The notes below the pieces were generated by a model. The model was not told the DNA's origin and did no database searches. It saw only the letters and a program-made list of their open reading frames with translations. Made by a program: the position numbers and the translations under genes. Positions 1 to 64,000 of a stretch of DNA of 64,000 nt are shown here, in pieces (positions within the stretch are counted from its first letter, which is position 1; the number at the start of each line of letters is the position of its first letter). Source of the stretch: Shigella phage JK32. The DNA lies in sequence record MK962753.1; one strand, written 5' to 3'.

Positions 1-1409
1 GGAACTCTCTAACACAACAATTTTACAGCACCGACCAGAAGATTAGCAATACTAAACAGCTAATTAACACCTACCGTGGATTAATGAATAACCATGAAGT
101 AGAAAACGCCGTTCAGAATATTGTTAATGATGCGATTGTATTCGAGGAAGGGCACGATGTTGTATCTCTGAATCTGGATTCTACCGGATTTAGTGAATCG
201 GTTAAAGAGCGTATTCACGAAGAATTTAAAGATCTCTTAAACACTATCCAGTTTGATAAACGCGGTCAGGATATGTTCCGGCGCTGGTATGTTGATTCCC
301 GCATTTTCTTCCATAAAATCATCGGAAAGAATCCGAAAGATGGAATTGTGGAATTACGACAACTCGATCCGCGTAATCTGGAATATGTTCGCGAGATTAT
401 CACAGAAGATACACCGGAAGGTAAAATTTATAAAGCAACGAAAGAATATTTCATTTACAAGGTAGGAAGTGGTTCTTATTGCGCGGGTGGTCAAGTATTC
501 TCTCCGAATAGTCGCGTTAAAATCCCACGTAGCGCCATCACATATGCGCATAGCGGCTTGATGGATTGCGACGATAAATATATCATTGGTTATTTGCATC
601 GGGCGGTTAAACCTGCTAACCAGCTTAAATTGCTGGAAGATGCTATGGTCGTTTTCCGTATTACCCGCGCACCTGAACGTAGGGTATTTTTTATCGATAC
701 CGGAAACATGAACAACCGCAAGGCTGCGCAGCACATGAACTCAGTGGCACAGTCTTTTAAAAACCGCGTTGTTTATGATGCGTCTACGGGTAAATTGAAG
801 AATCAGCAAGCCAATATTTCTATGACCGAGGATTATTGGTTACAGCGTCGTGATGGTAAGGCTATTACCGATGTAACTACATTACCAGGCGCATCCGGTA
901 TGAGTGATATCGATGATGTTCGCTACTTTAATCGCAAACTTTATGAAGCATTGCGCGTGCCATTGTCACGTAGTAATCTCTCAGAAGCAAATATGGTTAT
1001 TGGCGGTGACGGTAATGAAATTACCCGCGATGAGCTAGAATTTTCTAAATTCATTCGTACTCTACAGACTCAATTTTCGGAAGTCCTGCGCGATCCTCTT
1101 AAATACAATCTGATTCTCAAAAATGTTATAACAGAAGACGATTGGGATCGTGAAATAAATAATATCAAGGTTGTTTTCCATCGGGACTCTTATTATACAG
1201 AAGTTAAAGACGCGGAAATTTTAGAACGTCGAATCAACCTGATCGAGCGTATCGCCCCTTACATTGGTAAGTATTTCTCTAACCAGACAGTAATGCGCGA
1301 TATTCTGAAATATACCGATGACCAGATGGACACCGAGAAGAAACAGATCGAAGAAGAAGCGAACGATCCGCGCTTTAAACAAACTCCCGATGAAATAGAG
1401 GATTTTTAA
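1..1409 (+). CDS. 20: Portal vertex protein gp20 (5'-truncated at window edge)
   Basis: Reading frame of ORF 84..1409 is open back to the window start; resembles T4 gp20 C-terminal region; followed by 67-68-21-22-23 in T4 order. Confidence 0.9.
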   Translation, partial: NSLTQQFYSTDQKISNTKQLINTYRGLMNNHEVENAVQNIVNDAIVFEEGHDVVSLNLDSTGFSESVKERIHEEFKDLLNTIQFDKRGQDMFRRWYVDSRIFFHKIIGKNPKDGIVELRQLDPRNLEYVREIITEDTPEGKIYKATKEYFIYKVGSGSYCAGGQVFSPNSRVKIPRSAITYAHSGLMDCDDKYIIGYLHRAVKPANQLKLLEDAMVVFRITRAPERRVFFIDTGNMNNRKAAQHMNSVAQSFKNRVVYDASTGKLKNQQANISMTEDYWLQRRDGKAITDVTTLPGASGMSDIDDVRYFNRKLYEALRVPLSRSNLSEANMVIGGDGNEITRDELEFSKFIRTLQTQFSEVLRDPLKYNLILKNVITEDDWDREINNIKVVFHRDSYYTEVKDAEILERRINLIERIAPYIGKYFSNQTVMRDILKYTDDQMDTEKKQIEEEANDPRFKQTPDEIEDF

Positions 1410-1628
1410 ATGGAAAAATTTATCGAAGCAATTAAAACCCGCGATCTAACGCTGATCGAAAAAGAATTTGATAAGATCATGGAGGCTAAAAAAGCCCAGA
1501 TCATCGAATCCCAGCGTGTAGAAATCGCTTCCAGCGTCATGATCGAAGGTGAAGAAGAAAAAGATCATGACGATGATGAAGCCGAGGAAGAAGATCACGA
1601 AGACGACGAAAAAGACGAAGAAGAATAA
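1410..1628 (+). CDS. 67: Prohead core protein gp67
   Basis: 72 aa with highly acidic C-terminus (D/E-rich), position directly after portal gene as in T4. Confidence 0.8.
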   Translation: MEKFIEAIKTRDLTLIEKEFDKIMEAKKAQIIESQRVEIASSVMIEGEEEKDHDDDEAEEEDHEDDEKDEEE

Positions 1629-1640
1629 CAGGAAGCCAAC

Positions 1641-2048
1641 ATGATTAAAGATTTTACTCCTAAAGCCGAATTAGAAACATTTCTACCGGAAGCACGGGAA
1701 AAGCTCGACATGTTGGCTATGTTTGAGTCAGAAGAACTGTTGAAAATCGTTGAGGGTATTTCCGCAGATGAGCCAGAATTAGCGGTTGCAATGCTGTCTA
1801 TTATCGACGGAATTACTGTAAACGAGGCAATGGTAAAACATGTTAATGCCCGTGGTGAAGTCGCCCGTAAAAAAGACCGTAAAACCCGCGAGCGTAATGC
1901 ATACATGACTACTGGCTTAAGCAAGGCTAAACGCCGTCAGATTGCCCGTCGCGCGGCTAAAACAAAACGCGCTAATCCATCTATCGAACGTCACGCAGAA
2001 CGCAAGCGCAAAAAAGCAATGCGTAAGCGTAAGGCGCTAGGATTATAA
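1641..2048 (+). CDS. 68: Prohead core protein gp68
   Basis: 135 aa, basic C-terminal tail, syntenic position between 67 and 21. Confidence 0.75.
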   Translation: MIKDFTPKAELETFLPEAREKLDMLAMFESEELLKIVEGISADEPELAVAMLSIIDGITVNEAMVKHVNARGEVARKKDRKTRERNAYMTTGLSKAKRRQIARRAAKTKRANPSIERHAERKRKKAMRKRKALGL

Positions 2049-2059
2049 CAGGAAACAAC

Positions 2060-2755
2060 ATGGAAAAGAACGAATTACTGATCGAACAATGGGGCGCTCC
2101 TTGTGCTCGCGGTAGTTCGTCATTGCTTGAATCATTTGATGATAAGGCTACAGGAAATCTCTATATTCAAGGGATTTTCCTACAAGCCGAAACAGTAAAC
2201 CGTAATAAACGCTGGTATCCACGCGCGGTACTGGAAAAAGCGGTTACTAAATACATTCATGAACAAGTTGAGACACATCAAGCTCTGGGCGAACTGAATC
2301 ATCCAGCAAGGGCAACACCAGATCCATCTAATGCTTGCATCATAATTGAAAAATTGTGGTGGGAAGGTAATAACGTTATGGGTAAAGCTCGCGTTATTGA
2401 AGGTGATAAAGGGGTCGGTGATAAACTCGCTGCATTGATTCGCGCTGGCTGGATTCCTGGCGTTTCCTCCCGTGGATTGGGTCGTTTGAAAGATTCTGGA
2501 CGCGGTTACAATATTGTACAGGAAGGTTTTGTGTTAACGGTTGGTGTCGATGTTGTTTGGGGTCCAAGTGCTCCTGATGCGTGGGTCAAACCAGTGGTTG
2601 AATCAGAAGATATTGATTCTAGCGTCTCAGACGCACCAGAAATCGATAAATTCGAAAAAACGATTAACCCTACACCCTCACAAGAAAACATCGTAGAATC
2701 GAATAATAACGCGTTTATGGCGTTGGCAGAGGCGCTATCTAAACGATATAAATAA
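2060..2755 (+). CDS. 21: Prohead core scaffold protease gp21
   Basis: Resembles T4 gp21 (LIEQWG..., GELNHPA... region), synteny. Confidence 0.88.
   Translation: MEKNELLIEQWGAPCARGSSSLLESFDDKATGNLYIQGIFLQAETVNRNKRWYPRAVLEKAVTKYIHEQVETHQALGELNHPARATPDPSNACIIIEKLWWEGNNVMGKARVIEGDKGVGDKLAALIRAGWIPGVSSRGLGRLKDSGRGYNIVQEGFVLTVGVDVVWGPSAPDAWVKPVVESEDIDSSVSDAPEIDKFEKTINPTPSQENIVESNNNAFMALAEALSKRYK
2747..2754 (+). promoter_or_regulatory. T4-type late promoter (TATAAATA) for gene 22
   Basis: Exact TATAAATA about 30 nt upstream of gene 22 start, overlapping the end of gene 21. Confidence 0.6.
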
Positions 2756-2785
2756 TATTACGTTATCAACAAGAAGGTTATAACC

Positions 2786-3580
2786 ATGCTTAAAGAAATG
2801 CTGCTCGAAGAAGCAAAACAGATCACCGTCGATGTTGCTCTCGATGATCTGTTTGAATCCGTCGAACTGTCGCCGGAAGTAAAAGAAAACTTTGGTACTA
2901 TCTACGCTCAAGCGGTAAAAGCTAATGCAGTTGCACTGGCAGAAAGCCACATTGAAAAAATTGCCGCTAAAGCCGATGAACTGGTAGAATCAAAGGTAGA
3001 AGAAGCTCGCACCGAAATCGAAGCTAAACTCTACGAAGATGCAGATAAATTCCTGAATCATCTGGGCGCTAAATGGCTGGCTGAAAATAAAGAAGCTGTT
3101 ACCCGTAATATTAAAGCGGATCTGTGCGAATCCCTGATTGGTTCCCTGAAAGATGTTTTCGTTACTCACAATGTTGTAGTACCGGAAGAATCTGTAGACG
3201 TTGTTGCGGAACTGGACGAAGCACTGAAAGAAGAAAAAGAGAAAACCGCTGAACTCTTTGACGCTAAACTGACTCTGGAAAGCGAAATTCGCGGCATGAA
3301 GCGTGAGCAAGCTATTACTGAAAGCACTCGTGATCTGTCCGATACCCAGAAAGAAAAAGTTACCGCGCTGATCGAAGGTCTGGAATATAGCGAAACCTTT
3401 GATAAGAAATTGACTGCAATTGTTGAGATGGTTGCCAAGAAAGAAGAAAAACCAACTCACATTGAAGAATCACTAAATACTGATGCCGACAAGCTGAATG
3501 TTATTGTTGAAGCTGTCGAAGAATCAGAGAAAAAAGCAACTGTAGATACTGGCGTTTCTCGCTACCTGAATTATCTCTAA
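2786..3580 (+). CDS. 22: Prohead core scaffold protein gp22
   Basis: 264 aa highly acidic, alpha-helical (E/K/A-rich) protein between 21 and 23. Confidence 0.85.
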   Translation: MLKEMLLEEAKQITVDVALDDLFESVELSPEVKENFGTIYAQAVKANAVALAESHIEKIAAKADELVESKVEEARTEIEAKLYEDADKFLNHLGAKWLAENKEAVTRNIKADLCESLIGSLKDVFVTHNVVVPEESVDVVAELDEALKEEKEKTAELFDAKLTLESEIRGMKREQAITESTRDLSDTQKEKVTALIEGLEYSETFDKKLTAIVEMVAKKEEKPTHIEESLNTDADKLNVIVEAVEESEKKATVDTGVSRYLNYL

Positions 3581-3597
3581 TATAATTCGATCTACTT

Positions 3598-3605
3598 TAT
3601 AAATA
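3598..3605 (+). promoter_or_regulatory. T4-type late promoter (TATAAATA) for gene 23
   Basis: Exact TATAAATA about 32 nt upstream of the gene 23 ATG. Confidence 0.7.
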
Positions 3606-3637
3606 CTTTAGGTTAACAACAAACAAGGTTTAAAAAC

Positions 3638-5224
3638 ATGAAAACTACCAAAGAACTGATGGAAAAATGGTCTCCGCTGCTGGAAAACGAAAAACTGCCG
3701 GAGATTGCAACCGCATCTAAACAGAAACTGGTTGCTAAAATTCTGGAATCTCAGGAAGCAGATTTTGCAGTAGATCCGATTTATAAAGATGAGAAAGTAG
3801 TAGAAGCGTTTGGTGGCTTTATCACCGAAGCAGAAGTTGCTGGCGACCACGGTTACGATGCTTCCAAAATTGCCGCAGGTCAGACTACTGGCGCAATCAC
3901 CAACGTAGGTCCGGCTGTTATCGGTATGGTTCGTCGTGCTATCCCTAACCTGATCGCATTTGACATTTGCGGCGTTCAGCCGATGAGCACCCCGACTAGC
4001 CAGATCTTTGCAATCCGTTCCGTATATGGTGGCGATCCGCTGAAAGAGGGTGCTAAAGAAGCATTCCATCCGATGTATTCCCCGGATGCGTTCCATAGCT
4101 CTCTAGCTGCTAAAGATGCAACCGCTGCTAACCCGGTAGGTACTGCATTCGCTAAACTGACTATGAATACTGCAATCAATGGAGGTGATATTGTTCATCA
4201 CACCTTTGCAGAAACTGGTATTGCATATCTGCAAAACGTAAGCAGTCAGGCTGTTACCCCGTCTAAACAGGGTCAGGAATCCGACGATGAAGCAGTAATG
4301 AAACTGATCGAAGAAGGCAAACTGGCTGAAATCGCACACGGTATGGCTACTTCCATCGCGGAACTGCAAGAAGGCTTTAACGGTTCCCAGAATAACCCGT
4401 GGAACGAAATGTCAATGCGTATTGACAAACAGGTTGTTGAAGCGAAATCTCGTCAACTGAAAGCCCGTTATTCTATCGAAGTTGCTCAGGATCTGCGTGC
4501 TGTACACGGTATGGACGCTGACGCCGAATTGAATGCTATCCTGGCTAACGAAGTTCTGCTGGAAATCAACCGTGAAATCGTTGACGTAATCAACTTTACC
4601 GCTCAGGTTGGTAAGACTGGCATGACTCAGACCGTTGGTTCTAAAGCTGGTGTATTCGATCTGCAAGATCCGATTGATACCCGTGGTGCTCGTTGGGCTG
4701 GTGAATCCTTCAAATCTCTGATCTACCAGATTGACAAAGAAGCTGCTGAAATCGCTCGTCAGACTGGTCGCGGTGCTGGTAACTTCATTATCGCTTCCCG
4801 TAACGTTGTAAACATTCTGGCTTCTGCTGATCAGGGTATTAGCGTAGCAATGCAGGGCGCTGCTCGTGGTCTGAATACCGACACCACTAAAGCTGTTTTC
4901 GCTGGTGTTCTGGCTGGTAAGTATAAAGTATTCATCGACCAGTATGCTCGTCAGGACTACTTCACCGTAGGTTACAAAGGCGACAACGAAATGGATGCTG
5001 GTATCTACTACGCACCGTATGTTGCTCTGACTCCGCTGCGTGCAACTGATCCGCAGTCTTTCCACCCGGTTCTGGGCTTCAAGACTCGTTACGGTATCGG
5101 TATTAACCCGTTTGCTGATAGCAAGTCTCAGTATCCGAGTGCTCGTATCACTTCCGGTATGTTGAGCAAAGAAAGCGTAGGTAAAAACGCTTACTTCCGC
5201 CGCGTATGGGTGAAAGGTTGCTAA
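3638..5224 (+). CDS. 23: Major capsid protein gp23
   Basis: 528 aa; long stretches match recalled T4 gp23 (e.g. GPAVIGMVRRAIPNLIAFDICGVQPM, SIAELQEGFNGS, NAYFRRVWVKG). Confidence 0.97.
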   Translation: MKTTKELMEKWSPLLENEKLPEIATASKQKLVAKILESQEADFAVDPIYKDEKVVEAFGGFITEAEVAGDHGYDASKIAAGQTTGAITNVGPAVIGMVRRAIPNLIAFDICGVQPMSTPTSQIFAIRSVYGGDPLKEGAKEAFHPMYSPDAFHSSLAAKDATAANPVGTAFAKLTMNTAINGGDIVHHTFAETGIAYLQNVSSQAVTPSKQGQESDDEAVMKLIEEGKLAEIAHGMATSIAELQEGFNGSQNNPWNEMSMRIDKQVVEAKSRQLKARYSIEVAQDLRAVHGMDADAELNAILANEVLLEINREIVDVINFTAQVGKTGMTQTVGSKAGVFDLQDPIDTRGARWAGESFKSLIYQIDKEAAEIARQTGRGAGNFIIASRNVVNILASADQGISVAMQGAARGLNTDTTKAVFAGVLAGKYKVFIDQYARQDYFTVGYKGDNEMDAGIYYAPYVALTPLRATDPQSFHPVLGFKTRYGIGINPFADSKSQYPSARITSGMLSKESVGKNAYFRRVWVKGC

Positions 5225-5242
5225 TCCACTTTAATTAATCCG

Positions 5243-5262
5243 GTCGGGTGCAATGCCCGACT
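5243..5262 (+). terminator. Hairpin downstream of gene 23 (first of two)
   Basis: GTCGGG..CCCGAC inverted repeat followed by TT. Confidence 0.4.
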
Positions 5263-5305
5263 TATATGTAAACTTGATAGTGTAGTTACTAAAAGTTTTC
5301 TTTAA

Positions 5306-5336
5306 GGGAGATCCGAAAGGGTCTCCCTTTTCTTTT
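5306..5336 (+). terminator. Rho-independent terminator after gene 23
   Basis: 9-bp GC-rich stem (GGGAGATCC/GGGTCTCCC) with GAAA tetraloop followed by TTTTCTTTT. Confidence 0.75.
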
Positions 5337-5351
5337 GTCTAAAAAACACAT

Positions 5352-5359
5352 TATAAATA
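5352..5359 (+). promoter_or_regulatory. T4-type late promoter (TATAAATA) for the accessory module 5397-10265
   Basis: Exact TATAAATA about 38 nt upstream of ATG 5397; RBS AAGGGGAG precedes the ATG. Confidence 0.6.
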
Positions 5360-5396
5360 AGATTGCAAGCCTATATTCTAAGGGGAGCGAAAATAG

Positions 5397-5705
5397 ATGC
5401 ACACACTTATAAAGACCAAAACTCCCGCCGTGTCTGCACCAATTAGCTGCATTCATAGTACCCATATGACGGTACAAATGACAGTTGAAAGTGCTGTACA
5501 AGGGCAAAAAGTTGTCGCAGAGGCTGTTTTAGAAGGTTCTCTCGATGGCAAAGGTTGGTTCACTATTTCAGAATTGAAAGCTGATGGTAATGAATATGCA
5601 ACTGATGGTGGAGCGTTTGAAACATTATGGTCATTTATTCGGGCTAAGGTAAAATCATTATCCAATGGTTCTACCGTAAATGTGTATCTTGCGAAACGGG
5701 GGTAA
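5397..5705 (+). CDS. Hypothetical small late protein (first gene of module between 23 and 24)
   Basis: ORF with good RBS (AAGGGGAG) after a late promoter; no recognisable homologue. Confidence 0.5.
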   Translation: MHTLIKTKTPAVSAPISCIHSTHMTVQMTVESAVQGQKVVAEAVLEGSLDGKGWFTISELKADGNEYATDGGAFETLWSFIRAKVKSLSNGSTVNVYLAKRG

Positions 5706-5708
5706 TGC

Positions 5709-7427
5709 ATGAAGCTAAATCCAGATGCGGTTATTAATGCTGGTTCTGTTGGCGGTGGTACTGGTTCCGGCGGTGGTGGTATTCAGGTCGGAACTAATGT
5801 ACCATGCGGAATTAAAAATACTCATCGTTTCGAAAATGAAGCTGAACGAGACGCATATTTTACCACTAAATTTGCGGAATTGGATCGCCTAAAAACAATT
5901 ATTGTTTGCGGTGGTAAACTTCAATTGTGGACAGGTGCGACTGCCGCATCACCTTATGATAATACCAAATGGGTCGATATGACCTGGGTAATTCAAGGAG
6001 AACAGGGTACTACTGGTGAAAAAGGCGAGAATGGACGAGGTATTGCCAGAATTGAAGCGCAAATCTCTGATGATGATCGCGAATGGAAACTAGAAATTAC
6101 CTACTCAGATTCTACCACAGAAACATTAACTTTCCCTGTACCTGATGTGTTAGCTAATGTTGCGCAACGTCTTACTGCATTAGAGGTAAGATGGACAGCA
6201 ACTGGTCAGCCAGTTAATAACCTTGATGCGACTGTAGATCAGGGTCGTTATCCGGTTGGAGATAACACATACGGTAAGCCACCAATGATGGCAAATAAGG
6301 GGTCTGCTGATGTATATGTCATTGAGGGTAGCATTATTCAAGTGGTTCGTTCTATTGACGGTGGCGTGTACTCTCGTATCCGACACAACGGTCATTGGAG
6401 CGAGTGGGTCTCGCAAAGTGGCGGTGGAAATGGTAGCGGTGGAGGCTTGACGGGTGATCAAGAAGCTATGTTAACTAGCTTAGTTAATCGTCTACCGGAA
6501 ATTTCACCAAATACACGCGATCTTAACACTCTACAGAAGCAAGGTCGTTTCTGTTATGATGAACGTACTACAAACCGCCCTAATGGTACTCAGGTACACG
6601 GGTCGGTAGATGTTCATGCTTGCAAAGATCATGTATTACAAATCGCAACCAGTCTCGATGGTGTCATGTCACATCGCGCACTGGACAAAGCAAACGGTAC
6701 ATGGTCTGAATGGTTGCAGATAAGCGATCATACTGGTGGGGCTACGATTTACGCGTTTCCTAGAGTTTCTAGTGTATTCACCACTTCGCAAAACTTGATT
6801 GAAGTCACAAAACCGGGCGCTGGATTCTTTTATATTCCGTGGAAATATGTTATTCATGATAACTATGGATGCACTCCACAGATCCAACACCCAGACCGTC
6901 AACAAGATGCGGATCATTGGTGGGTATGCCCGAAATCCGGTAGCTATGACATGGAATTATTGCTTGATATGAGTTTTATCAAGACACAAGCAACTATTCC
7001 GGTTCTTGCTGCTGTAACGGCATGGCACAGGAAAGCAGACGGAAGCGAGACAGAAGCCGCACGTTATCAAATCCCGTTTGATGTTACCCAGAAAAACCAG
7101 AAAACAAGATCCGCTAAACTCCGCATTAATAATTTGCCATCCGGCGAGATGATCCGCTGGCAGGTAAAACTCAGTGGTTATAGCTGGAGCGAAACTGATA
7201 ACCCAGACGTAGCATTTGCACCCTTCCGCACTATGCTGATGGTCGATGAAGCAGAATACGACACAGCAAAACGAATTGGTGCTCTTGCGTTCAATACATG
7301 GGCTAACTTCCATGCGAAAAAAGGTTTTGCTGCCGCTGTAAGTGAGGACGAAAATCAGAAAGCACGTCTTAACGCCGTTAAATGGGGTGCTGTCATTGAA
7401 TCCGTCCAAGCTCAGTCACAACCATAA
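5709..7427 (+). CDS. Hypothetical structural protein with Gly-rich and collagen-like (G-X-Y) segments
   Basis: 572 aa; starts 4 nt after previous stop; N-terminal GSVGGGTGSGGGG, five consecutive G-X-Y triplets (GEQGTTGEKGENGRG), second Gly-run GGGNGSGGG. Confidence 0.6.
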   Translation: MKLNPDAVINAGSVGGGTGSGGGGIQVGTNVPCGIKNTHRFENEAERDAYFTTKFAELDRLKTIIVCGGKLQLWTGATAASPYDNTKWVDMTWVIQGEQGTTGEKGENGRGIARIEAQISDDDREWKLEITYSDSTTETLTFPVPDVLANVAQRLTALEVRWTATGQPVNNLDATVDQGRYPVGDNTYGKPPMMANKGSADVYVIEGSIIQVVRSIDGGVYSRIRHNGHWSEWVSQSGGGNGSGGGLTGDQEAMLTSLVNRLPEISPNTRDLNTLQKQGRFCYDERTTNRPNGTQVHGSVDVHACKDHVLQIATSLDGVMSHRALDKANGTWSEWLQISDHTGGATIYAFPRVSSVFTTSQNLIEVTKPGAGFFYIPWKYVIHDNYGCTPQIQHPDRQQDADHWWVCPKSGSYDMELLLDMSFIKTQATIPVLAAVTAWHRKADGSETEAARYQIPFDVTQKNQKTRSAKLRINNLPSGEMIRWQVKLSGYSWSETDNPDVAFAPFRTMLMVDEAEYDTAKRIGALAFNTWANFHAKKGFAAAVSEDENQKARLNAVKWGAVIESVQAQSQP

Positions 7428-7439
7428 TGGGGGTGTATA

Positions 7440-8363
7440 GTGGAACATACAGGAAAAAGGTTGCTAGATCTTAGAAATGGTTTTAATCAGGGTGAAATCA
7501 CAGAAATCACTGGTATGCCAGCTAGTGCTCTCATGGAGGCAGACGTAGGCCGCATATCTAATCAAATCAACACCGAACTAATTGATCCGGTGATTGATTT
7601 TATTATTGCTTGCGATGAAGTTATCGCAAATGCAGCCGAGGATGCTTTAAACAAAGCCGAGAGCGCCGAGAGTATGGCAGAAGTCGCAGACCGAACGGCA
7701 GGTCAATCTATGAGCAAGGCAACCGATGCTCTAGACAAAGCGACGACCGCAGAATCGGAAGCAGGGCGAGCGCATGATCGCTTAGACAAGTTGAACATTC
7801 CACAAATCCCGAACTTAGACGGGCACACATGGAATTGGCTACCACGTTCTTTCGATAGCGTGTCTATTCAGTTGGGAAGCGGTATCACATTAGTTGATCC
7901 AGTGAACGGCAAGCCTCACATTACATGGACACCAATTAGACAGAACTACGAGACAGGAAGATATTACATCGAGGGTCGTTTTGAAGCCAGATTTAAAGTA
8001 ATGTTAATGGACTGGATTCAACAATCATCCGGTGGTCATATTTTCTATCTAGGTGGTGGTCAAAGTCTGGCATCATTTAACGGACGCGTGTCACTGGTGA
8101 ATATCTCGAATGATATAATGAAGCCGACTAATATACAAGTCAACGCATACACTGCCAAAGATACTCAGGTTATTTTCGGTGCGTGTGCTGATGCGGCAAT
8201 TTCAACATCAAGGGAAGTTAAACTAGCTTTCATGGTTGATACTGGAACAGATAAATTTGACCGATATAATGATCCTGTATATGTTGATTTGGTAATGACA
8301 TTCCAACGCGACGGGGAAGGAAATTTCGGATTCGGAAATCTTTTCCCAAGCCTAAATCCTTGA
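7440..8363 (+). CDS. Hypothetical fibre-like protein sharing an N-terminal domain with the next gene (GTG start)
   Basis: 307 aa; GTG start with GGGGG RBS; N-terminal ~50 aa (ALME.D...IS..IN..LI.PVIDFI..CD) conserved with ORF 8421..10265. Confidence 0.55.
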   Translation: MEHTGKRLLDLRNGFNQGEITEITGMPASALMEADVGRISNQINTELIDPVIDFIIACDEVIANAAEDALNKAESAESMAEVADRTAGQSMSKATDALDKATTAESEAGRAHDRLDKLNIPQIPNLDGHTWNWLPRSFDSVSIQLGSGITLVDPVNGKPHITWTPIRQNYETGRYYIEGRFEARFKVMLMDWIQQSSGGHIFYLGGGQSLASFNGRVSLVNISNDIMKPTNIQVNAYTAKDTQVIFGACADAAISTSREVKLAFMVDTGTDKFDRYNDPVYVDLVMTFQRDGEGNFGFGNLFPSLNP

Positions 8364-8370
8364 TCCTATT

Positions 8371-8400
8371 GTCGGGGAGAAATCCCCGACAACGTTTTCT
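8371..8400 (+). terminator. Rho-independent terminator
   Basis: 8-bp stem GTCGGGGA/TCCCCGAC with GAAA loop then ..CGTTTTCT. Confidence 0.6.
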
Positions 8401-8420
8401 AATATCAACGAGGATATGAT

Positions 8421-10265
8421 ATGTTAAGAAACCGTGCAATCAAGTCAACCCCTAATTTCATTCAAGGGGATATGGGAAATATTACCTCAAGAGATAATCA
8501 TGCATTAATGGAGCATGATATTCCAACAATCTCTGACACAATTAACAGGGATCTAATTACACCAGTAATTGATTTTATCAACGAATGCGATAATATTCTA
8601 CTCGATGGAATCGGGACGGTCGCAGATACTGTTGATATTATCGAACGGAAAGCTGATAATGCAACCGAAATTTCTAATTACGCCAGTGAAAAAGCTATCG
8701 AGGCATTGGCAAAATCAAAAGAAAGTTTGACGAAAGCGGAAGAAGCAAACACGGTAGCAAATAGTGTTGCTGGTGATGCGCAAACAGCATTAACTAAAGC
8801 TAATGAGGCTAAAACGCTAGCAGAAAGTCTTAAAACAAAAGTTGATGGTTATGACACCAGAATCACAGAAATTGATTCTAAGGCAACTACAGCTCAATCT
8901 GACGCGTCTTTAGCAAAAGATAAAGCTGATGCACTGGAAACAACGGTCAATAGCGAGAAAACTAAACTGACAGCATTGACTACTAAGGTCGATACTCTAG
9001 AAGGTGATATTATCGATGCTGTGGATCTGGCTGAACAAGCAAAGAATAAAGCCGATTCAGTAGAAACACAAGCCATTAATAACACCACAGAGATTACCGC
9101 TTTAAAAGGCCGTGTATCAACTGTAGAGACACAATCAGCAGAAGCCAATAGACTGGCTACCCAAGCCGATAAAAATGCGTCTACGGCGCTCTCAGACGTT
9201 TCTACGTTATCTTCAAAGGTTGATGATGTTAAGGCTACAGCCGACGCAGCAAGCGCAAGCGTGGCGGGATTAACTCAGGATATCGGAGAAGTGCGGACAC
9301 TGGCAGAAACAGCCACGACAAACATCACAACTCTTTCCGGTAAAGTTGATACCATAAAGACAACCGCAGATACAAACAAGACCAATATTGAAGCATTAAC
9401 CACTCAGGTTAATGAACACACAACTAAGATCGGAGAGTTGGAAACTGGTGTATCTAACGTTAATGGTGAACTTACCACGGTTCAGGAAACCGCAGCTAAT
9501 GCACTTCAAAAGGCCACCAGCGCAGAAACAAAGGCAGGTAATGTAGAGACACTAATTAATAGTCTTACACCGCGTGTGGACGCGTTAGAAGGCGATTTAG
9601 GTACATTAGAGAGCACTGTTGCTGATTTATCTCCTAAAGTGACAGCAGCAACCGAAAAAGCGACTATGGCATTCAACAAAGCAACTGCCTTAGAGCAAAA
9701 AACGGAATCGATGGAAACAGAAATCGAAGATGTTCGCCTCGATGCTGGGACCGCGATGGCAGAAGCGACACAAGCTAATAGTGAGATCGCCACGTTAAAA
9801 ACTAAAGTCGGTGAACTGGAAAGCGATGTTGACACAGCCGATACAATCGCAAATGAAGCATTAGCAGTTGCACAAAGGGCGGATACTAATGCAAATACAG
9901 CCAATACAAATCTTGCAACGATAACACCAATCGTGGAAAGATTGAATGGTGCATTTGTCGGTATGATTCGAATCAGATACAAGGAAACTCGAACTATAAC
10001 GAAAGCTGGCGGCAACACTCGTCGTAAGTTGATAATCCCACAAGTTCGAAAAGGTGATATGGCATTTGCGGCATTTTTAAACGTACCAGATAAACGAGAT
10101 AGTATTCTGTTTAACTGTATGATTCCTGTCGACGGCGAAGTTCACATGGCAATAAAAAATCTGCATACCGCTGCATTAGATTTTAACGATTGGGTTCAAA
10201 TATTGGTATTCCAGACAAGTACGGGTAATCCTATTGTTGACCCAGAAACAAGCCTAACAAACTAA
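8421..10265 (+). CDS. Coiled-coil fibrous protein (fibritin-like architecture), paralogous N-terminal domain
   Basis: 614 aa; conserved N-terminal domain shared with 7440..8363, then roughly 400 aa of A/T/E/K-rich heptad-like repeats, globular C-terminus. Confidence 0.6.
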   Translation: MLRNRAIKSTPNFIQGDMGNITSRDNHALMEHDIPTISDTINRDLITPVIDFINECDNILLDGIGTVADTVDIIERKADNATEISNYASEKAIEALAKSKESLTKAEEANTVANSVAGDAQTALTKANEAKTLAESLKTKVDGYDTRITEIDSKATTAQSDASLAKDKADALETTVNSEKTKLTALTTKVDTLEGDIIDAVDLAEQAKNKADSVETQAINNTTEITALKGRVSTVETQSAEANRLATQADKNASTALSDVSTLSSKVDDVKATADAASASVAGLTQDIGEVRTLAETATTNITTLSGKVDTIKTTADTNKTNIEALTTQVNEHTTKIGELETGVSNVNGELTTVQETAANALQKATSAETKAGNVETLINSLTPRVDALEGDLGTLESTVADLSPKVTAATEKATMAFNKATALEQKTESMETEIEDVRLDAGTAMAEATQANSEIATLKTKVGELESDVDTADTIANEALAVAQRADTNANTANTNLATITPIVERLNGAFVGMIRIRYKETRTITKAGGNTRRKLIIPQVRKGDMAFAAFLNVPDKRDSILFNCMIPVDGEVHMAIKNLHTAALDFNDWVQILVFQTSTGNPIVDPETSLTN

Positions 10266-10294
10266 TTAATTTCATCAACTATAGGGGAATTAAC

Positions 10295-10447
10295 ATGAGC
10301 AAGAAAAAAGATAGCTATGTTCAAATTACCAAGAAACAGTATGATGAATTAATGTTAGCGGTGGCCTATGCCATAATGCGATCTGATTTGGCGATCCAGC
10401 AAATCGAAAAGACAAATAAAAGTCTTGAGAATGTAGCAGCAAATTAA
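10295..10447 (+). CDS. Small hypothetical protein (50 aa)
   Basis: ATG with upstream GGGGA; below the ORF-track length cutoff; ends just before terminator hairpin. Confidence 0.3.
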   Translation: MSKKKDSYVQITKKQYDELMLAVAYAIMRSDLAIQQIEKTNKSLENVAAN

Positions 10448-10453
10448 TTTTTT

Positions 10454-10486
10454 GGGGAATCCTTAACTGGATTCCCCTTTCTTTTA
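10454..10486 (+). terminator. Rho-independent terminator before the gene 24 late promoter
   Basis: 9-bp stem GGGGAATCC/GGATTCCCC followed by TTTCTTTT. Confidence 0.7.
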
Positions 10487-10492
10487 TAAATA
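10485..10492 (+). promoter_or_regulatory. T4-type late promoter (TATAAATA) for gene 24
   Basis: Exact TATAAATA about 38 nt upstream of gene 24 ATG. Confidence 0.65.
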
Positions 10493-10530
10493 CAACCATA
10501 TCCATCAATAAAAATACAGGATTCATAAAC

Positions 10531-11772
10531 ATGGCACAGATTTTCAATGAACTGTTAAAGGAATCGACTTCCTCAGTAGCAAACCAGACAGCAAGACCAC
10601 AATTATTGGCACTTACCCGCGCGGTTAACAACCTGATTTTCTCCGATCTGGTGGCAATTCAGCCAACAAATCAGCCTATTTGTGCATTATTCGGACTTCG
10701 TTATGTTAACCGTGATGGTCAAATGACTTATCGTACCGCAGGAACGTATGGTGGTGCGGCTGGTAATCGTGATGTTTTTGAAGATTTTCAGAAAGATAAA
10801 GAATATCAGGTCGGTGATCATTTCAAATTTGATAATGTTGTATATGAAGTGATTACAGAAGGTGCAGTAGGACAGGATATTTCTACCGAAGAAGAAGCGA
10901 TCTTTAAGGGAGTAGTGTCAAATAAAATTCGTTTCTTTAGTGATTATGCACCGACTGAATATTTCGAAGATGCAAACACTGAAATTTCTACTACCGATTT
11001 TGATTTTGAAAAATGGCAAGTTAATGTCGGATCTCGTAAACTGAAAACAGAATTTACTACCGAATTGATGCAAGACCTGGAAGCAAACCAGATGAACTCT
11101 GAAAATACCGTTTTGGATCTTCTTGCTACCGTTGCATCCGAAGAAATCAATAAAGATATTATCCAGAAACTGATTACGGTATCAACTCGTTATAAAGTTA
11201 AGAGCATTACACCTGATGGCGTTCTTTCACTGGTTAACGTTCAGGACGCACCAGCACAAGCGCGTGAACTTTATCGCTATGCATGTGAAATGAGTAATCA
11301 AATGCTTCGCACTTCGTCTTTCGGTGGTACTTATGTTCTTGCATCTTCTCGTGTTGTTGGCCTCCTGCAAGCTAGTGGCTGGATGGAAGAAACTGACAAT
11401 GCACTAAGTGAAGGTCGTTTACGTTGTGGTTTAGAAGTTTATGCGGACACTGTAACCCCGTTTGATTATATGATCGTTGGTTGTAAGCATATGGTTGGTG
11501 ATATGGAGAGCGTAGGTTCTCTGTTCTACTCCCCATATACAGAATCAGACGGAGCGGGTGCATATAAGAGCATCATCGATCCTAATAGCTTCAACCATAA
11601 AGTAGCGATTATGAATAGATATGCTCTTTCTGTCAACCCATACACAACCAAAGCTGATCAAGAAAACAACCAAGTAATCAAGGGTGACGAGTGGGGCAAA
11701 CTTGCCGGACGTTCAGAAATGTCCTACATGCTGGGTATAGAACTGCCACCGCTTGAGATTGACAACGCTTAA
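10531..11772 (+). CDS. 24: Capsid vertex protein gp24
   Basis: 413 aa; aligns along its length with recalled T4 gp24 (e.g. ...LVAIQPTNQP..., KSRKLKT.FT.ELMQDLEAN, FYSPYTE). Confidence 0.92.
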   Translation: MAQIFNELLKESTSSVANQTARPQLLALTRAVNNLIFSDLVAIQPTNQPICALFGLRYVNRDGQMTYRTAGTYGGAAGNRDVFEDFQKDKEYQVGDHFKFDNVVYEVITEGAVGQDISTEEEAIFKGVVSNKIRFFSDYAPTEYFEDANTEISTTDFDFEKWQVNVGSRKLKTEFTTELMQDLEANQMNSENTVLDLLATVASEEINKDIIQKLITVSTRYKVKSITPDGVLSLVNVQDAPAQARELYRYACEMSNQMLRTSSFGGTYVLASSRVVGLLQASGWMEETDNALSEGRLRCGLEVYADTVTPFDYMIVGCKHMVGDMESVGSLFYSPYTESDGAGAYKSIIDPNSFNHKVAIMNRYALSVNPYTTKADQENNQVIKGDEWGKLAGRSEMSYMLGIELPPLEIDNA

Positions 11773-12360
11773 CTAAATATCTAACCAAGACAAATCAGAT
11801 CCGCCCAAGATTTTTTCAACGGCGGATCTATTTTCTTGATGATACAAGTTAAAGCATGGTATCCCATGTCTACGAGCAACATAAACAGCAATTCGAGTCC
11901 CGCCAGAAACAATCCCATTAACTTCTTTCGCCCAAAATAACACACAATCTACAGGATCATCAAGTGTCTCACCTAAGACTTGAGCAACATTTCTAGAAAA
12001 CAGATTTTGCATGTATAACGGTATAGAACGAGGATTATCATAAACGTGTTCTAATTCATCCATCGCCAGATTTTTTTGTTCTAAGGTTTGCCATGCAATC
12101 ACATCATGACCGTTATGCTTGTGGTCATAAAACTTCCAATTTGGAATGAAAATTTTTCTATAATCTGGATCGTAATACTTCATGAAAGCATTGTCCATAC
12201 CGTAAGCCCCTCCAGAATGCGCTACAACGCGATTTTCTGACAATACCCTCCCAATGGTACTAGCCATTATCAAAATGTCGCTAGGCGCTTTTCTAGAGCC
12301 GATTAAAGCACATCTACGAAGCGGTTTTACTCCAACTAGATCTTGTAACTGGTCAAACAT
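11773..12360 (-). CDS. SLOG-superfamily (DprA/Smf/YpsA-like Rossmann) protein
   Basis: 195 aa; motif LIGSRKAPSD...AHSGGAYGMDNA resembles the DprA/SLOG GSR...SGGA.G.D signature; occupies the position of rnlB in T4. Confidence 0.55.
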   Translation of the reverse strand: MFDQLQDLVGVKPLRRCALIGSRKAPSDILIMASTIGRVLSENRVVAHSGGAYGMDNAFMKYYDPDYRKIFIPNWKFYDHKHNGHDVIAWQTLEQKNLAMDELEHVYDNPRSIPLYMQNLFSRNVAQVLGETLDDPVDCVLFWAKEVNGIVSGGTRIAVYVARRHGIPCFNLYHQENRSAVEKILGGSDLSWLDI

Positions 12361-12512
12361 AATATTTCCTCCATAGAAAGCAATATCATACTACAAGTTA
12401 ATAACAAATACAAGTATCCGCGTAGCGGAAGCGAGCACAGCGAGCAATAAAACACTTCCAGTAATTGATTAATAAATGTTCGAAACAAATTTTTATTATT
12501 CTATAAGATAAG

Positions 12513-12538
12513 TCTTCGTTTTGATCATAATTTAATCA
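12513..12538. repeat. 26-nt direct repeat, copy 1 (TCTTCGTTTTGATCATAATTTAATCA)
   Basis: Identical 26-mer recurs at 12662..12687 inside a 410-bp ORF-free AT-rich intergenic region. Confidence 0.8.
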
Positions 12539-12661
12539 TACATGTAAAAACTACACAAAAGGATATCGCTTCGCGAACTCCTACGGAGTATAACATTTGT
12601 GTTACAATATGTATTGATTAATAATTAATCAAAGATACATTTTCTATGTTCTAAAGATCTT

Positions 12662-12687
12662 TCTTCGTTTTGATCATAATTTAATCA
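12662..12687. repeat. 26-nt direct repeat, copy 2
   Basis: Identical to 12513..12538; both copies followed about 20 nt later by ACATGTAAA. Confidence 0.8.
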
Positions 12688-12740
12688 AACAGTATTAATA
12701 TTGTGCACATGTAAACTAAAATTATGTTAATAACAGATAC

Positions 12741-12765
12741 AAAAAAGCCGCCCCGAAGGACGGCT
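12741..12765 (-). terminator. Rho-independent terminator (minus strand)
   Basis: AGCCGCCCCGAAGGACGGCT hairpin with A6 run on + strand (U-run on minus transcript), 9 nt beyond stop of 12774..13211. Confidence 0.65.
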
Positions 12766-12773
12766 AATGTTAA

Positions 12774-13211
12774 TTATTTGTTGATAACGATCTGATTTCG
12801 GCGAATGGTAACATTACTCTTAGAGATGATCAGATCATCCGGCACTACGTTAGTTTTGTATGGCTGGAAGCGAACAAGCATCTGATTGCGTTTAGACCCT
12901 TCCTTAATCTTGATTTCCATCTGGATATTGTTGCCTACGTGAGCAACCGCAATTTCACCTTTATTCTCATAGACCCACTTGCTGGTAACGTCTCCAGCAA
13001 AAGCCTTAATAACTTGCAATGCTTCGTCGTATGCGGTAGAGCTGTGAACTTTCAGAAGGCCAGCCGTCGCCAGACGTGAGCAAGTGATCGCCGGAGACTG
13101 CCAAACATCAACATTAATTTGCTCAATCAGAGTAACACCGCCCTGATCAACTGCTTTGAATGCTTCGAACATTGCTTTTTTCATTGCTACGTGGTTTTTA
13201 CGGAATTTCAT
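12774..13211 (-). CDS. Hypothetical protein (145 aa)
   Basis: Clean ORF bounded by terminator; no recognised domain. Confidence 0.6.
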   Translation of the reverse strand: MKFRKNHVAMKKAMFEAFKAVDQGGVTLIEQINVDVWQSPAITCSRLATAGLLKVHSSTAYDEALQVIKAFAGDVTSKWVYENKGEIAVAHVGNNIQMEIKIKEGSKRNQMLVRFQPYKTNVVPDDLIISKSNVTIRRNQIVINK

Positions 13212-13257
13212 AATTAGTCACCTCTATTGATTAGTTATTCAGAATATTAATTACAAA

Positions 13258-13533
13258 TTAGGACATTGCCCGTTTGAATGCGTCCATTATAACAGTGTTA
13301 TTTGGCTTGTCAACACGTTTTTGAACTTTATTTTTAAATTTTTTGTTGATGTGGTGTTTACGATAAACAACCTTTTCACGGTTGGCGTAAGCCTCTCGTG
13401 CATCTTTTACCATCAACCATGCCTTAGCCGCATCTTGTCCGCTGATCCCGCCAATCTTTTTAGCAATATCAACAAAATTAAGACCGTGGTCTTCGCGTAG
13501 CATGTAAACCATTAACGCTGTTTTCTTGTCCAT
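13258..13533 (-). CDS. Hypothetical protein with helix-turn-helix-like segment
   Basis: Start chosen at internal ATG overlapping upstream stop (TGATG coupling); ORF track gives a longer form 13258..13641; HTH-like FVDIAKKIGGISGQDAAKAW. Confidence 0.45.
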   Translation of the reverse strand: MDKKTALMVYMLREDHGLNFVDIAKKIGGISGQDAAKAWLMVKDAREAYANREKVVYRKHHINKKFKNKVQKRVDKPNNTVIMDAFKRAMS

Positions 13534-13730
13534 CACTTCGCCCCATTGACGATTAACAGGATAGTGATCAGTACCGGAAACTGGATCATGACAGTACCAA
13601 TAAACCGGATAAACGCATTTTCTGACTTCCACACATGACATGCGACTAGCTGATAGACCATTGTTGCAACCAAAGCCAGAAAATACATCTCGATTGGTGC
13701 TTCTTTGATCAATCGTACAATCTCATTCAT
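13533..13730 (-). CDS. Small membrane protein (65 aa)
   Basis: Two hydrophobic helices; stop overlaps start of next ORF. Confidence 0.45.
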   Translation of the reverse strand: MNEIVRLIKEAPIEMYFLALVATMVYQLVACHVWKSENAFIRFIGTVMIQFPVLITILLIVNGAK

Positions 13731-13888
13731 ACTTCACCTCATACATTCATAAACACAACAACGAATAGGACAGTAACAGTTATTAAAGCCATTTTCAACC
13801 CCATATTCATAATATTTTCCTCATAAGGTAACGCCCTGTTGATGTGTGCCATTATAAGCCACTAAATCACACTGTCAAGCACTAAAAA

Positions 13889-13914
13889 CAAAAAAGCCAC
13901 CCCGAAGGATGGCT
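13889..13914 (-). terminator. Rho-independent terminator (minus strand)
   Basis: AGCCACCCCGAAGGATGGCT hairpin preceded on + strand by an A-run; 12 nt beyond hoc stop. Confidence 0.65.
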
Positions 13915-13925
13915 GATAGATTTCA

Positions 13926-15152
13926 TTAAGCAGGAGGCGTTTCACGAATGCGTAGAACTCGCTCTAACGTCTCTCGGTCCAGTTTATGGAAATCTTTGGA
14001 CTGATACATGAAACCATTGCGAGATTCCATGCAAGTGCAATCACTATATTTTTCTTCCGCTGCTGCGATCGTCTCCAGATCTTTGGCGTACTTGCTGGTT
14101 GAATAAACTTCTCGGTGACGCCACTCTAAACCAGCCTCATTGAATTTAACAATCTCGTCAAATACCCACCATCCAATATAGATGAATGAAGTTTTGCGCC
14201 ACGGGATCGGGTGCACGTAACGGAACATTTTATGAAGAGATTCAACAACTTCCATTGAACACTTTCTGCTTGTATGTGCTGCAACTTCTACTGTTGCGCT
14301 TTCGATCTGTTGGTATAATTTAGCAACACACCAGAATTTGGCTGTGTCATCGTAAGTAGCACGCTCTTTGAACAGATGACCGTCTGGCATGATAGAAAAT
14401 CCTTCCAGTGCTTCGCCGACCTCACTACCGATCAGAGTCGGTGACGGCTGTCCTTCACGTTGCAAATACCAGTTATGTTTGATAGTCAATTTAGGCATAC
14501 CGCTAGAATCGCCTACAATGTCCTCTGATACAACATAATTAAGTAAGATTTCCTTACCTAGTGCTACGGTCTTTGATTCCACCACATCCTGATCTACGCT
14601 CATTGTAGCCAGCATGATTTTAGTCGATGCACTATCGGCTGAATCTTCCGATTCGCCCCATACTTTGACAGTATACACACCGTTGTTATCTGCTGTAAAT
14701 TCTTGGATCGTGATATCCTGTGTTGTGTCTATAACTTCTTCGCCCTTACTCCAACTATAATGTAGTTCATAGTTGTCTGTTGGAGTCTTCCCGCCAGAGA
14801 ATTTGACGGTTGCGTGTAATTCTACGTCTGTGTGAGTAGGAACATAGAATTGCGGCGGTTCGGTGATCTTAACGATTAATTCAGCTTCTTCCATACGGAA
14901 AACGTCAGATTCTACAGATTCCCCGCTGTCGGTATCTTGTACGGTGACTTTATAGTTACCCGCATTTTCACTTGTTGCACCTGCTACAGTTAGCGTAGCG
15001 GTGTTATTTTCATGCGGTTTGTTGTCTTTTGTCCATGTATAGGACAAATTGCTGGGTAATGGTTCGTCACCTGCTACAGTCGCTGTTAATGTGAAACCAT
15101 CTCCAGCAAGAAAACATCTTTTGTTCGATTTAATTGATACTGTGAAAGCCAT
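13926..15152 (-). CDS. hoc: Highly immunogenic outer capsid protein Hoc (3 Ig-like domains + capsid-binding domain)
   Basis: C-terminal domain RYVHPIPWRKTSF.Y.GWWV.DEI...ESRNG matches T4 Hoc C-terminus (PYVHPLPHRSSAYIWCGWWVMDEI...ESRNGY); start placed at second ATG which has a GGAG RBS. Confidence 0.8.
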   Translation of the reverse strand: MAFTVSIKSNKRCFLAGDGFTLTATVAGDEPLPSNLSYTWTKDNKPHENNTATLTVAGATSENAGNYKVTVQDTDSGESVESDVFRMEEAELIVKITEPPQFYVPTHTDVELHATVKFSGGKTPTDNYELHYSWSKGEEVIDTTQDITIQEFTADNNGVYTVKVWGESEDSADSASTKIMLATMSVDQDVVESKTVALGKEILLNYVVSEDIVGDSSGMPKLTIKHNWYLQREGQPSPTLIGSEVGEALEGFSIMPDGHLFKERATYDDTAKFWCVAKLYQQIESATVEVAAHTSRKCSMEVVESLHKMFRYVHPIPWRKTSFIYIGWWVFDEIVKFNEAGLEWRHREVYSTSKYAKDLETIAAAEEKYSDCTCMESRNGFMYQSKDFHKLDRETLERVLRIRETPPA

Positions 15153-15167
15153 ATAAAGCCACTCCAT

Positions 15168-15191
15168 ATAAAAGCCGACCCGAAGGTCGGC
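15168..15191 (-). terminator. Rho-independent terminator between the two hoc paralogues
   Basis: GCCGACCCGAAGGTCGGC hairpin plus U-run on minus transcript. Confidence 0.6.
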
Positions 15192-15201
15192 GTTTAATTA
15201 A

Positions 15202-17742
15202 TTAAAATAGTTGAGTACCATCAACCAGATAACCATTACGAGATTCCAATACATGAGTATTAGAATAGTGATGCAACGAGGCTGCAATAGTCTCGATCTC
15301 GTCCGGGTATTTGGTGTGTTCAAAGTCTTCTAACCAGTTAAGCCCTTCGCGGTTGCAACGGTCAATTTCATCAAGTACCCAATAGCCTTGATACTGGAAC
15401 GAAGTACGACGCCACGGAATCGGGTGTACATAGCGTTTTAATTTCGCGGTAGTAAACACTACACGAACTTTTTCACTATGTTTAACATGTCCTTCGTCGT
15501 CAGTAACTTCTGCATAATAGGTTGCTTGATGTGTCTCCTTGCTAATTTGTTCTTTAGGAATAGTATACACCTTACTATTCGCGCCAGGAATAACAGTATC
15601 TTTACCGCCCTGAATTTTATGCCACTTCCATTGAACTTCTTTTTCATCATCAACGTGTTCGGCATGAGCTTCTAAGGTAATATCCTGTTTCTGTCCTTCT
15701 TTAGCAACCACATCCACCGGATGTTTCAGAATATTGATATTTGAATGATGAGTCATTGTCACTAATGCAGGATTAGATTCAATGGTATTCTCACCAGCCG
15801 TAATTACCGCTGTGTAGCTGCCTACGTCAGACGGTTTTGCGTGATCAATAATCAACACATCTGAATTTGCACCAGGAATAATTTCACCGTCTTTTTTCCA
15901 TTGATATGATGGTTTAATACCAATAGATGTTTGTGCGGCAGCGTGTAACATAATTTTTTCATTATATTTCACATGCGCATCTTGTGGGTGAGTTGTTATT
16001 GCTAGGTCATTTGGAACAACCGTTACATCGTCGGAGATCAACACCCTAACCGCTTCTGACATTTTAGAAACTCGATGTTCACCGAATCCAGCCGATACAC
16101 GGCATGTATAAACGCCAGTAGATGTTAATTGTGCATGATCTTCGCCATATACATTTCGTTGTTCAATTCCTGCTGGGAAAAGATCCTCACCATCTTTAAA
16201 CCAACGGTAACGAACTGGCAAAGCATCATTAGACGTTGCCTTGATGGTAAGCGCCCATTGTCCACCGGAGCGAACTTTAACTGCTTTCGGTTGTACAGTG
16301 ATCTCTAACGTTGCCTTTGAGTTATCAACTGTCACCTGAACTGCATTAGACTCAGCCGAAATTCTGTGATTCTGGATACCCATAGAAACTTTACATTTAT
16401 ATTGACCTTCGTCTGCTTTAGTGATTGAGGAAAAATGCAAAGTTTTAGATGTTTTTCCAGGAATCAACTCATCATTTTTATACCACTGATAATCAAGTTT
16501 ATAATGTTCGTAGTCTGTCTCTGCTTCACAAATAAGAGTTTGTGAGGAACTAACTCGAACATTGGTTAACTGCTGTGGTTGTTGAGTGATTCGAATTGTT
16601 GGCGCAGCACCGACAAGAAGATCCGCTTCTTGTGATTCTGAAACCATATTATCACCGTAAGTCACTTTTGCTTTATATTTCGCCTGATTTAATTCCGCAG
16701 TTGCTGGTGCAATGTGGAGATCTTTATTAGTTGCGCCAACAATTGGTTTAAATTCATCTTCACCATTTTTCTTGATGTACCATTGAACTTTTACTGGTTC
16801 ATAGTTTGTTGCATAATCAACACTGAACAAACCTAAAGCACCAGCACCCACATTTATTGTGAGTGGTTGTTTAGTGAATCGAAAGAACGATCGACCTTCG
16901 ACTGTAACGTGACAATCTTTTGAATAGATCGTTGTTTCTGCTTGACGAACTTCAAGACGCCATACACCCTCGTCTTTTTTCGTGACGTGGGTTATAGTTA
17001 ATGCAGTGCCGTCTTGATCCAACACCATCCTATCGTTGTGAATCCACACATATGATAAAGGACGAGTTTTGTCATCGGTTGTCACCTGTGCTTGTAGTTC
17101 AAGTCTTCCATCTTCTGGAACTGTAACCGCTGATGGGTAATGTTCCTGAATATGAACTTTAGGAGCATCTTTATTTTGTTCCACTACTACAGGACTGATC
17201 CAATAGTGAGAACGTGCATCATCGGTAACAAATACCTTACAAGTATAGTTGCCAAAATCCTCATAACCAACTCGATCTACATGCACGTTTTTTTGACGGA
17301 TTTTATCTGGATTTAACTGAATGTGGTTTTTATACCAAATAGTATCAAATTGCTTGTTATCTTCGATGAACGGAGTAACAAAAATATCCAATTCTTCGCC
17401 TAAACGCTTATAAATGTAGGTCGGAGATTGATCCTGTGGTGCAAGGAAGGTGCGACGTTCAACAAGAATAGGCTTAATATCAACCGATTCAAGCGGATTA
17501 TCTTTCAGCTTAACTTTCGCTGTATACGTGCCGAATTGATCTTGAGTCATTTCAGCAATATACAGAGATTGATCTGGTTCTGCAACCTGATCTGATGGTA
17601 CGCTTTGACCGTTTAGCTTCCATTCTACGATATAGTCTTTAAAATCTGCGGTACTTACTACGAGCTTAAGAACAAGTTCATGTCCTACAGACGCGTAGAC
17701 CGGACCCATAGTTTGATGTAAAATATTGATTTTATCAGACAT
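15202..17742 (-). CDS. Hoc-like giant paralogue (multiple Ig-like domains + Hoc capsid-binding domain)
   Basis: 846 aa; repeated ~90-aa Ig-like units with conserved W/Y/C pattern; C-terminus KRYVHPIPWRRTSFQYQGYWVLDEI...ESRNGY homologous to Hoc C-domain; RBS AAGAGGA. Confidence 0.8.
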   Translation of the reverse strand: MSDKINILHQTMGPVYASVGHELVLKLVVSTADFKDYIVEWKLNGQSVPSDQVAEPDQSLYIAEMTQDQFGTYTAKVKLKDNPLESVDIKPILVERRTFLAPQDQSPTYIYKRLGEELDIFVTPFIEDNKQFDTIWYKNHIQLNPDKIRQKNVHVDRVGYEDFGNYTCKVFVTDDARSHYWISPVVVEQNKDAPKVHIQEHYPSAVTVPEDGRLELQAQVTTDDKTRPLSYVWIHNDRMVLDQDGTALTITHVTKKDEGVWRLEVRQAETTIYSKDCHVTVEGRSFFRFTKQPLTINVGAGALGLFSVDYATNYEPVKVQWYIKKNGEDEFKPIVGATNKDLHIAPATAELNQAKYKAKVTYGDNMVSESQEADLLVGAAPTIRITQQPQQLTNVRVSSSQTLICEAETDYEHYKLDYQWYKNDELIPGKTSKTLHFSSITKADEGQYKCKVSMGIQNHRISAESNAVQVTVDNSKATLEITVQPKAVKVRSGGQWALTIKATSNDALPVRYRWFKDGEDLFPAGIEQRNVYGEDHAQLTSTGVYTCRVSAGFGEHRVSKMSEAVRVLISDDVTVVPNDLAITTHPQDAHVKYNEKIMLHAAAQTSIGIKPSYQWKKDGEIIPGANSDVLIIDHAKPSDVGSYTAVITAGENTIESNPALVTMTHHSNINILKHPVDVVAKEGQKQDITLEAHAEHVDDEKEVQWKWHKIQGGKDTVIPGANSKVYTIPKEQISKETHQATYYAEVTDDEGHVKHSEKVRVVFTTAKLKRYVHPIPWRRTSFQYQGYWVLDEIDRCNREGLNWLEDFEHTKYPDEIETIAASLHHYSNTHVLESRNGYLVDGTQLF

Positions 17743-17820
17743 GTAATATCCTCTTTTTTAATTGCATAACGGAACTACAATTAAAAACATAACAAATATT
17801 TCACAACTTTTACACTCTTA

Positions 17821-18546
17821 TTATTTAAGCGTGTGGAATTGGCTGTGTTTAGTCTCTCGCACCTTGACAGACCCATCGCGTTTGATATAATAGATCAGTG
17901 ACTTGAGGGTGTCGTGTACATACGCGTGCGGGAAACGTTCTGGATACTTCTTCCAATCTGGAGTATTAACGATCCAGTCGAAAATCCACCACGGGCAGGA
18001 GTAGTAACCACGACCGCCACCGATCAAGCAAATGGTCGGACGGAAACCAGTAAGATCGCAAAATGAGTCAGTGTCATGTGCTGGGGAACGATGCTCTGCT
18101 TCGTCAGAGAAAATGTTTGCTACCGGAGATTCCGCTTTAACTTCCGATGCTTCTTCAAAATCTAACTTAACTTCTTCGACCACTGGTTCAACTGCTGGAG
18201 ATTCTTCTTTTGTTTCTTCAATGACGATCTCAGGTTCTTTCATTGCTTCAACCAGAGACGGATCAACTTCGTCGAATACCACTTTATCATCTGCGGTGTC
18301 TGCTGCCAGAATAAGATCGTTAATACTGGTTCCCTCTTCTGGGGTTTCTTCTTCCATTTCGGACGCCAGTTTAGTTAATTCGGTTTCTACGAACTCGATC
18401 ATATTCTCTAGCGAGAGCGTCTTTTTGACCTTGATATCAAATTGTTTTGCGTAGTCCGCTAATTCTGTTTTAGCGGTTTTCTGTGCTTCTTTGTCGTCGG
18501 ACGCCGCAATAGCGCGGAGTTCTTCGAAATATTCTTTATCAAACAT
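17821..18546 (-). CDS. Hypothetical protein, acidic N-terminal half, Cys/Trp-rich C-terminus (occupies inh position of T4)
   Basis: 241 aa ORF between hoc genes and uvsW; assignment to Inh is by position only. Confidence 0.55.
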   Translation of the reverse strand: MFDKEYFEELRAIAASDDKEAQKTAKTELADYAKQFDIKVKKTLSLENMIEFVETELTKLASEMEEETPEEGTSINDLILAADTADDKVVFDEVDPSLVEAMKEPEIVIEETKEESPAVEPVVEEVKLDFEEASEVKAESPVANIFSDEAEHRSPAHDTDSFCDLTGFRPTICLIGGGRGYYSCPWWIFDWIVNTPDWKKYPERFPHAYVHDTLKSLIYYIKRDGSVKVRETKHSQFHTLK

Positions 18547-18572
18547 GTTATTCTCCTGATTGGGGGTGTTTG

Positions 18573-18580
18573 TATAAATA
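18573..18580 (+). promoter_or_regulatory. T4-type late promoter (TATAAATA) for uvsW
   Basis: Exact TATAAATA about 36 nt upstream of uvsW ATG. Confidence 0.6.
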
Positions 18581-18616
18581 TTTGTATACTGTATTTATTG
18601 AGTGAGGCTATTCGCT

Positions 18617-20119
18617 ATGCAAGATATTAAAATTCACTTTCTGAACTACTCTCATGTTCAAATTGAATGTAGCGATTCAATTTTATTAGAAATGCGAGAT
18701 TATTTTAGTTTTGAAGTCGAGGGAGCGCGGTTTCAAAAAAGATTTAAGTATGGTGGATGGGATGGGCGTATTCGTCTTTTAGATTACAATGGAAAGCTGC
18801 CAATCGGCCTAACTAAAACCGTGGGAATCTTCGCTAAAAATATGGGCTATAGCGTATGGGTAGACCCTCGCTTATTCGAAAAAGAACAAGTTACAGAAGA
18901 AGAAATTACAAAATGGTGTAATGATCTGGAATTATATTCCGGTGCTAACAGGATCACCCCGCATTGGTATCAATCAAAGGCTGTCTTTGAAGGTATTCAT
19001 CATAAACGCCGTATGTTAGTTTTGCCTACGTCCGCTGGTAAATCTGCGATTGCTTGTATGTTGTCTCGCTGGTACTTAGAGAACTACGAAGGGAAAGTGC
19101 TGATCATCGTTCCTACCACGTCGCTAGTGCTGCAAATGCGTGATGATTTTGTTGATTATCGCCAGTTTCCTTATGAAGCAATTCATACTATCATGAGCGG
19201 TACTAGTAAACACGTAGGTGATCGCCTGATCGTTGTTAGTACATGGCAATCTGCATGTAAACAGCCTCGTGAGTGGTTCCAACAATTTGGGATGGTAATT
19301 GTTGATGAATGTCACAAGGCCACTGCTAAAAACCTGCTAAACATCGTTACTGATATGGATCATTGCCAATTTAAGATCGGCATGACTGGTTCCCCTCGTG
19401 ACGGGAAAGCTAACATGATGCAGTATGTCGGGCTTTTCGGTGATATTTCTAAGATCGTGAGTATTGACCGCCTGATGGAAGAAGGTCAAGTGACAAAACT
19501 GAAAATTAACTGTCTTTTCCTTCGTTATACCGATGAGGAATGTAGCGCGGTTAAGGGGAGAGAATATGCGGAAGAGATCAAGTATATTACATCTAACCCA
19601 CGACGAAATAAGTTTGCTTGCAATTTGGCGCTAAAACTCGCTAAGAAGGGCGAAAACGTATTCCTTATGTTCCGCAATACTAAGCACGGAAAACTTATGT
19701 ATGACGCGTTACAGAAGGTACACGACAAGGTTTATTATATTGACGGTGGAGTTAAGACAGAAGAACGTGATGAATTTAAGAAAATGGCGGAGGGTGACAC
19801 CGGGATCATTTGTGTTGCGTCTTATGGTGTGTTCTCTACTGGTGTTTCCATCAAGAACTTGCACCATGTTATTTTCGGGCATCCAGTTAAAGAATCAACC
19901 ATTGTTAGACAGAGTATCGGTCGTGCATTGCGTAAACATGGTTCTAAGGATATTGCTACCGTTTGGGATCTTATCGATCATTTGGCGGTTAAGACAAAGA
20001 GCAAGAATGCTAAGAAACAGTTTAGCCACCTTAATTATGCTCTTAAACATGCGCTTTTGAGGATACAGCTTTACAATACCGATAAATTTGAGTATGCTAC
20101 CAAGACTATAGAAATCTAA
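18617..20119 (+). CDS. uvsW: UvsW recombination/repair helicase
   Basis: Aligns with recalled T4 UvsW (MQDIKIHF..., YFSFE, WDGRIRLLDYN, helicase motifs LPTSAGKS, DECH); start moved to ATG 18617. Confidence 0.92.
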   Translation: MQDIKIHFLNYSHVQIECSDSILLEMRDYFSFEVEGARFQKRFKYGGWDGRIRLLDYNGKLPIGLTKTVGIFAKNMGYSVWVDPRLFEKEQVTEEEITKWCNDLELYSGANRITPHWYQSKAVFEGIHHKRRMLVLPTSAGKSAIACMLSRWYLENYEGKVLIIVPTTSLVLQMRDDFVDYRQFPYEAIHTIMSGTSKHVGDRLIVVSTWQSACKQPREWFQQFGMVIVDECHKATAKNLLNIVTDMDHCQFKIGMTGSPRDGKANMMQYVGLFGDISKIVSIDRLMEEGQVTKLKINCLFLRYTDEECSAVKGREYAEEIKYITSNPRRNKFACNLALKLAKKGENVFLMFRNTKHGKLMYDALQKVHDKVYYIDGGVKTEERDEFKKMAEGDTGIICVASYGVFSTGVSIKNLHHVIFGHPVKESTIVRQSIGRALRKHGSKDIATVWDLIDHLAVKTKSKNAKKQFSHLNYALKHALLRIQLYNTDKFEYATKTIEI

Positions 20120-20130
20120 TGATACAAAAA

Positions 20131-20151
20131 TACCCCGCGCTATGCGGGGTA
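20131..20151 (+). terminator. GC-rich hairpin after uvsW (no clear U-tract)
   Basis: CCCCGC..GCGGGG stem; could be a terminator or an mRNA-stability structure. Confidence 0.35.
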
Positions 20152-20167
20152 TGGAGGAAAGAAAATC

Positions 20168-21253
20168 ATGGAACTTGTATTTGCTAAAGATATAGAATTT
20201 GTAAAGAAAACAAACAATAAGTCCCCTCAATATTATGAAGACCTTATTATCAAACGCTGTGCTGATCTGAAACTTAACTTTGATGGATTTATTCTTCCGT
20301 GGACTGGTGCTAAGACTAAATTAATTATATCAAATCCAGAAAACGGTTTGACACAGACAATAAATGTTAACAGAATGATAACTTCTACAAATCCAGGTGA
20401 CAAACTAAAACGAGCAAATGAATTGCACTACAAGTCAGAAGCAACAAAATATCTGTTAAACGCTGGTCTTGAATTTATTGGTTGGAATGGGGAATATAAT
20501 AAAAGTAATTCTCTGTCTACATGGTGCGACGCTAAATGTTTGATTCATGGAACTACTCATCGATATTTATTGCGAACTATAGTTCAGCATAAAGATATGG
20601 TAAAGACAAAATGTGTTGAATGTTATCGGATCAATGAATTGACGGAAAAATACGGTAGTGTTGATGCAGCAATAGAAGACCAAGAAAAGCGAGTTTTCGA
20701 TATTGTTTCTAAGTTGGGGTATGAAATAAAACATTTCACTGGAGACCGATTGAGAGACAGCGAAACTGATGTAGTTCTATATTGCCCTAAACATGATGTT
20801 GAGTTTAGTCGAAATGTTTGCGACCTGGTTTATAAGAAATTTGTATACTGTCCTACATGCATTTCTGTTAATAAAGGAATGAGAAGTGGAATAATCCATT
20901 CCTCCAATATAGGGGCATCTAAACCGACTTCAATCTATTTGCAAAATTTGAGCGATAAGTTTTGTAAGTTTGGCGTTAGCGTTCGCCCAAAAGTTAGGAT
21001 GTATGAGCAACAAAAAGTTTCTCAATATAACCACTCTCTTGTGTATGTTCACACTTTCGAAAAAGGCTGGATGGCTGCCGATGTGGAATATGGGATAAAA
21101 CTTAACTTTAAAGGGCGTGGTGCTAGCCCTACAGCCGTTCCTGATGGGTATACGGAAACGAGAGATATTAGTATGCTCGATAGTATAAAACAGTTTATAG
21201 AAAACTATATAAGAGAGAATCCAGAAAATCCTCTATACCTAACAGAAATTTAA
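20168..21253 (+). CDS. Zn-ribbon-repeat protein with conserved C-terminal domain ending PDGYTET (paralogue of 55545..56783)
   Basis: 361 aa; several C..C......C..C modules; C-terminal IYLQ...KFGVS...R..R..Y...PDGYTET shared with ORF 55545..56783. Confidence 0.6.
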   Translation: MELVFAKDIEFVKKTNNKSPQYYEDLIIKRCADLKLNFDGFILPWTGAKTKLIISNPENGLTQTINVNRMITSTNPGDKLKRANELHYKSEATKYLLNAGLEFIGWNGEYNKSNSLSTWCDAKCLIHGTTHRYLLRTIVQHKDMVKTKCVECYRINELTEKYGSVDAAIEDQEKRVFDIVSKLGYEIKHFTGDRLRDSETDVVLYCPKHDVEFSRNVCDLVYKKFVYCPTCISVNKGMRSGIIHSSNIGASKPTSIYLQNLSDKFCKFGVSVRPKVRMYEQQKVSQYNHSLVYVHTFEKGWMAADVEYGIKLNFKGRGASPTAVPDGYTETRDISMLDSIKQFIENYIRENPENPLYLTEI

Positions 21254-21258
21254 TAAAT

Positions 21259-21283
21259 AGGGGCATATAGCCCCTATATTTTT
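21259..21283 (+). terminator. Rho-independent terminator
   Basis: AGGGGC-ATATA-GCCCCT hairpin followed by ATATTTTTA. Confidence 0.6.
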
Positions 21284-21298
21284 ACGGAGATTAAAATA

Positions 21299-21538
21299 AT
21301 GAGTATTAGCTTTAAAAGATTCCTTGTAGAAGCGGTTATTGATGGTTTCATGAATAAAATCTATTCTTGTAATACTATGGAAGGTTTGGACGAGCTTGAA
21401 AAATATTATGAAAAGCGCAAGAAAGAGACCGATCTCAAACCGTCAGATGATATCTCTATTCGTGATGCAATAGCAGGTCGGAGAAAACAGTTAGAGAGTG
21501 AAAACGAGCCGGAGGAGGAGCCGGAAGAGGATTTTTAA
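21299..21538 (+). CDS. Hypothetical protein (79 aa, acidic C-terminus)
   Basis: ORF with upstream GGAG; no recognised homologue. Confidence 0.5.
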   Translation: MSISFKRFLVEAVIDGFMNKIYSCNTMEGLDELEKYYEKRKKETDLKPSDDISIRDAIAGRRKQLESENEPEEEPEEDF

Positions 21539-21552
21539 TAAATCATCGGATA

Positions 21553-21580
21553 CAAAAAAAAGCCCCATCAATGATGGGGC
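21553..21580 (-). terminator. Rho-independent terminator (minus strand)
   Basis: 8-bp stem GCCCCATC/GATGGGGC; A8 on + strand gives a U-run on the minus transcript. Confidence 0.6.
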
Positions 21581-21618
21581 AAACAAAACCAATTAAAATC
21601 GGTTATCAACAAATTCCT

Positions 21619-21810
21619 TTAGAGAATCAAAGTAGTTTCTACCAGTTGTTCTTGTTCTTCTGCACTTGATTCGCTCAAATGATTCCGGTTTGCAAATTCT
21701 TCGCAATATCCCGGATGAACAACATGATTTTCGATTTTAACAGCCAACGCCATTTCGACTGGCTGTTTACATACAGCACAAATACAAGTCATAAATCCTT
21801 CCTCCTGCAT
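21619..21810 (-). CDS. Small Cys-rich hypothetical protein
   Basis: 63-aa ORF with CxxC and HxxxC; start uncertain. Confidence 0.4.
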   Translation of the reverse strand: MQEEGFMTCICAVCKQPVEMALAVKIENHVVHPGYCEEFANRNHLSESSAEEQEQLVETTLIL

Positions 21811-21822
21811 ATATTTAGTGTC

Positions 21823-22230
21823 TTACTTTCCAGACTCAAGCATACGCAACTCTATAGCATTCTTGATCGCGAATCCTCGCGATTTGATTATATCAAGAGC
21901 CTTGCCAGCAAAATCCATAACCATTTGATAATAAGCAATTTTTGTGTCCAATGGTAGGATATCATCATCTGCCGCCATCACAACTTTCAATTCTGATGTG
22001 GCGTACTCAACTCTACACCATTCATCACTACGATTAGTGTAAAAGTCAAGTTTATTTTTTGTGGCTTTCTTTTTCTTTGCTTCCAGCGCAATGATCTCGC
22101 GCTTTGCTTCACTATACACACGAAGCCATTTAGAGTAAACTACAGGGTTATTAAGTGCTTCCCATTGTAGCTTTGTTGCGTCGATCTTGACGTCAGCGTC
22201 AAGCTGGTCTTTGAGTTCATTCAGGTCCAT
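21823..22230 (-). CDS. uvsY: UvsY recombination mediator
   Basis: C-terminus IKSRGFAIK...E.GK matches T4 UvsY; start moved to ATG 22230 (RBS GAGGTG). Confidence 0.88.
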   Translation of the reverse strand: MDLNELKDQLDADVKIDATKLQWEALNNPVVYSKWLRVYSEAKREIIALEAKKKKATKNKLDFYTNRSDEWCRVEYATSELKVVMAADDDILPLDTKIAYYQMVMDFAGKALDIIKSRGFAIKNAIELRMLESGK

Positions 22231-22245
22231 AGTAAAACACCTCAA

Positions 22246-22632
22246 TCATTTAGACAATCTAACTCTAAGTTGTTCTAACTCATCTGGATTGTCTATAACA
22301 GAAAAATAAACCGTTACGATAATCGAGTTCTCATCATACTGCGGAGTTACGTCTACGTCAAGCCTTTTTACTCGTGGTTCGTAGTTTCTTATCGATTCTG
22401 TGATATTCTTAGACAAGGTATCCACAGTCAATGGGTTGATGTTTTCGAATAGTGCGCGGTTTAGATCACATCCAAAGTTAGGATCAAACGGGCGAGATCC
22501 CTTAGCCGTGGTTATGATCAGCAATATGGAATCTTTAACCGCTTTAATCCCTGTGTTCTTTTTAATATCGTTGTTCCATGCTCGCTTAAACTCTAGATTT
22601 AAGTCAGTGTACATCTGGTTAACTGTTGTCAT
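22246..22632 (-). CDS. 25: Baseplate wedge subunit gp25
   Basis: Matches T4 gp25 (IITTAKGSRPFDPNFGCDL, RNYEPR, FSVIDNPDE). Confidence 0.9.
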   Translation of the reverse strand: MTTVNQMYTDLNLEFKRAWNNDIKKNTGIKAVKDSILLIITTAKGSRPFDPNFGCDLNRALFENINPLTVDTLSKNITESIRNYEPRVKRLDVDVTPQYDENSIIVTVYFSVIDNPDELEQLRVRLSK

Positions 22633-22639
22633 AACTACC

Positions 22640-23278
22640 TCAAAGGATCGTCAGAAATTCATTAAGACCCCTGATCGAATGAATACCGGACTCCCCGCAC
22701 TCACACTTGATCGGCACTGCCAGTGTGATTTGTGGTCCTGTCAACTCATCGATGATAGTCTCTACATGTTCTGTTGTCAACATGCTTAGTATGGTGTCGA
22801 AGTCTTGCTCGTTTAGGTCATTAATATCAAATTCCTGATTATCTATGACAATATAATCAATACAAGCAATTACCATCTGCATGATATCGTCATCTTCTGT
22901 AAAACGCGGAGGACGGAATTTAATTTTAACCCCTCCTAAATCTAACAGATATGGTTCTGTGTCTGGGATCTGTGTCCGTTCAACGTTAAGATTGTATTCT
23001 TTCTCTTTGTTACATACTCCACACACCCACGTAGATTTGAAATTTTCTTTTGCTAGGCTATGACACCATAGCATAAGGAATAGATATTCAGCCTCGCACT
23101 TCTCTAGCTCTAATGCGTTAATTCCTGTACATTCATTGATAATGTCTAATACCGCTTCCTTAAGACGTCCAGTGCTCTTATATTCTACTAATTTTTGAAA
23201 TTCTTCATAGGTGAATGCTCTAGCGGTGATCGTCTTATCACCTAACTTGATCTTGAAAATATGTTGCATAGTATACAC
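22640..23278 (-). CDS. 26: Baseplate hub subunit gp26
   Basis: 212 aa, position between 25 and 51, CxxC motif, paralogous to the downstream gp51-like protein. Confidence 0.75.
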   Translation of the reverse strand: MYTMQHIFKIKLGDKTITARAFTYEEFQKLVEYKSTGRLKEAVLDIINECTGINALELEKCEAEYLFLMLWCHSLAKENFKSTWVCGVCNKEKEYNLNVERTQIPDTEPYLLDLGGVKIKFRPPRFTEDDDIMQMVIACIDYIVIDNQEFDINDLNEQDFDTILSMLTTEHVETIIDELTGPQITLAVPIKCECGESGIHSIRGLNEFLTIL

Positions 23279-23310
23279 CTCTTATGATACATAGAAATTA
23301 TTTAGTATTT

Positions 23311-23318
23311 TATAAATA
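23311..23318 (+). promoter_or_regulatory. T4-type late promoter (TATAAATA) for gene 51
   Basis: Exact TATAAATA about 20 nt upstream of gene 51 ATG, in the divergent 26/51 intergenic region. Confidence 0.6.
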
Positions 23319-23338
23319 CCCGAAAGGGGGATTGTATT

Positions 23339-24112
23339 ATGAATGTTATACGAATTAAAATGCCAGATGGCGGGGCTAAACGTTTTAAGCCATTCACTGT
23401 AAAAGATTATCGTGATTTTCTTTTAGTTTCGGCTGATATGAAAGGCAATCCATCGGAGGAACAACTGATTCTGGATGAATTGCTGGAGGAATTATACCCT
23501 GATGTGGACCCGATATTCCGAGAATATATTTTCCTGAACGTTTTTACTAGCTCAATAGGCAAAACAAAATTACCACTTTCTTTTAAGTGTCCAACCTGTG
23601 GTAAGGAAAAACGAATACTGTTAAACCTTGCTGTTCCGGCACTGCAACCAATCGTCCTAGAAACGGCTGGGCTTAAAATTAAGTTTAAGTATGTGAAACC
23701 ATCAAGCGACTACGCAAAAACGTTTCTAGAAGCTATTGAGAGCGTTTCTGACGGTGATCATGAGTATGTATGGACCGAATTGCCGGAGGAAGTGCGCGAT
23801 CAGGTTATAGATTCGATATCCTTCGCAGAATTTGAAACCATAGTAAAGAAAATGCACACCATTTTGATTGAGCAGAAGATCAAATGTTGTGATACACACG
23901 AATTAAGATATACTGATTTGTTGGGGTTATATAAACTAATCCTTAATCCAGATGAGCTTTTTACTTTTTATAGGATTAATCATTTGCTTGTAAAAAGTAG
24001 TTATACGTTTGGTGATCTAATGGATATGTTGCCAGTAGAAAGAAATATCGCCCTAACATTAGTAGAAAAAGACGTTAAAGAGGCAAATAATGCAAAGACC
24101 CGGATTTCCTAA
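23339..24112 (+). CDS. 51: Baseplate hub assembly protein gp51
   Basis: 257 aa; synteny (26 | 51-27-28-29-48-54); shares CPTCGKEK...LKIKFKY..P module with gp26. Confidence 0.75.
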   Translation: MNVIRIKMPDGGAKRFKPFTVKDYRDFLLVSADMKGNPSEEQLILDELLEELYPDVDPIFREYIFLNVFTSSIGKTKLPLSFKCPTCGKEKRILLNLAVPALQPIVLETAGLKIKFKYVKPSSDYAKTFLEAIESVSDGDHEYVWTELPEEVRDQVIDSISFAEFETIVKKMHTILIEQKIKCCDTHELRYTDLLGLYKLILNPDELFTFYRINHLLVKSSYTFGDLMDMLPVERNIALTLVEKDVKEANNAKTRIS

Positions 24113-25199
24113 CGTCTCTATAAAGCTATATCAGGACTATGAAGCATTTTTGGAAAATAGATTTGTTGAATTGGGAGCAACCTTCATTACAATGACATTA
24201 CGAGATTCTCTTCGTGGTGTCAATGAAGGTCTACTACAGATCTATGATTCTAAGGCGCTTCATACGAAATTAGCAGGAACAGAGATTATACAAATTTCAT
24301 TATCAACGGCTAATACTGAACAAGTATTCAACCGGATATATGGTATCGCGCATAGTAATGTGACCGTTGACTCTAAGGCCGATAATATAATAACCTTCCA
24401 GTTAAAGAGCTACCATGAAACGCTGAATCTAAAGTTTTCTCGCGCTACCGACACTAACGCGATGAATAACATCACCAGTATGATAGACGCGATCTATAAG
24501 AATGTTCCCTTGTGGAAACCTACCATTACAGGAGTAAACGTATTCATTCCTAAGTGTCCGTGGGTTAGTACCGTCAATGACTATTTTGAATATGTGAGAA
24601 CACATGGTCAGAGTGTAGACAACGAATCGTTCGTTTACTGTTGGGAAGACTTTGACGGGATCAAGATCACCGATCATAAACTACTAATGCAGGGTGATCC
24701 AATTCCTGCTATCGTCACCGAGCCTACCCTAACAGGACAATTCATGGATATGAGCGAATATTTGATGGTGTTTAACTTTGAGTGGGATACTAAGAGTAAT
24801 GCGGTAACAAAAAACTCATTCGCTAATGTCACTTACACAACAATTGATTTCATCACGAAGCAGTATAACAAGATTGTAGTGGGTAATGGTGATAACATAG
24901 CTCATTTTGCACATGGTGGTGCCTATGGTAATTTGACATATAAAAACGCGTATCTTGAAGGTTCTAAACTGGCAACTTTTGGACAATTTGATTCCTATGC
25001 CAGCGCGGTGTGTCATGGTAATTTCTCTCTACGTCCGGCACAAAAGCTAAGATTCTTTGATGCTAAACAGCAAATTCGCACCGACTTTATTGTCGATGAA
25101 GTTGTTCATGAAATTTGTCGAGAACAATCATTAACACATATTCACATGTTTAGTCATAGTGAGATTTTGAAAGATGTACAATTTGAAGGTAAAATGTGA
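24090..25199 (+). CDS. 27: Baseplate hub subunit gp27
   Basis: 369 aa; synteny and size; overlaps gene 51 end. Confidence 0.8.
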   Translation: MQRPGFPNVSIKLYQDYEAFLENRFVELGATFITMTLRDSLRGVNEGLLQIYDSKALHTKLAGTEIIQISLSTANTEQVFNRIYGIAHSNVTVDSKADNIITFQLKSYHETLNLKFSRATDTNAMNNITSMIDAIYKNVPLWKPTITGVNVFIPKCPWVSTVNDYFEYVRTHGQSVDNESFVYCWEDFDGIKITDHKLLMQGDPIPAIVTEPTLTGQFMDMSEYLMVFNFEWDTKSNAVTKNSFANVTYTTIDFITKQYNKIVVGNGDNIAHFAHGGAYGNLTYKNAYLEGSKLATFGQFDSYASAVCHGNFSLRPAQKLRFFDAKQQIRTDFIVDEVVHEICREQSLTHIHMFSHSEILKDVQFEGKM

Positions 25200-25717
25200 T
25201 GACTGATACTAAACCATCTCTAAAATTTGTTGTTCCTGTTAAAAATATTACCGTTAACGGGAAACATATCAAGATCCCTAAAATGGGGATCAAACAGCAC
25301 AGATTATTAAAAGATGTTCGTAGCTGTGAAGAGACTTTAAAAATTCTACTTGATTCCATTCACCCAGGACTAAATGCAGCCGAAGCAGAATATGTTATGC
25401 TTCACTTATGCTCTTTTAATGGCAAATGCCTAGAAGAAAAAGATGGTTTGCGATTGGATGATGTTTATATCTGTACAGAATCGGAGTTTGAATTTAATGG
25501 CGAGAAATTCAAGTTCACGCCTCCTATGCTCTCTTCTGAATATACACATGATGATGCAAATTTCCTAAGCAATCACTATCACGATCCTAGTGTAGACTTT
25601 CATAAATTCCCAGCGTTTATTATGAATTGGGCTACAGGATTAAGAAAAACCGTTGCCTTAGATACTCCAGAAGGTACTATCTATGGTGGCATTAACATAT
25701 TGGATCGCCTATCATGA
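25196..25717 (+). CDS. 28: Baseplate hub distal subunit gp28
   Basis: 173 aa; synteny and size; ATGA overlap with gene 27. Confidence 0.75.
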   Translation: MMTDTKPSLKFVVPVKNITVNGKHIKIPKMGIKQHRLLKDVRSCEETLKILLDSIHPGLNAAEAEYVMLHLCSFNGKCLEEKDGLRLDDVYICTESEFEFNGEKFKFTPPMLSSEYTHDDANFLSNHYHDPSVDFHKFPAFIMNWATGLRKTVALDTPEGTIYGGINILDRLS

Positions 25718-27393
25718 ATGACACATTAACATCATTTCGCGGAATGCGTAAAGACGCAGAAAATGATCCGCTTGATAAATTAGAAAAATTGGACAAACTA
25801 GATTCTATTGATAATCTTCAAGCTGCAAGCGAATTGGTAGCAGAGACAGTAGAACAAAAATCTAATGAAGTTATTGGAGCGGTGGAGGATAACACCGCCG
25901 CCAACGAATTAACGGCAGAAAACACACAATCAACTGCTGGTAATACTCAAAAAACCTATGAAGAATTGCAGAAGTTGAACAGCTTTTCTTCTCAGATGAA
26001 TGAGAAATTACGCGGTTTTGGTGTTATGATGGAACGTAGATTCAGCGTAGTTTCTAAGATCACCAGTGGTCTTGATGCAATTGAAAAGGCCATCAAGGAT
26101 GAGAAACAGCCGGAACAAACTATGCCATCACCGCAACCAGTTTTGCCGAGTGTACCGGAACAACAAAATAACGATAACTACCCTACGTTACCTAAGAAGC
26201 CTAAAGACGATAAGAAAAAGAAAGATAAGAACAGCGACCGTGACAATAATATGCAAATGCTAATAAAAGCGGTTCGCGGTGGATTTAAAGAGACTGTTGG
26301 TGTATCCAACAAGATATTCTCTATGCTGTTTAAAATGACCGTAACTGCATTGCTGGAAGTTGCCAAATGGGGAGCTATTCTTCTGGGGATCGTTGTTGCT
26401 ATTGATACTCTTATGATTCATTTTAGATACTGGAGCACGCAGTTTAACGAGAACTTTGGCGGGTTTATGAAGAAGGCCGGAGGATGGGGTACATCACTAA
26501 CAAGTATTTTAGCTAGTGTTGACGCGATTAAAGATTTTTGGGCTAAAAAACAATATGGTGATCTAGTTTGGGAAATTGTTAAAGGCATCGGTAAATCATT
26601 AAAAGATGCATTCTTCCAGTTAGATAAAATTGTCACTCAAGGCGTAGCGTCTGTATTGCGAACTATTCCTATGATGGGTGATGTTGCTGATACTATGGAA
26701 TATAACGCGCTAAAACAAGCTAAAGAGCATGGTGGATATAAACTTACACCAGAAGAAAATAAACTTTATCTTCGTAAGAAAAAAGAAGAAGATATGGAAA
26801 AAGGTAAACTTGCTAAAGCTAAATTAGCCGTTGAGAAATATAATCAGCCTTTGGGGATGCAAACAGAAATTTTGTTGTCGCCCGAAGAACAAAATGCTGT
26901 AGATAGATATGAAGAATTGAAGTCTGTGAGTGAGGAAAAATATTTGCGTAGTGGTGCTATTACTAGCGATGCAGAATCTGACTTAAAAAGAAATATTTCT
27001 ATGTTGGATTCGCTTAAGCCAAACTTACATGACAAACAGATTGCCGAACTTGATGCTAATGTAAATGAATATCGATCTTTGGTTAATGATGACTCATTGC
27101 TTTCTACTGATCGCAGAATGATTCAGGATCTGCTTAATCGTTATGACAAACTTCGTGCGGATAAAAACGCTAAGGTAACAGTAACCGCGCCTCCACCGGA
27201 TGAAACCGATACAGCAAAACAAGCAACGGCAATAGAACAGGGGCAATTACAGAATATCAGGAATGATAATTCTATTTCTAATACAGCCAACGTTGCAAAC
27301 ACGCAGATCTATAACAATAATAGAACGGTGCAGATAACACGGCCTCAAACTAGTACGCCTTCTCCCGGCCTATTACAGAAAGGAATAGTTTAA
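25714..27393 (+). CDS. 29: Baseplate hub subunit / tail length determinator gp29
   Basis: 559 aa; synteny and size; internal hydrophobic segment and helical regions. Confidence 0.8.
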   Translation: MNDTLTSFRGMRKDAENDPLDKLEKLDKLDSIDNLQAASELVAETVEQKSNEVIGAVEDNTAANELTAENTQSTAGNTQKTYEELQKLNSFSSQMNEKLRGFGVMMERRFSVVSKITSGLDAIEKAIKDEKQPEQTMPSPQPVLPSVPEQQNNDNYPTLPKKPKDDKKKKDKNSDRDNNMQMLIKAVRGGFKETVGVSNKIFSMLFKMTVTALLEVAKWGAILLGIVVAIDTLMIHFRYWSTQFNENFGGFMKKAGGWGTSLTSILASVDAIKDFWAKKQYGDLVWEIVKGIGKSLKDAFFQLDKIVTQGVASVLRTIPMMGDVADTMEYNALKQAKEHGGYKLTPEENKLYLRKKKEEDMEKGKLAKAKLAVEKYNQPLGMQTEILLSPEEQNAVDRYEELKSVSEEKYLRSGAITSDAESDLKRNISMLDSLKPNLHDKQIAELDANVNEYRSLVNDDSLLSTDRRMIQDLLNRYDKLRADKNAKVTVTAPPPDETDTAKQATAIEQGQLQNIRNDNSISNTANVANTQIYNNNRTVQITRPQTSTPSPGLLQKGIV

Positions 27394-27394
27394 T

Positions 27395-28441
27395 ATGAAA
27401 ATTAAAATTTTGGATGATGCTAATGACGCCTTAAAAAAAGGCGTCAAAGCGTCTGCTGGGTTTACTCAAAAACAAGACAAGTCAACTTTAACCGCTCAAT
27501 TTCCATCTGAACGAGCTAGCGGTAATGATTCGTCTGGTATATACATAAATGACCTTTATAGTAATGGCTTGTTGTTTACTGCCTATGATTATAGAGAACG
27601 TGTTACTAGTTCTCTTCGTGATTTTAGAAATGAGCACAGTACATTACGTGGATTTGGTGCGAATGGGAAAATAGGGTCAAAAGATTTTTATAAAACATCG
27701 TTTGACCGTGATGCTGTTGCTAATATCCTGCTTCCTCGTAGTCAATCAGATGTTGATGCGGTAAGTCACAAGTTTAATGATGTTGGTGAATCTCTCGTTA
27801 CTCGTGGTGGTGGTACTATTTCTGGTGCATTATCTGCTATGGCATCGACCGCAGTATTTGGTGGTTTGGAAAGTTTGACAGGTGGTTATCTTGCGGATAA
27901 AAACGAGCAGATCTATAATACCGCTCGTAGTATGTATGCTGGGGCAGATCCTAGAACTAAAAACTACGTCTGGCACTTAACCCCACGTAGTATTGAAGAC
28001 CTGCGAAATATCCTGATTATCTATGAAACGTTTGTAGAATTGTCTTATGGATCTAGTGGTATTTCCAGTACCGCAAAACAATTAAAAGCGGAAGTTGATG
28101 CATGGTATAAAAAGACAATTCTTTCTAAAACGGTTCCAGAAGGTGCTGATACAACGGGTACTGTATTTGAGGGAATAACTGACTTTTTGACAAACGTAAC
28201 CACTGTGTCGAATCCTACTATATGGATGGTCTCAAATTTCGGTAAGAGATCTGCTTATGAGGGACGTAATGACTCTTTCGGACCAGCGCAGATCACTAAC
28301 GTAAGACTTGATAAATCACCAGATGGTAAATTTGGTGGCCTGGCAATATCTCCTAACTTACCGAGTACCTTTGTTTTGGAAGTATCGTTTAGGGAGATTC
28401 TTACTCTTTCCCGTGGTACTGTATTTGGGAGTCAATTATAA
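27395..28441 (+). CDS. 48: Baseplate tail tube cap gp48
   Basis: 348 aa; synteny and size. Confidence 0.8.
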   Translation: MKIKILDDANDALKKGVKASAGFTQKQDKSTLTAQFPSERASGNDSSGIYINDLYSNGLLFTAYDYRERVTSSLRDFRNEHSTLRGFGANGKIGSKDFYKTSFDRDAVANILLPRSQSDVDAVSHKFNDVGESLVTRGGGTISGALSAMASTAVFGGLESLTGGYLADKNEQIYNTARSMYAGADPRTKNYVWHLTPRSIEDLRNILIIYETFVELSYGSSGISSTAKQLKAEVDAWYKKTILSKTVPEGADTTGTVFEGITDFLTNVTTVSNPTIWMVSNFGKRSAYEGRNDSFGPAQITNVRLDKSPDGKFGGLAISPNLPSTFVLEVSFREILTLSRGTVFGSQL

Positions 28442-29370
28442 TGTTTGATTTAAATGATTTCAACGAACAAGCCGCTAATCTAGACTTTCAGCGATCTAAT
28501 CTATTTTCGGTGGCGTTTGCCACCGTTCCTAGTAGCAAGACACAGCAAATTCTAGAAAATTTTGGTGGTGCTATTCATGATATTATACCTGGTAAATTAA
28601 ATGATTATTTTGGTATTACAGAGGGTGATTATACCGATGCCGTAACAAATTTGGCTATACATGGAGTGCGTAGAGCCGTTACATCGTCCGGTGTCAAAAA
28701 GTATCTTTTAGGTGCAATGTCATCCCGCGTAGTTCAATCTCTTCTGGGGCAATTTGAAGTTGGTACATATGTCATGGATTGGTTCAATATGGCATATAAG
28801 ACAAGCGGTTTGATGGTATATGCTGTTAAAGTTCCAGAAAACCGATTGAGTTATGAAATGGACAGAAACCACAATGCGCCTAACATTAGAATTACTGGAC
28901 GTGATTATGACCCGTTGATTCTTAGCTTTAGAATGGACGCTAGCGCGTCTAATTACAGGGCGATGCAGGATTGGGTTAACTCAGTAGAAGACCCCGTTAC
29001 AGGGCTTCGTGCGCTTCCTGTTGACGTTGAAGCAGATATTCAGGTCAACTTACATAACCGAATGGGAGTTCCTCACACGATCATGATGTTTAATGGTTGT
29101 GTTCCTGTTGGTGTGAGTTCCCCTGAATTAAGCTATGAAAATAACAACGAAATCACAACATTCGATGTTACTTTTGCGTATAGGACTATGCAAACTGGTG
29201 CTGTAGGAGAGCAAGCCGCGCGAGAATGGATTGAGGATAAGGCAATAAACCTGATTCAAAATACTATTGGTGATGGTACATCTGGATCGTTGACCGCTGC
29301 TGGTAGTGCGTTATCTCGCCTACAGGGTGTTGGTGGTAGGATAGTTAATTCTATTACTAGGTTGTTTTAA
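28441..29370 (+). CDS. 54: Baseplate tail tube initiator gp54
   Basis: Strong match to recalled T4 gp54 (FQR.N.FS..FAT.PS, NMAY..SGLM.Y.VK.PENRLSYE, YRAMQDWVNSV.DPVTGLRALP). Confidence 0.92.
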   Translation: MFDLNDFNEQAANLDFQRSNLFSVAFATVPSSKTQQILENFGGAIHDIIPGKLNDYFGITEGDYTDAVTNLAIHGVRRAVTSSGVKKYLLGAMSSRVVQSLLGQFEVGTYVMDWFNMAYKTSGLMVYAVKVPENRLSYEMDRNHNAPNIRITGRDYDPLILSFRMDASASNYRAMQDWVNSVEDPVTGLRALPVDVEADIQVNLHNRMGVPHTIMMFNGCVPVGVSSPELSYENNNEITTFDVTFAYRTMQTGAVGEQAAREWIEDKAINLIQNTIGDGTSGSLTAAGSALSRLQGVGGRIVNSITRLF

Positions 29371-29374
29371 TGTT

Positions 29375-29397
29375 AAAAGGGGCATTGCGCCCCTTTT
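29375..29397. terminator. Bidirectional rho-independent terminator between gene 54 (+) and lipoprotein gene (-)
   Basis: AAAAGGGGC-ATTGC-GCCCCTTTT: perfect stem flanked by A4/T4 on both sides. Confidence 0.75.
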
Positions 29398-29399
29398 AA

Positions 29400-29912
29400 T
29401 TAATTTAGTATATCTTCACACTGTTTACGCAGTTTATACCGGTATTCTTTAGAACTCAGCAATTGAACTTTTTCATAATCTCCAGACTCATATGCACTTG
29501 ACAGGTCGTCTTGATATGCTGCCTCTACCCCGATTCGACAAATGTCATATTTTCGTGCTTTCTTCAAGTCCAATTGTTCTCGCTCAAACTCTTTTCTTCT
29601 TTTCTCTAAATCTTCCTGATAGCTCTTATTTCTGCGATCTATCTTATCTTGAATCTCTGCGATTCTTTGTTGTGCTTCTTGTGGTAGTCCTATACGCGCT
29701 GCTGCCTCATCTTTTTTCTGTAGCATATCAATCACGCAATGTTCAGGGTCTTGATATACAAATTGCTTGACTTGCGAATGATTGTACCATTGAACACAAT
29801 ATTCTTCAACTTGCTGTATTGATGCTGTTGCGACTCGATAATCTTTTAACCCAGCGCACCCATTAAGCATAGCCACTAAAGCCGCAAGACCAATCAGTTT
29901 AATAATTTTCAT
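29400..29912 (-). CDS. Predicted lipoprotein with coiled-coil region
   Basis: N-terminal signal peptide ending in lipobox LNGC; K/E/R-rich helical middle; ATGA-coupled to upstream ART gene. Confidence 0.65.
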   Translation of the reverse strand: MKIIKLIGLAALVAMLNGCAGLKDYRVATASIQQVEEYCVQWYNHSQVKQFVYQDPEHCVIDMLQKKDEAAARIGLPQEAQQRIAEIQDKIDRRNKSYQEDLEKRRKEFEREQLDLKKARKYDICRIGVEAAYQDDLSSAYESGDYEKVQLLSSKEYRYKLRKQCEDILN

Positions 29913-30742
29913 TTAGTCACCTCACCGAAAATTGTAAATTGTCTACGATTCTCATCGCCGAAGGATTCTACTACGTCGTTTACCTTTATGCAAGTCCCGC
30001 GCGGTAAAATTACTTCACATTCGCAAGGATTCCACGCAATCGACCCAACAACAAAACCTTTATGATCTTTTACATCAATTACCCATGATACATTACAAGA
30101 ATGTTGCATCTTTCCGGTCATCGATTCATATCGATTCTCACAATAAAGGCTAGTGCTGTTTGAAAGCCATCCTCCAAAAATGATCGGTGTCATGCTGGTC
30201 GACACAAAGTTTTTAAAGGTAAATTCCTTATCTTCAATAATACGCTCTATTGTTTGAATGTCAAGATGTTGACCACGATAAAGAGTACCGTTTAACTTTT
30301 CGGTTTTATCCATGACACAATCCATCAAATCGACAATCTCTGATATCTCGTCGGTCATGTCTTCCTCGCCTAAGAGAGCACCATTTACCCATTCGTATTG
30401 TTCAGACACATAATCACAGATTGCATTATATTCTGCTGGGGTTATGTTGTTATGTTTGTAATATTTGAATACATTATCTCCAAAATCTTCGGAGTGTACT
30501 TCATACATCACATTAATGATTTTCTTGACAAATCCATAATCTTGTGTCTCTCGCTCAAGGAAGCGGATAATCTTCACATAATCATCAAAGTTAATCTGAT
30601 CGCTGATCATCTCAGTGATCATGTAACCATTAATCCCCTCAATGCCATATGTTTCGATGTAATTATCCATACGTTCCATCATTGATTCGCGTGAATCTTC
30701 TGAAAGACGAAAATCCTGTAATTGTTTGAACATTTTGAACAT
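29909..30742 (-). CDS. ADP-ribosyltransferase-like protein (R-S-E class, Alt/Mod-like)
   Basis: 277 aa; motifs LYRG, F.NFVSTSMTP..FGGW, ECEVILPRG parallel those in the adjacent Alt C-terminal domain. Confidence 0.7.
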   Translation of the reverse strand: MFKMFKQLQDFRLSEDSRESMMERMDNYIETYGIEGINGYMITEMISDQINFDDYVKIIRFLERETQDYGFVKKIINVMYEVHSEDFGDNVFKYYKHNNITPAEYNAICDYVSEQYEWVNGALLGEEDMTDEISEIVDLMDCVMDKTEKLNGTLYRGQHLDIQTIERIIEDKEFTFKNFVSTSMTPIIFGGWLSNSTSLYCENRYESMTGKMQHSCNVSWVIDVKDHKGFVVGSIAWNPCECEVILPRGTCIKVNDVVESFGDENRRQFTIFGEVTK

Positions 30743-30761
30743 TTTAAACCTCCCATATAAC

Positions 30762-30796
30762 AGAAAACGGGGCTAGTATAAAACTAGTCCCCGTTT
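30762..30796 (-). terminator. Hairpin terminator between alt and the ART paralogue
   Basis: Long imperfect stem ACGGGGCTAGT/ACTAGTCCCCGT with flanking A/T runs. Confidence 0.5.
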
Positions 30797-30820
30797 GAGT
30801 CAACCATTATTTCTTAAAAA

Positions 30821-32872
30821 TTACATTTTAAATTTATCTGGCATTGCGTCTACAGATACCAGATCAGCGATAAGCTGACGTAGAGTTGCCTTATCTGCTT
30901 TCTTACGTTCGGTTTTAGCTTCGGTAATAAAGCTGGAGAAAGACAGGTCAGAAGCAGGTTTAACAACACCTTCACGGATGAATGCATCACCGTCCGCGAT
31001 CATCTCGCCAGATTCTTGTAATGCTGCCAGTTCATTTTTGTTCATAATATGTGCCTCAATGTAATAAGTTTCTTGTGAATCCGTCGATGCCGTAGCACGA
31101 GTTACCGTATCAAAGGATAACACAACACCGCGAGGAAGTAAAATCTCGCATTCTTTGTAAGCAAATGCTTTGTTACCTACTGGCAATACGGGGATGTTTT
31201 CCGCGCCAGCAATGGAGAAAGCAACATTAGCGCCACCTTCACCGCGAGATCCAGCCATAGAATCTACACCAGCAACGGCACTAGCCACGTTTGCATTCCA
31301 GCCGCCAAAAATGTTAGGTGCAAGGGAAGTGCTCACATAGTTTTTAAAGTAAAACGCTTTTTGCTTACGTGCAGTTTCCCACATTTGCGACCGGAAGTCC
31401 ATACCACGATACAGAATAGTACCAGGATCAAGTTTAACGCCATAGTTGGAGAAGGCATTATCCAGTGCATCGCACATCTTGACCAATTCTTCTGGATCTG
31501 CGATGCCTTCAAACTCTTCCAGCTTACGGTCGGTTAGGAAGTTGTTCATATTGATGTATGCTGCATCGGCATATTCGCTCAACACAAAACCTTCCGCGCC
31601 CGGCAGATCAAGATCAATATCTGCCATCATTTCACCCATGTTGCTAGCAATTGCTTCAAACATACCGGAAGCAACATTACGTAGGGCATCGGTTTTAATC
31701 TGTGTGATGTGACTACGCAGCATTTCAGCTTTTACATCTGCTGGCATAGACTGGTCTACTCGATCCATTGCCAGGGCGGTGATCTTGTTTTCGAATACTT
31801 CCTCGCTCATGATTTCTTTTAAGCGTTTGATTGATGCTGCGATAACTTCCGCAGACAACGGATCATATTGATCCTGAACTTTTACCAGTTCGCTTACTGC
31901 ATATTTTGCATCGGCTTCGCTTTCAAAAATAGTACGCATGAAACCATAGCGAGTGATAATATCACTTGTCCAGTCATTCAGAGAACGAGCGGTTGAACGT
32001 TCTAAGGCTTGACGATCAATCAGAGTATTAAACTGTTTCTTAGGTTCGGCTTCGGTGATATCTTCTTCTGGTTTAAGATTAATTTTTTCTGGATGATTCA
32101 CGTAGTCGCTGTTATATGTCGCTTGAGTTTTCAGCATTTCTTCTTTAGTCAAACGAGATTTAGCCGCTACGCGTTGTTCCGCTTCCGCGTTTCGTTCTTC
32201 TTCTGACACAAGACTAGCCGCATACGCCTCATCTTTAGTCAGAGATTCACCAGTAGCCTTAGATACCCAGCGATCACCTAAATCACTTTCTACTTTAGTG
32301 AACAAGGATTCATCAAGTTTAATCCCTTTAATCTTATCAATCGCCATCCCGCGACGCTTGACAACAACTAAAGCGATCTTTTTGCTGGTCATTACTTCCT
32401 GCTGGAATACTTCAAACTTCGGTGTACGACGCACCAAACGCTCTATAACGCGCTTAACCAGTTCGGTCTTACCTTTCATGCGGGATACGTTAAAACGGAA
32501 CATAACAGCGTCTAATTGCGCTTTACGGGCTGTTTCCATAACCACATCAAAAGCACTTGCCATAACTGCAATCGGGTTATCGCCTAGACCATTTTTAAGC
32601 TGTACAATACGACCGCTTTTGTTCATTTCGCACAGTACAACATGTGCGGTCTTGTCACCCATACGAATGATTTTAGGTGTTTTGTTGGTGAAGTTACAAA
32701 GACGGACAATCACATCTTTATCGCGTGTCTGTACTGCAAAAAGCTGTTTAGGATTCTGCTTAGGCTTTAAGCACTGTACCGGAGCAATACTGCCAAAGTT
32801 TTCTTCCTCTTCCGTCAACAGCCATTTCTCGAAAGATTCAATCATTAGATCGTCGATTTCTAAGTTAAACAT
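30821..32872 (-). CDS. alt: Alt ADP-ribosyltransferase (capsid-packaged)
   Basis: 683 aa (T4 Alt is about 680 aa); C-terminal ART motifs LYRG...YVSTSLAP..FGGW...ECEILLPRG; position after gene 54. Confidence 0.85.
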   Translation of the reverse strand: MFNLEIDDLMIESFEKWLLTEEEENFGSIAPVQCLKPKQNPKQLFAVQTRDKDVIVRLCNFTNKTPKIIRMGDKTAHVVLCEMNKSGRIVQLKNGLGDNPIAVMASAFDVVMETARKAQLDAVMFRFNVSRMKGKTELVKRVIERLVRRTPKFEVFQQEVMTSKKIALVVVKRRGMAIDKIKGIKLDESLFTKVESDLGDRWVSKATGESLTKDEAYAASLVSEEERNAEAEQRVAAKSRLTKEEMLKTQATYNSDYVNHPEKINLKPEEDITEAEPKKQFNTLIDRQALERSTARSLNDWTSDIITRYGFMRTIFESEADAKYAVSELVKVQDQYDPLSAEVIAASIKRLKEIMSEEVFENKITALAMDRVDQSMPADVKAEMLRSHITQIKTDALRNVASGMFEAIASNMGEMMADIDLDLPGAEGFVLSEYADAAYINMNNFLTDRKLEEFEGIADPEELVKMCDALDNAFSNYGVKLDPGTILYRGMDFRSQMWETARKQKAFYFKNYVSTSLAPNIFGGWNANVASAVAGVDSMAGSRGEGGANVAFSIAGAENIPVLPVGNKAFAYKECEILLPRGVVLSFDTVTRATASTDSQETYYIEAHIMNKNELAALQESGEMIADGDAFIREGVVKPASDLSFSSFITEAKTERKKADKATLRQLIADLVSVDAMPDKFKM

Positions 32873-32913
32873 TTTATATCCTCTAGTTGATAACCTATAA
32901 ACCTATATTTATG

Positions 32914-32938
32914 AAAAAGGGGCTTAACGCCCCCTTTT
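32914..32938 (-). terminator. Rho-independent terminator (minus strand)
   Basis: AAAAAGGGGC-TTAAC-GCCCCCTTTTT hairpin; the same GGGGCTTAACGCCCCC core recurs near 36707. Confidence 0.6.
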
Positions 32939-32940
32939 TA

Positions 32941-33153
32941 TTATAATGCACCATCAAGCAATTGCTCTAAGGTGTATCCTGAATAGTCTTTTTCAATCAG
33001 GATATATTTTCCTACTCGTTTAATCCAACCGCGCATTTCAACGTATTCTGCGTAGTTGATGGTACGAGTTGTTCCATCTTCCAGTAATGCAGTACCGATT
33101 TCGTTGATGCGGTCATAAGTTACGTCGGTAATGATGATTTCGATGTTAGCCAT
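32941..33153 (-). CDS. Hypothetical early protein (70 aa)
   Basis: ORF immediately downstream of an early promoter cassette with RBS AAGGAG. Confidence 0.55.
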   Translation of the reverse strand: MANIEIIITDVTYDRINEIGTALLEDGTTRTINYAEYVEMRGWIKRVGKYILIEKDYSGYTLEQLLDGAL

Positions 33154-33184
33154 TTGATACTCCTTAGTAGTTCGTTTCGGTATG

Positions 33185-33225
33185 TGTGCATTATAGGGGA
33201 TCGATGATCCCCTGTCAACAACTTT
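33185..33225 (-). promoter_or_regulatory. Early sigma70-type promoter cassette with palindromic spacer (PeSL-like), copy 1
   Basis: Minus strand TTGACA-17 nt (GGGGATCATCGATCCCC)-TATAAT, then conserved leader ..CGAAACGA..AAGGAG..ATG. Confidence 0.65.
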
Positions 33226-33744
33226 TTAGTTATTTTTTAATTGCTCATCTTGCAATAAAGCAATCACATGCTGGCGATGTTCTTCCGATTGAGGCACACC
33301 GAAAAAGTTTGTTTTGTAGAAATACTCTAATCGGTCTTCTCGTGTGCTCTCTTCCATCATGATCGCGGGTAGTCCGAGATTTCGGAAACGTCGCTTTTCT
33401 GCTGGCGTAAAATCGCTGTAATACAGCATAGAATCATCATTACCAGCAATGCTAAACTCATCCTTCATGAAGGAGAATATTGCGTTTAAACGCTGTTTAC
33501 CGTCCACTATTTCGATTTCATAGCGAGAGCCATCATCAATCTTAGCCATTGCGATAGCACCAACCGGAAAATCATTAATCAGGTTTTCGATAAACATACG
33601 TTTGTTTTCTGTGTCCCATACTAAAGGACGCTGATAATCTGGGTTCATGTTGATATAGCCATCTTCTAACCATGCATCATAAACAGAGATGACAAAGTTT
33701 TTAGTATTGGTATAGTAACGGCGTTTAGGCGTTAAACGGTTCAT
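33226..33744 (-). CDS. DUF262/ParB-like nuclease domain protein
   Basis: Motifs DYQRPLVW...FPVGAI...IVDGKQRLNAI match the DUF262 (GmrSD N-terminal-like) signature; start at ATG 33744 with RBS AGGAGA (ORF track gives 33780). Confidence 0.6.
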   Translation of the reverse strand: MNRLTPKRRYYTNTKNFVISVYDAWLEDGYINMNPDYQRPLVWDTENKRMFIENLINDFPVGAIAMAKIDDGSRYEIEIVDGKQRLNAIFSFMKDEFSIAGNDDSMLYYSDFTPAEKRRFRNLGLPAIMMEESTREDRLEYFYKTNFFGVPQSEEHRQHVIALLQDEQLKNN

Positions 33745-33745
33745 G

Positions 33746-34078
33746 TTATAGTCTCCTGAATGGATCATCACGTAAATCAATATCTTTTAAGAACTCATCC
33801 CATGAATGGCGGATATTGTTCTTAATTCTCCAGATAAGCGCAGGGATTGAACGCTCTCCCATCTGGAAGTAAGGATCATATGATCCGTATGCCCAATATG
33901 CTACTACAATTCCACAATCAGCGCAATAGTATTCTATTTCACTTGCTGGCGACCAAAGTCCATCAATATGATCGGTGATCTTGCTTTCGATGTTATGGCT
34001 ATGGCAATCAGGGCAACGGATGCAATGACCTTGTTTATCGTAATTTGACGTTAGCGAATACTTAAACAATCTCATCAT
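33746..34078 (-). CDS. Zn-ribbon protein (CxxC...CxxC)
   Basis: 110 aa with CIRCPDCHSH and CADCG pairs; stop abuts next start. Confidence 0.5.
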   Translation of the reverse strand: MMRLFKYSLTSNYDKQGHCIRCPDCHSHNIESKITDHIDGLWSPASEIEYYCADCGIVVAYWAYGSYDPYFQMGERSIPALIWRIKNNIRHSWDEFLKDIDLRDDPFRRL

Positions 34079-34791
34079 AGATCCTTATTGGCTTCAAATA
34101 CTGCCTTTGCGAATCCTCGCGGGGTAAGTGACCTGATAGTCTTTGTTCTGGTTCCTTTTCCGCCTAGCTTAGAATGCTGTTTGCTGTACCCTTTATTAAT
34201 CGGCAACGGTTTCTTTTCTGGCATTATAAAGCCTTGTCCGGTCCATAAGCAAGTCTTTTTCGGGTACATATCACGGGAGGCAATATACTCAGGAAACGTA
34301 GGATGTATATCATCTTCCGGCAAATAACCGCCATATTCCCACGGATGGAACATGTAATCAGGCTTACGCCACATACTAGAGATAACGCTTACAGGATTCT
34401 CTATCATGTAGGGAACTCCTAGCCATTCACCCAAATAAGCGGTTATTTTAGCTGCCCGTACATCATGAACTTGAATCAATGGTCCTTGCTCTCGTTTCTT
34501 TCGTTCAAAGTGTGCAGCGCCACTAACAGCTAAATTGGTGCACGGTGGGAATGCAAATATAATATCCGGTTTCCCCCATTCAAGGTCCATTGCTCTTTCC
34601 AGCCAGTTCAAATCAATCCATGTGTTTACATAGGTAATGTTTGGATGTTCAAATCGGGTATTATACTTTTTGTATGTGCCGTGGTCGCCATCGTCAGCAT
34701 TAAAGCAGATCACCTTATGACCTGCTTTAGCCCATTCTAGCCCCATTATCCCCGATCCGTCAAAGTTGCAGAATATTAATTTTTGTTTCAC
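34075..34791 (-). CDS. C5-cytosine methyltransferase-like protein (motifs I, IV, VI only)
   Basis: FCNFDGSGIMGLEWAKAG (motif I-like), IIFAFPPCTNLAVSGA (PC motif IV-like), VPYMIENPVS (ENV motif VI-like); only 238 aa, no recognisable target-recognition domain. Confidence 0.5.
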   Translation of the reverse strand: MKQKLIFCNFDGSGIMGLEWAKAGHKVICFNADDGDHGTYKKYNTRFEHPNITYVNTWIDLNWLERAMDLEWGKPDIIFAFPPCTNLAVSGAAHFERKKREQGPLIQVHDVRAAKITAYLGEWLGVPYMIENPVSVISSMWRKPDYMFHPWEYGGYLPEDDIHPTFPEYIASRDMYPKKTCLWTGQGFIMPEKKPLPINKGYSKQHSKLGGKGTRTKTIRSLTPRGFAKAVFEANKDL

Positions 34792-35039
34792 GCTGCCCCC
34801 ATTGGTTTGATAGTAACAGAATCTAAAAGACCTTTGTTAGCCAGTTCGCGGCAAGTTTTCAGATCCGTAACTTCCCAGCCAGCCGCAATCAGGTTATCGA
34901 TGAGGATGTTAGCAACTTCCTCGCTCATGAAAGAGCACTGTTTGCCGATGGTGTAGCGTACACGCTGTAATTTCAGTTTACGGAAGCCTTTAACGTTCAG
35001 GTCTTTAGCGATTTTCTTTGCGGTTTCGATGTTAGCCAT
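34788..35039 (-). CDS. Hypothetical early protein (83 aa), first gene of coupled operon
   Basis: Preceded by promoter cassette and RBS AGGAGA; ATGA overlap with next gene. Confidence 0.55.
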   Translation of the reverse strand: MANIETAKKIAKDLNVKGFRKLKLQRVRYTIGKQCSFMSEEVANILIDNLIAAGWEVTDLKTCRELANKGLLDSVTIKPMGAA

Positions 35040-35074
35040 TGTTTGATTCTCCTAAGTAGTATCTCGTCTTGATG

Positions 35075-35115
35075 TGTGTAGTATAGGGGATCTCCCGATC
35101 CCCGTCAACAACTTT
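35075..35115 (-). promoter_or_regulatory. PeSL-like early promoter cassette, copy 2
   Basis: TTGACG-17 nt (GGGATCGGGAGATCCCC)-TATACT on minus strand. Confidence 0.6.
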
Positions 35116-35123
35116 TTTTAAAA

Positions 35124-35405
35124 TTATTCGTGATTAGTTTCGATGTTGTACATTTTGCACCAGTTCAGCCAATCGCCCAGATCTTGATAGTTGATGCTTT
35201 TATCTGCTGCCATCGTTTTTGTCTTGATACCCATATGTGCGTTATGAGTAAGCATTTTTACAGTGAACTCAATTTTATCGCCTTTAGCTTTAACATCAAC
35301 CAGTTTGGTCCACTGGCTACCAGCGCCGCGAATGTTCATACCAACGATGTTTCCGATGTATGCTTCTTTGTTTTTCAGGATTTCGGTTGCTTTGATGAAT
35401 TTCAT
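35124..35405 (-). CDS. Hypothetical early protein (93 aa)
   Basis: ORF with RBS GGAGAG downstream of promoter cassette. Confidence 0.55.
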   Translation of the reverse strand: MKFIKATEILKNKEAYIGNIVGMNIRGAGSQWTKLVDVKAKGDKIEFTVKMLTHNAHMGIKTKTMAADKSINYQDLGDWLNWCKMYNIETNHE

Positions 35406-35434
35406 TTTTGACTCTCCAGTTCGTTTCGGTATGG

Positions 35435-35475
35435 GTGTATTATGCTATGTTCTTACTTTGGTGTCAACAACTTTT
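35435..35475 (-). promoter_or_regulatory. Early promoter cassette, copy 3 (no palindrome in spacer)
   Basis: TTGACA-17 nt-CATAAT with conserved CGAAACGA leader. Confidence 0.55.
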
Positions 35476-35745
35476 TTAGATATTTTCAGAAATAAATTTT
35501 AAAACTTGACGTAAATGCTTCTCATCTTTGATAGTCGCCGGAAGTTCTTCTTTTACTTCCTGTGCAAGATAGATATTGCCGTTCCAAGTGAAAGATCCGT
35601 CTTCGTTTACGCGATAGCTGAACATCCATTCGCAATCATTTTCGATTTCATATACACACAGAAGGGTGTAATCTTCAAAGCTATTGATTTCAAGGTCGAG
35701 GCCGTGACGTTTTGCAAAGTTGGTAGTGGTTTTAGTCAATGCCAT
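35476..35745 (-). CDS. Hypothetical early protein (89 aa)
   Basis: ORF downstream of promoter cassette. Confidence 0.55.
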   Translation of the reverse strand: MALTKTTTNFAKRHGLDLEINSFEDYTLLCVYEIENDCEWMFSYRVNEDGSFTWNGNIYLAQEVKEELPATIKDEKHLRQVLKFISENI

Positions 35746-35779
35746 TGTTTGATTCTCCTAAGTAGTATCTCGTTTCGAT

Positions 35780-35820
35780 GGGTGTATTATGATATAGGCG
35801 TGATCTGGTGTCAACAACTT
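35780..35820 (-). promoter_or_regulatory. Early promoter cassette, copy 4
   Basis: TTGACA-17 nt-CATAAT. Confidence 0.55.
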
Positions 35821-35835
35821 TTTTAAAATTTAGGC

Positions 35836-35859
35836 AATAAAAAGCCGACACTAAGGTCG
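35836..35859 (-). terminator. Rho-independent terminator (minus strand)
   Basis: GCCGAC-ACTAAG-GTCGGC hairpin plus U-run on minus transcript; near-identical copy at 36341..36364. Confidence 0.6.
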
Positions 35860-35866
35860 GCACATT

Positions 35867-36184
35867 TTAAAAATTCTTGCTATATATGCAAGCCTCATAA
35901 TCTAGAGGATGACCGCCAATCCTACCAGGCTTAATATTCCAACCGCATCGATATTTGCTGACCATGCTAACCGTTTCGGTTCTTAGAGCATTTCTTTGCA
36001 AATCATACCCCCTAAATTCTTGTCTATAAGGACAGTCCGCTTTGCAAGTTGGCGGTTCTACGTCATTTAGCGGGTCAGAAGCAGTTGGCTTTATTATCAA
36101 TTCTTTGTTTGCAATAATCATAAGCACATCCCATTGAAGGCAATTTAACATCTTCGCAATAAGTGTTGAATCCGTCAAATACAA
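35867..36184 (-). CDS. Hypothetical Cys-rich protein (start uncertain)
   Basis: 105-aa ORF; overlaps upstream small ORF so the true start may be internal. Confidence 0.4.
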   Translation of the reverse strand: MYLTDSTLIAKMLNCLQWDVLMIIANKELIIKPTASDPLNDVEPPTCKADCPYRQEFRGYDLQRNALRTETVSMVSKYRCGWNIKPGRIGGHPLDYEACIYSKNF

Positions 36185-36254
36185 TCACTTCGTATTTGAC
36201 TCCATCGGCGATAGCTTTTACTTTATACCATCCATGCTTGTATAAAATCTTCAT
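36075..36254 (-). CDS. Small hypothetical protein (59 aa)
   Basis: ATG with RBS GAGGGA downstream of promoter cassette. Confidence 0.4.
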   Translation of the reverse strand: MKILYKHGWYKVKAIADGVKYEVIVFDGFNTYCEDVKLPSMGCAYDYCKQRIDNKANCF

Positions 36255-36284
36255 CTTTATTTCCCTCAATCTCGTTTCGATGGG

Positions 36285-36325
36285 TGTATTATGCTATACA
36301 CAGGATCTAGTGTCAACAACTTTTT
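36285..36325 (-). promoter_or_regulatory. Early promoter cassette, copy 5
   Basis: TTGACA-17 nt-CATAAT. Confidence 0.55.
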
Positions 36326-36340
36326 AAAATTTTATGCAAT

Positions 36341-36364
36341 AAAAAAGCCGACACTAAGGTCGGC
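36341..36364 (-). terminator. Rho-independent terminator (minus strand)
   Basis: Same GCCGACACTAAGGTCGGC hairpin as at 35836. Confidence 0.6.
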
Positions 36365-36372
36365 TAATAAAA

Positions 36373-36678
36373 TCATTTAGACAAATAATCATTCTGTGCA
36401 ATCCGGTCGGCATGTTCCGGCGTTACGTCAATTGCAATCACTTTAACGCGCGCTTTCTTGACTGAATTTTCTCGTAGCCAGTGCGTGTGACCGTGCACAT
36501 TTTTATATTTTGATGCGGTTTCGAAGGTACGGATCGGACCTGGGTAATCAGCGTAAAGGATCTCTAGGTCATCGGTGATGTAAAAATATACGTTGTAATT
36601 ACTGTTCTCTAGCTTAAGCAGAGACTTTCGGAACATTGGGAGATTTTCGCGGGTAAATTCAAAGATATTATCTTTCAT
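36373..36678 (-). CDS. HxHW-family paralogue 1 (uncharacterised small protein family)
   Basis: 101 aa; conserved Y.Y(I/V)D..L......HGHTHW......VIAIDV signature shared with five neighbouring ORFs. Confidence 0.6.
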   Translation of the reverse strand: MKDNIFEFTRENLPMFRKSLLKLENSNYNVYFYITDDLEILYADYPGPIRTFETASKYKNVHGHTHWLRENSVKKARVKVIAIDVTPEHADRIAQNDYLSK

Positions 36679-36728
36679 AGTATTATCCTCAATAGTTGGA
36701 TGAAAAGGGGGCTTAACGCCCCCATATA

Positions 36729-37016
36729 TTAAAACAGTCCTTCCTGTACACCGTAGTAGAGTTCGTCGCTGATAATTTCATTAATGCGACGGTGTGCATA
36801 TTCCTGATTTGCGAAGTTGTCAGCAAGTTCTACTTTAGTTTCGCCGTCATGAGTCCATTTAGTGATAACTTTACCGTCTGCAAATTTGAAGTTGAACTCT
36901 TTAGCTACTGCATCGCGTACCAGACGTGCAAACTTATTGTTGCGGATTGCATTATCGGTTTCGTGTGCAGCGTGAGCAAATTTGTTAACTTTCAGCGTGA
37001 TAGTGATGTATGCCAT
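36729..37016 (-). CDS. Hypothetical early protein (95 aa)
   Basis: ORF with RBS GGAGAA downstream of promoter cassette. Confidence 0.55.
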   Translation of the reverse strand: MAYITITLKVNKFAHAAHETDNAIRNNKFARLVRDAVAKEFNFKFADGKVITKWTHDGETKVELADNFANQEYAHRRINEIISDELYYGVQEGLF

Positions 37017-37059
37017 AATTTGATTCTCCTAGTTAGAAAGTGTATCTCGTTTCGATGGG

Positions 37060-37100
37060 TGTATTATGCAATACACCCGATCTTATGTCAACACTTTTTA
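37060..37100 (-). promoter_or_regulatory. Early promoter cassette, copy 6
   Basis: TTGACA-17 nt-CATAAT. Confidence 0.55.
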
Positions 37101-37391
37101 TAAAATAATTTTTTGATATTTTTCTATGATGTTCGTGTAATCCACATCAACCGCTATCACCGTTGCTTCGAATCCACCGTTTAGCCAATGGCTATGGTCA
37201 TGATCGTGAAAGAAACCAAGACCAGTACGAAGACCTTCTTTATATTCGGCGCGTACATTTAGATCATCATCGATAAACAGATAAAACCATGAATTTTTAC
37301 TAGGATTGATGATACAACCTTTCAGATTAGGGAGAATATCACGACTAAGAATAAACTTATCACCTACTTTGAACATAATATTAGTCCTCAC
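37098..37391 (-). CDS. HxHW-family paralogue 2
   Basis: 97 aa; FYLFIDDDL...HDHDHSHW...VIAVDV. Confidence 0.6.
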   Translation of the reverse strand: MRTNIMFKVGDKFILSRDILPNLKGCIINPSKNSWFYLFIDDDLNVRAEYKEGLRTGLGFFHDHDHSHWLNGGFEATVIAVDVDYTNIIEKYQKIIL

Positions 37392-37701
37392 TTATAAGGT
37401 CAAACCAATTGTTTTTCGCATAATGCTTAATGCGTGCTTGATCTGCTTCCGCTGGTGATAGATTCCATGCAACCACTACAACTTCTGACGCATCGTCATC
37501 CGTTTCTGATACCCAATGATTATGATTCATACAATTGTTTGCTATCGCGTGAGCAAATGATTTCATCACTGGAGACGTATAATCATAGTAACGGATTTTC
37601 AGATTTTCATCAACGTACAAATAGATCGTATAAGGTTTATATTCAGTAACCAGTAACAGACAGTTACGCAATTCTGGGAAAATATTTTTAGTTAATTTCA
37701 T
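37381..37701 (-). CDS. HxHW-family paralogue 3 (divergent)
   Basis: 106 aa; IYLYVDENL...NHNHW...VVVVAWNL. Confidence 0.55.
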   Translation of the reverse strand: MKLTKNIFPELRNCLLLVTEYKPYTIYLYVDENLKIRYYDYTSPVMKSFAHAIANNCMNHNHWVSETDDDASEVVVVAWNLSPAEADQARIKHYAKNNWFDLISED

Positions 37702-37903
37702 ATTCTAGTTCTCCGTAATACACGGTAATCCATTTTTCTTCATACTTTGTATCTTTCCAACACACAATCCCGTTTACTGTGCAATCTTTGGAATTGACGA
37801 ATGATTCATATTGTTCTGCATCTTCCATCATTGCATGAGCGGTCTTTTCATCGAATATATCGCAGATCGCTTTATATGCTCGATAATCTTTAAATTTGCT
37901 CAT
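37688..37903 (-). CDS. Small protein, tandem paralogue A (MSKFKDY...)
   Basis: Start placed at ATG 37903; homologous to next ORF (MSKFKDY.AY, MMEDA, GIV.WK.T.Y...WI.V). Confidence 0.5.
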   Translation of the reverse strand: MSKFKDYRAYKAICDIFDEKTAHAMMEDAEQYESFVNSKDCTVNGIVCWKDTKYEEKWITVYYGELEYEIN

Positions 37904-37905
37904 AA

Positions 37906-38115
37906 TTAAGACCACTCAAGAGTTTTTGAAAACACATCTATCCATTGTTGAGTATATGCGGTTTCTTTCCATGATACAATACCAGTCGAATAATGGTTTT
38001 TGTTTCCAGAAAAGGACGGGCATTTTGAGGCATCTTCCATCATCTTTTCGGCGAACTCTGGTTCGTATACTCGCAAGATCTGTTGATATGCTTTATAATC
38101 TTTAAATTTGCTCAT
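37906..38115 (-). CDS. Small protein, tandem paralogue B (MSKFKDY...)
   Basis: 69 aa; paralogue of 37688..37903. Confidence 0.5.
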   Translation of the reverse strand: MSKFKDYKAYQQILRVYEPEFAEKMMEDASKCPSFSGNKNHYSTGIVSWKETAYTQQWIDVFSKTLEWS

Positions 38116-38380
38116 AATTGTTAACTACCTTATCAGCTTCTTTTATTGTTTTTACATCAACTGCGATAATCCGTAAAGGTTCGTCGAAGGTCCACCAATG
38201 ATCGTGAATATCGGCTTGTGATTTATCACCAAAGGAATCACGAATATCATTTTTACATTTATAGCTAATGTGACCTTCATAGTCAACATAAAGGTAATTA
38301 TCGAAAATCGGCGTTTTTAAGATCATACCGAAAAATCTTTCTTTGTGTGTCTTATCCAGTGTTGCAGTAATTCTCATCAT
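38102..38380 (-). CDS. HxHW-family paralogue 4
   Basis: 92 aa; YLYVDYEG...IHDHWW...IIAVDV. Confidence 0.6.
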   Translation of the reverse strand: MMRITATLDKTHKERFFGMILKTPIFDNYLYVDYEGHISYKCKNDIRDSFGDKSQADIHDHWWTFDEPLRIIAVDVKTIKEADKVVNNYEQI

Positions 38381-38392
38381 AATATATTCCTC

Positions 38393-38572
38393 TTAGAAAG
38401 GGATGGTCATTTCTTGAGCTTGTACATTCTCGTTAGGATTAAACTTCATCCAACCGATATTGTCTACCAGCATATGCACATTTTTATCATATCCTACGTG
38501 AGTAGTCAATACTGTATGTGCTTTACCTTCAACGATGATTTCCATGTACTTCTGAACTTCGATAGCTTTCAT
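38393..38572 (-). CDS. Small hypothetical protein (59 aa)
   Basis: ATG preceded by GGAGAATCAAA leader of a promoter cassette; not in ORF track (below cutoff). Confidence 0.4.
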   Translation of the reverse strand: MKAIEVQKYMEIIVEGKAHTVLTTHVGYDKNVHMLVDNIGWMKFNPNENVQAQEMTIPF

Positions 38573-38599
38573 TTTGATTCTCCGTTTGTTGTCTTGATG

Positions 38600-38640
38600 G
38601 GAGTATCTTACTACTCCCTTTAATCATTGTCAACGATTAT
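38600..38640 (-). promoter_or_regulatory. Early promoter cassette, copy 7 (weaker -10)
   Basis: TTGACA-17 nt (palindrome GGGAGTA..TACTCCC)-TAAGAT. Confidence 0.45.
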
Positions 38641-38804
38641 TTGTTAATTTCCGGTGCGTTGCTTGGATAGTAACCTTCTTTAACACCCAGATATTTTGCA
38701 ACCATTCCGGTGATCTTCTGTGCTACTACGATATCGAATTTCAGGTAGTCTTCACCGTGGTTTGCTACAATGTATGCTTCGCATTCTGCTTTAGTCTGGA
38801 ACAT
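38637..38804 (-). CDS. Small hypothetical protein (55 aa)
   Basis: Start at ATG 38804 with RBS GGAGAA; the longer ORF-track form 38637..38840 would translate the promoter -10. Confidence 0.45.
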   Translation of the reverse strand: MFQTKAECEAYIVANHGEDYLKFDIVVAQKITGMVAKYLGVKEGYYPSNAPEINK

Positions 38805-38834
38805 TTTTGATTCTCCTATATCTCGTTGGTATGT

Positions 38835-38875
38835 GTGCATTATAGGGGATCGGTGACCCCCCTGTCAACAACTTT
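38835..38875 (-). promoter_or_regulatory. PeSL-like early promoter cassette, copy 8
   Basis: TTGACA-18 nt (GGGGGTCACCGATCCCC)-TATAAT. Confidence 0.6.
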
Positions 38876-39178
38876 TTATTCTTCGTCTTTATCTTTATAT
38901 GCGTATTTCATAAATTTGTCTGCCACTTCGTCCGCGTTTTCAGGTTCTACGTCTGACGCTAGGACAACAGCTAGTTCGGTTTTGTCGTTTCCATCATACC
39001 AATGATTATGAGTGTCGTTTTCTTCGATATAAAACGAATCATTTGGAGATGGGCGACAATATACGTCTAAATTCCCATCGATATAAAAGATCCAATCCGA
39101 ATACAAAATGATTGTTTTAGCCAGATTTTTATTGTCTCTTACAAAAGGTTCCGCGACAAATAGCTTAGTTTGTTCCAT
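38876..39178 (-). CDS. HxHW-family paralogue 5
   Basis: Start at ATG 39178 with RBS GAGGAG; IFYIDGNL...DTHNHW...AVVLASDV. Confidence 0.6.
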   Translation of the reverse strand: MEQTKLFVAEPFVRDNKNLAKTIILYSDWIFYIDGNLDVYCRPSPNDSFYIEENDTHNHWYDGNDKTELAVVLASDVEPENADEVADKFMKYAYKDKDEE

Positions 39179-39194
39179 AGTAATCTCCTCAAAA

Positions 39195-39386
39195 TTATAC
39201 AACTTCGTAAACTTCCCAATGTCCAACACCGGAACGCTTAACGAAAAGGTTTTCTTTGATGTTATTCATAAACGTCTGGATGGATTTAATGCGGTTGGAA
39301 GGTTTCCAGTCTTCGTTGGCATTGCGGCGATACATAATAACATTACCAGTTCTCTTATATTCAGCAACCATTTTAAGACCACACAT
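39195..39386 (-). CDS. Small hypothetical protein (63 aa)
   Basis: ATG with RBS GAGGA. Confidence 0.45.
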   Translation of the reverse strand: MCGLKMVAEYKRTGNVIMYRRNANEDWKPSNRIKSIQTFMNNIKENLFVKRSGVGHWEVYEVV

Positions 39387-39443
39387 AATATTATCCTCAA
39401 TTTATGGGAGAGTATTACCCCTCCCAATGATTGTTATATTACA

Positions 39444-39764
39444 TCACATAAAATGGCGTTTCAATGCTTCTTTTGCGGTTCCGCTAAGACTTTCGATCTC
39501 GCCTGGCATAACATCAACTGCCAGAACTTCTACAACATCCTCTGACCCCAACCAGTGAGTATGACCTTTGTAGAACTTGATAACCAGACTACCTTCCTCA
39601 TCCCATTTAACGCTATCGCTAGCCCACCACACATCACCGTCGATAAAGTTGATGTAAAGCACACTACGCCACATTGAATTAATTACTTTCAATACTGCGC
39701 CTTTCATATCTTCCACGGTGTGGTCTTCCATTTTGAAGACCTCGCCTACCTGAACTTTTGCCAT
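39444..39764 (-). CDS. HxHW-family paralogue 6
   Basis: 106 aa; LYINFIDGDV...KGHTHW...VLAVDV. Confidence 0.6.
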   Translation of the reverse strand: MAKVQVGEVFKMEDHTVEDMKGAVLKVINSMWRSVLYINFIDGDVWWASDSVKWDEEGSLVIKFYKGHTHWLGSEDVVEVLAVDVMPGEIESLSGTAKEALKRHFM

Positions 39765-39781
39765 TTAGTCACCTCTCTTTA

Positions 39782-39961
39782 TTACATAACAATCACGCCA
39801 GCCGTTGAAAGTTGATGTTTCAACTGAGCATTTTCTGCTACTGTCAAATCAATGATTTCTTGTGACGCTGCAATCATATAACCATTGGTGATATTGTTTT
39901 GCATCAGTTCAATGGTTTCTTCGTTGTAGCGGATTTTAGCGATGATTTCGTTGAAGTTCAT
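39782..39961 (-). CDS. Small hypothetical protein (59 aa)
   Basis: ATG directly after promoter-cassette leader GGAGAATCAAAC; below ORF-track cutoff. Confidence 0.4.
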   Translation of the reverse strand: MNFNEIIAKIRYNEETIELMQNNITNGYMIAASQEIIDLTVAENAQLKHQLSTAGVIVM

Positions 39962-39989
39962 GTTTGATTCTCCTAGTTCGTTTCGGTAT

Positions 39990-40030
39990 GTGTGTAGTAT
40001 AGGGGATCACCGATCCCCTGTCAACAACTT
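39990..40030 (-). promoter_or_regulatory. PeSL-like early promoter cassette, copy 9
   Basis: TTGACA-17 nt (GGGGATCGGTGATCCCC)-TATACT. Confidence 0.6.
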
Positions 40031-40037
40031 TTTTGAA

Positions 40038-40514
40038 TTATTTTTCTTGATGCTCGCGCTCGTACTTTTCGAAATAAAATTCTACTGGCTGGTCGTGGAT
40101 TGACAGTAAGCCAAAGCGTTTAGCCGCTCGCAACCCCATATTGCGCTGAATGTACTTCTGGAAGTTCTCGCGTATACACTTACGCCAGTATTCTAAGCCC
40201 ATACAGCTTTTATAAAGATTGCATTGCACACACGCCGGATTCATGTTATCAAGTATATCATGCTCCGGTTTATGCATTCCTACAACCTTATACTTCCACG
40301 ATCCATCATCATTACGGGCAATTCGTCCATTTTCATCATAGACTACTTTTGAGCGTCGTAATACTGGTTTGATGTGGTCTGCGTGCCAGCGATCCCCTAG
40401 TTCCTCGCCACAATAGGCACAACGTCCACCATATTTCATTTTCAGGATCTGGCGTTGCTCTTTCTTTGACAATTTTTTAGGTTTAGGGGCTTTCGCCCCT
40501 TCATTATCACACAT
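40038..40514 (-). CDS. HNH endonuclease
   Basis: CAYCGEEL....WHADHIKP......CVQCN is a classic HNH motif; sits directly upstream of DNA ligase, overlapping its stop. Confidence 0.7.
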   Translation of the reverse strand: MCDNEGAKAPKPKKLSKKEQRQILKMKYGGRCAYCGEELGDRWHADHIKPVLRRSKVVYDENGRIARNDDGSWKYKVVGMHKPEHDILDNMNPACVQCNLYKSCMGLEYWRKCIRENFQKYIQRNMGLRAAKRFGLLSIHDQPVEFYFEKYEREHQEK

Positions 40515-42009
40515 CGAATACCTCTTTTACTGTATTTGCAGTGGTCTTGTCGTAGCGAATACGTTTGATGATCGGGAGAAATAAAGAGAACTCCGGTTCA
40601 TCTTCTTTACGTGATTTGCTGCGGATATACCCGTTGCATGTCATCTCAATGACTTTTCCAATCAGGTTATGACGGTCAGCCCATAACATTTCTCGGTCAA
40701 GTTCATTTCGACGATCGAACGGAATTACACGTTCGATACCATCATCACCTTTTTCGGTTGTAGTGTCGGTTAATCCCGATCCGGTGTTAGTCATCATTCG
40801 TCCACACGCACTACGGACAGTAAAACCGCCTACCTTATTGGGGTCTTTACTATGCGGATATACATCAACAATTTCCGCGTCGAAGTCAATCACTTCTTTA
40901 AATTTAACCTGATCTTTACTACGGCGATCTTCAAATACACCATGCAGATTTTTAAGGATAATACCTTCTAAGCCCATGTTTACATAGCGATGATATACTT
41001 CGCGAGCTTCATCGATATTGTTAACTACAGTATTTTCGATTATCTGAACACGAGGATCGTTAAGTTCTTCAACAATCTGTTTTAGTTCTTCGAATCGATC
41101 TTTATATTGCTTCGTTGCTTTCTCGTTTCCGTAATACACATCACGGTCGATAACATCCCAGACAGTGTAAACAATACATTGGGCTTCTTCTTTTGGAATA
41201 GTTCCTTTCAGTGATTTGTTGAGGATACCATTTCCGGTCTGACGATCTGCAACAACGGATTCTTTCACTGCTTCCGCTACTGGCGTTAATGGCATTTCCT
41301 CTTCTTCAAATATCCATGACAGAGTACCATCATAAACGCTCTCAACGAAGTTCTGCGCTGGTGTTTGCGAAAGGGTAGGCATATATACCAATTCGCCATC
41401 TAGAACAATTCCACGGCCTCGTAGACGCTCTAAAACCGCAAACAAATCATCAAGCCCCTGATAGGTATTACCTGAACGGGTATAGATTGCTAATGTTTCC
41501 CCGTCAATATCAGCCATACCACGAGCGCCATCGCTTTTAAGTTGTGCATATGCAGGATATTTGATATTAGCAATGGCCTTATCAGAATATGACGATGCAA
41601 GGTGGCACGGCTGCTGGGGGATCAGTTTCTTCCATACCTTGTTTGCAGTGGTAGCGGAACAACCGCATTCCAGATCACGATTCAGGACCATCATTGCAAC
41701 TTTAGCATCATCTTCTGACAAGCAAGTCAGAGTATCGGTAACTAGCTGTAATGCTGCATTACCAGTTACTTGACGCGTGGCAAGTTTATTTTTAAAGACC
41801 TGTAATGCACCGGATAAAGACAATACAGACGAATAACGCGATGGTTTATCGTATTTCTTTACGCCAAACGTAACCTGTTTGCAATATGCCAGATAAAAGC
41901 ATTCTTTCAGCGTTTCATTGCTTGCAGATTCTTTCAGAATCTTTTCTTTCAGCGATGTTTTGTCTGTTGCTGCAAGCTGATTAATGATATTAAGAATTGA
42001 CATTTTCAC
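40507..42009 (-). CDS. 30: ATP-dependent DNA ligase gp30
   Basis: 500 aa; KxDG adenylation motif (AQLKSDGARG); T4 gene 30 position. Confidence 0.9.
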   Translation of the reverse strand: MKMSILNIINQLAATDKTSLKEKILKESASNETLKECFYLAYCKQVTFGVKKYDKPSRYSSVLSLSGALQVFKNKLATRQVTGNAALQLVTDTLTCLSEDDAKVAMMVLNRDLECGCSATTANKVWKKLIPQQPCHLASSYSDKAIANIKYPAYAQLKSDGARGMADIDGETLAIYTRSGNTYQGLDDLFAVLERLRGRGIVLDGELVYMPTLSQTPAQNFVESVYDGTLSWIFEEEEMPLTPVAEAVKESVVADRQTGNGILNKSLKGTIPKEEAQCIVYTVWDVIDRDVYYGNEKATKQYKDRFEELKQIVEELNDPRVQIIENTVVNNIDEAREVYHRYVNMGLEGIILKNLHGVFEDRRSKDQVKFKEVIDFDAEIVDVYPHSKDPNKVGGFTVRSACGRMMTNTGSGLTDTTTEKGDDGIERVIPFDRRNELDREMLWADRHNLIGKVIEMTCNGYIRSKSRKEDEPEFSLFLPIIKRIRYDKTTANTVKEVFDV

Positions 42010-42469
42010 CTCGTTTTGTTAAACGTTCACGAATATCATTGAGGATACTACAAAATTCCGATTCGGTCAATATGGTCTTTAACGGATCTGATCCACCTAT
42101 GCTATGACGTAATTTCTTATTTCCGGTAGCGAGTAATGCTTTACAAAATTCTGGGTTATTCCGTGCCATCGTAACAAATGCCAGATGTACCAGTCTGTAA
42201 TAATGCTCACTCATTCGATGAATCTGGCGACCCTGAAAATATAACATGTGATTCTCAACCTTTTCAGTCCTTCCGGTTCTTTTTGCTTTGCCACCGTGCA
42301 TCAAAAAGATTTCTCTTTGTCTCTGAGGGTTCTTAAATCTTAGACCCTGTAAAAATCCTTCTGTGCTGTTAATATCGCAACCAAATAGACGGAATGGTCT
42401 TTTATTGAAGTTGCTCAATTCACCCGATGGATAAGGTCCACCCGCATAGATATCAATTTCAGAAGTCAT
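41990..42469 (-). CDS. NADAR/YbiA-like (DUF1768) protein
   Basis: YAGGPYPSGELSNFNKRPF...SEHYYRLVHLAF resembles the NADAR domain signature (G..LSNF ... EH.YQ). Confidence 0.55.
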   Translation of the reverse strand: MTSEIDIYAGGPYPSGELSNFNKRPFRLFGCDINSTEGFLQGLRFKNPQRQREIFLMHGGKAKRTGRTEKVENHMLYFQGRQIHRMSEHYYRLVHLAFVTMARNNPEFCKALLATGNKKLRHSIGGSDPLKTILTESEFCSILNDIRERLTKRGENVNS

Positions 42470-42623
42470 TGAAACTAATCTCGCTAATCAGAGAGAACGG
42501 ATCATAATCGTCATTAGGAATATCGATAGTAATCGAGTGAGGATTTACCCATACACCAAACTGGTCTTCTTCGGTGAATACTTCGGTATGGATTTCGTGG
42601 ATGTTTACATTCATAGTTTTCAT
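42459..42623 (-). CDS. Small hypothetical protein (54 aa)
   Basis: ATG with RBS AAGGAA; overlaps start of NADAR-like gene. Confidence 0.35.
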   Translation of the reverse strand: MKTMNVNIHEIHTEVFTEEDQFGVWVNPHSITIDIPNDDYDPFSLISEISFNDF

Positions 42624-42704
42624 AATAAAATTCCTTAATAATCAATAACTTACAAAATCATATAGCCAAAATATAGGCGGGATTATTTCCCGCCGTTTAA
42701 ATCA

Positions 42705-43028
42705 TTAACCGTAAACTACCACAATATTCTGTTTGTGTGTTACAGTCCATTTCAGGTCGATCTCTTCTTCCTTCTTAACGCCGTTAATAACGTCTGGATG
42801 AGGAACTTTATTAAGTTTCCCATGAGGAAGCAATACAGTCTTGCCCAGCAATTCTTTATCTACAGTTTCACCAATATCAATAATCTTACCTACCAGCGGA
42901 ATCTCGCCCATAGTGCGCTTTTGCTCAATAATGATCCCCATAGAGCTTTTTACTTCGGTCCCTGCGCTTTCTGCTTTAGCTTCGATAATTACATAATCAC
43001 CAAGTGCTTTAGGAGTTTTAACGGTCAT
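42705..43028 (-). CDS. 31: Co-chaperonin gp31 (GroES-like)
   Basis: 107 aa; GroES/gp31-like pattern (YVIIE...GIII...VPHP) and T4 synteny. Confidence 0.8.
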   Translation of the reverse strand: MTVKTPKALGDYVIIEAKAESAGTEVKSSMGIIIEQKRTMGEIPLVGKIIDIGETVDKELLGKTVLLPHGKLNKVPHPDVINGVKKEEEIDLKWTVTHKQNIVVVYG

Positions 43029-43069
43029 AATTTTATTACCTCTTCAAATCAATACAGTTTAATGATGAA

Positions 43070-43390
43070 TTATTTATAAATTTCGACGATCTGCGCTGGA
43101 GTCAGCCCGTCTACATTAATCAGACTATCAAGCCCAAAACTACGGAAACCTTCAACTGCAATTTCATATACTGGCAAAGATGTTTCTGATTCTTTACGCG
43201 GTTTTTCAACATTCGGAACTAACCACTTTTCGTATGTTTCAAACGGCATCAGTGCCGGATCTCTCGTAGCGATCATCTCGCGGACAGTACCATCTTTCTT
43301 AGTAAACTGCAAAGAGTGAGTACCGACCGAAAACATTTTCTTTAGTGCTTCACGAAGTGCGATATTATCAATTTGTTCGGTCATTATCAA
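43070..43390 (-). CDS. Hypothetical protein (106 aa)
   Basis: ORF between cd and 31; start uncertain (overlaps cd end). Confidence 0.5.
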   Translation of the reverse strand: MIMTEQIDNIALREALKKMFSVGTHSLQFTKKDGTVREMIATRDPALMPFETYEKWLVPNVEKPRKESETSLPVYEIAVEGFRSFGLDSLINVDGLTPAQIVEIYK

Positions 43391-43883
43391 TACCCTTCAA
43401 ATCAGTCAATAATGCTTTTGGAATACGCGTGATCGTAATATCTGCATTATTAAGAATATCAGCCCAATCACGCCCACCATTTCGATCATATGTGTCGCAA
43501 TAGTATAGATGTTTAATTCCACTGTTTGCAATTGCTTTAGCGCAATCTGGACACGGTGAAGCAGTACACCACATACTAGCACCTTCAATCGATACACCGC
43601 TACGGGCAGCAAACAAAATAGCATTTAATTCAGCATGGATCTCGTTTTTCTGTGACCATGCACTATGTTCTGGTCGTTTTTCTGGGATCATTTTGCCGTC
43701 ATCATCCAGCCAACCGCTTTTATGTGCATGACAGCTACAATTTACTTGCCCTGCTGGAGTGCCGTTAAATCCAGTAGAAATGATTCGCCCGTCTTTTTCA
43801 ATTAGTGCGCCTACCTTCCACGAAACGCATTTAGAGTTCTTTGCGATTAGATAGGCGATCTGCATGTAAGTTTGTGACAACAT
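43368..43883 (-). CDS. cd: dCMP deaminase
   Basis: Zn-binding deaminase motifs HAELNAI and SPCPDCAKAI. Confidence 0.88.
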   Translation of the reverse strand: MLSQTYMQIAYLIAKNSKCVSWKVGALIEKDGRIISTGFNGTPAGQVNCSCHAHKSGWLDDDGKMIPEKRPEHSAWSQKNEIHAELNAILFAARSGVSIEGASMWCTASPCPDCAKAIANSGIKHLYYCDTYDRNGGRDWADILNNADITITRIPKALLTDLKGIDNDRTN

Positions 43884-43904
43884 AATATAATCCTCACATA
43901 TTAA

Positions 43905-44108
43905 TTAACCGTATACGCGAAAGTATTCTACTGATCCGTCGCTATACTGTTTTACATTGAATGTATTCACACCATGATCATTGCTCATAATGACATATAC
44001 ACTACGACGCTCATCACCAAACGGGTTAACTGGTGCGGGTTCAATTTCAACATTAAAACCACGTTTAGCAAGTGCTTCGCCTAATTGCTTGAGTTTATCG
44101 GTAAACAT
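43905..44108 (-). CDS. Hypothetical protein (67 aa)
   Basis: ORF upstream of cd. Confidence 0.5.
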   Translation of the reverse strand: MFTDKLKQLGEALAKRGFNVEIEPAPVNPFGDERRSVYVIMSNDHGVNTFNVKQYSDGSVEYFRVYG

Positions 44109-44986
44109 TAAAAGTCTCCGTAGTTAACCTGAAAACATTCTACACCAATTGATCGGTACATGTCAACCACTTGATCACGGTCATCTACTGCCAACACAAC
44201 ATGATAACGCGGTGCAATTTCAGAGAAGAAAATCTCTTTCTTCACTTCATGATCAGGACGACGATCATTAGTTTCACGTTGAAAGTGATCACTAGGTTCG
44301 ATACCTTGTTCACGCAACCATTGCAGCGTATCTTCCTCGCAAACATCCTCACGTCCTGAGCACGTAATGATACGATAGCCATTATCACGATACAGTTTAA
44401 GCATTTCGATCACTTGCGGACGCGGTTTATCTTCTTTGACCTTTGTCCAGTCAAACGGATGACGACCGCCCTTATCCGCTAATGTTCCATCAATATCAAA
44501 GATCACTGCCTTCGGCAGCATGGTATTCGGTTTGTATACTTCTTGACCCATATATTCCTGCATCAGATAAAATTGGTTACGCAAATGAGAAAGTGGAATT
44601 GCTTTCTCGCCGCGATAGAAATTACGTTTCTTTAGTGTCTCAAATGATTCATTGAACACCTGTTCAGTATACACCGCGTTAAATTCTTTTGCAAGTTCTT
44701 TGTAGAATACACGATGTTTTTCTTTCAGGTTAGTATCAGAGACAATGATACTCAATCCGCGTGATAGAGTCTCACGAGCAATCATTCTCTGAATAGACTC
44801 TACCAGCTTTTCTTTTTCCTTAGTATACTTGTATTTCAAAAGTGAGTCAACACCAAACAACATAAGACGAAGATCATCGCGATTCACATTACGATAATTA
44901 CTAAACCGTTTACATGTTTCCATAGCCCATGTAGTTTTACCAGACCCAGAACAACCAACGGTTAAAATCACTTCACATTTCGGCAT
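44108..44986 (-). CDS. pseT: Polynucleotide kinase / 3'-phosphatase
   Basis: Walker A TVGCSGSGKTTWA, phosphatase motif VIFDIDGTLA, C-terminal VECFQVNYGDF resemble T4 Pnk; start at ATG 44986 with RBS AAGGAGA. Confidence 0.9.
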   Translation of the reverse strand: MPKCEVILTVGCSGSGKTTWAMETCKRFSNYRNVNRDDLRLMLFGVDSLLKYKYTKEKEKLVESIQRMIARETLSRGLSIIVSDTNLKEKHRVFYKELAKEFNAVYTEQVFNESFETLKKRNFYRGEKAIPLSHLRNQFYLMQEYMGQEVYKPNTMLPKAVIFDIDGTLADKGGRHPFDWTKVKEDKPRPQVIEMLKLYRDNGYRIITCSGREDVCEEDTLQWLREQGIEPSDHFQRETNDRRPDHEVKKEIFFSEIAPRYHVVLAVDDRDQVVDMYRSIGVECFQVNYGDF

Positions 44987-45438
44987 TATTTCTCCTTCGG
45001 TTTGCACCGTTCCTCATTAAGTTCTTTGCGATAATAACACATGATCAACTTACTTTCAAGTGTATATCTCTTGATATCCGCAAGCCAGACTCTGAATTTT
45101 TGGGAGTCCTCCCACGACATAGAAACTCTAGGTTTACCGTCTATTGTATCCACTTTCAGGTCAATGTCAACTTTTTCTATTGGTGCTGGTAGTGGAGGAT
45201 GTAATTTCGGTTCCTGTGAATAATGGTCCATTGTACACGAAGAAAGAGCAAATACAATAGGTACAGCGAAGACATGGATTATGGCGGTCTGAAAATTCTT
45301 ATGTGCTTTCTTAAACATCCAGTGTATCACGAAAATTGAAAACACCATCAGGATAATAATGCTTGCACCTATCCCCAGATAATCAACCAGATTAAAATTG
45401 CTTATCTGCTCTTGCGTAGGCAATATTTCTATGCTCAT
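44986..45438 (-). CDS. Outer-membrane lipoprotein, o-spanin candidate (start uncertain)
   Basis: Internal signal peptide with lipobox (FALSSC) followed by Pro-rich region; an internal start around 45318 is possible. Confidence 0.45.
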   Translation of the reverse strand: MSIEILPTQEQISNFNLVDYLGIGASIIILMVFSIFVIHWMFKKAHKNFQTAIIHVFAVPIVFALSSCTMDHYSQEPKLHPPLPAPIEKVDIDLKVDTIDGKPRVSMSWEDSQKFRVWLADIKRYTLESKLIMCYYRKELNEERCKPKEK

Positions 45439-45756
45439 TTAGTAGCCTCCTTTAATTCTTCGGTAAACTCCTTAAATGAATCATTAAGCTGTTTCTCTAC
45501 CAACTTGGGTTTTTGTGCTACTACATAGCCTCGTGTAGCGTCTTTCATTGCTTTGTTTTGTTCTTCGGCAAACTTAGTTCTTATTCCGTACATCTCCTTT
45601 TGTAGCGAGTCTACAATCTTCATCTTCTCATCTGTCTTTTTCTTATACTCTGTAAATTCCTGATTCAGTCGATCTACCTCCTTTTTATTTTCCCACCACA
45701 TATTGCCACCTATCCCCAACAACACAGATATGATAACAATGTATATCAGCTTTGAC
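45435..45756 (-). CDS. Type II membrane protein with coiled coil, i-spanin candidate
   Basis: Start at ATG 45756; single N-terminal TM helix then K/E-rich helical domain; ATGA-coupled to next gene. Confidence 0.5.
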
Positions 45757-45773
45757 ATATTACCCCCAACGAC

Positions 45774-45800
45774 AAAAGGCGGGGAACTAGCCCCGCTTAT
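45774..45800 (-). terminator. Hairpin terminator after rnlA
   Basis: GCGGGG-AACTAG-CCCCGC flanked by A-run and TTATTATT. Confidence 0.55.
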
Positions 45801-45802
45801 TA

Positions 45803-46972
45803 TTACCAATCAATCTTATCAGCCGGAATTAGTTTCTTATAATTCCGTAGATAGTAAGTTTTCATTGAAGCCAGAATACGGTCATAATCAAGACCATCAA
45901 ATGCAATCATCAGACACATGAAAATATATGCTTGTGCATCACCATGTTTACGTGATTCGATAGTCGCATTGGATGCATATGTCTTTCTGTCTTCTCCCGC
46001 GTGTGCGTTATAAAATTCTGTTGCTGTCGTGAAGGCATTGCGAAGAATAGACCTGAATGCTTCCTCGAATAGCTCGATTCGTTCCAGTGCTTCCGGTTCG
46101 CCTTCATATGCAGCACGCAAATCATCGGTTTCACTTTCTACGACATAGTAGATCAGGTTATTAGGAAACATCGATGTGTTTTTAATGTTATGCACACCAA
46201 TATACCATTCACTCTTCACCTTGAACATTTGACCGTCTTTAGTGCGTGCAACAATTCCTTCGATACCTTCTGCGGTCCGAACTTCATCAAGAATATTGCT
46301 AAAACGCGCTGAATCAACCTGTAACGCATTTACCAGATGAGGACGTAGGATTGCATCAGCAAATAGCATTTGATGCGGTACATACTCTCCTGTGACGTTA
46401 TGGCGTACATTCAGAAGTGTTAGCGACGGTTCAGAATATTCTACAACAATTCGGTTGCTGGGTGCTGTATATTCAAAGTTGAAAGTATAATCAGACCCGA
46501 TATCGGCGATCTTAGCGCGTAGATCCGCATACTTCTCTGAATACAGAAGACCGTTTGCTCTCTCCGCTTGGCTTGAGTACAAGGCCGCTTTAGACTTCAA
46601 CTGAACATAGCCGTTATCAATGTATGTGCTTACTAGACTACCGTCCATTTTGTCCATGACCATTTCCACATCTTCCGGCTTAAAGCGAGAGCGTTCATTC
46701 TCACCTAAATTAAAAAACTTCTCCATAGGACGAGATGCAATGCGGACAGGTCGGTCTTTATCATCGATTTCAAACATGATCCCGCGACACTCTAACGCAT
46801 CTGGTTTATTCCACATTTCCGGTTTGCTCAAGTACAAATAACTAAAAATGCGCATACGGGTTTGCATCGCCGTAATTTCATCTTTGTAATAGAACGTATC
46901 AGATCCGTCACATAGTGTCATCAGATTTTTGAACAATGCTAAAACTTTTTTGTTGTTTTCTTTTGTTGACAT
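45803..46972 (-). CDS. rnlA: RNA ligase 1 (gp63)
   Basis: Resembles T4 RnlA (PDALECRGIMFE, VRIASRPMEKFFNL, KxDG-type motif DKMDGSL). Confidence 0.88.
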   Translation of the reverse strand: MSTKENNKKVLALFKNLMTLCDGSDTFYYKDEITAMQTRMRIFSYLYLSKPEMWNKPDALECRGIMFEIDDKDRPVRIASRPMEKFFNLGENERSRFKPEDVEMVMDKMDGSLVSTYIDNGYVQLKSKAALYSSQAERANGLLYSEKYADLRAKIADIGSDYTFNFEYTAPSNRIVVEYSEPSLTLLNVRHNVTGEYVPHQMLFADAILRPHLVNALQVDSARFSNILDEVRTAEGIEGIVARTKDGQMFKVKSEWYIGVHNIKNTSMFPNNLIYYVVESETDDLRAAYEGEPEALERIELFEEAFRSILRNAFTTATEFYNAHAGEDRKTYASNATIESRKHGDAQAYIFMCLMIAFDGLDYDRILASMKTYYLRNYKKLIPADKIDW

Positions 46973-47369
46973 AATTTGTGTTCCATTCTGGTTTAAATTT
47001 GGTGATCAAAACAGGTTCTTCGATATCGGCAGTGCTTATAATATCTTTACCCGTTGGATTCTCTATGTACAACTCAAAGCACTGGCGGTAATAGAATGTT
47101 ACTGTCTTCCCTTCCTCTAGCGCCTTATGAATATTCTTACTCTTGCGAGTATCCGCCGTTGGTGTCTGTCTGTTAATGCTAGTCCGGTAATAGTTGATCC
47201 GCTTTCTGAGATTAACAGTCTGACCAATGTATACCAGTTCATCATCAACCGCAATAGCGTAAAGAACATTTAAACGGTTCTTCTGAGGCGGTAGAATCAC
47301 ATCACCATCTTTACACTCTAAACATGAATATTTAACGAATCCATAGTTTTCTATTAGCTCATTAATCAT
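46908..47369 (-). CDS. GIY-YIG homing-endonuclease-like protein
   Basis: VLYAIAVDDELVYIGQT....R fits the GIY-(10 aa)-YIG spacing plus conserved Arg; overlaps rnlA start. Confidence 0.6.
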   Translation of the reverse strand: MINELIENYGFVKYSCLECKDGDVILPPQKNRLNVLYAIAVDDELVYIGQTVNLRKRINYYRTSINRQTPTADTRKSKNIHKALEEGKTVTFYYRQCFELYIENPTGKDIISTADIEEPVLITKFKPEWNTNYVNKRKQQKSFSIVQKSDDTM

Positions 47370-47391
47370 TATCCTTTCCTCACGTCACAAC

Positions 47392-47412
47392 AAAGGCGGG
47401 ATTTCTCCCGCC
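47392..47412 (-). terminator. Hairpin (minus strand)
   Basis: GGCGGG-ATTTCT-CCCGCC. Confidence 0.45.
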
Positions 47413-47419
47413 CACCTTA

Positions 47420-47818
47420 TTAACTTTCCAGAATATCGCGAGCTTCGTTACGCTCCTTGATGATTTTCAGGACAAATTCCAGTTTTTCTTTGTTCAGTGT
47501 TCCGTTTTCCATTGCTTCTTTGACGGTAAGCACTCCGCCACCTTGCCCGTATACAGTGACAGTGATTTCACCTAACATCGTGGTATGAAAACCGCCAATT
47601 TTCGGTGATTCGAAAGAAACAATCACCTCACGGATAGTATTGCCATCGTTGATTTCTTCCAGCGTAATATCGCTTTTGTAAGCGGTTGCTTTAACCATAC
47701 GGATCAGCATAGTCTGATCTGGGGAGATGGTCATTTTGTCCATTGCATGTTGCAATGCAGCGTAACCGAAAACTTTAACGAAGTCCAGAACGTCTTTGCG
47801 AGTTTGAAATTTAATCAT
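47420..47818 (-). CDS. Hypothetical early protein (132 aa)
   Basis: ORF with RBS AAGGAG downstream of promoter cassette. Confidence 0.55.
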   Translation of the reverse strand: MIKFQTRKDVLDFVKVFGYAALQHAMDKMTISPDQTMLIRMVKATAYKSDITLEEINDGNTIREVIVSFESPKIGGFHTTMLGEITVTVYGQGGGVLTVKEAMENGTLNKEKLEFVLKIIKERNEARDILES

Positions 47819-47854
47819 CTTGATACTCCTTAGTAAGTTAGTTTCGTTTCGATG

Positions 47855-47895
47855 GGGGTATATTACTACCCCCGTTTCAGGCTGTCAACTACTTT
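47855..47895 (-). promoter_or_regulatory. PeSL-like early promoter cassette, copy 10
   Basis: TTGACA-17 nt-TAATAT; palindrome GGGGGTA..TACCCCC overlaps the -10. Confidence 0.6.
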
Positions 47896-48107
47896 TTAAT
47901 GACAAGTTCGAATTTTGCTACCTTACGTCCTCGTTTATTGAAAGCAACCCACGGACGGTTTTCAATGTAGAACAATTCTTCACCAATAATGAATACTGGC
48001 TGATTGTAAAGGCGACCCATCAGGTCACGCTGGCGAATGGTAGTAGATTCGTATACTTCGCCTACTACAAAGTGTTTGCTGATAGAGTCGGTGCAGATAA
48101 ATTTCAT
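47889..48107 (-). CDS. Hypothetical early protein (72 aa)
   Basis: Start at ATG 48107 with RBS AAGGAGA; the ORF-track N-terminal extension (..SKQRRIKMK) would translate the promoter leader. Confidence 0.5.
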   Translation of the reverse strand: MKFICTDSISKHFVVGEVYESTTIRQRDLMGRLYNQPVFIIGEELFYIENRPWVAFNKRGRKVAKFELVIKK

Positions 48108-48129
48108 TTTGATTCTCCTTTGTTTCGAT

Positions 48130-48170
48130 GGGGGTATATTACTACCCCCGCTATTCAGTGTCAACTACTT
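48130..48170 (-). promoter_or_regulatory. PeSL-like early promoter cassette, copy 11
   Basis: Near-identical to copy 10: TTGACA-17 nt-TAATAT with GGGGGTA..TACCCCC. Confidence 0.6.
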
Positions 48171-48171
48171 T

Positions 48172-48390
48172 TTACTTGTTGTATTCATTCCACCATTGGG
48201 TTAGCTTATCAATTATTTTTGTGTTTCTATCCAACTTCTCCCACCGTTTTCGAGGGTTTATCAACCGGAATAGGTAAGGTGTACTTGTTAAGTGAACTCG
48301 GTCAATGTAGTGATTGATGTACTGCTTTTCAATTCTAAGTTTCATCTTTTTACGATGAAAATATGCAATGACTTGTTCTTCTGTTTCCAT
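48172..48390 (-). CDS. Hypothetical early protein (72 aa)
   Basis: ORF with RBS GGAGGA downstream of promoter cassette. Confidence 0.5.
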   Translation of the reverse strand: METEEQVIAYFHRKKMKLRIEKQYINHYIDRVHLTSTPYLFRLINPRKRWEKLDRNTKIIDKLTQWWNEYNK

Positions 48391-48409
48391 ATGTTCCTCC
48401 GTTTCGATG

Positions 48410-48450
48410 TGCGTATTATGCTATGGTAAGATCCGATTGTCAACACCCAA
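48410..48450 (-). promoter_or_regulatory. Early promoter cassette, copy 12
   Basis: TTGACA-17 nt-CATAAT. Confidence 0.55.
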
Positions 48451-48454
48451 TAAC

Positions 48455-48479
48455 AAAAAAGTCGCCACTATGGGCGACT
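48455..48479 (-). terminator. Rho-independent terminator (minus strand)
   Basis: AGTCGCC..GGCGACT hairpin plus U-run on minus transcript. Confidence 0.6.
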
Positions 48480-48490
48480 TTGAACAAACA

Positions 48491-48967
48491 TTAATCATGA
48501 CCGTGATTTGCAATATCCGCTCGCGTCTTGTCTTTGTGATTTCCTACGTCAAAGACACGATAGCCGTTTTCTCTAAGAACTTTAATCACTTCTGGGTTAT
48601 CCTCAAAGACTCCGACAACTTCATCTTTATCAAAGGATTTAATTACCTCTAATTTGATGTGATAGTCTTTACGGGAATCGGTACGGCCTCTCATAAAGAT
48701 TTTATCAAAACACACTCCGTTAGAAATTAACCAATCAATTGTTTCCATGTAAGCATGTGAACTTCGTCCGGTGAGGATGTAAATCAAATGACCGTTGTCA
48801 GAAAGAGCATTGATAACACGAATTACATCGTAAATGGGGGAATCTCCCCCACATGCCTTGTTATATTCGATCCATGACTCGACTTTATCAAGATTTTCGG
48901 TTGGCATCTTTGCTAGTCGATGCGTTGGATCTGTGATCGTAAAATCTAAATCGACAAAATATATCAT
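48491..48967 (-). CDS. HAD-superfamily phosphatase-like protein
   Basis: N-terminal DxDxT motif (FVDLDFTIT) and downstream ILTGRS. Confidence 0.5.
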   Translation of the reverse strand: MIYFVDLDFTITDPTHRLAKMPTENLDKVESWIEYNKACGGDSPIYDVIRVINALSDNGHLIYILTGRSSHAYMETIDWLISNGVCFDKIFMRGRTDSRKDYHIKLEVIKSFDKDEVVGVFEDNPEVIKVLRENGYRVFDVGNHKDKTRADIANHGHD

Positions 48968-50124
48968 AGATATTTCCCGAATCGGTTGTAGTCGTCGTCT
49001 GTTAAATCGGTATTAACCTGAGATACCAGATACATAATCTCTACTTCTTGCGCCGCGTTTTGAACTTCGTCAGAGTTCAACCATTTACGCATCCACGGTA
49101 AAGGATGACGACGAACACTAAACGGGCTTTTCAGTCCGGCAGCACGCATACGGGAATCTGCCAGGTATTCTACATAGGTTTTCAGAATTTCCGGTGACAG
49201 GTTAGGAATTGCCCCCATTGCGAATAGGTGGTCTACCCATTCTTTTTCTTGCTCGACAACATCCAGAAAGATTTTCGTTGCTTCGTCTTCAAGTTCTTCC
49301 GCAATCTGTTTCCACTCATCACCGTCAGCCCCCGTTTGCCATTGACGAATAATGTATTGTGTGCCTTTTAAGTGAAGTTGTTCATCACGCGCAATAAATT
49401 TCATGATCTTCGCGTTACCTTCCAGTAAACCACGTTCGGCAAAGCTGAAAGTACATGCAAAGGACACATAAAAACGGATTGCTTCCAAAGCATTAACGCA
49501 GTGTGCACACAGATAAATCGACGCCATCAGATCTCGTTTTGTATCTTCAAAAAATCTTCTTGCATCATCTAATGCTGTCTGGTCTTCTCGGTCTTCCCAA
49601 TAGCGGAGATCTTCTTTTGCATTCTCATACTTACGAATCCAATAAAGAACATCATCATAATATTGCCCGATAGATTCCGCTCGCTTCATGATAGCAGGGT
49701 TATCGATGATCTGGTCAAACTCACTAGCCGGATCAATGAAACAGTTACGCATAATGTGAGTATAACTGCGGCTATGAATTGTCTCGCTGAATGTCCATGT
49801 TTGCAACCATGTATCGAGAGTCGGATCAGATACAATTGGACCAAATGCTGCGGACGGTGCGCGACCTTGAATAGAATCAAGTAATGTCTGATACTTCAAG
49901 TTTTCTGTAAAGAAACGTTTTTCAACATCGCCCATATTAAGATATTGAATACGGTCGGTTGCAAGTGAAATCTCTTCTGGACGCCAGAAAAATGACAGAG
50001 ATTTTTCAATTAATTCTTCAAATACTTGATGACGCTGAATATCATAGCGAGCGATACCCAACCCACTACCCAGAAACATTGGTTCGTTCATAATATCAAC
50101 ATGTTCGCGGTTAAATACGCTCAT
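48964..50124 (-). CDS. nrdB: Ribonucleotide reductase small subunit NrdB
   Basis: 386 aa; di-iron RNR beta-subunit features; synteny with nrdA. Confidence 0.9.
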   Translation of the reverse strand: MSVFNREHVDIMNEPMFLGSGLGIARYDIQRHQVFEELIEKSLSFFWRPEEISLATDRIQYLNMGDVEKRFFTENLKYQTLLDSIQGRAPSAAFGPIVSDPTLDTWLQTWTFSETIHSRSYTHIMRNCFIDPASEFDQIIDNPAIMKRAESIGQYYDDVLYWIRKYENAKEDLRYWEDREDQTALDDARRFFEDTKRDLMASIYLCAHCVNALEAIRFYVSFACTFSFAERGLLEGNAKIMKFIARDEQLHLKGTQYIIRQWQTGADGDEWKQIAEELEDEATKIFLDVVEQEKEWVDHLFAMGAIPNLSPEILKTYVEYLADSRMRAAGLKSPFSVRRHPLPWMRKWLNSDEVQNAAQEVEIMYLVSQVNTDLTDDDYNRFGKYL

Positions 50125-50139
50125 TAATTCACCTCACTA

Positions 50140-50307
50140 TCACTTTTTAACACAAAAGAACTTAGTATTTCTGTTTATTTCTCTATCCTGTTGCAATTCC
50201 TGCATGGCTTCAAAACAACTTTGATGTGATGAAAACTCTACGCTGGTAACAGTTCCTTTATTATATACCCCGACACTAACGGAAAGCAATAACCATAATG
50301 TAGCCAT
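50140..50307 (-). CDS. Small hydrophobic-N-terminus protein (55 aa), paralogue pair member
   Basis: MATLWLLLSVSV...; TAATG coupling; homologous to 50307..50480. Confidence 0.4.
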   Translation of the reverse strand: MATLWLLLSVSVGVYNKGTVTSVEFSSHQSCFEAMQELQQDREINRNTKFFCVKK

Positions 50308-50480
50308 TAGTTCACCTTCTGCTTTTCAATGCAATACAGATTCATAAAGCGTTTATTGTCTTCGCGGATAATCTCGCGAGCTTTAACGCAATCCTGCTTT
50401 GTTGCAAATTCAATGCTTGACATGTTTCCGTAATTATACATTGAATTGCTTATTGCAATCAATAACCATACAGTAGCCAT
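50307..50480 (-). CDS. Small hydrophobic-N-terminus protein (57 aa), paralogue pair member
   Basis: MATVWLLIAISNS...; TAATG coupling at both ends. Confidence 0.4.
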   Translation of the reverse strand: MATVWLLIAISNSMYNYGNMSSIEFATKQDCVKAREIIREDNKRFMNLYCIEKQKVN

Positions 50481-50647
50481 TATCCGACAACCTCAAAACA
50501 TTTATCATCAGGAAGAATAGCCCATTCTACGCCGTATTCATCCTCAACGTAGTAGCAAGTCCCATCATGTCGAGCATCATATACATCACCGACAACAAAG
50601 CTATCAGCTAGCTCAAAATCTACAGCAACACATTTTAATTTTGCCAT
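50480..50647 (-). CDS. Small hypothetical protein (55 aa)
   Basis: Start at ATG 50647 with RBS GAGGA; the ORF-track upstream extension would translate the promoter. Confidence 0.45.
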   Translation of the reverse strand: MAKLKCVAVDFELADSFVVGDVYDARHDGTCYYVEDEYGVEWAILPDDKCFEVVG

Positions 50648-50674
50648 AATAAAATCCTCATTTGTTTTTGATGG

Positions 50675-50712
50675 TTGTATTATAGCGGGGATTTCTCCCC
50701 GCGTCAACACTT
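50675..50712 (-). promoter_or_regulatory. PeSL-like early promoter cassette, copy 13
   Basis: TTGACG-17 nt (CGGGGAGAAATCCCCGC)-TATAAT. Confidence 0.6.
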
Positions 50713-50715
50713 ATT

Positions 50716-52959
50716 TTACAGTTTGCAAGATGAACATTCGCTAGCGTCTTCCGTACCATCAGCACCATCACGCACGTTAGCGTAATACAGTGTCTTGAGA
50801 CCGTAATATTGAGCAAACAACATATCATCTAATACATCAGCAATATCGACTTTACCAGTCTTATAAGTGCTTGGATCGTAGGATGTATTGGAACTAATCG
50901 CCTGATCTACAAACTTCTGCATGATCGCTGCCAGTGTCAGATAAGGCTTGTTACCTTTCTTGATCAGTGTCCAAAGCAGGTCAATAACATCAGCATTATT
51001 CTCTACGTTCGGAATAACCTGATTAAATTGCCCTTCTTTCGATCCTTTAACCGATACAATCCCGCGAGGCGGTTCAATACCGTTTGTGCTGTTAGACACC
51101 TGAGAAGACGACTCACAAGGCATCAGAGCCGAAAGCGTACTGTTACGAATGCCATATTTTTTCAGGTCTTCGCGCAGTTCTTCCCAATCCATCTCATACA
51201 CCGGATCAACCAGTTCATCTACTGTCTTTTTGTACCAGTCGATAGGCAGTTCACCGCGACCATAACGTGTTTCGTGCATCAGTTCGCAAGCACCCTTCTC
51301 TTTAGCCAGTTGCACACTAGCCTTAATCAGAGCATATTGCAAGCGTTCAAACGTTTTATGCGTAAACTCGTTAGCGTCTTCATATGTGAAGAAATTATCC
51401 GCCAGATACGATGCAAAGTTAGTCACGCCAACACCCAGAGAGCGACGTTTTTTGGCTGTCAGAGCTTGTTCTACAGGATAATCCTGATAATCTAACAGGT
51501 TGTCAAGTGCACGCACCATAACCATAGCAATGCGTTCTACTTCTTCCATGTTTTCGATATCGAAATTACCTAAAACATATGCTGCCAAAGTACATAGGCT
51601 GATCTCTGAATCATCACGCCCCATTGGTTTAGTAGGCAGTGCAATTTCGCAACACAGGTTAGATTGTTTAATCGGTGCTACATTGCGAATAAACGCCCCG
51701 TGATTGTTCATGTTGTCTGTGAATGCTGGATAGATTCGACCAGTGTTAAAACGTTCAATCGCCACCGCTAAAAATAGGTCTTCGGCTTTAACACGAGTTT
51801 TACGAACACTCGGATCTTTTTCCAGTTTTTCGTAAAGCTGGCGGAAACCTTCCTCATCTCGGAAGTACAGATCCCACAACAAGCCACCCGCAACATCTGG
51901 ACTAAACAGAGTAATGTAATCCCGTTTAAGGAATCGCTCTACCATCAGGTTATTAATCTGTACGCCGTAATCAAGATGACGAATGCGGTTATCTTCTACC
52001 CCTTTGTTATTCTTCAACACAATAAGACTTTCAAATTCTAAATGCCACATTGGGTAATAGAGAGTCGCTGCCCCGCCACGAATACCGCCTTGTGAGCATG
52101 ACTTAACGGCAGTCTGAAAATGTTTCCAGAATGGGATAACGCCAGTATGACGAACTTCACCATGCCCGATCTTAGATCCTTCCGCGCGAATCATGCCAGC
52201 GTTGATACCGATACCAGCACGCTTGCTAATATACTTGATGATTGCATTTGCGGTTTCATTAATACCCTGCAATGAATCATCAGATTCGATCACCACACAC
52301 GAACTAAATTGTCGTGTTGGAGTACGCACACCCGCCATAATCGGAGTAGGCAGAGAGATTTGCTTATTCGCAACAGCATTATAAAAATCAATCACATGTT
52401 CAAGTCGATTTTCTGTCTCTTCTTGATGTAAGCACATACCGATCAACATATACGCAAATTGCGGTGTTTCAATGATTTTCTTAGTGCTGCGATCCTGAAC
52501 AAGATATTTCTCTTTTAACTGCATCGCACCCGCATAGGTCATTTTAAAATCAAGTTTATGGTCGATAAATTTCTCCAAATATTCCACTTCTTCACGGGAA
52601 TACTTTTGCAGAATTTCACGATCATATTTTCCGGTTGCAATATTACGCTCAATATGGCTGTAAAAATCACTCGGTTGGAATTGACCGTATACTGATTTAC
52701 GAAGCGCGAACATTGCAAGGTTACTTGCTACATATTGATAATCAGGAGTTTCTACAGTGATGTTATCTGCGGCGACCTTAATCAATACTTTCTGGATATC
52801 ATTGGTAGACATACCTTCTGTCAGAAGTGGTTCAACCATATCAAACAATTCATATGGATCAACGTTATGACCTTCGGCTGCCGCTTCCAAAATTTTCATT
52901 ACTTTTTCTTTTTCAAACGGAACAGTCAGACCGGAAGACTTAACAACATTTTTAATCAT
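50716..52959 (-). CDS. nrdA: Ribonucleotide reductase large subunit NrdA
   Basis: 747 aa; ATP-cone N-terminus, class I RNR alpha features, C-terminal CSSCKL-type tail. Confidence 0.92.
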   Translation of the reverse strand: MIKNVVKSSGLTVPFEKEKVMKILEAAAEGHNVDPYELFDMVEPLLTEGMSTNDIQKVLIKVAADNITVETPDYQYVASNLAMFALRKSVYGQFQPSDFYSHIERNIATGKYDREILQKYSREEVEYLEKFIDHKLDFKMTYAGAMQLKEKYLVQDRSTKKIIETPQFAYMLIGMCLHQEETENRLEHVIDFYNAVANKQISLPTPIMAGVRTPTRQFSSCVVIESDDSLQGINETANAIIKYISKRAGIGINAGMIRAEGSKIGHGEVRHTGVIPFWKHFQTAVKSCSQGGIRGGAATLYYPMWHLEFESLIVLKNNKGVEDNRIRHLDYGVQINNLMVERFLKRDYITLFSPDVAGGLLWDLYFRDEEGFRQLYEKLEKDPSVRKTRVKAEDLFLAVAIERFNTGRIYPAFTDNMNNHGAFIRNVAPIKQSNLCCEIALPTKPMGRDDSEISLCTLAAYVLGNFDIENMEEVERIAMVMVRALDNLLDYQDYPVEQALTAKKRRSLGVGVTNFASYLADNFFTYEDANEFTHKTFERLQYALIKASVQLAKEKGACELMHETRYGRGELPIDWYKKTVDELVDPVYEMDWEELREDLKKYGIRNSTLSALMPCESSSQVSNSTNGIEPPRGIVSVKGSKEGQFNQVIPNVENNADVIDLLWTLIKKGNKPYLTLAAIMQKFVDQAISSNTSYDPSTYKTGKVDIADVLDDMLFAQYYGLKTLYYANVRDGADGTEDASECSSCKL

Positions 52960-53006
52960 ATTACCTCACTTCATATTTTAGCAGGAACAAGTTTATCCTC
53001 CATATT

Positions 53007-53022
53007 GGGGGCTTTCGCCCCC
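53007..53022. other. GC hairpin in the td-nrdA intergenic region
   Basis: GGGGGC-TTTC-GCCCCC; the T-run lies on the + strand side, so orientation relative to minus-strand genes is ambiguous. Confidence 0.35.
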
Positions 53023-53027
53023 TTTGT

Positions 53028-54248
53028 TTATACTGCCATTTGAGCGGTGATCGCTGGATGGCTTTGATAGTTGTGAATTTTAAAGTCTTTCGGAGTCTTT
53101 GTCAATACCTCATCTAAAGACTTAAATTCCGGCAACTCAATTGTTGGTTTATCAAACGGAACACGGTTTAATTGTTCCATAACTTGATCAAAGTGGTTTT
53201 TGTAAATGTGAGTATCTCCACCAGAGAAAATCAGTTCTCCTACCTCAAGATCACACATTTTCGCTATGATGTGGGTTAAAAGTGCATAGCTGGCAACATT
53301 AAAGGGCAAGCCCAAAAAGCTGTCTACGCTTCTCTGAAACCACATACAAGACAGTTTACCTTCATTGACGTAGAATTGCACGAAAGGATGACATACACCT
53401 AACACAGCATTATGTGTTCCTTGTACGTTCCATGAGTCAATAATGATCCGGCGATCCGTTGGATTGTTTTTAATTTGTTCAATCACGTTTTGTAACTGGT
53501 CTTCCCAAATCTTCGGTCGATAGATATATTCTTCATCGTCTTTAGGGCTTGATGTGTCTACGTCCATATTAACAAAGATCGTGGTATCCGGTGCGAACAT
53601 ATCCCCACCCAGATAATCACTATCAAGCAGATAACCGAAATAACCATCATCTACCCATTCCTGGAATCCCCACAAGCAATATGCATCATTAACAAAATTA
53701 GATTGAGTCTTCCAGTGGTCTGCTACCAGAATATAATCAAACTCTTCATAACGCATACCACGCCAGATAGCACATAAACGGTCTTCTGTGTCATTGGTTG
53801 GCGTAAAGTCTTCTACCCACGGGTGCTTAAATGTATGTGTATATTTGCTCTTAACGCGCTTAATTTTGATTTCACCGTGTGGATGAATCGGTTTGCGTCG
53901 CCAAGCCATACCATACATATTGCCGACATTATAACCATTGAATCGCAAAGGATTCTTTTCTTTCATATCAAGACAGTTGCCGCGCCAAATGTCGAAGGCT
54001 TCTTCGTCAAACTTACCGCGTGTAATTTCCTGTAAGCGACGGCGGTCAAGTGATCCCTCCATAAACCATAGCAACTCGCCAATTACAGAGGCTGTAGCCA
54101 TCTTTTTAGTGGTCAGTAAGGGGAAACCCTTGCTTAAATCGATTCGCATCTCTGCGCCGAATTTAGAGAGCGTACCTACCCCCGTGCGGTCTTCACGAGG
54201 CCAGCCATTATCAAGAACATCACGCAACAGTTTCAAATATTCTTTCAT
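53028..54248 (-). CDS. td: Thymidylate synthase with a large in-frame insertion
   Basis: N- and C-terminal parts align with T4 Td (DRTGTGT, catalytic C in GVCHPFVQFYV, RSVDSFLGLPFNVASYALL, PKDF...HP.I...MAV); roughly 125 extra residues between the YG..WR and NDRR motifs. Confidence 0.85.
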   Translation of the reverse strand: MKEYLKLLRDVLDNGWPREDRTGVGTLSKFGAEMRIDLSKGFPLLTTKKMATASVIGELLWFMEGSLDRRRLQEITRGKFDEEAFDIWRGNCLDMKEKNPLRFNGYNVGNMYGMAWRRKPIHPHGEIKIKRVKSKYTHTFKHPWVEDFTPTNDTEDRLCAIWRGMRYEEFDYILVADHWKTQSNFVNDAYCLWGFQEWVDDGYFGYLLDSDYLGGDMFAPDTTIFVNMDVDTSSPKDDEEYIYRPKIWEDQLQNVIEQIKNNPTDRRIIIDSWNVQGTHNAVLGVCHPFVQFYVNEGKLSCMWFQRSVDSFLGLPFNVASYALLTHIIAKMCDLEVGELIFSGGDTHIYKNHFDQVMEQLNRVPFDKPTIELPEFKSLDEVLTKTPKDFKIHNYQSHPAITAQMAV

Positions 54249-54489
54249 CCCACTTCACCTTTTTCTTATTGATTGCTTTCTTACGCAGTTTTGCTACTGT
54301 CTCGTCAATATCGATAAAGACAACGCCCGGATCGAATACAGTAACAGGTCTTGAAATGTCGCTATTTTCCTGTACTGGAAGCCATGACGCTTTAGCTTCA
54401 TCATAGAGATATTGTAAACCGTAATAATCTACGGCTACTGCGTAGTTTTCACTGGTAGCTGACCATAATTGAATAATGGTTATTTTCAT
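54220..54489 (-). CDS. Hypothetical protein (89 aa)
   Basis: Start at ATG 54489, TAATG-coupled to upstream mini-ORF. Confidence 0.45.
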   Translation of the reverse strand: MKITIIQLWSATSENYAVAVDYYGLQYLYDEAKASWLPVQENSDISRPVTVFDPGVVFIDIDETVAKLRKKAINKKKVKWDERIFETVA

Positions 54490-54581
54490 TATTGTTCCCG
54501 TCCGCAATGTAAACACCGACTACCAGCAAACATCAAAGATTCACCACAATGTTTGCACTCATAATCTGTCAGAATTTTCAT
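54489..54581 (-). CDS. Mini zinc-ribbon ORF (30 aa, CxxC...CxxC)
   Basis: ATG with RBS GAAGGTG; two CxxC pairs. Confidence 0.3.
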   Translation of the reverse strand: MKILTDYECKHCGESLMFAGSRCLHCGREQ

Positions 54582-54582
54582 G

Positions 54583-55152
54583 TTACACCTTCTTACGTTC
54601 TAAAATTTGTTCGCTGATCAGGTAATCATCAAGGAAGTAATTATGTTCTTCTTTTGTTGCAAAGTCAAAATATAATTCCTGAATCATTTCCTTAGAGATA
54701 CCAACATCATATTCAAATGGATCGTTGATTCCTGAACGTTGAACATACGTTAACACAATACGATCCGCAAAGTCAACCGCTTTTTCAATCAGGGAAGGTC
54801 CACCGATAACACTTACCAAACCTTGCGTTTTCTCTAGGGCTTTTAACAGATCCTTCAATTCAATTCCAGTGTACACATCAGGTTGGTCGCCGTTTTTGGC
54901 TTTAGGTGTCGGTTTGCTGGCATCGGTACTAATAACCACATTAAGACGACCTTCCAGTGCTTTAGGCAGACTTTCAAAGGTATTACGTCCCATTACTACC
55001 GCCGCAAGATCAACATCTCCCATAGTGCGCATTTTAAAGTTTTCCATGTCCTTTTTGATTGGACGACCCCACGGTAAACCGCCTTTAAAACCAAAAGCCC
55101 AGTTTTCATCTGACATTTTAGTGTCACCAATCGCAAATACACATTGAATCAT
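54583..55152 (-). CDS. frd: Dihydrofolate reductase
   Basis: DHFR motifs (GGLPWGRP, VMGRNTFESLP, VIGGPSL); synteny td-frd. Confidence 0.88.
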   Translation of the reverse strand: MIQCVFAIGDTKMSDENWAFGFKGGLPWGRPIKKDMENFKMRTMGDVDLAAVVMGRNTFESLPKALEGRLNVVISTDASKPTPKAKNGDQPDVYTGIELKDLLKALEKTQGLVSVIGGPSLIEKAVDFADRIVLTYVQRSGINDPFEYDVGISKEMIQELYFDFATKEEHNYFLDDYLISEQILERKKV

Positions 55153-55167
55153 AATATAAATCTCCCA

Positions 55168-55497
55168 TCAAATCAGTTTGAAATAGTTTTCGTTTACATT
55201 TTCTTCTGTGATTGCTGTCTTAAATTCTTGACCGTTATCCGGTGTGATGAAATAACGGTCAGAATAATCACGAAAACGTTTTAAGTGAGATACCCCAACA
55301 TTAACACCATTTTCCCAGAAACGAAAGGTAATCATTTTTGGTTCATATCGATAGTCGCTGGTTAACACAGTACCATCCCCGCGACGGGCTTCATAAACCG
55401 TAATACATTCACGATTGGCGGCTTTTAGGCATTCTTCAATAGTGCCACATGAGATAATACTTACTTTTTCATCTACGATTTGTTCTACAGTCCACAT
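55168..55497 (-). CDS. Hypothetical early protein (109 aa)
   Basis: Start at ATG 55497 with RBS AGAGGA downstream of promoter cassette. Confidence 0.5.
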   Translation of the reverse strand: MWTVEQIVDEKVSIISCGTIEECLKAANRECITVYEARRGDGTVLTSDYRYEPKMITFRFWENGVNVGVSHLKRFRDYSDRYFITPDNGQEFKTAITEENVNENYFKLI

Positions 55498-55524
55498 AAT
55501 ATAATCCTCTCTTTGTTTCGATAT

Positions 55525-55562
55525 GTACATTATACACTATTGCGTTACGCTGTCAACTCTTT
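55525..55562 (-). promoter_or_regulatory. Early promoter cassette, copy 14
   Basis: TTGACA-16 nt (contains GCGTAACGC palindrome)-TATAAT. Confidence 0.55.
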
Positions 55563-56783
55563 TTCAAAAGTTTTTACGATATACATGATAGTGCTCAATT
55601 CTGACGGCGCTACTGTTTCTGTGTAGCCATCCGGCATATCTTCTTTTGAGATATAGGAAGTTTTACCTTTCATCGCTTCCTTGATCTTGTTCTCTAATTC
55701 TAAGATCTTTTGACCATCTTGTAAAGTCAATTCATAAAAGATCTCGTGATCGAATTTAGATTTTGCTGATTGGTTTCTCATACGTTCTCTTGTTGTCAAA
55801 TTGGTTATTCCAAATTTAACACCTTCAAAAACGTCTCGTCTTAACAATTTTTGAATATATAATGTTCCTTGTTTTAAACGTTTGTAACCAGATTTCGTAC
55901 ACGAAGGACATCTCTTATGCGTTCTTGTTATGCTATGTATAGTTGGTGTCCAGACGCTACCACATCCACATAACATTGATATTCTTGTTGATGACCCGTT
56001 ATACTCATCGATAATTCCATTATATTTGATGTTTTCGGATTTACATATAGAGTATATTATTTTTTCATAGTGCTCTAATGGTTTAATTCTAAGACTTGAA
56101 TTATTTTTATATGCACATATTCTGCAATTATAACCTCTAAGAAAACTAGTTACATCAGTTGTATATGCGTGACCTCCGGTGCATTGTATAGTAAGTTTGG
56201 TATCATGTGTGATATCGTTATCAAGTAAAGTTATTATTTTGTAATTAATTGCTGAACATCTTTTCAAGATTTCTGATTTGTAATACGTTGATTTTTTATT
56301 CGTCTCTTGTATATTTTTTGTGTGACATTGTGGACATCTAGTTCCTTTCTTGGTGAAATGTGTTACTGTTGGTGTATATATGTGTCCATCTAAACATTCA
56401 ATCATTATTTTTGTTTTTAATTTATTCGAAGTCCATTCACCAACAACGCCACGATATTTCAACTTTTCGGATTTACATATTTCTATAATTTGTTTCTCTT
56501 GTTGTTCTTTTGTTATATATTCTCGCTTCTTGCTTTTTTGTTTTGCACATTTTGGGCATCTACTGCCTTGTTTTATACTAGATACGATAGGTTCCCAATA
56601 ATGACCGCACTTACAAAGTAAGGCCGTGCGAGTTCTATTCCCGATACATTCACCAATAAACCCCAAAAAGTTTATATCATCGGAAGAACACACATCGTGC
56701 ATAAATTTTTCATGTTCTAACATCTTTTTAATTTTGCTGGTGGATAGCATATTGACTATATCTTTAACGAAATATGTTTTCAT
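55545..56783 (-). CDS. Zn-ribbon-repeat protein with conserved C-terminal domain ending PDGYTET (paralogue of 20168..21253)
   Basis: Four tandem C.CGH.(W/Y).PT.........CP.C modules, then C-terminal LYIQKL...VKFGIT...R..R...PDGYTET domain; start at ATG 56783. Confidence 0.6.
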   Translation of the reverse strand: MKTYFVKDIVNMLSTSKIKKMLEHEKFMHDVCSSDDINFLGFIGECIGNRTRTALLCKCGHYWEPIVSSIKQGSRCPKCAKQKSKKREYITKEQQEKQIIEICKSEKLKYRGVVGEWTSNKLKTKIMIECLDGHIYTPTVTHFTKKGTRCPQCHTKNIQETNKKSTYYKSEILKRCSAINYKIITLLDNDITHDTKLTIQCTGGHAYTTDVTSFLRGYNCRICAYKNNSSLRIKPLEHYEKIIYSICKSENIKYNGIIDEYNGSSTRISMLCGCGSVWTPTIHSITRTHKRCPSCTKSGYKRLKQGTLYIQKLLRRDVFEGVKFGITNLTTRERMRNQSAKSKFDHEIFYELTLQDGQKILELENKIKEAMKGKTSYISKEDMPDGYTETVAPSELSTIMYIVKTFEKELTA

Positions 56784-56807
56784 TTTTATCCTCCGTTGTT
56801 TCGATGA

Positions 56808-56845
56808 GTGCATTATACATTATCTCGGATCGGTGTCAATACCTT
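56808..56845 (-). promoter_or_regulatory. Early promoter cassette, copy 15
   Basis: TTGACA-16 nt-TATAAT with conserved CGAAACAACGGAGGA leader. Confidence 0.55.
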
Positions 56846-56865
56846 TTCATAAAATTTTAGGCAAT

Positions 56866-56890
56866 AAAAAGCCTTCCCGAAGGAAGGCTT
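56866..56890 (-). terminator. Rho-independent terminator after gene 32
   Basis: GCCTTCC-CGAA-GGAAGGC hairpin plus U-run on minus transcript. Confidence 0.65.
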
Positions 56891-56909
56891 AAAATTACTT
56901 ATAAATCAA

Positions 56910-57857
56910 TCACATAGCCAACAAGCTATCAAGGTCATCCAGATCAGAAGCGGAGGAACTACCGCCACCCAGATCCAGAGATGTCATCAGATCATCAGCG
57001 GAAGAACTCGACGCGGTGCTCATTGCGCTAGTTCCTGCATCGAATGCATTCATCTGAGCATCAAAATCATCAAGCTGGCTGTTAATCGCTGCCGCAGCAC
57101 CAGAAGCCGAAGCACCAGCTACCAGACTTACACCTTTAACTTTCTTAAATTTAGCATCCAGTTCCTCGAAAGATTTAAACTGGTCTTTTGCTACGATAAC
57201 ATCAATATCTACCATGTTTTCGAACAGATATTTCTGGAATGCTTCATCTTCGATGTTCGGAATCGCTGATTGCTGCATGAAACGTGAATCATCGTAGTTC
57301 AGGAATTTATCTACTTTCTTAGCTTTCAGAAGGAAGTTAGCGCCTTCGAACGGACATACGATGTTTACAGGTTTTTCGCCCAATTCCGTGTTTACGTTGC
57401 TCATTGCCAGAATCTTGTCATAAATTTTCTTACCGAAGCGGAATTTAAATACTTTACCTTCGTTTTCCGGCGCTTTCGGATCTTTCATGACCAGAATGTT
57501 TGCGAAGTAAGAAGATTTACGCTTAACATCTTGATATTCTTTATTGTTGGTGTTGTACAGGTCATTTTCGCTAATGTATTTGCACACAGGGCAAGAATCA
57601 AAATCACCGTGGGTGCTAGGGCAGTTTTCCCAATAATACTTACCATTTACTTTGAAAGAATGGTTTACAAGGTTGATGATCGGTAAACCGTCTTCGGTGC
57701 GTGCTGGAAGAAAACGAATCACCGCTTCACCGTTACCCGCCGCGTCAGTTTTAATCTTCCACTCTTTCGGATCTTCTTTGGAGAAACCGTTGCTACCTTT
57801 CAGTGCTGCCAGTTGAGCTTGCAGTTTGGAAGAATCTTGACGACGAAAAATGTTCAT
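56910..57857 (-). CDS. 32: Single-stranded DNA-binding protein gp32
   Basis: Resembles T4 gp32 (Zn-site [25 protein letters not shown], acidic Ser/Asp-rich C-terminus); start at ATG 57857 with RBS AAGAGG. Confidence 0.92.
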
Positions 57858-57923
57858 AATTATACCTCTTTTATACATTAACTATTAATTTGCTAGACTA
57901 TTATACAGATTTAAATTTACTTG

Positions 57924-58604
57924 TCAACTATTTGTTTCGGCTTTTAATTGAGATATTTCTTTACACTCTTTAACTACTTTAACAAATAATGCTCTTGCTT
58001 TTGCGGCGTCAATAACAAGTAGTTTCTTGTACGCCTTCATTTTAACACTATAAGTTTGCCAAATCAAGTCTTTGGCTACCTTGTCGTGTTCGTCGATTAT
58101 ATTTAGAAAGCTATCTAACAACATAAACGACTCAAACGATATAATCCGATTTTGCAGTAGTTTAAAGATACCGCTAGTTTCGGTTGCGGGATTGTATGTA
58201 ATTAGCTCTTTAAGAGTAACCCCGCGTTTCTCGGAGAAGTATACCAGACTTTTAATGTCATCGTCAAATCTTGTTGCTGCATCGGTTATCTTTCCTATGT
58301 ATTCCATATAAAAGCCGTATGCGTCAACATCAGTGATTTCACCTACCCATGCATCGGTATTGGCTACCAGATTGCTTAGGAATAGAAAGTATAATTCTCT
58401 TAGATTGTACTTTTCCGCTAATTTTGCGAAATAATACTTATCTCTGCGTTTATTGAATGCGGCATCAGACAACCGCATCCTCCAATTGTATTTTACGCAA
58501 TCATAACGCCCGTTCATATGAGCTTTCATCATGCAATATAACATATACACAGATTTAGCATTAATTCGCATATCTGGATCTGGAGGAAGACGGTTTCTGA
58601 TCAT
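57924..58604 (-). CDS. 59: Helicase loader gp59
   Basis: Resembles T4 gp59 (KSVY.LY.M.K.HMNG.YD..KYNW.MR.SDAA..KRRDKY.F.KL). Confidence 0.88.
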   Translation of the reverse strand: MIRNRLPPDPDMRINAKSVYMLYCMMKAHMNGRYDCVKYNWRMRLSDAAFNKRRDKYYFAKLAEKYNLRELYFLFLSNLVANTDAWVGEITDVDAYGFYMEYIGKITDAATRFDDDIKSLVYFSEKRGVTLKELITYNPATETSGIFKLLQNRIISFESFMLLDSFLNIIDEHDKVAKDLIWQTYSVKMKAYKKLLVIDAAKARALFVKVVKECKEISQLKAETNS

Positions 58605-58613
58605 ACATACCCC

Positions 58614-58883
58614 TTAAATATCGAGAGTGTTGGTCGGTTCGTCGATCACTCCCTTCCTGAGCGTTCTATTTACTATACATTCTTGTGTGATCTTGTCAAT
58701 AATGGACACCGGAATATACTTCTGATAGTGACCATATTCGATAGAGTTTTCCTCTACAAACTGAGTTGTCGCTTCAAGATAAGTCAATCCCTCTTCAACA
58801 ACCAGTTTTTCGATTGCAAGACCGTTTGCTGTTTTGTTCGCGGCTTTTACCGCATGTTCATTAAGCATTGAACACCCGATCAT
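58614..58883 (-). CDS. 33: Late-transcription accessory protein gp33
   Basis: Resembles T4 gp33 core (IEKLVVEEGLTYLEATTQFVEENSI); exact start ambiguous. Confidence 0.75.
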   Translation of the reverse strand: MIGCSMLNEHAVKAANKTANGLAIEKLVVEEGLTYLEATTQFVEENSIEYGHYQKYIPVSIIDKITQECIVNRTLRKGVIDEPTNTLDI

Positions 58884-59136
58884 AGAGTTCTACTGCTTCG
58901 TCGCGTTCTGCTTCGAAGGTTTCGCGCTGTTGTTGGTGATACAGTTTAAACAGAATGCCCCACATTTTACCGTCTACGCCTAATTCTTCTTTAGCACGCT
59001 GCTTGATCTCTTTGATCTTATCGCCGTATGCTTCTTGAATGGTTTTCTGATCGCTGGCTTCTTTAATCAGTTGTGCCAGGGTATTTCCGTGCACTGCTTC
59101 ATCAAATACTACTTTTTCTTTTTTCTGTTCAGTCAT
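58861..59136 (-). CDS. dsbA: dsDNA-binding protein DsbA
   Basis: 91 aa, position between 33 and rnh as in T4. Confidence 0.7.
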   Translation of the reverse strand: MTEQKKEKVVFDEAVHGNTLAQLIKEASDQKTIQEAYGDKIKEIKQRAKEELGVDGKMWGILFKLYHQQQRETFEAERDEAVELYDRVFNA

Positions 59137-59140
59137 AATA

Positions 59141-59737
59141 TTAACCCTCTTTAATCATTAATTGAAAACCACGTTCAGCTTTTGAGATTTCGCTAGGACT
59201 TAAATCATCGCTGACATATTCTAGCATCATTTCTCTGATAATGTCAAGTGCTTTTTCATCACCTGATTTTAACTCGAACTCAAGTTCATAGTGGGCATCG
59301 CCCATTCCTTCGTCTAAACGTCGATAATAGAAAGTGTCTTTGCACATTTCCACTATACCACAACCCATATCTAGAGTCAATGACTTGCGATGTGTCATTA
59401 TCTGCATTAGAGGAATGACATGTTCTGAGTTCACCCCTAGACTATCAACAAAATGGGCGAACTCATCCCATTTTGAAAACGTCACTTCCTCACGGTTGAA
59501 CAGTCCAGATTCACTATCTCCAATTTTGACCATGACTAATGTTCTGTAAACGTCAAGTCGTGCATAAATTCCTTTTCGACGTAGTGCATGGTCTTCGGTG
59601 TCATAATAAAACTCGTGTTTTAATATGTTATCTCTGTCTACGAGATTGTACCCGTCATACATTGCTACCCACACATCATGGATTGTTTCTACACCTTCCT
59701 GTGAGTGTGCATAGTATTTTAATTCAAGTTCTTTCAT
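59141..59737 (-). CDS. CYTH-domain (triphosphate tunnel metalloenzyme) protein
   Basis: N-terminal ExExK (ELELK), central YYDTED..LRRKG, C-terminal acidic ELEFELK strand, as in CYTH/CyaB-ThTPase family. Confidence 0.6.
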   Translation of the reverse strand: MKELELKYYAHSQEGVETIHDVWVAMYDGYNLVDRDNILKHEFYYDTEDHALRRKGIYARLDVYRTLVMVKIGDSESGLFNREEVTFSKWDEFAHFVDSLGVNSEHVIPLMQIMTHRKSLTLDMGCGIVEMCKDTFYYRRLDEGMGDAHYELEFELKSGDEKALDIIREMMLEYVSDDLSPSEISKAERGFQLMIKEG

Positions 59738-59747
59738 GTGTCAACCC

Positions 59748-60695
59748 TTAGAACTCACCAATTTTCTGCAACATTTTAACTAACGCATTTGTTACAAAAT
59801 AGTTATAAATCTTACCGCGTGGTGCTGGTTTAGATTTTTCCCATTCTAACAAAATTTCATATTCGATGTTATCGGGAATAAATTCAAAATCAATAAGTTC
59901 GCGGTTTTCGTCAAAACGTCGTGCTTCTTCCTCTGTCATCAAAGACTTTGGATCTTCGGCATTGAAAATTTGCTCTAACCATTTGGTTGCAATTGGTTTA
60001 GCTCGTTCCCCTTCCAGTCGTGAGATAATGAAATCACTACGGCACTTGATAGAAGCTACACCGTCTTTTGCGTCACCCTTAACACATTTTACCATAAGGT
60101 CTTTGTAAGGGCTACCATATTTGCATTTCTTCCATGCTTTCTGTACTGGCGCCCACTGTTTCACGTTTTTGTATTTGTGCAACTGTGTGTAGTCACCATC
60201 GCCGGAGTTGATTAGCACCTGGCGACCTTCTACAGAAAACTTTTTAGTTAACACAGCGATTATATCATCCGCTTCAACTTTGTCAACCTTAATAACGTGA
60301 TAAGGCATGTTCTCTTTAAACTCTTCGGTGATCTTATTGATCGCAGCAAAGATCATCTCCCAATCACGCGGATCTGCGTCTCGTTTTTCCTTACGGTTAC
60401 GCTTGTAATAAGGTGCGATATCACGTCGCCAGTAACCTTTGCTTGAATCAAAAGCAAGTACCGTGATTGGGTATTGCTCTTTGAATTTTGTCATATTATA
60501 ACGCATGGTGTCAAGAATAAGATGACGGATCATGCCTTCACTAATAGGATCTTCCGGTTTAAAGGTATGCGAGATAGTAGCAATCATAAGCTGCGACATA
60601 TCAATCAAATGCACACCTTCCGGTAGTTTATCTTCTGGATCATCGAAGAAATCATTAAGTGTAGCGGTAGTTTTTGTAAACGGGTTATACGTCAT
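59748..60695 (-). CDS. rnh: RNase H / 5'-3' flap exonuclease
   Basis: Resembles T4 RNase H (GYWRRD.A.YYK.NR, HKYPNVKQW.P, RGKIY.YFV). Confidence 0.9.
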   Translation of the reverse strand: MTYNPFTKTTATLNDFFDDPEDKLPEGVHLIDMSQLMIATISHTFKPEDPISEGMIRHLILDTMRYNMTKFKEQYPITVLAFDSSKGYWRRDIAPYYKRNRKEKRDADPRDWEMIFAAINKITEEFKENMPYHVIKVDKVEADDIIAVLTKKFSVEGRQVLINSGDGDYTQLHKYKNVKQWAPVQKAWKKCKYGSPYKDLMVKCVKGDAKDGVASIKCRSDFIISRLEGERAKPIATKWLEQIFNAEDPKSLMTEEEARRFDENRELIDFEFIPDNIEYEILLEWEKSKPAPRGKIYNYFVTNALVKMLQKIGEF

Positions 60696-60697
60696 AA

Positions 60698-60883
60698 TTA
60701 AGTTCTCTCCACTCTCACAACAACATATTCGCCAAACGAGTTAGATACTTCACGATCATACCCGTATTTCTCCATAACTCGCAGAATTGCATTGTTTAAT
60801 TCGGCACGGAAATAATTGTAATCCTTATCAGGGATTCTGTCAACTATCCATTTTGCACCGTCTGACAAATCAACTTTAACCAT
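60698..60883 (-). CDS. Hypothetical protein (61 aa)
   Basis: ORF immediately upstream of rnh, divergent from gene 34. Confidence 0.5.
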   Translation of the reverse strand: MVKVDLSDGAKWIVDRIPDKDYNYFRAELNNAILRVMEKYGYDREVSNSFGEYVVVRVERT

Positions 60884-60921
60884 AATATATCATCCTCTTT
60901 TGTTTCTATCAAGCCTCATTT

Positions 60922-60929
60922 TATAAATA
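60922..60929 (+). promoter_or_regulatory. T4-type late promoter (TATAAATA) for gene 34
   Basis: Exact TATAAATA about 28 nt upstream of gene 34 ATG; RBS AAGGAGA. Confidence 0.65.
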
Positions 60930-60957
60930 TGAACATACTATAAAAGGAGACCCAATA

Positions 60958-63900
60958 ATGGCAGATTTTTCTCAACATTTCAAGGCCACATTTGGCTTTG
61001 ACGCTGGTAATGAAAAGGTCGTCAATGTAGCATTGGCTGATAAGAATGTCAACACCGATGCGGTCAACGTTGAATTTTTCAATTACCATAATGGTATTAC
61101 TCAGTATGACACAACTCGCGGTTATGATCAATACGGAACTACAATCTATCAAAACCGTCCGTATTATGCAAAAGAAGATATCACAAAGCCAGCAGGTGAT
61201 TTTGACCCGACTAAATGGCAAGCACTGCGCACGGACCCACGTTGGGATTATATTGCAGCAACTTCCGGTGATACTCCTTTAAAGTCTGGTGATTATATCG
61301 CAGCAGATGGTCAATTTGCAAACTTGACTTTCTCTATGCCAAATAAACCAGCCGAGGGAGACACTATAACAGTAAAAGATATCGGTGGCAAGTGTGGTGT
61401 TAACGAATTATCGTTCTTGAGTTCAGGACATGAGTTTTACCATAACGGTAATGTGTATAACCGAAAATGGTATTGCACTACCCCGTATGCAATGAACTAT
61501 TTCATCTTTGTTCGTAATCGTTGGCATGTTTATCAGACAGGAACAGAGCCACGCGGTGTGTACGCACAACCAGCGATTGATGCTATTCAAATGCAGAATG
61601 GTGATCAGGTATTTCGTCGTAGTTCATTGGGTAATATTACCTTAGTGCTTCCTAAGTTTGCCAACAATGGCGACATGATCCAGACTACAGATCTTGACGG
61701 GTTAACCGCAACCAACCACGTTACGGTTAAAGTTCATGAGCACGCAGAAGAACAATCAATTGGCACGTTCGGTCTAAAAGAGATTATCGGTAAGCGTAGC
61801 GGTCATGGTGTATTCATCTTTGATAAGCCTGAAAACTTATGGCGTGTGTGGGATGGTGATCAGTCTGTTCGTCTTAAACCGATCATCGATGACACTCGCT
61901 TGCAACCTAATAGTTATGTTGCTGTATTTGGTGATCATGATGTTACTCTGACGCTACCGACCAATGTCGAGCCGGGTGATCGTATTCAAGTTTCTATGCA
62001 GTATATGCACGGAAACCAGAATTGCCGTATTATCACCGCCGCAGAGGATACAAAAATCCTTATGCAGAAAAACATGGTTCAGTTTCCTAAGCGTAGCGAG
62101 TACCCATTCAACGGGACCGAGACGTGGAAGGAAGTGTCTGAATTGTCGTTCAATGCAGCTAGTGATTATGTTCCTTATCTGGAGTTCTCTTATTCAGAAG
62201 GTGATGATGGTAAGAAACATTGGTTGGTAGCACATGCTCACCCAATCGTAGAACGGGTAGATCCGACTCGTAAAGCGCGTGTTGGTGTAATTGCACTGGC
62301 TACCCAGAATGAAACGAATAAAAACCATGAAGAGAATCCTAGCGACGAAGTTGCAGTAACGCCAAAAATGCTGGCTAATAAAACAGCCAACGAAACTCGA
62401 CGCGGTATTGCTCGTATTGCTACTCAGGCGGAAACGCATCAAGATACTGGTTCCAGCTTCCTGGATGATGTTATCGTTACACCTAAAAAGTTAAATGACT
62501 GTGTTGCTACCGAAGCCCGTCGTGGTGTGATGGAAATTGCAACCCAGCACGAAACCAATGAAGGTTTAGATGATACCCGCGCTATTACTCCTAAGAAATT
62601 AGAAGAACGTCGCGCATCCGAGGATCTCGCTGGTATTGCTGAAATTGTTCAGGCTGGCGGTAGTGCTGCCGATCGACGTGGCGAAGCTGGTACAGGAATC
62701 TATAACATCAATGACCATGCTAAAATTGTTACGCCACAAAACATCAACGAAGTCAAGGCGACCGAAACTTCCCGTGGTGTTGGCTATCTGGCAACTGACG
62801 CGGAAGTGCAAGGTGCTACAGAATCAACCCCGCAAGATGCTTTACTAATCACGACTCGCACGCTAACGAAACGTACTGCTACCGAATCGCGTACTGGTAT
62901 CGCTGAAATTGCAACTCAGGAAGAAACAAACTTAGGTCAAAGTGATAACCATATCATCACGCCTAAAAAGCTGCATACTCGCCGCGCAACGGAAACTTTA
63001 CACGGTTTAGCAGAAATTGCAACTCAGCCGGAATTTGACGCAGGTCGTGACGACGCTCGCATTTCTACCCCGTTGAAGATTAAAACCTTCTTTGAGAATG
63101 CACAGCGTTTGAAAGTAGATCCGACTCAGGGGCTTAACCTTACTGGTGATTTGTGGCAAGGTATCATGATCAGCGGTCTGGATGCAACCGAAGACACAAA
63201 AGGTGTCGCGAAAGTTGCAACTACTCAGCTTACGGACGCTGGTCAAGATGATACTACAATCATTACTCCTAAAAAGCTGCAAGGCAAAAAGGCCACCGAA
63301 GGTAAAGAAGGTATTATCCGAGTTGGTACTCAAGCCGAAACCGTGGCTGGTGCACTGGCTAATGTAGCAATTTCTCCGAAGAACTTCAAATATGTTGTTC
63401 AGACAGAGGATACATGGAAAGCAACCGAAGCGCGTCGTGGTTTCTTGAAAGTTGCTACTCAGGAAAACTGTTTTGTTGGTGATAATCTACAAGGTTCTAC
63501 TCAAGAGCTAGGAAACTACCAGCATGACGGAATTGCTGTTACCCCGAAAGGATTAAACTACGCACTTGCTAATTTCTTGCCTAAGATGGCAACCGCTCAG
63601 AATAGTTTGAAATTGGGTAACGTAGAGGCCGCTAAATGGGCGCGTAGAGACATTGACCAGACCATTGAGAGCAATTACACGTTTAATAAAAACGTTAACG
63701 TGAAGGGCGATTTAGAGTGCTTAAAATCTGGTTCCTTTGAAACGCTGTTTGTGACTAAGAACTCAACCGACGATCCGAGTAATGGTCATCTGGTGTTGGG
63801 TGAGCGTGGAGTTGATGGTCACACCGGAATTACTCTGCATGGCACAACCGCATCGGAAGGCATGGAAAACTCATGGTCTATTATCGTTGGTGGTACTGGA

Positions 63901-64000
63901 ACAGCGCAAGTTGTTGATAGTGATGCTATCGCTTTCGGTAAGATTAACGATTCTGGATTCGTCGAGCATTACGCCTTTGCTATGGAACACAATGGCGACG
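60958..64000 (+). CDS. 34: Long tail fibre proximal subunit gp34 (3'-truncated at window edge)
   Basis: Frame open from ATG 60958 to window end; matches T4 gp34 including repeated ATE.R.GIAEIATQ.E...G.DD..I.TPKKL motifs and RISTPLKIKT; absent from ORF track because it has no stop in the window. Confidence 0.92.
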   Translation, partial: MADFSQHFKATFGFDAGNEKVVNVALADKNVNTDAVNVEFFNYHNGITQYDTTRGYDQYGTTIYQNRPYYAKEDITKPAGDFDPTKWQALRTDPRWDYIAATSGDTPLKSGDYIAADGQFANLTFSMPNKPAEGDTITVKDIGGKCGVNELSFLSSGHEFYHNGNVYNRKWYCTTPYAMNYFIFVRNRWHVYQTGTEPRGVYAQPAIDAIQMQNGDQVFRRSSLGNITLVLPKFANNGDMIQTTDLDGLTATNHVTVKVHEHAEEQSIGTFGLKEIIGKRSGHGVFIFDKPENLWRVWDGDQSVRLKPIIDDTRLQPNSYVAVFGDHDVTLTLPTNVEPGDRIQVSMQYMHGNQNCRIITAAEDTKILMQKNMVQFPKRSEYPFNGTETWKEVSELSFNAASDYVPYLEFSYSEGDDGKKHWLVAHAHPIVERVDPTRKARVGVIALATQNETNKNHEENPSDEVAVTPKMLANKTANETRRGIARIATQAETHQDTGSSFLDDVIVTPKKLNDCVATEARRGVMEIATQHETNEGLDDTRAITPKKLEERRASEDLAGIAEIVQAGGSAADRRGEAGTGIYNINDHAKIVTPQNINEVKATETSRGVGYLATDAEVQGATESTPQDALLITTRTLTKRTATESRTGIAEIATQEETNLGQSDNHIITPKKLHTRRATETLHGLAEIATQPEFDAGRDDARISTPLKIKTFFENAQRLKVDPTQGLNLTGDLWQGIMISGLDATEDTKGVAKVATTQLTDAGQDDTTIITPKKLQGKKATEGKEGIIRVGTQAETVAGALANVAISPKNFKYVVQTEDTWKATEARRGFLKVATQENCFVGDNLQGSTQELGNYQHDGIAVTPKGLNYALANFLPKMATAQNSLKLGNVEAAKWARRDIDQTIESNYTFNKNVNVKGDLECLKSGSFETLFVTKNSTDDPSNGHLVLGERGVDGHTGITLHGTTASEGMENSWSIIVGGTGTAQVVDSDAIAFGKINDSGFVEHYAFAMEHNGD

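What the first reader, a model, noticed from the sequence alone, without database searches (positions are those of the whole stretch)
53028..54248. Thymidylate synthase carrying a ~125-residue in-frame insertion
The 406-aa Td aligns with T4 and E. coli thymidylate synthase at both ends (catalytic Cys in GVCHPFVQFYV). Between the YG.QWR loop and the ..NDRRII motif there are about 125 extra residues (KPIHPHGEIK ... YIYRPKIW) where T4 has about 8. The reading frame is continuous, so this is not the group I intron known in T4 td, and the insert lacks intein boundary residues. Part of the insert (CAIWRGMRYEEF) echoes the preceding FDIWRGNCLDMKE, hinting at an internal duplication or an inserted domain.
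Basis: partly seen in the sequence, partly recalled or inferred. Interest (0 to 1): 0.55.

Follow-up and report, generated by a model that had tools for sequence, protein, structure and literature searches.

The report
Dead homing-endonuclease domain inside thymidylate synthase
The extra 132 residues in this phage's thymidylate synthase are the shrunken, apparently inactivated remains of a homing-endonuclease-like protein that was copied in-frame into a surface loop and is never spliced out, and longer intact versions in other phages still look mobile.

Summary
The td ORF (53028-54248, minus strand, 406 aa) is an intact thymidylate synthase with 132 residues (118-249) where insert-less enzymes have 5-33. 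The window is a Krischvirus (RB49/Phi1/JSE group), and all 58 relatives carry the insert, annotated only as "thymidylate synthase". It is not an intron, an intein or an internal duplication.

A profile built from unrelated sequences matches it at E=3e-15. It is a truncated version of a 245-285-aa module found at the same site in td of jumbo and other phages. That module is collinear with whole free-standing phage proteins annotated as HNH or homing endonucleases.

Long inserts keep an invariant polar set (R, D-K-D, Y-S, N). Short ones, including this one (D-S-D, F-A, D), have lost it but keep the hydrophobic core. AlphaFold predicts a well-folded domain on a two-strand stalk.

Within Asteriusvirus, UE-S1 carries the long module and about 20 relatives do not. 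The swapped block includes flanking td sequence, as expected for homing with co-conversion.

The best reading is a fixed, decayed, non-spliced relic of a homing element. The catalytic class (true HNH or not) is unproven. The closest precedent is the ShiLan insertion, where the endonuclease is out of frame.

The parts
53028..54248 (-). td gene: 406-aa thymidylate synthase plus stop codon, carrying the insert
   Evidence: ORF listing. PF00303 at 283.6 bits. PDB ThyA matches at E about 1e-68. phrog_160 at 7.7e-101.
53898..54248 (-). TS N-terminal core, residues 1-117 (R21, E58, Y112, W116 and R117 conserved)
   Evidence: Ungapped alignment to E. coli ThyA residues 1-82. Invariant columns in alignment A1. 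dN/dS 0.03 among Krischvirus genomes.
53898..53993 (-). Upstream signature DIWRGNCLDMKEKNPLRFNGYNVGNMYGMAWR (residues 86-117), which travels with the insert
   Evidence: Present in 24 of 26 insert-bearing TS and in 0 of 105 insert-less TS once the single regex false positive is read. It lies inside the swapped block in UE-S1 versus 121Q.
53502..53897 (-). The insert: residues 118-249 (132 aa), a truncated endonuclease-like module
   Evidence: Coordinates. Module profile without Krischvirus sequences gives E=3.3e-15, aligning Td 129-252 to profile positions 73-208. tblastn to jumbo-phage td inserts gives E=4e-12. phmmer gives 7e-11 to 1e-3 against 12 other proteins, 11 of them TS with an insert at the same site and one free-standing (P0012).
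53856..53897 (-). N-terminal stalk strand RKPIHPHGEIKIKR (residues 118-131)
   Evidence: Predicted beta strands 118-120 and 126-130. Conserved as KP..PHG....K+ in most insert-bearing TS but absent from free-standing proteins.
53781..53855 (-). Residue-132-156 remnant aligned to the end of the lost N-terminal beta module (KD..PS..G.GY.G region)
   Evidence: Alignments. About 60 residues of the beta-barrel module (P0022 insert positions about 16-75) are missing here.
53640..53780 (-). Helical core RLCAIWRGM...DHWKTQSNFVNDAYCLWGFQEWVDDGY (residues 157-203); hydrophobic core residues retained
   Evidence: Helices 153-171, 177-180, 182-189 and 195-200, with pLDDT about 86-98. W109, M112, W135, N140, F141, D144 and F151 equivalents are retained. 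The site of the RB49-type 4-codon indel lies here, at about 53724-53747.
53556..53627 (-). Degenerate motif LDSDYLGGDMFAPDTTIFVNMDVD (residues 208-231), counterpart of the invariant LDKDY.G...YSP.TC.FI.....N
   Evidence: K165 is S, Y173 is F, S174 is A and N186 is D, while D164, D166, T177 and F180 are kept. Strands 206-209 and 224-227 are predicted.
53502..53534 (-). C-terminal stalk strand EEYIYRPKIWE (residues 239-249); the roughly 40-aa NUMOD-like tail of the long form is missing before it
   Evidence: Strands 241-245 and 248-250. The RP.I motif is conserved in insert-bearing TS.
53031..53501 (-). TS C-terminal core, residues 250-406 (R266/R267, C286, H287, R306, S307, D309, N317, H347 and Y349 conserved)
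   Evidence: Ungapped alignment to E. coli residues 110-212 and onward. Invariant columns in A1. dN/dS 0.03. The first roughly 100 codons correspond to the recombinant tract seen in JSE and GEC-3S.

Best explanation
The insert is the fixed, N- and C-terminally truncated, apparently inactivated remnant of a homing-endonuclease-like protein. That protein was copied in-frame into a surface loop of the thymidylate synthase small domain, the loop between the YG..WR motif and the DQ helix. It is translated as part of Td and is not removed at the RNA or the protein level. It folds as a separate alpha/beta domain held on a two-strand stalk, and the TS catalytic machinery stays intact. The ancestral full-length module is about 245-285 aa. 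It consists of a small beta-barrel, a helical region, a D-K-D...Y-S...N element and a NUMOD-like tail, and it still exists at the same site in td of jumbo and other phages. There it appears to spread between td alleles by recombination that also carries over flanking td sequence (homing with co-conversion). In Krischvirus the element has gone through the usual decay phase of the homing cycle: the conserved polar residues are lost and the peripheral sub-domains are deleted. It cannot easily be removed precisely, so a folded passenger domain persists under relaxed but non-zero constraint. Shown here: the homology, the truncation, the residue losses, the predicted fold, the fixation in the genus, and the presence/absence with a swapped block in Asteriusvirus. 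Inferred: that the long module is or was a nuclease, that homing was the mechanism, and that the relic now has no function of its own.
For: Homology of the window's insert to the module:
- A profile made only from long inserts and free-standing proteins hits Td 129-252 at E=3.3e-15 and hits no other window ORF.
- tblastn gives E=4e-12 to jumbo-phage td.
- An exhaustive phmmer search of 1.84 billion representatives returns 13 hits, 12 of them TS with an insert at the same site.

Nature of the module:
- The long insert matches PHROG 'HNH endonuclease' families at 4e-32, 7e-25 and 8e-21.
- 1,307 phage records match it, mostly free-standing genes annotated as HNH or homing endonuclease. The ones examined sit in typical HEG positions.
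- It is collinear end to end with those whole proteins.
- The named BFVD fold matches are homing endonucleases.

Decay:
- 12 of 13 inserts of 194 aa or more keep R115, D164-K165-D166 and Y173-S174; N186 is kept in 10 of them (P0019/P0020 read S).
- All 13 inserts of 176 aa or less, plus P0004 (228 aa), have lost the set but keep the hydrophobic core.
- Short forms sit next to long forms in several clades of the core-only tree.

Fold: pLDDT 91 and pTM 0.90, with the insert ordered.

Constraint:
- In Krischvirus, dN/dS is 0.27 in the insert and 0.03 in the cores.
- In the long form, the helical+DKD part has dN/dS 0.08, against a core of 0.06.

Mobility:
- UE-S1 (1,554-bp td) and about 20 congeners (930-bp td) show 96-98% nt identity in the outer td and 95% upstream. 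The central block, made of the signature, the insert and about 90 downstream codons, is only 42-53% identical.
- P0027 (with insert) and P0121 (without) are 81% identical in the core.
- dS of the insert (0.54) is lower than dS of the flanks (1.1-1.6) between UE-S1 and phiKp_21.

Not an intron or intein.
Against: - The nuclease identity of the module family is unproven. No Pfam or NCBIfam model recognises it, HNH models included.
- The canonical catalytic His is absent even in free-standing members, which have D-K-D.
- hhalign to the I-HmuI HNH segment gives 0.2% probability.
- No member is known to me to have been tested biochemically.
- The Krischvirus insert still has dN/dS well below 1. The same roughly 130-aa core has been kept independently in several lineages. 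That could mean a retained or new function instead of a pure passenger.
- The dN/dS estimates rest on 9 closely related genomes and on one pair, with pooled non-independent comparisons.
- The core tree is a simple NJ tree without support values.
- The Asteriusvirus block swap shows recombination. It does not show that an endonuclease caused it.
Confidence: 0.74

Rival explanations
1. Exapted domain. The endonuclease-derived core lost catalysis but was kept because it now does something useful for the phage. Candidates are nucleic-acid binding (for example regulation of td mRNA), docking Td into the dNTP-synthesis complex, or keeping the td site occupied so that active relatives cannot cut and re-invade it.
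For: dN/dS in the insert is 0.27, which is below neutrality. The domain is confidently folded. At least three separate lineages appear to have reduced independently to the same roughly 127-144-aa core while keeping the same hydrophobic residues. The insert is fixed in all 58 Krischvirus genomes.
Against: Constraint is about nine times weaker than in the TS core. The conserved polar residues of the family are gone and no new conserved polar set is evident. In-frame indels and many substitutions are tolerated within the genus. Purifying selection of this size is also expected simply because a misfolding internal domain would damage an essential enzyme. No partner or ligand is indicated by any search.
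Confidence: 0.2
2. The Krischvirus insert is still an active endonuclease domain that drives its own spread.
For: It is homologous to the module and folded. A recombinant tract starts at its 3' edge in JSE and GEC-3S.
Against: It lacks the N-terminal beta module and the NUMOD-like tail present in every long and free-standing member. K165, Y173, S174, N186 and R115, which are invariant in those members, are substituted. All known relatives already carry it, so there is no empty site to invade in this genus. Constraint is relaxed.
Confidence: 0.03
3. A self-splicing element (a mini-intein, or a group I intron with an open frame) that is removed, so that mature Td is of normal size.
For: The size (132 aa) is in the mini-intein range. 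td is a classic host gene for the T4 group I intron (PMC2988022).
Against: There is no Hint or intein Pfam hit. The insert begins with Arg and is followed by Asp, and there is no HN[CST] anywhere. Rfam finds no match at E<=1 on either strand. The insert is homologous to a different protein family in the td reading frame and is predicted to fold as a domain continuous with TS.
Confidence: 0.01
4. An ordinary lineage-specific expansion of the variable TS small domain, unrelated to mobile elements, like the roughly 50-residue insert known in Lactobacillus casei TS.
For: The loop is length-variable even without the module: 5, 10-11 or 27-33 residues. The L. casei enzyme is 52 residues longer than E. 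coli ThyA before the shared C-terminal core.
Against: There is significant sequence homology to a family of free-standing phage endonuclease-annotated proteins. The long forms are collinear with those proteins. There is presence/absence with block replacement inside one genus.
Confidence: 0.02

Closest known systems
ShiLan domain in actinophage DNA methylase genes (Arsenault, Gosselin and Gogarten 2025, PMC11855218)
   Same: An insertion in a conserved phage enzyme gene that reads through in-frame with the host gene. It has no intein or intron features, seems to be retained in the protein, shows a disjunct homing-like distribution, and is tied to an HNH-type endonuclease.
   Different: In ShiLan the endonuclease is encoded in another reading frame, and the in-frame translation is a low-confidence loop. 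Here the endonuclease-like module is in the td frame itself, is predicted to fold confidently as an internal domain, and has no out-of-frame ORF. The host gene is td. The window's copy is a decayed, fixed relic.
Inteins carrying homing endonuclease domains in phage nucleotide-metabolism genes (for example the mycobacteriophage inteins of PMC5050341)
   Same: In-frame insertion next to highly conserved motifs of an essential enzyme. Spread by homing. A life cycle of invasion, endonuclease decay and shrinkage to a minimal form.
   Different: There is no Hint splicing domain, no Cys/Ser/Thr or His-Asn junction residues, and no evidence of protein splicing. The host enzyme tolerates the passenger in a surface loop instead of excising it.
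T4 td group I intron with I-TevI, and free-standing T-even HEGs such as mobE, seg genes and hef (PMC2988022, PMC2790892)
   Same: The same target gene or gene cluster (frd-td-nrdA) in T4-like phages. Homing with co-conversion of flanking exon sequence.
   Different: I-TevI is a GIY-YIG enzyme inside a self-splicing intron at a different td position. Free-standing HEGs lie between genes. This element sits inside the coding sequence and stays in the protein. No intron was detected.
I-HmuI-type and PacI-type HNH (beta-beta-alpha-metal) endonucleases
   Different: There is no Pfam HNH match, and no His at the expected position (D-K-D instead). hhalign gives 0.2% probability and Foldseek against PDB is negative. 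Membership in the HNH superfamily is therefore not established.
Small-domain insertion of Lactobacillus casei thymidylate synthase
   Same: Extra residues in the surface-exposed, length-variable small domain of TS that do not prevent catalysis. The length difference is seen; the description is from my own knowledge.
   Different: It is about 50 residues, lies a little upstream in the fold, and is not known to derive from a mobile element. Homology to the present insert was not tested here.

Membership tests
Thymidylate synthase ThyA/Td (PF00303) | Significant match to the family profile over both halves of the fold | tested here: met
   PF00303 at 283.6 bits against a cut-off of 24.3, in two stretches. 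E. coli ThyA matches at E=3e-68.
Thymidylate synthase ThyA/Td (PF00303) | Catalytic Cys-His and the dUMP/folate-binding residues (E. coli R21, E58, Y94, R126/R127, C146, H147, R166, S167, D169, N177, H207, Y209) | tested here: met
   Ungapped alignment with a +140 offset gives R266/R267, C286, H287, R306, S307, D309, N317, H347 and Y349. R21, E58 and Y112 are also present. All are invariant in alignment A1. The E. coli residue roles are from established knowledge.
Thymidylate synthase ThyA/Td (PF00303) | Enzymatic activity with the insert present | not testable with these tools
   Inferred only, from intact catalytic residues, core dN/dS of 0.03 and the frd-td-nrdA context.
Intein | Hint splicing domain; Cys/Ser at the intein N-terminus; His-Asn followed by Cys/Ser/Thr at the C-terminal junction | tested here: not met
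   No Hint or intein Pfam hit at E<=1. The insert starts with Arg, the following residue is Asp, and there is no HN[CST] in the protein.
Group I intron (T4 td type) | Structured ribozyme core; interruption of the reading frame | tested here: not met
   Rfam cmscan finds no match at E<=1 on either strand of 52800-54600. The ORF is continuous in the window and in all 9 aligned td genes (window plus 8 relatives).
Phage endonuclease-like module family (PHROG 2081/953/374, annotated 'HNH endonuclease') | Sequence homology to the family | tested here: met
   Window insert against a profile of long inserts plus free-standing members: E=3.3e-15. Long insert against PHROGs: 4e-32, 7e-25 and 8e-21. The window insert alone against PHROGs reaches only E=0.25.
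Phage endonuclease-like module family (PHROG 2081/953/374, annotated 'HNH endonuclease') | Full architecture: N-terminal beta module, helical region, D-K-D...Y-S...N element and C-terminal tail | tested here: not met
   The window insert lacks the beta module and the tail. It keeps only the helical region and a degenerate D-S-D...F-A...D element.
Phage endonuclease-like module family (PHROG 2081/953/374, annotated 'HNH endonuclease') | Invariant polar residues R115, K165, Y173, S174 and N186 (presumed active site) | tested here: not met
   In the window these are gap, S, F, A and D. They are conserved in 12 of 13 long TS inserts (N186 reads S in P0019/P0020) and in all four free-standing phage-record proteins; the free-standing P0012 differs only at S174 (G).
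HNH / beta-beta-alpha-metal nuclease superfamily | Recognition by HNH sequence profiles, and a catalytic His at the end of the first strand | tested here: not met
   No Pfam HNH family hit for long inserts or free-standing members at E<=10. D-K-D stands where D-H is expected. hhalign to I-HmuI residues 57-168 gives 0.2% probability.
HNH / beta-beta-alpha-metal nuclease superfamily | Beta-beta-alpha fold of the core | tested here: inconclusive
Homing element (mobile by endonuclease-driven gene conversion) | Presence/absence among close relatives, with co-converted flanks | tested here: met
   This applies to the long form only: UE-S1 against 121Q and about 20 congeners, and P0027 against P0121. 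For the window's genus the insert is fixed in all 58 genomes, but JSE and GEC-3S show a swapped tract at its 3' edge.
Homing element (mobile by endonuclease-driven gene conversion) | Site-specific cleavage of the empty allele by the encoded protein | not testable with these tools
   This needs biochemistry or phage crosses.
ShiLan-type read-through insertion (PMC11855218) | Endonuclease encoded in an alternative frame inside the insertion | tested here: not met
   No out-of-frame ORF longer than 79 aa overlaps the UE-S1 insert. In the window insert none exceeds 41 aa on the td strand; a 70-aa ORF on the opposite strand overlaps its edge. The module is in the td frame.

The most novel reading that the evidence does not exclude
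The long forms of this insert are a previously undescribed kind of mobile element. They would be a complete homing endonuclease that lives in-frame inside an essential enzyme with no intron and no intein. It would be produced as an internal domain of the thymidylate synthase dimer, cut insert-less td alleles of co-infecting phages, and be copied in together with flanking td sequence. Under this reading the Krischvirus domain in this window is the end state of that life cycle, possibly kept because an occupied site is immune to re-invasion. The family's D-K-D...Y-S...N centre would then be a new His-less catalytic variant.
Probability: 0.4. Interest if true: 0.8.

Novelty: new variant of a known kind. 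Interest (0 to 1): 0.6.

Why it matters
Homing endonuclease genes are thought to survive inside essential genes only by hiding in a self-splicing intron or intein, or by sitting between genes. Here a whole endonuclease-like protein has been tolerated as a permanent internal domain of thymidylate synthase, with no splicing.

Public genomes appear to hold the complete series. There are intact modules under strong constraint that differ between close relatives. There are intermediates. There are several apparently independent roughly 130-aa dead cores, including the one fixed in RB49-like coliphages since at least the 2003 genome record.

That gives a natural system for three questions. The first is how enzymes absorb large domain insertions. 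The second is the invasion-decay cycle of selfish elements. The third is whether a nuclease can work while embedded in a host protein.

It also has a practical side. The roughly 47-kDa 'thymidylate synthase' of Krischvirus and the 517-559-aa versions in jumbo phages are currently annotated without any mention of the embedded module. The large free-standing family labelled 'HNH endonuclease' lacks the canonical His and has no Pfam model or solved structure.

Tried and rejected
- Intein: no Pfam Hint hit and no junction residues.
- Group I intron: Rfam is negative.
- Hidden out-of-frame endonuclease as in ShiLan: no such ORF.
- Word-index protein search with the Krischvirus insert alone found nothing. 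With the long insert it found only 3 TS fragments. It was therefore useless for collecting free-standing relatives; the phage-record tblastn and the exhaustive HMMER search did that job.
- Pfam and NCBIfam on the insert, the long insert and four free-standing proteins did not recognise the shared module. Only the NUMOD-like tail of one protein was recognised.
- A profile of the module against PDB sequences gave nothing meaningful.
- hhalign of the module against the I-HmuI HNH segment gave 0.2% probability.
- Foldseek against PDB gave nothing.
- The AFDB fold library was not available.
- The RB49 genome-snapshot paper could not be read.
- The T4-like genome, T4 mobile-element and jumbo-phage papers that I could read do not mention the td insert.
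- No free-standing copy of the module is encoded elsewhere in the window.
Full report
**Observation.** The minus-strand ORF 53028..54248 encodes a 406-aa protein. Pfam PF00303 matches it in two stretches at 283.6 bits. E. coli ThyA aligns without gaps to residues 1-82 and 250-352 and onward, with query 250 matching E. coli 110. All residues that established TS enzymology treats as catalytic or substrate-binding are present, and they are invariant in a 26-sequence alignment: R21, E58, Y112, R266/R267, C286, H287, R306, S307, D309, N317, H347 and Y349. Between W116-R117 and D250-Q251 lie 132 residues (window 53502-53897). In 105 insert-less relatives this interval is 5-33 residues. The gene sits in the T4-type order frd - small ORF - td - nrdA.

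**Source genome and relatives.** The td DNA is 95-98% identical to 45 phage records and 80-95% identical to 13 more. Every one I fetched belongs to the genus Krischvirus (RB49, Phi1, JSE, GEC-3S, ECD7 and others). All 58 cover the whole gene, so the insert is fixed in the genus and is not an assembly error. Records call the gene 'thymidylate synthase' or 'hypothetical protein', with no comment on the insert. RB49-type genomes carry an additional in-frame 4-codon indel inside the insert.

**What it is not.**
- BLASTP finds no similarity between the insert and the preceding TS segment, so the suggested internal duplication is not supported.
- No intein or Hint domain is detected. The insert starts with Arg and is followed by Asp, and there is no His-Asn-Cys/Ser/Thr junction.
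- Rfam finds no RNA family on either strand.
- No alternative-frame ORF of note lies inside it.

**What it is.** The insert alone matched, at about 33% identity (E=4e-12), the inside of td genes of two jumbo phages: Escherichia phage UE-S1 (Asteriusvirus) and Klebsiella phage phiKp_21 (Alcyoneusvirus). Four further records in that band, including three Vibrio phages, were not listed. The two jumbo-phage Td proteins are 517 aa, with a roughly 245-aa insert at exactly the same site.

An exhaustive phmmer search of 1.84 billion representative proteins with the window's insert found only 13 proteins. Twelve are TS of 406-525 aa with an insert at this site (one is a 288-aa fragment), and one is a free-standing 275-aa protein. 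A search with the full Td added more insert-bearing enzymes of 401-559 aa.

The long insert hits three PHROG families annotated 'HNH endonuclease' at 4e-32, 7e-25 and 8e-21. Pfam and NCBIfam see nothing. It also matches 1,307 phage records, mostly free-standing genes annotated as HNH or homing endonuclease. The four I examined sit in classic homing-endonuclease positions: between DNA-packaging genes, between nrdB and the dUTPase gene, beside a two-piece terminase gene, and among small hypothetical genes.

A multiple alignment shows that the long inserts are collinear, end to end, with these whole proteins. The shared parts are:
- a beta-rich N-terminal module;
- a helical region (LY..W..M..RCY...V..RW.NF.NF..D);
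- an LDKDY.G...YSP.TC.FI.....N element;
- a tail resembling the I-HmuI NUMOD-like domain (PF22083 in Sophrita gp146, 9e-8).

A profile built only from long inserts and free-standing proteins, with no Krischvirus sequence in it, finds the window's Td at E=3.3e-15. It aligns residues 129-252 to profile positions 73-208 and matches no other ORF in the window. The window's insert is therefore a shortened member. It keeps the two stalk segments, a remnant of the end of the beta module, the helical region and the beta-beta element. It has lost about 60 residues of the beta module and the roughly 40-residue tail.

**Signs of decay.** I tabulated the residues that are invariant across long inserts and free-standing proteins against insert length.
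- Twelve of the 13 TS inserts of 194 aa or more keep R115, D164-K165-D166 and Y173-S174, as do all four free-standing phage-record proteins. N186 is kept in 10 of those 12 (P0019/P0020 read S).
- All 13 inserts of 176 aa or less, and the 228-aa P0004, have lost that set.
- The window has D-S-D, F-A and D at those positions.
- Hydrophobic positions (W109, W135, F141, F151, F180) and T177 are kept almost everywhere.

Structural residues conserved and polar centre lost is the usual signature of an inactivated but still folded domain.

In a tree of the TS core with the insert removed, short inserts sit next to long ones in several clades: P0007 with P0021/22, P0013 with P0005, and the Krischvirus group with P0019/20. 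This suggests repeated independent shrinkage to a similar roughly 127-144-aa core. It is an NJ tree without support values.

**Fold.** AlphaFold2 with a 26-sequence alignment gives mean pLDDT 91 and pTM 0.90 for the window's Td. The insert is ordered. Strands 118-120/126-130 and 241-245/248-250 form the entry and exit stalk, with four helices and two further strands between them. The long module, folded alone, gives pLDDT 91.6 and pTM 0.87.

**Is the family really HNH?** This is not settled. No Pfam HNH model matches. The position expected to hold the catalytic His carries D-K-D even in free-standing members. hhalign to the I-HmuI HNH segment gives 0.2% probability. A profile search of PDB sequences finds nothing. 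In favour are a weak phmmer hit of one member to I-HmuI (E=0.0018, largely through the tail) and the PacI fold match. I therefore call it 'homing-endonuclease-like' and leave the catalytic class open.

**Selection.** Among nine Krischvirus td genes, pooled Nei-Gojobori dN/dS is 0.03 for each TS core (excluding two recombinants for the C-terminal core) and 0.27 for the insert. The insert is about nine-fold relaxed but not neutral. That fits a passenger domain that must still fold inside an essential enzyme, and it does not exclude a residual function.

Between UE-S1 and phiKp_21, the long insert's helical+DKD region has dN/dS 0.08, close to the TS core's 0.06. The insert's dS (0.54) is lower than that of the flanking core (1.1-1.6). 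The long module therefore appears functionally constrained, and it was shared more recently than the backbone. This rests on a single pair.

**Mobility.**
- In Asteriusvirus, UE-S1's td is 1,554 bp, while about 20 congeners (121Q, PBECO4, slurp01 and others) have a 930-bp td.
- UE-S1 and 121Q are 96-98% identical in td codons 1-90, 93-98% from about codon 464 to the end, and 95% identical in the upstream kilobase.
- The whole central block is only 42-53% identical. It holds the NCLD...RFNG...GNMY..WR signature, the 245-aa module and about 90 codons of downstream TS core. A foreign td segment carrying the module has replaced the resident one. This is the pattern left by homing with co-conversion, although recombination without an endonuclease cannot be excluded.
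- The same upstream signature accompanies 24 of 26 insert-bearing enzymes and none of 105 insert-less ones.
- P0027 carries a 284-aa module in an otherwise canonical TS that is 81% identical to the insert-less P0121. It lies on a phage-like contig next to a DHFR gene.
- In Krischvirus itself, JSE and GEC-3S carry a 59-80%-identity tract that begins at the 3' edge of the insert and runs for about 100 codons.
- The window insert's GC content (0.41) equals that of the genome (0.405), so the acquisition is old.

**Comparison with known systems.** The nearest described case is the ShiLan domain of actinophage methylase genes. It is an in-frame read-through insertion that is neither intein nor intron and behaves like a homing element, but its HNH endonuclease is encoded out of frame and the in-frame product is a poorly predicted loop (PMC11855218). 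Here the endonuclease-like protein is itself in the host frame and is predicted to fold as an internal domain. Inteins share the in-frame position and the decay cycle but splice. The T4 td intron with I-TevI shares the target gene but uses RNA splicing, a GIY-YIG enzyme and a different site. The papers I could read on T4-like genomes, T4 mobile elements and jumbo phages do not mention this insert.

**Verdict.** The finding is real. The duplication idea is wrong. The best-supported explanation, at about 0.75, is a fixed, decayed, non-spliced relic of a homing-endonuclease-like module in a tolerant loop of TS. The main rival, at about 0.2, is that the retained core has been put to a new use. The window's own copy is probably inert. 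The interest lies in the series it belongs to, which suggests an endonuclease gene that persists in-frame inside an essential enzyme without any splicing device.

Noticed in passing
L009 (JSE) 447-1670 and L010 (GEC-3S) 447-1670, corresponding to window ~53170-53530: The td genes of JSE and GEC-3S are 96-100% identical to the window except for a tract of about 100 codons that begins right at the 3' edge of the insert. There nucleotide identity drops to 59-80% and the protein resembles a different td lineage (FFMRSNDLFLGNPFN, CGDCHIY). It looks like a gene-conversion tract next to the insert.
   Followed up: partly
window 55545-56813 (minus strand): A 422-aa ORF two genes upstream of frd matches phrog_681 'endonuclease' (1.7e-82) and phrog_559 'HNH endonuclease' (4.6e-30). 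It has three CapR-homology domains and a treble-clef zinc finger. It is probably a free-standing homing endonuclease gene, about 1.3 kb from td. It is unrelated to the td module (no hit).
   Followed up: partly
window 54220-54516 (minus strand): A 98-aa ORF overlaps the td start by 29 nt. It is conserved in all Krischvirus records examined as a 'hypothetical protein' (phrog_16012, 1.4e-58, unknown function). It has no Pfam match.
   Followed up: no
window ~53724-53747 (Td residues 168-175); L008, L012 and L013: RB49, ECD7 and Makalu_003 have four extra codons (SEYN-L/Q-F in place of Y-I) inside the helical part of the insert. This shows that in-frame indels are tolerated there.
   Followed up: partly
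P0012 (275-aa free-standing protein from the exhaustive search): This protein carries the same sub-modules in the opposite order: the helical+LDKD part first and the beta module with the KD..PS..G.GYLG motif second. The sub-domains therefore appear to be separable units that have been shuffled.
   Followed up: no
L001 (UE-S1) 3455-5008 versus L002 (phiKp_21) 3455-5008: Synonymous divergence of the long insert (dS 0.54) is about half that of the flanking TS core (1.1-1.6) between an Escherichia and a Klebsiella jumbo phage. This implies the insert was exchanged more recently than the td backbone.
   Followed up: partly
window 53898-54248 versus 53031-53897: The N-terminal TS core has a higher GC content (0.463; GC3 0.475) than the insert (0.41) and the C-terminal core (0.39), against a window average of 0.405. 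This could be another trace of mosaic ancestry within td.
   Followed up: no
Free-standing family, e.g. L003 1468-2142, L004 1507-2043, L005 1396-2091, L006 1471-2007: A large phage protein family (more than 1,300 records) is annotated 'HNH endonuclease', yet it has an invariant D-K-D in place of the catalytic D-H, no Pfam or NCBIfam model, and no close solved structure. The annotation may be propagated without the defining residue.
   Followed up: partly
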